The position numbers and the translations under genes are program-made. The notes under the pieces were generated by a model. That model saw only the letters and a program-made list of their open reading frames with translations, did not search any database and was not told the DNA's origin. Of a stretch of DNA of 30,866 nt, positions 1 through 30,866 are shown piece by piece. Positions within the stretch are counted from its first letter, which is position 1, and every line of letters starts with the position of its first letter. Origin of the DNA: Francisellaceae bacterium (GTDB lineage: Bacteria > Pseudomonadota > Gammaproteobacteria > UBA6186 > Azoamicaceae); the NCBI GenBank assembly GCA_040383965.1, contig JBEICO010000001.1, positions 1 to 30,866 on the forward strand, written 5' to 3'.

Positions 1-279
1 CCCTACTCTAGCAAACTCAATCAATGCTTTTTTATCAAATTCTTCTGCATGAAGATCATTTTCTTTAAATAAAGCATGATGACATAAAACCAAATCAAAA
101 TTTTGATCCCTAAAGGGCAAGTTCGGTAAGAGAGCAGCATTTATAAATTCTGCTCGAGGGAGATCGGTGTGGGAAAGATCTTCTGCATTTTTTCCTTTTG
201 ACGACACACAAACTAAGATATGGAGAGTACTTTCTTCCGGTTTTAGATTAAATATTTTTGCATAATCCATTTTGCTCAT
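1..279 (-). CDS. Class I SAM-methyltransferase-like protein, partial (runs off the left edge)
   Basis: Not in the ORF track; translated by hand: MSKMDYAKIFNLKPEESTLHILVCVSS...LPNLPFRDQNFDLVLCHHALF...KKALIEFARVG. GAGGGG RBS lies 5 nt before the ATG at 279. LPF..xFDLVLC and E..RV resemble Methyltransf_11-like motifs. Confidence 0.65.
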   Translation of the reverse strand, partial: MSKMDYAKIFNLKPEESTLHILVCVSSKGKNAEDLSHTDLPRAEFINAALLPNLPFRDQNFDLVLCHHALFKENDLHAEEFDKKALIEFARVG

Positions 280-361
280 TTTATCCCCTCATTAGGTTGT
301 ATAAAAAATGACCAACTCCTCAAATCCTTAGAATATCAAGGTGATACTCTTTTTCCAGCAG

Positions 362-398
362 GTTATCCACAATTCTATCCCAATTTTCAGTGGATAAC
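362..398. promoter_or_regulatory. Inverted pair of DnaA boxes
   Basis: TTATCCACA (perfect) at 363-371 on +; TTATCCACT (1 mismatch) at 389-397 on -. Together they form a 9-bp inverted repeat GTTATCCAC/GTGGATAAC. Confidence 0.55.
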
Positions 399-405
399 TC
401 TAAGA

Positions 406-879
<474 letters not shown>

Positions 880-899
880 CTACGCTAGAATATCGCAAC

Positions 900-2081
900 A
901 TGTCAAAAATCATATTTACAGTTTCGGAATTAAATATTGCCTCCCAACGGCTTTTAGAGGATCACTTTTCTGCGATCTGGGTAGAAGGTGAAATATCCAA
1001 CTTGGTAAAGCCTGCTTCCGGACACTTTTATTTCACCTTGAAAGATCCAAAAGCTCAAATTCGCTGTGCTCTGTTTCGAACCCAATCAAAATCTTTTGAA
1101 GGTGAGCTTCGTAACGGCCTATTGGTTCAAGTTCAAGCAAAAGTGAGTATTTACGCCGATAGAGGAGATTACCAGTTAATTGTTGAACGCTTAGAGTTGG
1201 CTGGAGATGGCCTTCTTAAAATTGCCTTTGATGCCCTTGTTTTGAAACTCACCAAAGAAGGTCTTTTTGACGAAAGATGGAAAAAACCGATCCCCCTACT
1301 CCCCACCAAAATCGGCGTTATTACTTCTCCAACGGGAGCAGCCATACGAGATATTTTGAGTGTTCTAAAGCGACGCTTCCCGAGCATCCCAATTATTATC
1401 TACCCAACCCTAGTTCAAGGATCTGAAGCAATGGCAGGTATAGTGAAAGCACTAGAACTTGCAAATACCTTAAATCAGGTTGACGTTCTTATCTTAGCAA
1501 GAGGCGGCGGTAGCTTAGAAGATCTCTGGCCCTTTAATGAAGAAAGTGTTGCGAGAGCCATTTATAAAAGCACGATCCCTATCGTAACAGGGATTGGCCA
1601 TGAAATAGATTTTACCATTGCTGACTTTGTTGCAGATCGTCGTGCTGCAACCCCCTCGGCTGCTGCGGAATTAGTCACCCCCAATCAAAATACGGTTATC
1701 CAACAATTATCTTCATTTGAAGCCCGTCTCATCAAAGAAATAACTACTTATTTACAGCGCCAAGCCCAGCGTTTAGATTGGTTACTAAAGCAGCTAAAAG
1801 ATCCGGGCCAGCAAATTAAAATGCAACTCGAAAAAATAGAAAAAATAGAAGAGAGGCTAAAATCTTCTATTCTCCAAATTTTAAAAGAGAAAAAGCTAAT
1901 CCTTCAAAATGCAATGCGTGCTTTAGAAACAGTAAGCCCTTTAGCAACACTGAAAAGAGGGTATTCTATTGTTTCTTTGCAAGAGACAGGCGTGGTAATA
2001 CGTTCTATTGCAGAAGTAAAGGCGGGAGATAATTTGGAAATTAGGCTTCAAGATGGGATCTTCAATGCTAGAAAAATCTAG
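900..2081 (+). CDS. xseA: Exodeoxyribonuclease VII large subunit
   Basis: WVEGEISN, SGHFYFTLKD, RGGGSLEDLWPFNEE, GIGHEIDFTIADFVADRRAATPSAAAE, SPLATLKRGYS. Confidence 0.97.
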   Translation: MSKIIFTVSELNIASQRLLEDHFSAIWVEGEISNLVKPASGHFYFTLKDPKAQIRCALFRTQSKSFEGELRNGLLVQVQAKVSIYADRGDYQLIVERLELAGDGLLKIAFDALVLKLTKEGLFDERWKKPIPLLPTKIGVITSPTGAAIRDILSVLKRRFPSIPIIIYPTLVQGSEAMAGIVKALELANTLNQVDVLILARGGGSLEDLWPFNEESVARAIYKSTIPIVTGIGHEIDFTIADFVADRRAATPSAAAELVTPNQNTVIQQLSSFEARLIKEITTYLQRQAQRLDWLLKQLKDPGQQIKMQLEKIEKIEERLKSSILQILKEKKLILQNAMRALETVSPLATLKRGYSIVSLQETGVVIRSIAEVKAGDNLEIRLQDGIFNARKI

Positions 2082-2099
2082 CTTTAACTATTAAAGATG

Positions 2100-2125
2100 G
2101 ATTGCTTCGCTACGCTCGCAAAGAT
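2100..2125 (+). repeat. REP-like short repeat GATTGCTTCGCTACG..., copy 1
   Basis: 15-bp exact match to 4621-4635. Confidence 0.6.
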
Positions 2126-2138
2126 AAAACCCCTAATA

Positions 2139-2198
2139 CCCTCTCCCGTTGGGAGAGGGCACCCCGCCGAAGCTTTAGCAAAGGCGGGCGGGTGAGAG
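2139..2198 (-). repeat. BoxC-like palindromic repeat, copy 1 (probable terminator between convergent xseA and porin)
   Basis: CCCTCTCCC-gtt-GGGAGAGGG hairpin, inner CCCGCC/GGCGGG hairpin and CGGGTGAGAG; homologous to 11416-11460 and 25911-25954. Confidence 0.75.
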
Positions 2199-3638
2199 TT
2201 ATTTAAACCGTATTTGACAACGCAACCCGATAATATCCAAGCTACGCTTTGATAAATCGGCTGCTGGATGGATAGACGCCCGGATATAATTCGCAGACAA
2301 TCTAACTTGTTGGTTTAAGAACCAGTTAACGCCTACGGTCACATCATGCTCTGTACCCCCCCGAACATCTTTGTCGTTCAGGTTGATAAAGTCATATCGA
2401 GCAGCTACTTCAACTGCACCATAAGAATGTTCTGGCTTTACGGAACCAAAAGCACCATCTCGAACATCATAGGCATGTGTCTCACCTGTTATCAGGTACC
2501 GAGATTGAACATTCCACCCGTCAAACCGAACCGAACCCCGATTGCCCCCAATACGATGGACAAAAGCACTGGTATATTCAGTTTGTACCATGAATGGTCC
2601 ATACTGTCTTGCTGCTTCCACATTAAATAAGCGGATATTATTAGCACGAATGCCACCTGTATTCACTAATGTACTGGTGGTGCGAGTTCTTGCAGAAGGG
2701 TAAGCTCCAAAAGAAGTAGCCCCGTTGTCTGTACTGGTAACAGGCACCCCATTATAGGTACTGATCAATTCTTTCCAAGCACCAGACATCCCAAAATGCC
2801 ACACATCACCTTCTTCATGAACCGGAGCTACCGTTCCACGAACAACACCTGTCCAACGATCTCTTGCTCCATAAGGCGATGTCGTATCATTACTCATTGC
2901 TGCTGTACCAGCAGCACGACTTGAATTGGCTTGCGCCAAAGAATTAACACCAGGTCCTGGCTGCATGGAGATTAAAGTAACGGCTCCATTCTCCCACCAG
3001 AAGTCGGTCAAAACACCTAAACCATCACCTGGATAAAAAGCTAAGGACGGTAAGCTTCTTTCTAAGAATGGATTCCAGCTTGTGCTATTGGAATTATCTA
3101 AACCAAACCAATTGCCGGAATTATACCCAACAAAAACCTGGTTGTTTTCCAATAATCCTGAATATGAAAGATAGGTATCGGAAAAAGCGAATCTTCCACC
3201 ACCAAACTGTAGTTGTAAAGAATATGTCCATTTATCGCCCACACCGCCATCAAAGTAAACATCGGCTGCGCGAAGGTTGGCACCATTAGGTAGCTGATTA
3301 CCCGCTTTATCTCTATAACTTCCCATATATAGAGTTTCATCTAAACGAATTACACCACTCACTTTAAACCAATAATTATCATCGTGAGGATTAATAAAAG
3401 AAACACCGCCGGTGGAGCTTACTTTCCATCCTTTGGCTAAATGTACACCATAATCACCTTGTTCTGCCTTGCTCCCTTTTTGATAAGCATAAGCACTAGA
3501 ACTATCGTTTTGTTTATTTGCTTTCTTACTATCATAAATAACCTTATCAGCCAAGGCACTACCACTAAAGGCAACTCCACATAACGCCACGCTGCTTACA
3601 ACTGTTTTAGCAATTTTAGAATACATCTTCCGCTCCAT
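2199..3638 (-). CDS. OprO/OprP-family (phosphate-selective-type) outer membrane porin
   Basis: Signal peptide (..SGSALA), AGGAGG RBS, GWNVQSRYLITGE, GAVEVAARYDFINLND, VTVGVNWFLNQQVRLSANY, C-terminal aromatic residue. Substrate is not established. Confidence 0.85.
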   Translation of the reverse strand: MERKMYSKIAKTVVSSVALCGVAFSGSALADKVIYDSKKANKQNDSSSAYAYQKGSKAEQGDYGVHLAKGWKVSSTGGVSFINPHDDNYWFKVSGVIRLDETLYMGSYRDKAGNQLPNGANLRAADVYFDGGVGDKWTYSLQLQFGGGRFAFSDTYLSYSGLLENNQVFVGYNSGNWFGLDNSNSTSWNPFLERSLPSLAFYPGDGLGVLTDFWWENGAVTLISMQPGPGVNSLAQANSSRAAGTAAMSNDTTSPYGARDRWTGVVRGTVAPVHEEGDVWHFGMSGAWKELISTYNGVPVTSTDNGATSFGAYPSARTRTTSTLVNTGGIRANNIRLFNVEAARQYGPFMVQTEYTSAFVHRIGGNRGSVRFDGWNVQSRYLITGETHAYDVRDGAFGSVKPEHSYGAVEVAARYDFINLNDKDVRGGTEHDVTVGVNWFLNQQVRLSANYIRASIHPAADLSKRSLDIIGLRCQIRFK

Positions 3639-3779
3639 TAATCCCGCCTCCTAACGTTGGCACTTATGAATACTGCATAAACACAACACTAACATAACAT
3701 TGGTGTATATACTAGTACTATCATCGCTGAAACTAAACAATTGTCAAGCACTTTGAGATGTAGTGAGAAAACTAAAGCC

Positions 3780-4535
3780 TTATTTACAATCTGATTTAGA
3801 AATAGCCATTACCATAGCACTTCCAGTCAACTGTTTCTTAACCTTGGGTTTACCACAATATTTAATAAGAGCATCTTCTGAAGCACCTACTTCCAAAGTA
3901 TCTGCCACATTTGTTTTTGCAATCGCTGAACCACTCATCTGAACAATTCCATTCTTTCCAGATAATTTTGCACCGTTAAATTCCCCTGCTCCGTTTATTG
4001 TGAGTTCTTGCTGGAGCGCAATTCCCGTTGCCACTACCTTTCCGCCCCCACCTATTTTGGTATTCAACTTTTGAGTATTTATTTTGATATAAGCCTCACC
4101 AAATCCATCAACTGATAAATCCAGAAAATCTGTTTTAAGCAGATCTTTGATATAAACCGTCCCAGGACTATTAGTAACCAACTTGTTTAACTGCTTAATA
4201 TTCAAATTATATTTAATCTTGGCTTTAGTATATTTTGAAGCTTGTTTAAAATCCAAATAAAGTGTTTTATCACTAACTTTAATGCTTAATAAAGGGATAA
4301 CTGCTTCATCAGCTTCAACTGTAACCCCCTCTTCATTTGTTTGCTTGATATATAAATCTCCTAGGCCTGTTAGGACGACAGCCGTAAAAGGCTTCAATTT
4401 TTTTTGGGGCTCTGGAGCCGCTTTTTTGGAAACTATTTTTTCAGAGCCCGCGGGCTCCTTAGGCTTTGCCTCATCCTCGGCAATTACTTGAGTTGATAAC
4501 AAAATTCCAAAAAGCAAAACAATTATTCCTTTCAT
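3780..4535 (-). CDS. Secreted GIN-domain (DUF2807, autotransporter-adhesin-head-like) protein
   Basis: Signal peptide; FTAVVLTGLGDLYIKQ..VTVEAD..I.V.D.TLYL followed by repeated Gly-containing beta-solenoid motifs. Confidence 0.8.
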   Translation of the reverse strand: MKGIIVLLFGILLSTQVIAEDEAKPKEPAGSEKIVSKKAAPEPQKKLKPFTAVVLTGLGDLYIKQTNEEGVTVEADEAVIPLLSIKVSDKTLYLDFKQASKYTKAKIKYNLNIKQLNKLVTNSPGTVYIKDLLKTDFLDLSVDGFGEAYIKINTQKLNTKIGGGGKVVATGIALQQELTINGAGEFNGAKLSGKNGIVQMSGSAIAKTNVADTLEVGASEDALIKYCGKPKVKKQLTGSAMVMAISKSDCK

Positions 4536-4620
4536 GTTTCCTACTCGTTACGTAAAGATACCTTCACTATATCATATTATTTAAAACAATGACTCCTAAA
4601 ACAAACTAACTAACCTCTTA

Positions 4621-4645
4621 GATTGCTTCGCTACGTTTCTATGAC
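4621..4645 (+). repeat. REP-like short repeat, copy 2 (degenerate)
   Basis: GATTGCTTCGCTACG identical to 2100-2114, then diverges (TTTCTATGAC). Confidence 0.55.
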
Positions 4646-4654
4646 GCAGGCTCA

Positions 4655-5695
4655 CTATTGCTCTAATTTTAAGCGCTCAAAATACTTTTCATATAAAAGA
4701 GCAGCCTCTCCAACATCATTTAAAACTTGACTACGCTCCATCGTGCGCGCATCGGGGTACAGGATTTCATCTTGACGTACCGCTTCGGGTAATAAATTTA
4801 ATGCAGCCTGGTTAACAGTAGAAAAACCTGTATCTAAACTGATTTGTTTCGCAATTTCTGGACGCAATACAAATTCTATAAAACGATGGGCATACTCAAC
4901 ATGCTTGGCGCCTTTCGGAATTGCCATACAATCAAGAGAAATTAAAAATCCATCTTTAGGGTAGATAAACTGTAAGTTAGGATTTTCTTGCCGCGCCAAA
5001 TAAATATCACCATTCCAACCCATTCCCAAGGTTATATCTTCATCCAAATAGATAGACCGCGTAGCATCTAAATTAAATAATTTAATATTTCGCATTAATA
5101 ACTTTAATTGTTGAAAGGCTTCATTAATGGCTTTGGGATCCGTTTCATTGACTGAATACCCTAATGCCAAAAGAGCAATAGAGAAGATTTCGCGAGTATC
5201 ATCCAACACTAGCAATTGATCTTGATACCTAGCAGACCATAAATCAACCCAAGAGTTCACATTGCGAACATCATGGAAACGAGCATTCACTGCAATGCCC
5301 GTTGAATTCCATAAATAAGGAATACTATATTCATTTTTAAGATCATGTACTTGATTTAAAAAAACAGGATTAATATTGTTTAACAATGTAAGCTTTGACT
5401 TATCAATCTTTTGCAACAAACCTTGTTTAACCATGCGACTAATAAAATATGATGAAGGTATCACAATGTCATATCCTGCATCGGGATTTGCTTTTAATTT
5501 CGCATAAAGCACTTCATTATTAACATAAGTAGAATGGTTAACCCGGATCCCGGTTTCTTTTTCAAACTCGCGAATAACCGCCTCCGAAACATAACCTGCC
5601 CATGTGTAAATATTCAGAGTTTTTTCCTCAGCAAAAACACTTGTTGAAAGCACTAAAGTAATCAGTCCCCACAAAAAAACATTACCCATTTTCAT
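4655..5695 (-). CDS. potD: Spermidine/putrescine ABC transporter substrate-binding protein
   Basis: LNIYTWAGY, NEVLYAKL, YDIVIPSSY, YSIPYLWNSTGI, GWNGD. Start moved to 5695, which forms an ATGA overlap with the potC stop. Confidence 0.93.
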   Translation of the reverse strand: MKMGNVFLWGLITLVLSTSVFAEEKTLNIYTWAGYVSEAVIREFEKETGIRVNHSTYVNNEVLYAKLKANPDAGYDIVIPSSYFISRMVKQGLLQKIDKSKLTLLNNINPVFLNQVHDLKNEYSIPYLWNSTGIAVNARFHDVRNVNSWVDLWSARYQDQLLVLDDTREIFSIALLALGYSVNETDPKAINEAFQQLKLLMRNIKLFNLDATRSIYLDEDITLGMGWNGDIYLARQENPNLQFIYPKDGFLISLDCMAIPKGAKHVEYAHRFIEFVLRPEIAKQISLDTGFSTVNQAALNLLPEAVRQDEILYPDARTMERSQVLNDVGEAALLYEKYFERLKLEQ

Positions 5696-6462
5696 TTTTT
5701 CTTGTTCCAAATGGTACATTGATATATCAATACAATGGCTAACGTTAATACAAACATCACAGAACACAAAGCATTAACCTCTGGTTTTACCCCTACCCGC
5801 ACCATAGAAAAGATCTTTAACGGTAAAATATCAAATTCAGGTCCAGTCACAAAGAAACTAATGATTACATCGTCCATGGATAAGGTAAAGCTAATTAACC
5901 AACCTGCAATAATCGCTGGAGACAATAGAGGTAACAAAATTCTCCTAAAAATAACGCTCTCTGTTGCACCCAAATCCTTAGCCGCCTCAAAAAGATTTTT
6001 ATCCTGACCAACCAAGCGGGAATAAACCGTTACGGTGACAAAAGGAATGCAAAATGTGATGTGAGATAACAATAGTGTCCAAAATCCAAGAGACATTTTT
6101 AAGGTTGAAAACAAAATTAAGAGCGAGATCCCAATCACAATATCCGGAGAAATGATTAAGATAAAGATTAATCCATGCAGCAACTTTTTTCCAAAAAATT
6201 GATACCGATATAAGCAAACTGCTGCTAAAGTTCCTATTGTAGTCGCACCAGTAGCAGATAAAATTCCTATTAATAGTGAGTGCAATGCAACTATCTGCAA
6301 ATCGGAATTTTCTAATAAACTTTGATACCAGCGAAAAGTAAAACCGTGCCACACAAGAGAGTAAGGAGAATCATTAAAAGAGTAAGCAATCAGTACCAAA
6401 ATTGGCGTATACAAAAACAAATAAACTGCAGCAAGATAAGAAAACTTAACTATACGATTCAT
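5692..6462 (-). CDS. potC: Spermidine/putrescine ABC transporter permease
   Basis: FLYTPILVLIAYSFN, EAAKDLGA (EAA motif), SFTLSMDDVIISFF, PEVNAL. Confidence 0.95.
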   Translation of the reverse strand: MNRIVKFSYLAAVYLFLYTPILVLIAYSFNDSPYSLVWHGFTFRWYQSLLENSDLQIVALHSLLIGILSATGATTIGTLAAVCLYRYQFFGKKLLHGLIFILIISPDIVIGISLLILFSTLKMSLGFWTLLLSHITFCIPFVTVTVYSRLVGQDKNLFEAAKDLGATESVIFRRILLPLLSPAIIAGWLISFTLSMDDVIISFFVTGPEFDILPLKIFSMVRVGVKPEVNALCSVMFVLTLAIVLIYQCTIWNKKK

Positions 6463-7309
6463 AGCTCAACTCATCTTTTTTCTCGACATGACGGGAATAG
6501 AGATACAATAGAATACCCATTAATACCGTTAGAGCAACACTAATGGTAGCGCCCATTGGCCAGTCACGCGCTGCTAAAAACTGATTCTGAATGATATTCC
6601 CTAACAAAATGGTTTTTGCCCCCCCTAACAGATCAGGAATGTAAAACAAAGTCATTGCGGGTAAAAAAACCAGAATACAACCCGCTAATATTCCAGGTAG
6701 AGTTAAGGGCAATAAAATTTTAAAAAATACTTGGATTTTAGTCGCCCCAAGATCCCTTGCTGCATCGATCAAACGAACATCCAACTTTTCAATATTGGTA
6801 TATAGCGGTAATATCATGAGAGGCAACAGCGTATAAATCAAACCTATTAGAGTTGCCGTATTGGTATACATGAGTTGTAAGGGTTCCCGGATAAACCCTA
6901 ACCCTAATAACAAAGAATTCAAAATGCCATGTGTCTTTAATATGGCCACAATGGCATAACTCCGTATCAAAGAACTTGTCCAAAAAGGAATAATCACGAG
7001 GAGTAACAAAAAACCTTTTAAGCGTTCTGGCATACGGGCCACAATGGAACTAAAAGGATAGGCTAGAATTAAACATCCAATGGTACAAGCGCTTGCCAGA
7101 ATAAAAGAACGTAAAAAAGCTCTTAAATAATTTTCATTGAATAAATTTAAATAATGATCAAAAGTCAATTGGAGTCGTACCAACTCATTGTCACCTTGAA
7201 CCAATAAACTTGTGGCAAAAAGTAAAAAAATTGGGATCAATGCAAAACAGGTCAGCCAAAACCAAACAATTCCAGTTGAAAATTTTCGGAACAAATTATC
7301 CTGCTTCAT
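6446..7309 (-). CDS. potB: Spermidine/putrescine ABC transporter permease
   Basis: IIPFWTSSLIRSYA, DAARDLGA, DLLGGAK, QFLAARDWPMG. ATG at 7309 overlaps the potA 3' end. Confidence 0.94.
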   Translation of the reverse strand: MKQDNLFRKFSTGIVWFWLTCFALIPIFLLFATSLLVQGDNELVRLQLTFDHYLNLFNENYLRAFLRSFILASACTIGCLILAYPFSSIVARMPERLKGFLLLLVIIPFWTSSLIRSYAIVAILKTHGILNSLLLGLGFIREPLQLMYTNTATLIGLIYTLLPLMILPLYTNIEKLDVRLIDAARDLGATKIQVFFKILLPLTLPGILAGCILVFLPAMTLFYIPDLLGGAKTILLGNIIQNQFLAARDWPMGATISVALTVLMGILLYLYSRHVEKKDELSYESYS

Positions 7310-8393
7310 CCGATAAAACAACCTCCCAACCCAATCTCCAATAAACCCAGACGGATTCCCCTGGTCGAAAATCTAATTTTTCATCATCTTCATTAAAAAA
7401 TTGAGTGGCTAAAATCTGGGTTCCGCTTCGAAGTTTTAAGATCAAATCAACGGTAGAACCTTTATAAATTACTTGAACAACTGTGGCCGAATACATATTG
7501 CTCGGATCTTCTACTTCATTGGTTCCCCACACTTCCAGATCTTCTGGTCTAAGTAAGGTATATACTGTCTGTTCTTTCGTAAATCCCTTATGGTTCTTCA
7601 AAACGAATTGTTTTCCCTCAATTTCAACTTCTAGCTGCTCTCTATCCGCATTTAAAACCTTAGTATTAAAGATATTAACTTCACCTACAAATTGAGCAAC
7701 ATGTAAACTTTGTGGTTCCTCGTAAACTTCTCGGGGGGTGCCAATTTGTTCAATTAATCCATGGTTCATGATAACCACCCGATCTGCTGTTGAAAGCGCT
7801 TCTTCTTGATCATGTGTCACCAGAATAAAGGTAATTCCTAGTTGAGCTTGCAATTGTTTTAATTCCATTTGCATGGCCTTTCGGAGTCGGTAGTCCAACG
7901 AACTTAATGGCTCATCTAATAATAAAACCAAAGGTTGATTGACCACTGCACGAGCTATAGCAATGCGTTGTTGCTGACCACCACTTAATTGTTGAGGTTT
8001 ACGAGTCGCAAAATTGTCGAGCTTTACCATCCGTAGTGCTTCATAAACCCGATGCTCAATTTCAGGTTTAGGCAAATGTTTACACCTGAGCCCAAAGGCT
8101 ACGTTATCAAAAGCGTTCATATGGGGAAACAAAGCATAGCTCTGAAAGACAGTATTAACATGACGCAAATGAGGAGGTAAACCAGAAACATCGTTGCCAT
8201 TCATGAGAATGGATCCACTACTCGGCGTTTCGAAACCAGATATAAGCCTTAACAATGTTGTTTTACCACAACCTGAAGGTCCTAGTATCGTTAAGAACTC
8301 CCGATTCTTCACCTCAAGATGTACATCCTGCAATACTGGATGATCATGGTAAAATTTTGAGACACCCTTCAATTCGATAATATTATTTTTCAT
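7296..8393 (-). CDS. potA: Spermidine/putrescine ABC transporter ATP-binding protein
   Basis: Walker A GPSGCGKT, VFQSYALFPHM, LSGGQQQR, LLLDEP, VTHDQEEAL. Confidence 0.96.
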   Translation of the reverse strand: MKNNIIELKGVSKFYHDHPVLQDVHLEVKNREFLTILGPSGCGKTTLLRLISGFETPSSGSILMNGNDVSGLPPHLRHVNTVFQSYALFPHMNAFDNVAFGLRCKHLPKPEIEHRVYEALRMVKLDNFATRKPQQLSGGQQQRIAIARAVVNQPLVLLLDEPLSSLDYRLRKAMQMELKQLQAQLGITFILVTHDQEEALSTADRVVIMNHGLIEQIGTPREVYEEPQSLHVAQFVGEVNIFNTKVLNADREQLEVEIEGKQFVLKNHKGFTKEQTVYTLLRPEDLEVWGTNEVEDPSNMYSATVVQVIYKGSTVDLILKLRSGTQILATQFFNEDDEKLDFRPGESVWVYWRLGWEVVLSDEAG

Positions 8394-8408
8394 GCCCGCT
8401 GCAACCTC

Positions 8409-10298
8409 TTAAGTTGGCGGCTTGGACATTCGTACTTTAGCCTGTCTTAATACTTGATCCACGTAAAGGGCATATTCCACCTGGCTTGAATAATTTGTCA
8501 AACCTTCACGATAAGACTTCTGAACCTCAAGATCGAGTTTGGACCATTCGCCTGGTACTACTTTATTAAGAGACACTACCAAATAATCCCCACTCTTCAA
8601 AACAAATCCTTGAATTGCAGGGAAGGATACCTTATCCCCTTTAGGAGATATTTGATAAGCAGCGGAAACTACTTCAGGAGGCACTTCACGGGAAGATCGC
8701 AACAAGTTTGTTTTGACTGTCCAATTTAATTGCTCTTTTTTACTAAGTGCAAGCGGTGCTTGGCCGTTCCTCAAGTCTTGAATAAGCTTTTCCCCCAATT
8801 CTTTAGACGCTTGCTGCGCTCTTTCTGCAGATATAAGTGTTTGGATCTGGGGTGTGGCTTCTGTTTCAGTTTCTTGTACCGTGGGTTGATGTTTTAGTAA
8901 ATGAAAAATCGCCACCGCGTTATCCATTAATCTCACAGGCTCACTATTTCGTCCCTTTAATGTATCTTCATCAAAGGCAACTTTCATTACTTCTGAGTTA
9001 CCAGCAATCCCAGTTCCACCGTCTCGGGTTATGACAGGAGTCTCTTGTATTTTTAAACCAAATTGTTCAGCGATCTGCGCAAGTGTTGTCCCCTGTTCAA
9101 AAGCGAGCTTTGCCATTAACTCTCCTTTCTCAGCAAATAAAATCTGGGCTTTTTCAAGTTTGATCTGTTCCTCGACCATACTTTTCACTTGCTCAAATGC
9201 CCTAACTTCGCTTTCTTTCTTTCCAACCAATTGGATTAAATGATATCCATATGGCGTTCGAATAAACTCACTTATATCATTTGGTTTTTTAAGCGCAAAG
9301 ACGGCTTTTTCAAATTCCGGAACCATTTGACCTCGAGTAAACCAACCCAAATCCCCTCCCTTTTCAGCTGAACCTGGATCTTGGGATTCTTTTTTGGCAA
9401 GCTCTGCAAAATCAGCACCTTCTTTTATCTGTTTAGACAATGACTGAATTTTTTCTTTGGCCTTTTCATCAAGCGCCTTATCACCCTCAGGTGCAGTTAT
9501 TAAAATGTGTCTGGCATGGACTCTTTCCGGCATTGCATAGGAAGATTTGTGCTCTTGATAATACGCTAAACTTTCTTCCGCTGAAGGATGGATTTGTTCT
9601 ACTATTGAAGCTAAAGAGAGTTCTACATATTCTAAAATAACTTGCTCAGGTTTAATAAATTTTGCTTTGTTTTTATCATAATAGGTTTGTACTTCTGATG
9701 CAGAAACCTTGATGCTTTTTTGAAATTTAGCTTTTGGTATTACCATGTAGCCAAAGTTTCTTTTTTGTTCAAGTATGGCTACAATTTCTTGCAATTCACT
9801 CTCTAATAGGTAATTTGAGCCAGACATACCCCGCTCAAGCTGTCCTAATAAAATATCTTGAGACAACTGGTGTCTAAACTCAGCATCGGTATAGGAGACT
9901 TGTTTTAGAAGATCTAAATAATGTTGTTTCGAAAACTTTCCATCCACTTGAAAGGCGGGAATTTGAGTTAATAAAGTAGCAACTTGCTGCTCTCCCACTT
10001 TAAACCCTAGCTGACGAGAGTCTTTAAGCAAAGCTACTCTTTTTATCACGGTAGACAAACTTTGCTGTATCAATTCACCACGATCAATTTCGCCTGTATG
10101 TTGCTGAGATAGTCTTTCAGCATAATTTTCAACGGCGCGCCAAGAGATTTTTTCGCCATCTACTTCAGCAGCAACGGAATTGTTCATTCCAGCTGAAAAA
10201 TAATCCGATAACCCAAATAAAGCAAATGCCGCAGCAATCATTAATACGATAACCCAAGCAATTAGGCCTTCTGCTCTTACACGTACCTTTTGTAACAT
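8409..10298 (-). CDS. ppiD: Membrane-anchored periplasmic chaperone/PPIase D
   Basis: N-terminal TM segment, SurA-like N domain, parvulin motifs (ARHILI, SQDPGSAEKGGDLGW..GQMVPEFE); canonical position after hupB. Confidence 0.92.
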   Translation of the reverse strand: MLQKVRVRAEGLIAWVIVLMIAAAFALFGLSDYFSAGMNNSVAAEVDGEKISWRAVENYAERLSQQHTGEIDRGELIQQSLSTVIKRVALLKDSRQLGFKVGEQQVATLLTQIPAFQVDGKFSKQHYLDLLKQVSYTDAEFRHQLSQDILLGQLERGMSGSNYLLESELQEIVAILEQKRNFGYMVIPKAKFQKSIKVSASEVQTYYDKNKAKFIKPEQVILEYVELSLASIVEQIHPSAEESLAYYQEHKSSYAMPERVHARHILITAPEGDKALDEKAKEKIQSLSKQIKEGADFAELAKKESQDPGSAEKGGDLGWFTRGQMVPEFEKAVFALKKPNDISEFIRTPYGYHLIQLVGKKESEVRAFEQVKSMVEEQIKLEKAQILFAEKGELMAKLAFEQGTTLAQIAEQFGLKIQETPVITRDGGTGIAGNSEVMKVAFDEDTLKGRNSEPVRLMDNAVAIFHLLKHQPTVQETETEATPQIQTLISAERAQQASKELGEKLIQDLRNGQAPLALSKKEQLNWTVKTNLLRSSREVPPEVVSAAYQISPKGDKVSFPAIQGFVLKSGDYLVVSLNKVVPGEWSKLDLEVQKSYREGLTNYSSQVEYALYVDQVLRQAKVRMSKPPT

Positions 10299-10317
10299 AG
10301 ATATTCCATTCTATAGT

Positions 10318-10394
10318 TGGCGGAGCGGACGGGACTCGAACCCGCGACCCTCGGCGTGACAGGCCGATATTCTAACCAACTGAACTACCGCTCC
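10318..10394 (-). tRNA. tRNA-Asp(GTC)
   Basis: 77-nt cloverleaf GGAGCGG...CCGCTCCGCCA, anticodon GTC, encoded CCA. Confidence 0.98.
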
Positions 10395-10407
10395 AGTGCT
10401 TTTACCT

Positions 10408-10483
10408 TGGTGGGTGTTGAGGGGCTCGAACCCCCGACATTCGCCTTGTAAGGGCGACGCTCTACCAACTGAGCTAAACACCC
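10408..10483 (-). tRNA. tRNA-Val(TAC)
   Basis: 76-nt cloverleaf GGGTGTT...AACACCCACCA, anticodon TAC. Confidence 0.98.
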
Positions 10484-10506
10484 AGATCTTCAACTCTTTT
10501 TAACTC

Positions 10507-10812
10507 TTATGCGGCTGCTTCTTTCTCTTTAGCCAGCGCCCCATTCAACGAATCTTTCAGTGCTTTTCCAGCTTTAAACCCTGCAACCATTGCTTCAGGG
10601 ATCTGGAGGGCTCCACCTGTACGGGGATCACGACCCACTCGAGCAGCTCGCTTCTTGGAAGAAAATGTGCCAAATCCAACCAATACGATTTGTTCACCCT
10701 TTGCTAACGCGCTCGTCATTTGCTCTAAAATTGCTTCTAATACAGCTGCCGTCTTGGCTTTTGGCAAGTCTGCAGCTTCAGAAACTGCATCAACTAACTG
10801 AGTCTTATTCAC
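10507..10812 (-). CDS. hupB: DNA-binding protein HU
   Basis: MNKTQLVDAV, LVGFGTF, GRDPRTG, FKAGKALKD; GTG start with AAGGGG RBS. Confidence 0.95.
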   Translation of the reverse strand: MNKTQLVDAVSEAADLPKAKTAAVLEAILEQMTSALAKGEQIVLVGFGTFSSKKRAARVGRDPRTGGALQIPEAMVAGFKAGKALKDSLNGALAKEKEAAA

Positions 10813-10891
10813 ATGTATCCCCTTAATTAACTGGATTTAAAAACAATTCATCCTGAAAAGCGCTACGCCAAACGGATCCAAAGCAGGGTGT

Positions 10892-10921
10892 TTTATACCA
10901 AGTATCTAGGCATTACGTCAA
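10892..10921 (-). promoter_or_regulatory. Candidate sigma70 promoter for hupB
   Basis: TTGACG-N18-TATAAA on the minus strand, about 80 nt upstream of hupB. Confidence 0.45.
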
Positions 10922-11129
10922 ATTTATTAATTTTGGGGGTCCCTCTTTCCCCATATATCTAGTTCAGCTACTGATTTTTTTTCCCTGAATCTCAAACAAG
11001 GTTAAGTCGTTGTTTTTCAATTTAGCATTAGGTAGGGTAATTCCTAATATTATTAATCTTCACATAGGCGTTAAATTAATAATTAGGAAATTGTAAAGCA
11101 ATCCATCAAGGTAATAAGGAGAGCACATT

Positions 11130-11342
11130 ATGAATTCACTTAAATCAGGTTCACGTTCGAAGGATTCTCGTCCTACTCTCAGTAAAGGTTTTTTTACCAT
11201 ACAAGCAGCTTTAAAAAAAGATGCCCTGTTTTTAATTGAAAAAGCCTTAAAGAAAACTGAAAAAGGCCTCAATATTTTGGAAAAAGAGATCCATAGACTT
11301 AATTCGGAAGCCAAAAAATTGGAATCAAAAACGAATGAATAA
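11130..11342 (+). CDS. Small basic orphan protein with a C-terminal coiled-coil
   Basis: 70 aa; AGGAG RBS before the ATG; followed by a BoxC-like hairpin. No family recognised. Confidence 0.6.
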   Translation: MNSLKSGSRSKDSRPTLSKGFFTIQAALKKDALFLIEKALKKTEKGLNILEKEIHRLNSEAKKLESKTNE

Positions 11343-11415
11343 GAAGAAACAAACTAATAAGTAATTGCTGGGATCTGATCCAAACCATATCATTACCCAC
11401 TCGTTAATTTCTTAA

Positions 11416-11460
11416 CCCTCACCCGCCCTACGGGCACCCTCTCCCAGAATTGGGAGAGGG
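11416..11460 (+). repeat. BoxC-like palindromic repeat, copy 2
   Basis: CCCTCACCCG-CCCTACGGG-CA-CCCTCTCCC-agaatt-GGGAGAGGG. Confidence 0.8.
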
Positions 11461-11486
11461 GTAACTACACCACTATTAAATTTCCA

Positions 11487-11556
11487 GGGTCAGATCTTTA
11501 GTGTTAATCTAATTTAATCTGTGAAGAAAATAATGCTAACACTAAAGATCTGACCC
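11487..11556. repeat. Perfect 20-bp inverted repeat with a 30-bp spacer (REP doublet or MITE-like)
   Basis: GGGTCAGATCTTTAGTGTTA (11487-11506) and TAACACTAAAGATCTGACCC (11537-11556). Confidence 0.85.
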
Positions 11557-11562
11557 CGGTAT

Positions 11563-13977
11563 CTAATGATGAATGGTAGTTCCAGGATCCTCTGGCGTAA
11601 CAGGAGGCTCTGCTCCTCCCGCGGGTAAAGTACCTACTGGAGGCTCAAGCTTCACAGTAATAAGCTCCGGTCGCCTGACTAACGCTAAATCTAAAACTTC
11701 ATCTATCCAGCGCACCGGATGGATCGCCATGCCTTGATATATTTCTTTCGGAATTTCAGCTAATTCACGTTGATTCTCATCCGGGATAATCACATCCTGA
11801 ATGCCAGCACGCCTTGCTGCTAATAATTTTTCTTTTAAACCGCCTATGGGTAATACTTGTCCCCGTAAGGTTATCTCGCCCGTCATTGCCACATCGCGTT
11901 TTACCGCAATACCCGTTAATACTGAAACCAAAGCGGTACACATGGCTATCCCAGCACTCGGTCCATCTTTAGGCGTTGCACCTTCCGGAACATGAATATG
12001 AAAATCATTTTTTTCATAGAAATCATCCGGAATACCCATCAAACGCCCACGGCTACGAACCACCGTCATCGCCGCTTGAATGGACTCCTGCATTACTTCA
12101 CCCAATTTACCTGTTCGGGTCACATTACCCTTTCCAGGAACTGTCATCGCTTCTACAGTTAAAATTTCACCGCCCACTTCTGTCCATGCAAGCCCAGTAA
12201 CCTGGCCAATTTGATCTTGCGCTTCCGCTTGACCAAAACGATAACGCCTAACGCCCAAATAATGCTCTAAAGAATTCGCTTCTATCGCATACTTATCTAC
12301 AGATTTATCAGTAAGGAGATCTTTCACCACTTTACGACAGAGTTTAGAAATTTCTCGTTCCAAACCTCGAACACCAGCTTCACGGGTGTAATATCGGATC
12401 ATATCAATGATCGCTTGATCCTGAAGCGTAAGCTCCGAAGGTTTTAACCCATTTTCCTGAATTTCTTTTGGCACTAAATATTGCTTGGCAATGTTCAATT
12501 TTTCATCTTCGGTATATCCCGATAATCGGATCACTTCCATTCTATCCAACAAAGGTAAAGGAATATTCAAAGAATTTGCAGTTGCCACAAACATTACATC
12601 CGATAAATCATAGTCCACTTCTAGGTAATGATCATTAAAAGCGTGATTTTGTTCAGGATCTAAAACCTCTAGTAATGCCGATGCAGGATCCCCCCGAAAA
12701 TCGGCGCCCATCTTGTCTATTTCATCTAACAAGAACAAAGGGTTTTTAACCTTAACTTTAGATAGCTTTTGTAAAATCTTCCCAGGCAATGCACCAATAT
12801 ACGTGCGACGATGCCCACGAATTTCTGCTTCATCTCTAACGCCACCCAAAGACATTCGAACAAATTTACGCCCTGTCGCTCTGGCTATGGATTGACCGAG
12901 TGATGTCTTTCCCACCCCTGGAGGACCCACCAAACACAGTAGCGGCCCTTTCATTTTTTGTACCCGAAGTTGTACCGCGAGATATTCTAAAATCCGCTCT
13001 TTAACTTTCTCAAGACCATAGTGATCTTTATTTAAAATAGCCTCTGCCCGTCCTAGATCCCCGCGAATTTTAGTGCGATGTTTCCAAGGCACCGCCAACA
13101 TCCAATCAATATAATTTCTGGAAACAGTTGCTTCTGCCGCAAGTGGCGACATCATTTTTAATTTATTAACTTCGGCTACTGCTTTTTCTTTAGGATCTTT
13201 AGGCATGCCCGACGCTGCAATTTTATCTAATAATTCTTTAATTTCTGATTTTCCAGCGCTGTCTTCGTTTAATTCACCCAATTCTTTTTGGATCGCTTTG
13301 ATTTTTTCATTTAAATAATATTCACGTTGATTCTTTTCAATTTGACGTTTCACAGTTCCGCTGATTTTTTTCTCCATATTCATTAGCTCAACTTCAGATT
13401 CTATCATCTGCATGAGCATCAGGATCCGTTTTTTAAATTCTAAGATTTCTAAAATTTTCTGTTTATCCGCAATCTTAAACGACATATGAGCCGCAATGGT
13501 ATCCACAAGTCTTACTGGATTATCAATTCCCGTTAAAGACATAACCACTTCGGAAGAAAATTTATTACTGATTTTTACATATTGATCAAACAGAGTTAAC
13601 AAAGAGCGTATCAATGCTTGGATCTCTGGATCTTCAGTTCCTTCTGTGGTCACCAATTCAACATTCGCCAAAAAGAAAGGCTCTGATTGAATAAAGTTAA
13701 TCAGCCGTCCACGCTCAACCCCTTCGACCAATACTTTGATAGTGCCATCGGGAAGTTTTAAGAGTTGTAAAAGATTTGCCACAGTACCAATTTCATAAAG
13801 TCCCGCTTCAAGAGGGGTATCTTCGGTGGCTTCTTTTTGAGCGGTTAGGAGAATTTGGCGGTTTTCAGCAATGGCATGCTCTAGGGCTTTAATCGACTTT
13901 TCTCTTCCCACAAAAAGTGGGATCACCATATGCGGATAGACAACCACATCTCTTAACGGTAATACAGCAATATCCAT
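11563..13977 (-). CDS. lon: ATP-dependent Lon protease
   Basis: [10 protein letters not shown], Walker [25 protein letters not shown] (catalytic Ser), IGGLKEK (catalytic Lys). Confidence 0.99.
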
Positions 13978-13987
13978 GGATCACCTA

Positions 13988-15271
13988 TTAATCATTCGCG
14001 TGTCGAACCGATTTATCCGTGTTTTCAAAAATCAACAACGGCTCAGAACTGCCCTCTACCACAGACTCATCAATGACAACTTTTGATACATCTTCAAGCG
14101 AGGGTAAATCATACATTGTGTTCAATAAGACCTGCTCTAATATAGAACGCAAGCCTCTTGCGCCTGTTTTCCTTTCCATGGCTTTTTCAGCAACCTTCTT
14201 CAATGCCCCTTCTCTGAATTCAATTTCGATCCCTTCCATCTCGAATAAGCGACGATATTGTTTGGTTAATGCATTTTTAGGTTCCGTTAAAATACTCACC
14301 AAGGCTTTTTCATCCAATTCTTCTAGGGTTGCCACAATCGGTAAACGCCCAACAAATTCGGGGATTAGTCCGTACTTGATCAGATCTTCTGGTTCTACCA
14401 ATCGAATACTCTCACTTAAAGTTTTCTTATCATCTTTACTAGAGATTTCTGCAGAAAACCCAATTCCCCCTTTCTCAGATCGTTGACGAATAATCTTTTC
14501 TAAACCCGAAAAAGCACCGCCACAGATAAATAAAATTCCTGAAGTATCTACTTGTAAAAATTCCTGTTGAGGATGTTTGCGACCCCCTTGCGGCGGAACT
14601 GCAGCAATGGTGCCCTCTATCAATTTCAATAATGCTTGTTGCACCCCTTCACCGGAAACATCCCGAGTAATCGAGGGATTCTCTGATTTACGAGAGATTT
14701 TATCAATCTCATCAATATAGACAATTCCAGTCTGTGCCTTTTCAACATCGTATTCACATTTTTGCAGCAGTTTCTGAATAATGTTCTCAACATCTTCTCC
14801 AACATAACCTGCTTCGGTTAATGTTGTCGCATCTGCAATGGTGAAAGGAACATCTAATAACCGTGCAAGCGTTTCTGCAAGCAAAGTTTTACCGCTTCCT
14901 GTTGGACCAATTAATAAAATATTACTTTTGCCAAGTTCAACATCGTCTTCTTTTATTTTCAATCCAGATTGTAATCGCTTATAGTGATTGTAAACAGCAA
15001 CAGAAAGCACTTTCTTTGCATGATCTTGTCCTATCACATATTGATCGAGGATCCGATTAATCTCCTTAGGCTTGGGAAGTTTTGCAGAAACCTTAGGGCC
15101 TTGTTTCTCTTCGATCTCTTCACGAATGATGTCGTTACATAATTCAACGCATTCATCACAAATAAAAACAGATGGTCCAGCAATAAGTTTTCTAACTTCA
15201 TTTTGGCTCTTGCCGCAAAATGAGCAATACAATAATTTTCCATCACTGCGGCCACTTTGTTTATCACTCAT
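13988..15271 (-). CDS. clpX: ClpXP protease ATPase subunit
   Basis: CSFCGK zinc-binding domain, [11 protein letters not shown] loop, RKTGARGLR. Confidence 0.99.
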
Positions 15272-15328
15272 GAATCACCTCTTACCTCATTATCCAAACA
15301 GCGCTGTTTTTAAAACAAGCCTATTGAA

Positions 15329-15928
15329 TCATCTTTCTACAAGGACGCTATCTACCAATCCATATTCACAGGCCGCCTCAGCACCCATAAAATTGTCTCT
15401 ATCCGTGTCCTTTTCAATCCGTTCAAGGGTTTGACCCGTATGTTTGGCTAATATTTCATTAATTCGATGCCGAAGCTTTAAAATTTCTTTGGTGTGGATC
15501 TCAATATCCGAAGCTTGTCCCTGAAATCCGCCTAAAGGTTGGTGAATCATCACACGAGAGTTGGGAAGACATCTTCGTTTGCCTTTCGCTCCACCCGCTA
15601 ATAAAAAAGCTCCCATACTGCAGGCCTGGCCAATACATAAGGTGCTAACATCTGGTTTAATAAATTGCATGGTGTCATAAATAGCCATTCCCGCACTCAC
15701 AACGCCACCAGGAGAATTTATATATAAATAAATATCTTTATCCGGATTTTCAGATTCCAAAAACAACATTTGTGCTATCACTAAGTTTGCCATGTAATCT
15801 TCTACAGGGCCCACTAAAAAAATAACCCGTTCTTTTAATAATCGAGAATAAATATCATAAGCCCGCTCACCTCTTGCAGATTGTTCCACCACAATCGGAA
15901 CCAACCCTAGGGCCTTTATTTCTGCCAT
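15329..15928 (-). CDS. clpP: Clp protease proteolytic subunit
   Basis: YINSPGG, GQACSMG (catalytic Ser), MIHQP, DTDRD. Confidence 0.99.
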
Positions 15929-15950
15929 GAATAACTCCTCCTTAATTTTT

Positions 15951-17258
15951 CTACTGACGCAAACCTTCTTGCTTAAAGAGCGCTTCCACGGAAATTGATT
16001 TCAATACTACCGAAGCCTTAACCAGAATCAAATCAATTGCTTGTTCGACTAACACAGAATTCCGGATCCCAGAAAGCAACTCCTCAGATTCATAATACAT
16101 GCTTTCAATGAAATCTGCGTTGCCGAAGGACCGTGCAATTTCAGAAATGCGATTTTTGATCCGACCTTCGTCGGGTATTAAATTTTCTAACTTAACTATC
16201 TTACGCAAAATAAGACTTAAGGCTACCCGCCGTCTTGCCTCATCTTCTAACCCATGGTGCTGACAAGTATCGTGAGCTTTGTCACCCATCTTTCGATGTA
16301 AGTCTTGATGCATCAAAGAAACTTCATGTTCGACCAACGCTTTAGGCAAAAGAATTTCGTTTAAAGCTAACAAGACATCGAGCGCTTGTTTTTTCACCCC
16401 TTCTTGAACCAAATGTTGAATTTGTTTTTCTAAGTTTTCACGAACTTTCTGACGAATGGCTAAAGAATCAGTACCTTCTGCACCAATCTTACTTGCAAAA
16501 GTTTCATCTAAAGGCGCTAATATTTGCTCAGTCACTTCCTTCACAATAATGGTAAAATGCACTGGTTTTCCAGCTAATTTCTCGATCCGCCAATCCTGTG
16601 GGAAGTGCAAGTCTAACTCCCGAGTTTCTCCCGCTACAGCTCCAATTAACCCTTCTTCAAATCCATCAATGAAAACATGCGTGCCTAATTCTACAGCAAT
16701 ATCTTGACTACTATTATTCTCATAGGGTTTACCATTTAATAAACTTGTATAATCAATCTTAAGTTGATCCCCTTTTTTAGCAGGACGATCTACTACATGC
16801 CAAGTTCCTAATTGGTGTTGTAATTTTTTCAATGCCGTATCAACATCCGCTTCCGTTAATTTGACTTCATATTTTTCAACTTGAATACTAGAATAATCTG
16901 GTAAGTTAACTTCTGGGAATACTTCAAAACTCACCACATAGCTTAAGTCTTTTCCTTCTTCATTCACATTCGATACTTGTTCTATTTCTGGTCGGCCTGC
17001 CGGTTCCAAAGCTTCTTGCTCTAAAATAGTAGGTAAGCTGGTTTCAATAATTTTGCTAATCGCCTCATGGCGAATTTGCGCACCAAATTTTTGTTGAATA
17101 AGATTTTTAGGTGCTTTCCCAGGCCTAAAGCCATCAATACGTTTATGGCGTAATACTTCATTCATACGTTCTTCTACTTCCGTACGAACTTCAGCAGCAG
17201 GAATACTAACGGTTAAACGCCGCCCAATAGGACTGGTACTTTCAACAGACACATGCAT
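15951..17258 (-). CDS. tig: Trigger factor
   Basis: GFRPGKAP ribosome-binding motif, FKBP domain ([11 protein letters not shown]); located upstream of clpP. Confidence 0.96.
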
Positions 17259-17303
17259 AAATAACCCTCTCTAAGCCTTTAAACTTGGGGAAAACTCTAC
17301 TTT

Positions 17304-17388
<85 letters not shown>

Positions 17389-17402
17389 TTCTGGTAATGG
17401 AC

Positions 17403-17478
<76 letters not shown>

Positions 17479-17493
17479 TTATGTTGTGGAAAA

Positions 17494-17523
17494 ATCGTAC
17501 ACTATTTTAAGGCTTAAACGCAA
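17494..17523 (-). promoter_or_regulatory. Candidate promoter for tRNA-Lys/tRNA-Leu/tig
   Basis: TTGCGT-N18-TACGAT, ending 15 nt before the tRNA-Lys 5' end. Confidence 0.4.
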
Positions 17524-17622
17524 GTTAAAGGGGAAAATGCCCGGAATCGCGTCACATTTTGGCATGTGACACGATTAAATTAAGATGGTTTATTAACTTT
17601 TTTCGAGTTAATCACCAGAAGA

Positions 17623-18276
17623 TTAAGGTTGCTGGTCAGCAGCTTCCTGCGCTTCGCGGGCTATCCTAGCCTGGCTTCTTTCTAAACTACGAGCTTCAGA
17701 TTCTTTTAATTTTAATTGCGCTGCTTCTTCCTGCATGTCTATCGCACGCTGCCTTGATTGTTGCAATGCTTGTTGCTGATCTAATTCAGCTTGGCGTGAT
17801 TGCTCTTGGCGAACTTGCTCTGCTCGATTTTGTGCTTCGATACTTCTATATTCTTCAGCCTGTAAACGCTCCGCTAAAGCTCGATCTGATCGAATTTGTT
17901 CTTGTAATTTTGCTTCGTTTTCTATTTTTCGTCTTTGTTCCGCATGAACGCTATCTTGTTGCATTTGGTACTGCCTTGCTTCTTCACGCCGTCTGTACTG
18001 AAGATCCGATTCAACACGATTTCGATCGGCAATTGCTCTATCCCTATCCAATATGGCTCGTTGTTTATCCCATACTGCTTGGTTACGAGCTTGTTCTGCA
18101 TGGTTTCTTTCCCACTGCGCTCTATTTCGATCTTGTTCTGCCCTATCTCTTTCTAAACGTGCAGTATCACGCCGCATCTCTTCAGGCGTTCTAGGTTCTT
18201 GGAGTTCTGGAAAACACCCCGTTAAACTAATGGATATTAATGCAATTGTTAAGGATTTCAGTAAAAATTGCTGCAT
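17623..18276 (-). CDS. Orphan lipoprotein with a long charged helix and an MIU-like motif
   Basis: Lipobox LTG|C21 after a hydrophobic signal peptide; E/R/Q/A-rich heptad-like repeats; QIRSDRALAERLQAEE at residues 127-142. Confidence 0.85.
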   Translation of the reverse strand: MQQFLLKSLTIALISISLTGCFPELQEPRTPEEMRRDTARLERDRAEQDRNRAQWERNHAEQARNQAVWDKQRAILDRDRAIADRNRVESDLQYRRREEARQYQMQQDSVHAEQRRKIENEAKLQEQIRSDRALAERLQAEEYRSIEAQNRAEQVRQEQSRQAELDQQQALQQSRQRAIDMQEEAAQLKLKESEARSLERSQARIAREAQEAADQQP

Positions 18277-18329
18277 TGTAGTTGCCCTATGATTAGTGAA
18301 AAAAAGTTAAAAAGCTAATTCTTGTTGCG

Positions 18330-18357
18330 ATTTTACTAACACCCTAGATTAAGTCAA
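18330..18357 (-). promoter_or_regulatory. Candidate promoter for the lipoprotein gene
   Basis: TTGACT-N16-TAAAAT, about 55 nt upstream of the ATG. Confidence 0.45.
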
Positions 18358-18395
18358 CTACAAATCTGTCTGGTGTCAGATTATTTCATAAAAGA

Positions 18396-18443
18396 TGGGG
18401 TGAACGACGGGGCTTGAACCCGCGACAACCGGAATCACAATCC
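18396..18443 (-). repeat. att site: displaced 3' portion of tRNA-His
   Basis: 48 bp, 47/48 identical to 22225-22272 (T at 18415 vs C at 22244); spans the anticodon loop through CCA. Confidence 0.95.
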
Positions 18444-18621
18444 AATCGGTCAATCTTAGTACATTGATTTTATTACATTTTTTGCTGCGGACTACCACTA
18501 CAAATGGCGTACAATACCTAACGATGTCATACCCAAATACGCAGATCTCACGCATGCTTTTTATCCATTTTTACTCGATTCCGCAGTTTTTTGTAGTTGA
18601 CGCGGCGTAAAATTTATGAGT

Positions 18622-19133
18622 TCAAGCTGCTTTTTTATATTTAAGAGAAGGACTTGCTTCCATTCTACCCAGATCACGGCCAACCATGTGCTTTTTTGAC
18701 TGATGCAGGGGCAGTACTTTCTTTATTGCTTGCTTGAATGCTTCAAGTGACTCTTTGGGAGCAACAGAATCGACAATATCAATAACAGTATTAAGCAACG
18801 CCTCTCCTTTGACATGTTGAATCAGACAACCAGTGGATACTCCAGGTTGTTTGTTTTTAAACCGGACCGATTGTTGCGGGTGGAGAAGTAAGGCGTGTTC
18901 GCACAATAGGCTCAGTGTCATGCCTCGCATAGCACTATCAAAACCTTGTTGTTTGCTCAGCTTATTCCAACCACCGTGCGCTTTCCAGTCCTGGATAAAA
19001 ACCTCGACTAACCATCTCAAAGTGTAAGTCCGCGCGATGTCCATATGTTGCCAGGATAAATCTGTAGCAACTATAAATCGGTATTCTGTTTCGCCGTCAT
19101 ATTTTAAGGCAACAACAAAACGTTTTTTTGCAT
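18622..19133 (-). pseudogene. 5'-truncated IS4-superfamily (IS701-like) DDE transposase
   Basis: YREK signature YTLRWLVEVFIQDWK; KKRFVVALKY..YRFIVATDLSW. The N-terminal part is absent and replaced by an IS21-type end at 19134. Confidence 0.8.
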
Positions 19134-19250
19134 TGTTAATCGTCATCAGTATCAGGCCATTCCATGATCAGGTTAATCCACCCCTCAGATCAGCACTCTA
19201 ATCAGACCATCTGATCGGCACCTTAATCAGGCCACTTCATCGTCACCCTA
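19134..19250. mobile_element. IS21-family-type terminus with five tandem 25-bp degenerate repeats
   Basis: Begins TGTTAATCGTCA. Units start at 19139, 19164, 19189, 19214 and 19239 (the last partial); consensus ATCGTCAC..TAATCAGGCCA. Confidence 0.65.
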
Positions 19251-19258
19251 ACCCCTAG

Positions 19259-19496
19259 GCTTTATGGTATACCTTGATCCTTTCGGCGATCATGAATGGC
19301 TTAAATCCTAGAGTTTACATACATTATTTGTTAACAAAAATTCATGATATTAGGACGAAAGCTGTAGATCCAGCAACCTTATTACCTCATACAATTGATC
19401 TAATTAAATTGCGAGCTTTTGCTGATGAACAGGTGGCGCTTGCAAAAGCAGTGTTGGATAGTTCTTAATCTAAAGGTGGTATTTTCTAGGGGATAC
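19259..19496 (+). pseudogene. IS66 TnpC C-terminal remnant plus right end
   Basis: ALWYTLILSAIMNGLNPRVYIHYLLTKI..TLLP matches the IS66 C-terminal pattern. The element ends ...GGGGATAC at 19496, an IS66-like terminus. Confidence 0.75.
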
Positions 19497-19703
19497 AAAG
19501 TGTCCACGTTTTTCCGGAGCTTTGAAATACATCCCTGCATTTCAAGCGCAGCCGAAAAGACGCGACAACTATTCTTGCGTCGGACGTCCTCGTCGCCAAG
19601 GCTCACTAACTAGGTAAATGCGCGTGGCTCTCAAATGACTTTACGCCGTATCGTGTATTTTTCACGCGCGCTTCGCGGACTCGTTTCGCAAAAAATACTA
19701 CTG

Positions 19704-20909
19704 CTACCAGCGTCTACTCGCCGTGCTCATTTCACTCGCTTCCTTGGCTGACAGCGGCTGTCCTATTCGTGACAGTGGGTTACTTCTTTCTTCGTGACTA
19801 TCGTCATCGGTAACCGTTTCAGCATCACCAGCGTAAGGCGGCGGGTTAAGTTTTCTTCTTTTTGTGATACTAGGAGCTGCTGCAGAAAATGCAAGAGAGC
19901 TGTTTGCTTCAAGTCTCCGTTGTGGGGCGTCCAATCGCGTTCGTTCAGCAGCAAGTTCAGCTGTTAATCTTATGTTTTCTAATAGTTCTACTAATAATCT
20001 TTGGTCAGCGGAGAGAGCGGGAGGAGTTGCGCGGGCAGCTGTCGAAGGTGGAGTAGCGGATGCTATAAGATTACTAGTTGCAGCGGCCGCTTCCGCTGGA
20101 ACACGAATACGAGCAAGTGCCTGATTTGCCTCCGCAAGCCCTTGTGCTGCGGCCTGAGTATAAAGTTCTACTGCTTTCGCCTCATCCTTGGTAACTCCTA
20201 TTCCCCGTAGATAGCAATACCCAAGACTGCATTGCGCAGTTGCATTCCCTTGTGCTGCGGCCTGAGTATAAAGTTCTACTGCTGTCGCCTCATTCTTGGT
20301 AACTCCTATTCCGTGTAGATAGCAATACCCAAGACTGTATTGCGCAGCCACATATCCTCGTTCTGCAGCGTGAGTATAAAGTTCTACTGCTGTCGCCTTA
20401 TTCTTGGCAACTGCTTCCGCCTTATTATTGGCAACTCCTTTTCCATACTGATAGCAATACCCAAGACTGTATTGCGCAGCCACATATCCTTGTTCTGCAG
20501 CAAGTTTAAAGAGTCTTACTGCTTTCGCCTCATTCTTGGTAACTCCTATTCCGTGTAGATAGCAAACGGCTAAAATGGTTTGTTTTTTGGTAGTGCTAGA
20601 GCTCGCGGCTGCCGCAGCTGCAGCCGCTTCACCTCTCGCATATTTAAAAAAAGCTTCATATTCTAGGGCTGTAAATTTCTTTTTAAGCATTTGCCCTACT
20701 AAGCTGGAAAACTGCTTGCTTGCTAAAAACACCTCGAACAATAAATCTAATCCGGATACACTATCTTTAGCGACATTGGAATACCCGTAGATTTGACATA
20801 AGCCGTAGCTAACTTTGGCACGATAATTAGGAGGGATCTCTGCAGCTTCTCTTTTTAATTCGTTCACTTCTTGTGCTGTTAACCTTCTTAAACTTTCTTC
20901 GATAAACAT
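19704..20909 (-). CDS. Sel1-like repeat protein, candidate secreted effector
   Basis: Four SLRs (AQYSLGYCYxxGxGVxKxExxAVxLYxxAAxQG), Ala8 linker, KRRK motif, acidic C-terminal patch, no signal peptide, AGGAG RBS. Confidence 0.92.
   Translation of the reverse strand: MFIEESLRRLTAQEVNELKREAAEIPPNYRAKVSYGLCQIYGYSNVAKDSVSGLDLLFEVFLASKQFSSLVGQMLKKKFTALEYEAFFKYARGEAAAAAAAASSSTTKKQTILAVCYLHGIGVTKNEAKAVRLFKLAAEQGYVAAQYSLGYCYQYGKGVANNKAEAVAKNKATAVELYTHAAERGYVAAQYSLGYCYLHGIGVTKNEATAVELYTQAAAQGNATAQCSLGYCYLRGIGVTKDEAKAVELYTQAAAQGLAEANQALARIRVPAEAAAATSNLIASATPPSTAARATPPALSADQRLLVELLENIRLTAELAAERTRLDAPQRRLEANSSLAFSAAAPSITKRRKLNPPPYAGDAETVTDDDSHEERSNPLSRIGQPLSAKEASEMSTASRRW
20139..20565 (-). repeat. 108-bp tandem repeats encoding the Sel1 units
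   Basis: Period 108 (CCCTTGTGCTGCGGCCTGAGTATAAAGTTCTACTGC at 20139 and 20247); one unit is lengthened by a 24-bp duplication. Confidence 0.92.
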
Positions 20910-20952
20910 CTTTTTCTCCTTTGGTTTAATTGGTTTGTAAAATTATTCATTT

Positions 20953-21306
20953 TTAGTTTTTAATTAAGCTGTAGTGTACTTTTTTTTCGTGACTATCGTC
21001 ATCGGTAACCTTTTCAGTATCATCCATGGCGTGAATAAGAGCTGTTACAGGTATTTCAGGAAACGCAGCGATTGCAGATTGAGCAGCAGTAGATGCAACC
21101 AGAGTTTCGTTTGTTGTTGTAGTAGAAAATACGAAGGAATTTTCTAATGAAGTTCCATATTGTCTAGTGATGGTTTGTTTTTCTAGGACTTCTAATCGTA
21201 TAGGATATCGGTAGATTTGACATAACCCATAGCTAATCTTGGCCTGATAATTATTGGATATTTCCTGCCCCTCTCTTTTTAAATCGCTCATTTTTTTGAT
21301 AAACAT
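20953..21306 (-). CDS. Short paralogue of the Sel1 protein lacking the repeats (117 aa from the MFIKK start)
   Basis: Shares N-terminal LKRE..EI..NY.AK.SYGLCQIY and C-terminal VTDDDSHE with 19704-20909. May be a pseudogene. Confidence 0.6.
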   Translation of the reverse strand: MFIKKMSDLKREGQEISNNYQAKISYGLCQIYRYPIRLEVLEKQTITRQYGTSLENSFVFSTTTTNETLVASTAAQSAIAAFPEIPVTALIHAMDDTEKVTDDDSHEKKVHYSLIKN

Positions 21307-21905
21307 AATTATCTCTTTAGATTTTAATAGATGTTTAAAACATTCTATCTTCCAAACATAAAGCAAAGTTTATTCGGAATAACTTGGCTAATATAACTTA
21401 TTAATACGATTTTTTTTAGCTTACCCTTGGATAATATCATATGAAATGTAAAAAAACATGTGTATAAGGGCAATTGCATCATAACTAAGTAACTTAGATA
21501 AAATTAGGGTCGCTGTTTCGCATTAAAACCAAGCCACCTCGCCTTTCACCCAAAAGGTGGCGCTTGCGCGCACTATTTTATCGCCGCATGTTTCGCAGTT
21601 CAGCATAGCGTTTCTCACCCTTCATCTGCGCGAACGCCAAGATCCAGTCAAAAACAAATCATACTACTTCTTATTCAAAAAGTATTGGGTTAATCAATGA
21701 AAAACACGACCAAACGTATCATGAGAAGGAATTCCATAAGGCAACTCTAAAAATTGAGCAAACCAATCTTGGTGATCTTCCCCAAAATCTGCTATGTCTA
21801 CCCAAGTATCGCAATCACATAATGTTGCGCAAATGCTAATAACGGTAAGTATCCCTTAAAATACCACAGGTAATAAATAGAGTTTTCTGATAGTTTATTA
21901 ACTTA

Positions 21906-22112
21906 TTTGAAGATCGGCAAGATCTATTGGGACATCGATCGAGGCGTATTACAACGCATTACTCATCGGCTGAGCTGCAAAATCTCTATGAAGCAGCTAA
22001 CAAAGTTTGTGAAGTTCGTCGCAGTGGATCGGTTTTCACCCTGCTACGAAATACAAATTTTGGATTGCTAAAAAACGGAAACCAGCAAAATGAACAAAGA
22101 GTTGTTGTATGA
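21906..22112 (+). pseudogene. C-terminal remnant of a tyrosine recombinase (integrase)
   Basis: FEDRQDLLGHRSRRITTHYSSAEL is box II with the catalytic His and Tyr. No upstream catalytic domain is present. Ends 112 bp from the att in tRNA-His. Confidence 0.88.
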
Positions 22113-22224
22113 CTTTTTACAGATTGCTGGCTCCTAGGTCCCGCAAATATCCCGCACGGATTTTTTCGGGGTTCATTTAACGGAAATGAAATCGATGTAT
22201 GTGGTTGATTTTAAAGGAAAAATC

Positions 22225-22301
22225 TGGGGTGAACGACGGGGCTCGAACCCGCGACAACCGGAATCACAATCCGGGGCTCTACCAACTGAGCTACGTCCAC
22301 C
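22225..22301 (-). tRNA. tRNA-His(GTG)
   Basis: 77 nt including G-1; anticodon GTG; island target. Confidence 0.98.
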
Positions 22302-22329
22302 ATAATGCTATTTTAGTTCTGCCAGGTCA

Positions 22330-22406
<77 letters not shown>

Positions 22407-22413
22407 ATAAAAC

Positions 22414-22490
<77 letters not shown>

Positions 22491-22516
22491 AAATACTGGC
22501 CTAAAATGTGGTAGTC

Positions 22517-22546
22517 ATCATACCGTCCTAACAAGGACCCCGTCAA
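22517..22546 (-). promoter_or_regulatory. Candidate promoter of the tRNA-Pro-Arg-His operon
   Basis: TTGACG-N18-TATGAT; back-to-back with a TTGACA (22554-22559) facing folD. Confidence 0.6.
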
Positions 22547-22621
22547 ACCAAAGTTGACAAACTTTTTATTTGGCTTTACTACTATATGCACATTCGCTAA
22601 AGCTTATGCATTATACAACAT

Positions 22622-23488
22622 ATGTCTGCAAAAATTTTAAATGGTAAGGATCTGGCTGAAAAAAAACTTGCAGAGCTCAGTCTCCAGATCGCCAAGCATA
22701 AAAAAGCTGGCCTTCGTATGCCCGGCTTAGCCGTTATCCTGGTAGGAAATGATCCTGCCTCAGAAATTTATGTGCGAAAAAAAAATCTGGCATGCCAAAG
22801 AGTTGGCATTCACTCACAAATTATTCATTTAGATACCACCATTTCTCAATTAGAATTATTAAACTTCATTGATACGCTTAATCAAGATCCCACTATTGAT
22901 GGCATTTTAATCCAACTGCCCTTACCTACACATTTAGACAAACAAGTTCTGGTAGAGCGGATCCGCCCTGATAAAGATGTGGACGGCCTACACCCTTATA
23001 ACTTGGGACGTCTCGCACAAAAATTTCCTGTATTACGATCATGCACGCCAGCCGGGGTAATGGAACTCATTCATGCAACGGGAGTCCCCATCAAGGGACT
23101 TAATGCAACCGTGGTGGGGGTTTCCAATCTAGTCGGCAGACCCATGATATTAGAGCTATTGCTGGCAGGCTGTACTGTTACCGCTTGTCATAGCGCCACT
23201 AAAGATTTGGAACAAGCGGTCCGAAATGCAGATATTCTTGTGGCTGCTACAGGTAAACCTGCTTTGATTAAAGGCCATTGGATAAAAATGGGTGCGATAG
23301 TCATTGATGTTGGCACTAATAGAATAGATAATGATCGCTTAGTGGGAGACGTGGAATTCGACGAGGCTGTAAAACGCGCTGGTTGGATCACCCCAGTACC
23401 CGGAGGTGTGGGTCCAATGACAGTGGCGAGTTTACTAACCAATACACTTTATGCTTATAAGACACTACACTTGGGATTAGAGTCCTAA
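22622..23488 (+). CDS. folD: Bifunctional methylene-THF dehydrogenase/cyclohydrolase
   Basis: [52 protein letters not shown]. Confidence 0.98.
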
Positions 23489-23510
23489 CGTGAATACGGA
23501 AAGTTAGAAA

Positions 23511-24332
23511 ATGAAATCTTGGTTAAAAAAAGTGGGCAGTATTTTTTCTTTCACTCGAAAAAAGAGCGTTGCAACTCTGCTCAATAAAACCGAAGAGAAC
23601 ACGGACGAATTGCAAGTACCATGGTGGGGGACTTTTTCAGTCGATGAACAGCAATCCCGTTATTTTAAAGTAGGCAACATTGTCATCTGCTTAGATCGAT
23701 TCAATCAACAATGGCACATTACTACGCATCGAGAAGGTGAAGAACCCTTCAAAAGTTTCGCAGCACAAGCAACAAATGAAATTACCCTAAAACCTGCAAT
23801 GCCGGATCGATCTTTATTATCAAAATTAGATCGTCCTTTTTATATTCCCATGGGTGAAAAACTGCTGCTGTATATCAGCTCACCGCTCTGGATCCAAATC
23901 GAAGCCGGTAAGCCTGCTGTTTTACTCGATGAAATTCCAACTGAAGCTCTTGCAGACACCTGGTTTGGTAAGAATACCCTTGATGGAGAACTTTGTTATG
24001 CCAGCCAAATCCATTGTTCTACCGATTTAGAAGAGCTTCCAAGAGACACCACTCGAATTATCAGTCTTGTTTCTATTGAAAACCGTTCCCGAGAAACATT
24101 ATTACTGCAAGAACTTAGAGTCCCCCTTCCCTTTTTATCCATTTATGGCGATAAACAGAATTATCTCTGGACAGAACAATTAAATATTTTTCATGAAGAT
24201 CTCAACAATGTTGAGATCTCAGTTATCAAAGGATCTCCTAAACCCATGGATCAAATTCAATTTGTATATCCAGCTCGATTAAGTTTAAAACCAGGACTTA
24301 AGAGCTTGTTTACCTCATCATTGTGGAAGTAA
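23511..24332 (+). CDS. Conserved hypothetical protein, DUF432-like
   Basis: Long ORF in an operon with mscS; LYISSPLW..., DTWFG..LDGELCYA. Family assignment is from memory and tentative. Confidence 0.6.
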   Translation: MKSWLKKVGSIFSFTRKKSVATLLNKTEENTDELQVPWWGTFSVDEQQSRYFKVGNIVICLDRFNQQWHITTHREGEEPFKSFAAQATNEITLKPAMPDRSLLSKLDRPFYIPMGEKLLLYISSPLWIQIEAGKPAVLLDEIPTEALADTWFGKNTLDGELCYASQIHCSTDLEELPRDTTRIISLVSIENRSRETLLLQELRVPLPFLSIYGDKQNYLWTEQLNIFHEDLNNVEISVIKGSPKPMDQIQFVYPARLSLKPGLKSLFTSSLWK

Positions 24333-24336
24333 TACC

Positions 24337-25176
24337 ATGTTAAATTCAATTCCAGAACTATCACAGTACACGAGTCACTTTTCAGATTTCGTGACTAATT
24401 TTGATTTTCTTTTTATCCTTAGAATTATTAGTTACATTATTATTGGTATTGTAATCACTTTGTACATCTGTCGCATCGTTGGCAAAGTTTCTGAAAAACA
24501 TATTTCAGCACACCATTCGCAACTTATTCGTCGCATCACATTTTATATTGGATTGGTATTATCTTTTGTTTTTCCCTTAAAAGCTTCTGGTATAGACGTA
24601 ACGGCGATCTTAGGAGCTGCTGGAGTATTTGCCGGGATCTTGACGGCTGCCGTAGCCTTTGCCTCACAAACCTCAATTTCTAATTTTCTAAGTGGTGTGT
24701 TTTTAATTGCTGAAAAACCCTTCCAAGTCGGAGATTATGTGGTCATCAATGAAACCCTAGGGGAAGTGTTATCCATAGATTTGTTGTCCGTGAAAATAAG
24801 AACCAAAGATAATATATTTGTTCGCATTCCAAATGAAGTATTATTAAAATCTCAATTTAATAACCTTACGCGATTTCCGATACGCCGCTGCGATATAAAG
24901 CTGCGAGTGTCTTTTACCGAAGAACTCCAAAAAGTAAAAAGAATATTATTAGACGTTGCCAAACAAAACGCCCTTTGCTTGGTATCTCCCCCTCCTGAAT
25001 TTTGCTTTGTTGAATTTGGAGATGCGGCGATTGTGTTGCAATTTTCGGTATGGGGTAAGCAAGCTTCCTTTGCAAATTTACAAACCAACATTCAAATGGA
25101 TATTCAAGCGGCCTTCTGTAAACATGATATAAAGTTTCCAACCACCACCCCCATAATTGCTCTCCCGACTGCATAA
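24337..25176 (+). CDS. mscS: Small-conductance mechanosensitive channel family protein
   Basis: FASQTSISNFLSG, KPFQVGD, GEVLSIDLLSVKIRT, IPN, FGDAAI. Confidence 0.92.
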   Translation: MLNSIPELSQYTSHFSDFVTNFDFLFILRIISYIIIGIVITLYICRIVGKVSEKHISAHHSQLIRRITFYIGLVLSFVFPLKASGIDVTAILGAAGVFAGILTAAVAFASQTSISNFLSGVFLIAEKPFQVGDYVVINETLGEVLSIDLLSVKIRTKDNIFVRIPNEVLLKSQFNNLTRFPIRRCDIKLRVSFTEELQKVKRILLDVAKQNALCLVSPPPEFCFVEFGDAAIVLQFSVWGKQASFANLQTNIQMDIQAAFCKHDIKFPTTTPIIALPTA

Positions 25177-25193
25177 AAAGTTAATAAGAGTGA

Positions 25194-25336
25194 TTGGATG
25201 CCCAAAAATTCTATGTTAGACTTATCTTCTCGTCAGTTCATCGCGTTAGCAAGGTTAGCTAGCGTGAGTTCTGACAGATAACCACGGAGTTCCTGATGTT
25301 AAGAAGGGAGCGCTCCGTAATTGTAATGACGTCATT
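25194..25336 (+). promoter_or_regulatory. Candidate promoter, structured 5' leader and 12-bp palindrome
   Basis: TTGGAT-N17-TAGACT with extended -10 TG; hairpins at 25232-25275 and 25284-25318; AATGACGTCATT at 25325-25336. Confidence 0.45.
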
Positions 25337-25355
25337 TTAGTTTGGAGAGTTACCT

Positions 25356-25559
25356 ATGAAACGAGCAATTTTTGCTGTTATAGCTTCAATGTTTGTATTT
25401 TCTGCTGCATATGCTGCTGGTGATGCCCCTGCGGGTGCTGAAAAAGCTGCTACGTTAAGCGAAGCAGATTGCAAAGCAGCTTGGGACAAGTGCACAGACC
25501 AAGCATGCAAAGACAAACTGGTTGCTGATAGCGGTTGCAAAGCCGAAGAAACAAAGTAA
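25356..25559 (+). CDS. Secreted mini-protein with four cysteines
   Basis: GGAGAG RBS; signal peptide ending AYA; mature region C-x6-C-x4-C-x9-C; followed by a terminator. Confidence 0.85.
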   Translation: MKRAIFAVIASMFVFSAAYAAGDAPAGAEKAATLSEADCKAAWDKCTDQACKDKLVADSGCKAEETK

Positions 25560-25578
25560 TTTTTGTTTGATTTAGGAT

Positions 25579-25607
25579 AAGGTAGGTCGGATTGGCCTAC
25601 CTTTCTT
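25579..25607 (+). terminator. Intrinsic terminator
   Basis: AAGGTAGGTC-ggatt-GGCCTACCTT stem followed by TCTT. Confidence 0.7.
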
Positions 25608-25650
25608 AAAGATACCGTTTTGTAGCAGTTTTTTTACTAAGGAGAATAGT

Positions 25651-25896
25651 ATGATAAGGATCAATCAAACCGTATTATTAGGCTTAGCTGTCGTAACTTT
25701 CTCTCTTTTAAGTATTGCATTCGCAGACGAAACTCCTCCTAGCGTAACTGTTGACCAAAAAGAAATTCTTTGTGTCATGCCAGCAGAAGCTAATGACTCT
25801 GCTAATAAGCCTAATATTAAGAAAATGTCTGCGGAAGAGTGTGAAAAAGCTGGCGGAAAGCCCGCAATACCTCATGGCCCAAAACCTAAAGATTAA
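25651..25896 (+). CDS. Secreted mini-protein with two cysteines
   Basis: AAGGAG RBS; signal peptide ending AFA; MSAEECEKAGGK motif. Confidence 0.85.
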   Translation: MIRINQTVLLGLAVVTFSLLSIAFADETPPSVTVDQKEILCVMPAEANDSANKPNIKKMSAEECEKAGGKPAIPHGPKPKD

Positions 25897-25910
25897 TTGA
25901 TGTAACAACC

Positions 25911-25954
25911 CACTCACACGCCCTTTTGGCACCCTCTCCCGAAACGAGAGAGGG
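25911..25954 (+). repeat. BoxC-like palindromic repeat, copy 3 (degenerate)
   Basis: CACTCACACG-CCCTTTTGGCA-CCCTCTCCC-gaaac-GAGAGAGGG. Confidence 0.7.
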
Positions 25955-25976
25955 GAATTTGGGAATTATAGTGAGT

Positions 25977-27383
25977 TTAGGTTTTGACACTCCAGACTGT
26001 GCCACCACTCTTATCCTCTATAATAATCCCTTTGGAGAGTAAGAGCTTTCTTATTCTATCTGCCTCTGGCCAATCTTTAGTAGCTCTTGCTTGATTTCGG
26101 GCTTCAATAAAACTCTGGATCTCTTCAGGAGTGATCTCTTTACCTTGAAGGTTCTGTAAAAAATCCTGAGGTTTGCTATACAACAACCCTAATAAATTTC
26201 CCAATTTTACAAGTAAAGCCGACAATGAAATAATCTCTGTTGAGTTATCCCCTATATCTCTTAATCTATTAATCTCCCGCACTAAATCAAATAACACTGA
26301 GAGTGCTAAGGGCGTATTAAAATCATCATTCATGGCCTCTTGAAAGCGTTGTTCATACTCTGTGTTTTTGGGTGCCACTACCGCTGCTATGTCTAGTTCT
26401 TTATAGGCAAAAACTAATGCAGAGTACAATCTTTCAAGACCTTTAAATGCTAAGTCAATATTTTCCACGGTATAATCGACAGGACTTCTATAATGGCTAC
26501 TAATACTAAAATATCTTAAGACTTCAGGATGATGGTTTTCTAAAAATTCTCGGATCGTTAAAAAATTTCCCAGAGACTTAGACATCTTTTCTTTATCTAA
26601 TTGAACAAATCCAGTATGCATCCAGACATTAGCAAAAGTCTTATGGCTTGCAGCTTCAGATTGTGCCCGTTCATTTTCATGATGCGGAAATTTTAGATCC
26701 GTCCCCCCTCCATGAATATCTAAGGTTTCTCCTAAATTGTGTAAAGACATCGCGGAACATTCAATATGCCATCCAGGTCGACCATGTCCCCAAGGAGACT
26801 CCCAACTCGGCTCATCGGGTTTCGACATTTTCCACAACACAAAATCGAGCGGACACCGTTTAGCCTCATTCACTTCCACTCTGGCGCCAGCTTGTAAGTC
26901 TTCTATATCTCGATGAGAAAGACATCCATAACTTTCAAATTTCCGAACATCGTAATAAACATCTTGAGTCTCACCAATATAAGCAAATCCTTTATCTAAT
27001 AAATCTTGAATCATGTGAATCATTTGTGGAATATACTCTGTTGCTCGAGGCTCAACATTCGGCGGCGTAATATTCAGTTGTTTAAAATCTTCGTGCATCG
27101 ATTTAGTAAATCTAACGGTTAATTGCGAGATGGGCTCATTATTTTCAACCGCACGTTTAATAATTTTATCATCAATATCGGTAATGTTTCGAACATAACG
27201 TACTTCAAGACCTTGATATTCCATATACCGCTTGATGGTATCAAATGCTAAATATGTCCTCGCATGCCCAATATGGCAAAAATCATAAACGGTAGGCCCA
27301 CACACATAAAAATTAACTTTTCCAGGCTGTATAGGCTTAAAAACCTCTTTTCGTTTTGTGAGAGAATTATAGATGTGTAGCAT
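25977..27383 (-). CDS. cysS: Cysteine--tRNA ligase
   Basis: YVCGPTVY, HIGH, GRPGWHIECS, KMSKS. Start placed at MLHIYNSL (27383). Confidence 0.98.
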   Translation of the reverse strand: MLHIYNSLTKRKEVFKPIQPGKVNFYVCGPTVYDFCHIGHARTYLAFDTIKRYMEYQGLEVRYVRNITDIDDKIIKRAVENNEPISQLTVRFTKSMHEDFKQLNITPPNVEPRATEYIPQMIHMIQDLLDKGFAYIGETQDVYYDVRKFESYGCLSHRDIEDLQAGARVEVNEAKRCPLDFVLWKMSKPDEPSWESPWGHGRPGWHIECSAMSLHNLGETLDIHGGGTDLKFPHHENERAQSEAASHKTFANVWMHTGFVQLDKEKMSKSLGNFLTIREFLENHHPEVLRYFSISSHYRSPVDYTVENIDLAFKGLERLYSALVFAYKELDIAAVVAPKNTEYEQRFQEAMNDDFNTPLALSVLFDLVREINRLRDIGDNSTEIISLSALLVKLGNLLGLLYSKPQDFLQNLQGKEITPEEIQSFIEARNQARATKDWPEADRIRKLLLSKGIIIEDKSGGTVWSVKT

Positions 27384-28761
27384 ACTTCGCTGCCTGCAAG
27401 GATCTTGTTTTTGCTTTTTCAAGTCCTATTAATGTTAATACTTTGGCAAGCTCTGGCCCATGCAGCTCGCCTGTTAATGCAGCTCTAAGTGGGAGAAACA
27501 ATGCTTTTCCTTTCAATCCGGTTCTTTCTTGTAACATTTGAATCAACATTTGATATGTCATGCTAGGATCTTCTACCAACTTCGAGGCAACCTTAAAAAA
27601 TTCTGAGCCCGTGTCTTGGAAGACTTTGATAACTTCTTGCGAATACTCCAACTCTCCAAAAATGGCTTTCGCCCAAGTCACCGCTTCCGTAGGCATTACG
27701 AGGTTAGATTGGATCGCACCCACAAAGGCTTCTTGATGTGCTGGTGGCACCCATTGCTCAACATAAGGCGAAATGTGTGACCAACAAGCTTTCCAAGGAC
27801 TTTTATGCATGGTTTCCTTCTGCCAACACTGTAATTGTGCTGCATCATAATGTGCAGGAGAATGGCTCATATGACTCAATCCAAAATGCTGCGATAATCC
27901 CTGTAAATCAAATAAGTCCATTTCGGGCATATGGTGACCCAACCGTGACAAATAATTTAAGATTGCTACCGGAAAATACCCTTCTTGACGCAATTCTTGA
28001 ATAGAACGACTCCCATTTCGTTTGGATAAAGGACGGCTATCAGGTCCCAAAATCGTTGGGAAATGCCCATAAGAAGGGATAGGTAACTTTAAGGACTGTA
28101 AAATGAGGATTTGTCTTGGAGTATTGGTTAAGTGATCGTCGCCTCTTAAGGCATGTGTGACTTCCAGCAATGCATCATCAATAGCATTACAAAACATAAA
28201 CGAAGCACTGCCATCATTACGGCGAATAATGAAATCGCCAATATGATTGGTTTCAAAATGCTGCTCGCCTTTGATCAGATCTGTAAAATTAACCTGTTGC
28301 TGATTAGAAACTTCAAAGCGTAACGTAAAAGGAACACCTGCTGCTTTTTTAGCCTGAATTTCCGCAGCGCTTAACTTCCGACAGGTCCCAGGATATCGAG
28401 GAGCCTGATGTGAAGCCAGTTGAACTTTGCGAGTGATAGCCAGATGCTCCTCAGTACAAAAACAGGGATATGCCCCGCCTGCAGCTTCCAGGGCTTCAAA
28501 ATAATGATTATAAATTGCTTGGCGTTCTGACTGATAATAAGGACCTTCTTGCCAATCTATGCCAAGCCATTGTAAATCTGCCAGGATAGCGTCTCTATAC
28601 TGCTTTTCGGAACGATTATTATCGGTATCCTCTATTCTTAATAAAAATGTACCTTGTAATTGCTTTGCAGCAAGATAGTTGAATAGTGCCGTACGAAGAT
28701 TTCCAAAATGCATCAGACCAGTCGGACTAGGGGCAAAACGGGTTTTTACTTGAATATTCAT
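27367..28761 (-). CDS. gltX: Glutamate--tRNA ligase (GluRS2-like)
   Basis: TRFAPSPTG, HFGN, LRIEDTD, CFC..YPGTC, LSKR; full anticodon-binding domain. Start placed at MNIQVK (28761). Confidence 0.93.
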   Translation of the reverse strand: MNIQVKTRFAPSPTGLMHFGNLRTALFNYLAAKQLQGTFLLRIEDTDNNRSEKQYRDAILADLQWLGIDWQEGPYYQSERQAIYNHYFEALEAAGGAYPCFCTEEHLAITRKVQLASHQAPRYPGTCRKLSAAEIQAKKAAGVPFTLRFEVSNQQQVNFTDLIKGEQHFETNHIGDFIIRRNDGSASFMFCNAIDDALLEVTHALRGDDHLTNTPRQILILQSLKLPIPSYGHFPTILGPDSRPLSKRNGSRSIQELRQEGYFPVAILNYLSRLGHHMPEMDLFDLQGLSQHFGLSHMSHSPAHYDAAQLQCWQKETMHKSPWKACWSHISPYVEQWVPPAHQEAFVGAIQSNLVMPTEAVTWAKAIFGELEYSQEVIKVFQDTGSEFFKVASKLVEDPSMTYQMLIQMLQERTGLKGKALFLPLRAALTGELHGPELAKVLTLIGLEKAKTRSLQAAKYATHL

Positions 28762-28852
28762 GCTTGAATTGTAACAATTTAGAAGCATCCAGGATAGTCC
28801 AGCAGAAAAAGGCATTTACCTGTGATAAACTGGCGGTTTTAAAGGAGGGGCT

Positions 28853-29350
28853 ATGGCTTCAGTTAAACTACAAACGTCTCTGGGATCCATTTTAATTGAG
28901 TTAGATGAGAAAGCTGCACCTGAAACCACCCAAAATTTTCTAACGCTTGTTAAAGCAGGATACTATACCAACACTATTTTTCATCGAGTGATCAAAGGAT
29001 TTATGGTTCAAGGGGGTGGCTTTGAAATCAATATGGTGCAAAAGGCACACCAAAAGCCAATTCAAAATGAAGCAAAATCTGGTTTAAAAAACGAAGTCGG
29101 TACCATTGCCATGGCTCGGACAAATGATCCCCATTCTGCATCTTCGCAATTTTTTATAAATGTCGCGAATAATTCCTTTCTTAACTTTAAAAGCGAAACT
29201 CCTGATGGCTTTGGATATTGTGCTTTTGGAAAGGTAATAGATGGAATGGATGTCGTCTTAGAAATGAGCCAAGCTACCACAACAAGTCGTGCAGGCCATG
29301 GTGACGTCCCTGTAGAAGACATCATACTAATAACGGCTGAAGTATTATAA
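28853..29350 (+). CDS. ppiB: Cyclophilin-type peptidyl-prolyl isomerase
   Basis: FHRVIKGFMVQGGG, GTIAMART.DPHSASSQFFIN, GYCAFGKV. Confidence 0.96.
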   Translation: MASVKLQTSLGSILIELDEKAAPETTQNFLTLVKAGYYTNTIFHRVIKGFMVQGGGFEINMVQKAHQKPIQNEAKSGLKNEVGTIAMARTNDPHSASSQFFINVANNSFLNFKSETPDGFGYCAFGKVIDGMDVVLEMSQATTTSRAGHGDVPVEDIILITAEVL

Positions 29351-30075
29351 TGACCACCTATTTTATCTCAGATCTCCACCTTTCCGCTAAAGATCCCAAA
29401 ACATCTGAGCTTTTCTTAAAATTCTTAGATCAAGATCTCAAAAACGCGCAAGCACTTTATATATTGGGAGATTTTTTCGATTCTTGGATAGGCGATGATA
29501 ATCCCGATCCACACTACCACCAAATCATGCAAACCCTAGCTGAAGTGAATCAAAGTGGGATCCCTGTTTATATTATGCATGGAAATAGGGACTTCTTAAT
29601 GGGCGATCAATTTATCAAAGATTCGAATTGCACCTTGCTTGCAGATCCTACTGTTATTCACTTATTTGACAAAAAAATAGTATTGTCGCATGGCGATCAA
29701 CTATGTACTCTAGACAAAAAATATCAGTGGTTTAGGCGTTTTGTTCGACATCCCTTAGTTCAAAAAGCTTTTTTAAAGTTACCCCTTTCATGGCGGATCA
29801 CCATTGCCTCTTGGCTTAGAAAAAACTCTACGCGCACTAAAATAAATAACCATCAAATTCCAAGGCATTGTGATGTGGTTTCGTATGAAGTCTATAAGCT
29901 GCTTCGCGAATACGGTGCTTCTACCTTGATTCATGGTCATACGCATCAACCCAAAATTGAAGAATTCATTTTAGATGGTCAACCTGCCAAACGAATTGTA
30001 CTCGGCGACTGGGAGAATACTGGAATTATTTTGGCATATTCAGCTGAAGGCTTAGAGCTAAAATCTATTTTATGA
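29350..30075 (+). CDS. lpxH: UDP-2,3-diacylglucosamine diphosphatase
   Basis: ISDLHL, LGDFFD.WIGDD, HGNRDFL, SHGD, HGHTH, LGDW; canonical position after ppiB. Confidence 0.96.
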   Translation: MTTYFISDLHLSAKDPKTSELFLKFLDQDLKNAQALYILGDFFDSWIGDDNPDPHYHQIMQTLAEVNQSGIPVYIMHGNRDFLMGDQFIKDSNCTLLADPTVIHLFDKKIVLSHGDQLCTLDKKYQWFRRFVRHPLVQKAFLKLPLSWRITIASWLRKNSTRTKINNHQIPRHCDVVSYEVYKLLREYGASTLIHGHTHQPKIEEFILDGQPAKRIVLGDWENTGIILAYSAEGLELKSIL

Positions 30076-30761
30076 AGTTTACCCTCAAACTATTTTGGGG
30101 CAGCCACCTCTTCATGTTGTTCTTGCTCATCCTATGGTTTTCTCCGCTTACGCAACCATTTTGCCAATTAATCGATAATAATATCTTTTTTGTGCTAAAT
30201 GGCAGCCTTAGAAATCATCCCTTCCTAGAATATTTTTGGGGCATGTTAAACCATCGTCGAGAAGTACTTTTAAATTTATTGGCGGCGGCAGGAATTAGCT
30301 TCTGGGCAATTATGGCCACCAAGGATCCCATCTTAAGAAAAGAGCAAATCAAACAAGTATTATACTTTTGGGTTTGCTTTGAAATTGGCTTCCAACTGCA
30401 AGATGTTATTTTTAACCGATTCTTAGAAATACAACGTCTCTCACCTTCTCTGGTATTGCAACCTGTTGTAAAACTGTCGAGTCTTCTTGAAAACTCAAAT
30501 ATTAAAGACTTTTCGAGGAACTCTTTTCCAAGTGGCCATGCCTTTGCCATGATTTATTGGGGTTCTTTTACTTTTATATCCGCACCTAAACACATTGCAA
30601 GATTGGGATTGCTCTTTGCTATCTTTTTCTGCCTACCCAGATTATATAGTGGCGCACACTGGTTTAGTGATGAAGTTTTCTCGGGAGTATTAGCTCTAGT
30701 TTGGCTAAGCTGGACAATTAATATTCCACTCTATCGCAAGATCATCGGGGTCAAGTTCTAA
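30072..30761 (+). CDS. LpxT/YeiU-like PAP2 membrane phosphatase/phosphotransferase
   Basis: ID..IF..LN..L, LNHR, QRLSPSL, KD.SR.SFPSGH, PRLYSGAHWFSD; ATGA overlap with lpxH. Confidence 0.85.
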   Translation: MKFTLKLFWGSHLFMLFLLILWFSPLTQPFCQLIDNNIFFVLNGSLRNHPFLEYFWGMLNHRREVLLNLLAAAGISFWAIMATKDPILRKEQIKQVLYFWVCFEIGFQLQDVIFNRFLEIQRLSPSLVLQPVVKLSSLLENSNIKDFSRNSFPSGHAFAMIYWGSFTFISAPKHIARLGLLFAIFFCLPRLYSGAHWFSDEVFSGVLALVWLSWTINIPLYRKIIGVKF

Positions 30762-30773
30762 GCATATCATTCC

Positions 30774-30866
30774 TGATCTTCCCCCGAAAAAACGGACATA
30801 TTGCTAAGCAACTTGTTTTTCCTCAAACGCTATTGGACTCAAATAGCCCAGTTTCGAATGAAGACG
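30774..30866 (-). mobile_element. Right end of an IS3-family element (transposase C-terminus at 30804-30866, cut by the window edge)
   Basis: Minus-strand RLHSKLGYLSPIAFEEKQVA*; terminal IR TGATCTTCCCCC...GGACA resembles the IS3 end. Confidence 0.85.

Follow-up and report, generated by a model that had tools for sequence, protein, structure and literature searches.

The window (the whole stretch of DNA analysed here, 30,866 nucleotides) holds on its reverse strand a gene for a predicted lipoprotein of 217 residues. The gene, a promoter candidate and the parts of the protein are listed below, with the basis of each assignment in parentheses.

17623..18276, reverse strand: lipoprotein gene, 217 codons plus stop (ORF list and translation)
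18330..18357, reverse strand: sigma-70-like promoter candidate TTGACT-16-TAAAAT, about 55 nt 5' of the ATG (pattern only)
18214..18276, reverse strand: type II signal peptide, residues 1-21, ending in LTG and Cys21, the latter at nt 18214-18216 (read directly)
17635..18186, reverse strand: single continuous alpha-helix, residues 31-214, E/R/Q/A-rich (AF2, pLDDT about 95)
17836..17907, reverse strand: MIU-type module, residues 124-147 (motif-profile match, E 8e-13)
17770..17817, reverse strand: decayed second module copy, residues 154-169 (full-length alignment with two-copy members)
17647..17712, reverse strand: conserved C-terminal block, residues 189-210 (near-identical in G013, G024:C1 and G047:C1b)

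The promoter candidate comes from a consensus scan in which 10/12 positions matched. Pfam and NCBIfam searches with the 217-residue protein recognised no family. At 11563-17258, also on the reverse strand, a series of frames fits the order tig, clpP, clpX, lon; tig alone was recognised from its translation, and the clpP, clpX and lon assignments were inferred from frame sizes and order. After this series come tRNA-Leu(tag) and tRNA-Lys(ctt), at 17304-17478. The 3' half of tRNA-His is present twice, as a direct repeat of 54 nt (18390-18443 and 22219-22272, 94% identical), and the two copies enclose a 3.9-kb tRNA-His island with a transposase fragment and Sel1-repeat genes. The sequence-only reading had placed the gene directly beside an island, and this is correct: the island is real and repeat-bounded. 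Since the gene is separated from the island by 114 bp and has the G+C content of its surroundings, it is not island cargo. Before the insertion, tRNA clusters would have been on either side of the lipoprotein gene. The DNA stretch is present in freshwater, lake, biofilm and sediment metagenomes, while RNA runs covered small shares of it only, probably the flanking tRNAs.

Signal peptide and helical stalk

The N-terminus of the protein reads MQQFLLKSLTIALISISLTG followed by C, with a basic n-region, a hydrophobic h-region and a lipobox of the form [LVI][ASTVI][GAS]C. The lipobox is L18-T19-G20-C21 and the residue at +2 is Phe, in agreement with the earlier statement that it ends LTG before the Cys and lacks Asp at +2. 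Asp at +2 was also found in none of the 14 members of the lipoprotein family (see below) that are listed with full sequences, an indirect hint of sorting to the outer membrane. The window's genome, G000, encodes LspA (PF01252, G000:C72, 137.8 bits). LspA would cut the signal peptide between LTG and Cys21, Cys21 would be lipidated, and the Phe at +2 would lead to outer-membrane sorting.

AF2 modelled a helix of 184 residues, with a pLDDT of about 95-98 around residues 120-150, so that the motif does sit inside a long E/R/Q helix as had been claimed. Charged residues make up 41% of the helix and hydrophobic ones 16%. Heptad analysis found no heptad register, the best register having 23% hydrophobic a/d positions; the helix resembles a single charged helix rather than a classical coiled coil. 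The C-terminus of the protein is D-Q-Q-P, without the C-terminal Lys that links Lpp-type lipoproteins to peptidoglycan. As in Lpp and LpoB, there are a lipobox, a small size, an elongated helix or flexible linker and a distal functional element. Unlike in these proteins, there is no heptad coiled coil (trimeric in the Lpp type), no C-terminal Lys and no globular domain, and the distal element has a eukaryote-type ubiquitin-binding pattern. A small, wholly helical lipoprotein might nevertheless be a Braun-type structural spacer without a specific ligand, in which the motif serves oligomerisation or helix stability. The low share of hydrophobic residues, both in the helix and at a/d positions, and the QQP end without Lys speak against such a spacer, and so do the relatives described below; we regard it as very improbable.

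A MIU-type module in the helix

The core of the module is Q127 I128 .. D131 .. L134 A135 .. L138 Q139 .. E142 Y143. Translation confirmed that residues 127-142 lie at nt 17851-17898 of the open reading frame 17623-18276, and they read QIRSDRALAERLQAEE. The MIU of Rabex-5 in PDB chains 2c7m/2fid reads RQKQIQEDWELAERLQREE, with 11/16 identities. The sequence-only reading had made the same count against a quoted Rabex-5 sequence, which the PDB chains bear out. In the AF2 model a single alpha-helix carries the motif, and the pattern of a MIU is present: Q(-4), D(0), a hydrophobic residue at +3, A(+4), L(+7) and Q(+8), followed by acidic residues, here E141-E142. The module of the window protein is in the middle of the helix, with 74 residues C-terminal to it, while in most relatives it is C-terminal.

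Helices rich in E, R, Q and A yield many D..LA..L patterns, and the resemblance could therefore be a chance product of a low-complexity charged helix. When the mature protein was shuffled 200,000 times with its composition preserved, two shuffles gave a match to the Rabex-5 MIU at the level of 11/16. This figure needs discounting because the comparison with Rabex-5 was post hoc. The point is settled by conservation, as described below.

A second copy of the module, residues 154-169, is decayed: Q and L are kept, but Glu stands in place of Asp, Arg in place of the hydrophobic residue and Gln in place of the key Ala. The window protein thus has one intact and one decayed copy. The sequence-only reading had also pointed to a weaker UIM-like A-L-x-x-S site, which gained no support. 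A UIM consists of an acidic run, a hydrophobic residue, x-x-A-x-x-x-S and further acidic residues. At residues ~164-174, A170-x-x-x-S174 is present, but the -3 position is Gln instead of a hydrophobic residue, and the stretch is common to only one of the three window-type relatives (G024:C1). Sitting after the decayed copy, it is probably explained by that copy and the conserved C-terminal extension behind it. The C-terminal block of the window protein reads K-L-K-E-S-E-A-R-S-L-E-R-S-Q-A-R-I-A-R-E-A-Q and has no recognisable motif; in the four window-type lipoproteins it follows the pattern S-E-x-R-x-L-E-R-S-x-x-R-I-x-R-E.

A lipoprotein family with a conserved module

The protein had been called an orphan, wrongly. 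A word-index search with the single window protein found no relatives, but whole-genome, exhaustive HMMER and profile searches gave a family of 15 lipoproteins from at least four genera and from metagenomes. The members are the window protein, G013 (P0005), G048 (P0008), G021:C10 (P0011), G024:C1 (P0012), G047:C1b and nine proteins from metagenome assemblies (P0002 and P0014-P0021). Four of them, the window protein (G000), G013, G024:C1 and G047:C1b, make up the window-type subgroup. A DNA-pattern scan of metagenomes gave 552 pattern matches, none of which was confirmed as a relative. P0003, P0004 and P0006, from the representative search, were discarded as compositional or repeat matches with ERDRA-type repeats.

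The family proteins are 140 to ~600 residues long, and the only features common to all 15 are the lipobox and the module. Each contains one to three copies of QIxSDRA(L/M)A(E/Q)RLQ(A/N)EE(Y/I), a typical copy being QIxSDRALAERLQAEEY, at the extreme C-terminus in most members. Seven of the 11 multi-copy proteins have a period of 24-25 residues. The linkers between lipid anchor and module are hypervariable in length, sequence and composition; some members have a charged helix and others a stretch rich in Tyr, Asn, His and Gln. That many relatives swap the helix for a Tyr/Asn/His-rich, probably disordered linker and keep the module is hard to reconcile with a structural spacer. The genes stand singly among housekeeping genes, by tig-clpP-clpX-lon and tRNAs in the window and by tpiA-secG, trxA-rho, aspS or pepN/gltX-cysS in relatives, and no conserved operon partner was found across the family gene neighbourhoods compared.

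Conserved columns match the ubiquitin contacts of known MIUs

The module alignment contained 28 copies (27 distinct) from at least five genera. Q(-4), I, D(0), A(+4) and L(+7) were invariant in all 28 copies, Q(+8) and one Glu were each kept in 27, and the hydrophobic position +3 was L, M or F only. In the MIU2 of RNF168, Leu449, Ala450 and Leu453 lie on the Ile44 patch of ubiquitin and Gln442, Asp446 and Gln454 make hydrogen bonds; D446A abolished binding and A450G impaired function (PMC5766498). In Rabex-5, the contacts are the conserved Asp, Ala58 to the Ile44 patch, Leu61 to Val70 and Gln62 to the backbone of Leu71 (PMC6468306). Together these contacts define the MIU pattern as Q(-4), D(0), a hydrophobic residue at +3, A(+4), L(+7) and Q(+8), and the bacterial module matches the contact residues at all six positions. 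Q442, D446, L449, A450, L453 and Q454 of RNF168 MIU2 have identical residues in the bacterial module (PMC5766498). The other two conserved columns, Ile and Glu, are identical to Ile51 and Glu65 of Rabex-5.

The conservation is at the level of the peptide. Between the modules of G000 and G021 there were nine synonymous codon differences and one non-synonymous difference in 17 codons, and two copies in G048 were identical over 20 residues with six synonymous and no non-synonymous differences. Since synonymous changes far outnumber amino-acid changes, the module is under purifying selection on the peptide rather than on the DNA. The sequence-only reading had named, as a result that would refute it, a motif less conserved than its flanking helix; the opposite was found, with a near-invariant motif between hypervariable flanks. 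With core columns invariant in 28 copies from at least five genera and an excess of synonymous changes, a chance resemblance is effectively refuted and scarcely credible. Of the proposal that the protein carries a ubiquitin-binding helix, the comparative evidence strongly supports the part that the helix is of the MIU type and not a chance match of a charged helix; binding itself stays a prediction.

A profile made from the bacterial copies only was compared with 177,635 distinct PDB sequences. At E <= 10 it matched two. Each is a Rabex-5 fragment from a crystal structure with ubiquitin, and in each the alignment falls on the MIU helix. The match ranked first but was not significant alone (E 0.17, 14.7 bits), because a motif of 24 columns is too short to reach significance. 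When the motif region was searched against the PDB as a single sequence, the only match, to the unrelated hypothetical protein 2nwi, was weak (E 2.2).

The MIU of Rabex-5 (RABGEF1; PDB 2C7M, 2C7N, 2FID and 2FIF) is, like the bacterial module, a single helix, and the two have in common Q-I at -4/-3, D(0), L(+3), A(+4), E, R, L(+7), Q(+8) and E-E. They differ at Trp55 and Arg63 of Rabex-5, for which the bacterial module has Arg and Ala, and the bacterial module also has a conserved Tyr after E-E. The settings also differ: Rabex-5 is a eukaryotic cytosolic GEF with the MIU after an A20-type zinc finger, while the bacterial helix is in a predicted lipid-anchored stalk.

The module occurs beside OTU domains in relatives

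The motif profile also matched giant proteins without a signal peptide in G007 (3500 and 1669 aa), G021 (two), G012, G011 and G047. Module-bearing fragments were found in G001 and G011 as well, and in a 400-genome sample of the class the profile matched G294, from a different family. The giant proteins with module and OTU domain span 1669-3500 aa and are encoded at the following loci.

L010:560-11062 (G007:C109) and L011:111-5120 (G007:C59): giant module-OTU loci
L014, L029, L016, L018, L020 and L186: further module-OTU loci

A module copy in the giant proteins, for example SQIESDSLLAWRLQAEEYKRV, is identical to the window copy at 13/17 positions. The module is 45-60 residues N-terminal to a Cys loop, G-D-G-D-C-F-F-H-A-V, and an H-N-G-I-N-H-F loop follows further on. 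The AF2 model of this domain had a pTM of 0.75. With the model as query, 48 of the 50 best Foldseek rows were OTU deubiquitinases, with nothing at E <= 0.001. VIA-align gave Z 7.2-8.0 over 125-149 residues with an rmsd of 3-4 A; its top 34 rows were all OTU and included DUBA, OTUD1/3/5, nairovirus OTUs, a Wolbachia OTU and Legionella Ceg23. In phmmer the Cys and His loops aligned to those of nairovirus OTUs, and the Pfam OTU match for P0007 was at E 0.01 only. We therefore base the assignment to the OTU fold on the uniform matches, the VIA Z-scores and the two catalytic loops of the domain, Cys (D-G-x-C) and His.

The giant proteins also carry ankyrin or HEAT repeats, NACHT or Lipase_3 domains, a combination typical of translocated effectors. 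Bacterial OTU deubiquitinase effectors include LotB/Ceg23, LotA and LotC of Legionella and the OTUs of Wolbachia and Simkania. Like the Legionella effectors, the giant proteins occur in Dot/Icm-bearing intracellular bacteria, and their OTU domain has a long helical insert between the Cys loop and the remainder of the domain, as in Ceg23, which recalls the Lot enzymes of Legionella (PMC9486567). A catalytic domain is absent from the window protein; it has in common with them only the accessory helix. The OTU linkage points to ubiquitin as the ligand of the module only through guilt by association, and the modules beside OTU domains are themselves predicted binders. In P0009, encoded at L011:111-5120 on the reverse strand, residues 1-170 show an H...D...S-C-G-P pattern reminiscent of a CE-clan (Ulp1-like) protease; the N-terminal 290 residues had no Pfam match, and such a protease is only suspected from the pattern.

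The module might instead bind a Ubl or another host beta-grasp protein, such as NEDD8, a protist-specific Ubl or a protein of the Atg8 type. Some OTU enzymes act on ISG15 or NEDD8, for example the nairovirus OTUs that were among the best structural matches, and the natural host is presumably a protist. This is quite unlikely, as the closest solved helix is a ubiquitin binder and the contact pattern reads the Ile44/Val70/Leu71 surface of ubiquitin (PMC6468306, PMC5766498).

The window's own genome has an OTU-family protein of a second architecture.

L166:1372-2157 (G000:C59), forward strand: P0013, 262-aa OTU-family protein (Pfam match)

The OTU match of P0013 reached 28.4 bits in two stretches, the Pfam cut-off being 23.3. 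In this protein the His loop (NAHWY) precedes the Cys loop (GDGNCLFNAF), suggesting a circular permutation. The C-terminus is a MIU-patterned helix, Q-Q-I-S-D-D-H-K-F-A-L-A-I-A-C-E-E. A strict D-x-x-Phi-A-x-x-Phi helix, with Q-Q-I before and E-E after it, was present in 28 of the 33 members of the P0013 group, P0013 included, and database relatives include proteins of Legionella busanensis and of Legionellales MAGs. No orthologue of P0013 was found in the genomes of 40 relatives, and a P0009 query found no OTU of the P0009 type in the window's genome. Together, the giant proteins and the P0013 subfamily indicate that MIU-patterned helices accompany OTU domains in two architectures.

Distribution of the module and lifestyle of the bacterium

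The window's genome is 1.38 Mb and its assembly is 100% complete. It contains four TLC ATP/ADP translocases and, in a cluster on C15, three paralogues of IcmL/DotI.

Contigs C15, C23, C41, C46 and C139 of G000: IcmL/DotI and TLC genes

A genome of this size with Dot/Icm and four ATP/ADP translocases points to a eukaryotic host, and the host association that had been suggested as a check on the ubiquitin idea is thereby supported. Judged by its gene content, the bacterium is an obligate intracellular, Legionellales-like energy parasite, presumably of protists.

The bacterial family is the sole family of its order and includes eight genomes of 0.3-0.4 Mb, none of which contains the module. At E 0.001 the module was missing from 31 of the 41 genomes of the family, and it is therefore dispensable. 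Outside the family it was found in one of ~397 sampled genomes of the class, where it was also attached to an OTU domain. A search with PF00240 found no ubiquitin gene in the family genomes. A natural ubiquitin from a giant-virus contig (P0010) was identical to the canonical sequence at 74 of 76 positions.

A tethered ubiquitin-binding helix as the likely function

We propose that the gene product is a tether, anchored by lipid, on which one predicted MIU-type ubiquitin-binding helix is presented, and give this reading a probability of roughly 0.55; the window lipoprotein is probably a membrane-tethered ubiquitin binder. Beyond the lipidated Cys21, the remainder of the protein would form one charged helix of about 27 nm that serves as a stalk. 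About 100 residues along this stalk, the face formed by Q127, D131, L134, A135, L138 and Q139 would bind the Ile44 patch of host ubiquitin, in the same mode as the MIUs of Rabex-5 and RNF168. In an obligate intracellular energy parasite with Dot/Icm, the likely role would be to engage ubiquitin on or near the bacterium, at its surface or on shed vesicles. In relatives with two or three copies, avidity for ubiquitin chains or a ubiquitin coat may be added. The mid-helix position of the module in the window protein and its absence from most genomes of the family speak against this reading.

The main rival to this reading concerns topology. By default, the lipoproteins of diderms point into the periplasm, a compartment that lacks ubiquitin; to reach the surface they need additional machinery. 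The protein might therefore be a periplasmic tether on the inner leaflet of the outer membrane, with its stalk or linker across the periplasm, the conserved helix binding a bacterial partner and the likeness to a MIU due to convergence on a one-faced binding helix. The partner could be a cell-wall enzyme, a part of a secretion system or an inner-membrane protein, in a manner like LpoA/LpoB or Lpp. The default topology, a 27-nm helix that approximates the width of the periplasm, a variable linker with a small distal binding element as in LpoB-type activators and the location of the family genes among housekeeping genes are all consistent with such a tether. However, the module with its QI..D prefix and AEEY suffix also occurs in the OTU, ankyrin, HEAT, NACHT and lipase giants, which lack a signal peptide and thus cannot be periplasmic. 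Moreover, the conserved residues equal the ubiquitin contacts in both identity and spacing. The module is also absent from the eight 0.3-0.4-Mb genomes mentioned above, and its single occurrence outside the host-dependent family is again with an OTU domain. Weakened by the presence of the module beside deubiquitinase domains in non-exported multidomain proteins and by the residue identities, the periplasmic tether is, in our judgement, unlikely.

For the proposed ubiquitin-binding tether, close parallels besides RNF168 MIU2 are the tandem helical ubiquitin binders: the tandem MIU of MINDY-1, the tandem UIM of RAP80 and the zUBD-MIU of ZUFSP. The two or three copies in relatives of the window protein, probably on one helix, recall tandem motifs that read chain linkage (PMC5824887). 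Unlike the tandem binders, which are nuclear or cytosolic, the window protein has a single intact copy and belongs to a bacterial envelope. It is possible, if rather doubtful, that tandem MIU helices serve obligate intracellular bacteria of protists as lipid-anchored ubiquitin receptors, displayed on the outer surface or on shed vesicles, with a role in masking or capture. If so, the Ile44 patch of chains on the bacterium would be capped and hidden from autophagy adaptors, or ubiquitylated host material would be captured, and the 24-25-residue spacing of tandem copies would set a preference for chain linkage. The bacterium would then have in its envelope a non-enzymatic equivalent of the secreted deubiquitinases that makes use of the same accessory module.

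Bacteria known to interfere with host ubiquitin do so by secreted enzymes such as ligases, deubiquitinases and SidE-type modifiers. A family of MIU-helix lipoproteins would mean a different strategy, in which ubiquitin at the bacterial surface is passively read or masked by a membrane-tethered protein, and would define a bacterial MIU module common to lipoproteins and OTU effectors. In the searchable literature we found neither a bacterial protein described as having a MIU nor a lipoprotein described as binding ubiquitin, and no report of a MIU attached to bacterial OTUs. The motif class is known; the lipid-anchored family and the pairing of MIU and OTU in bacteria appear to be new forms of it. 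The module can be made as a compact peptide of ~25 residues and tested directly, with loss-of-function controls at D131 and A135, and the 24-column profile is a search handle for ubiquitin-directed proteins in uncultured Legionellales-like symbionts.

One further module copy lies in the C-terminal part of a frame of >749 aa at L019 (G024:C100), where it comes after a strongly acidic run. It is followed by three tandem repeats of ~23 residues (GSMQAVLAEAKRKADLAKA), which may be WH2-like or another host-binding repeat.
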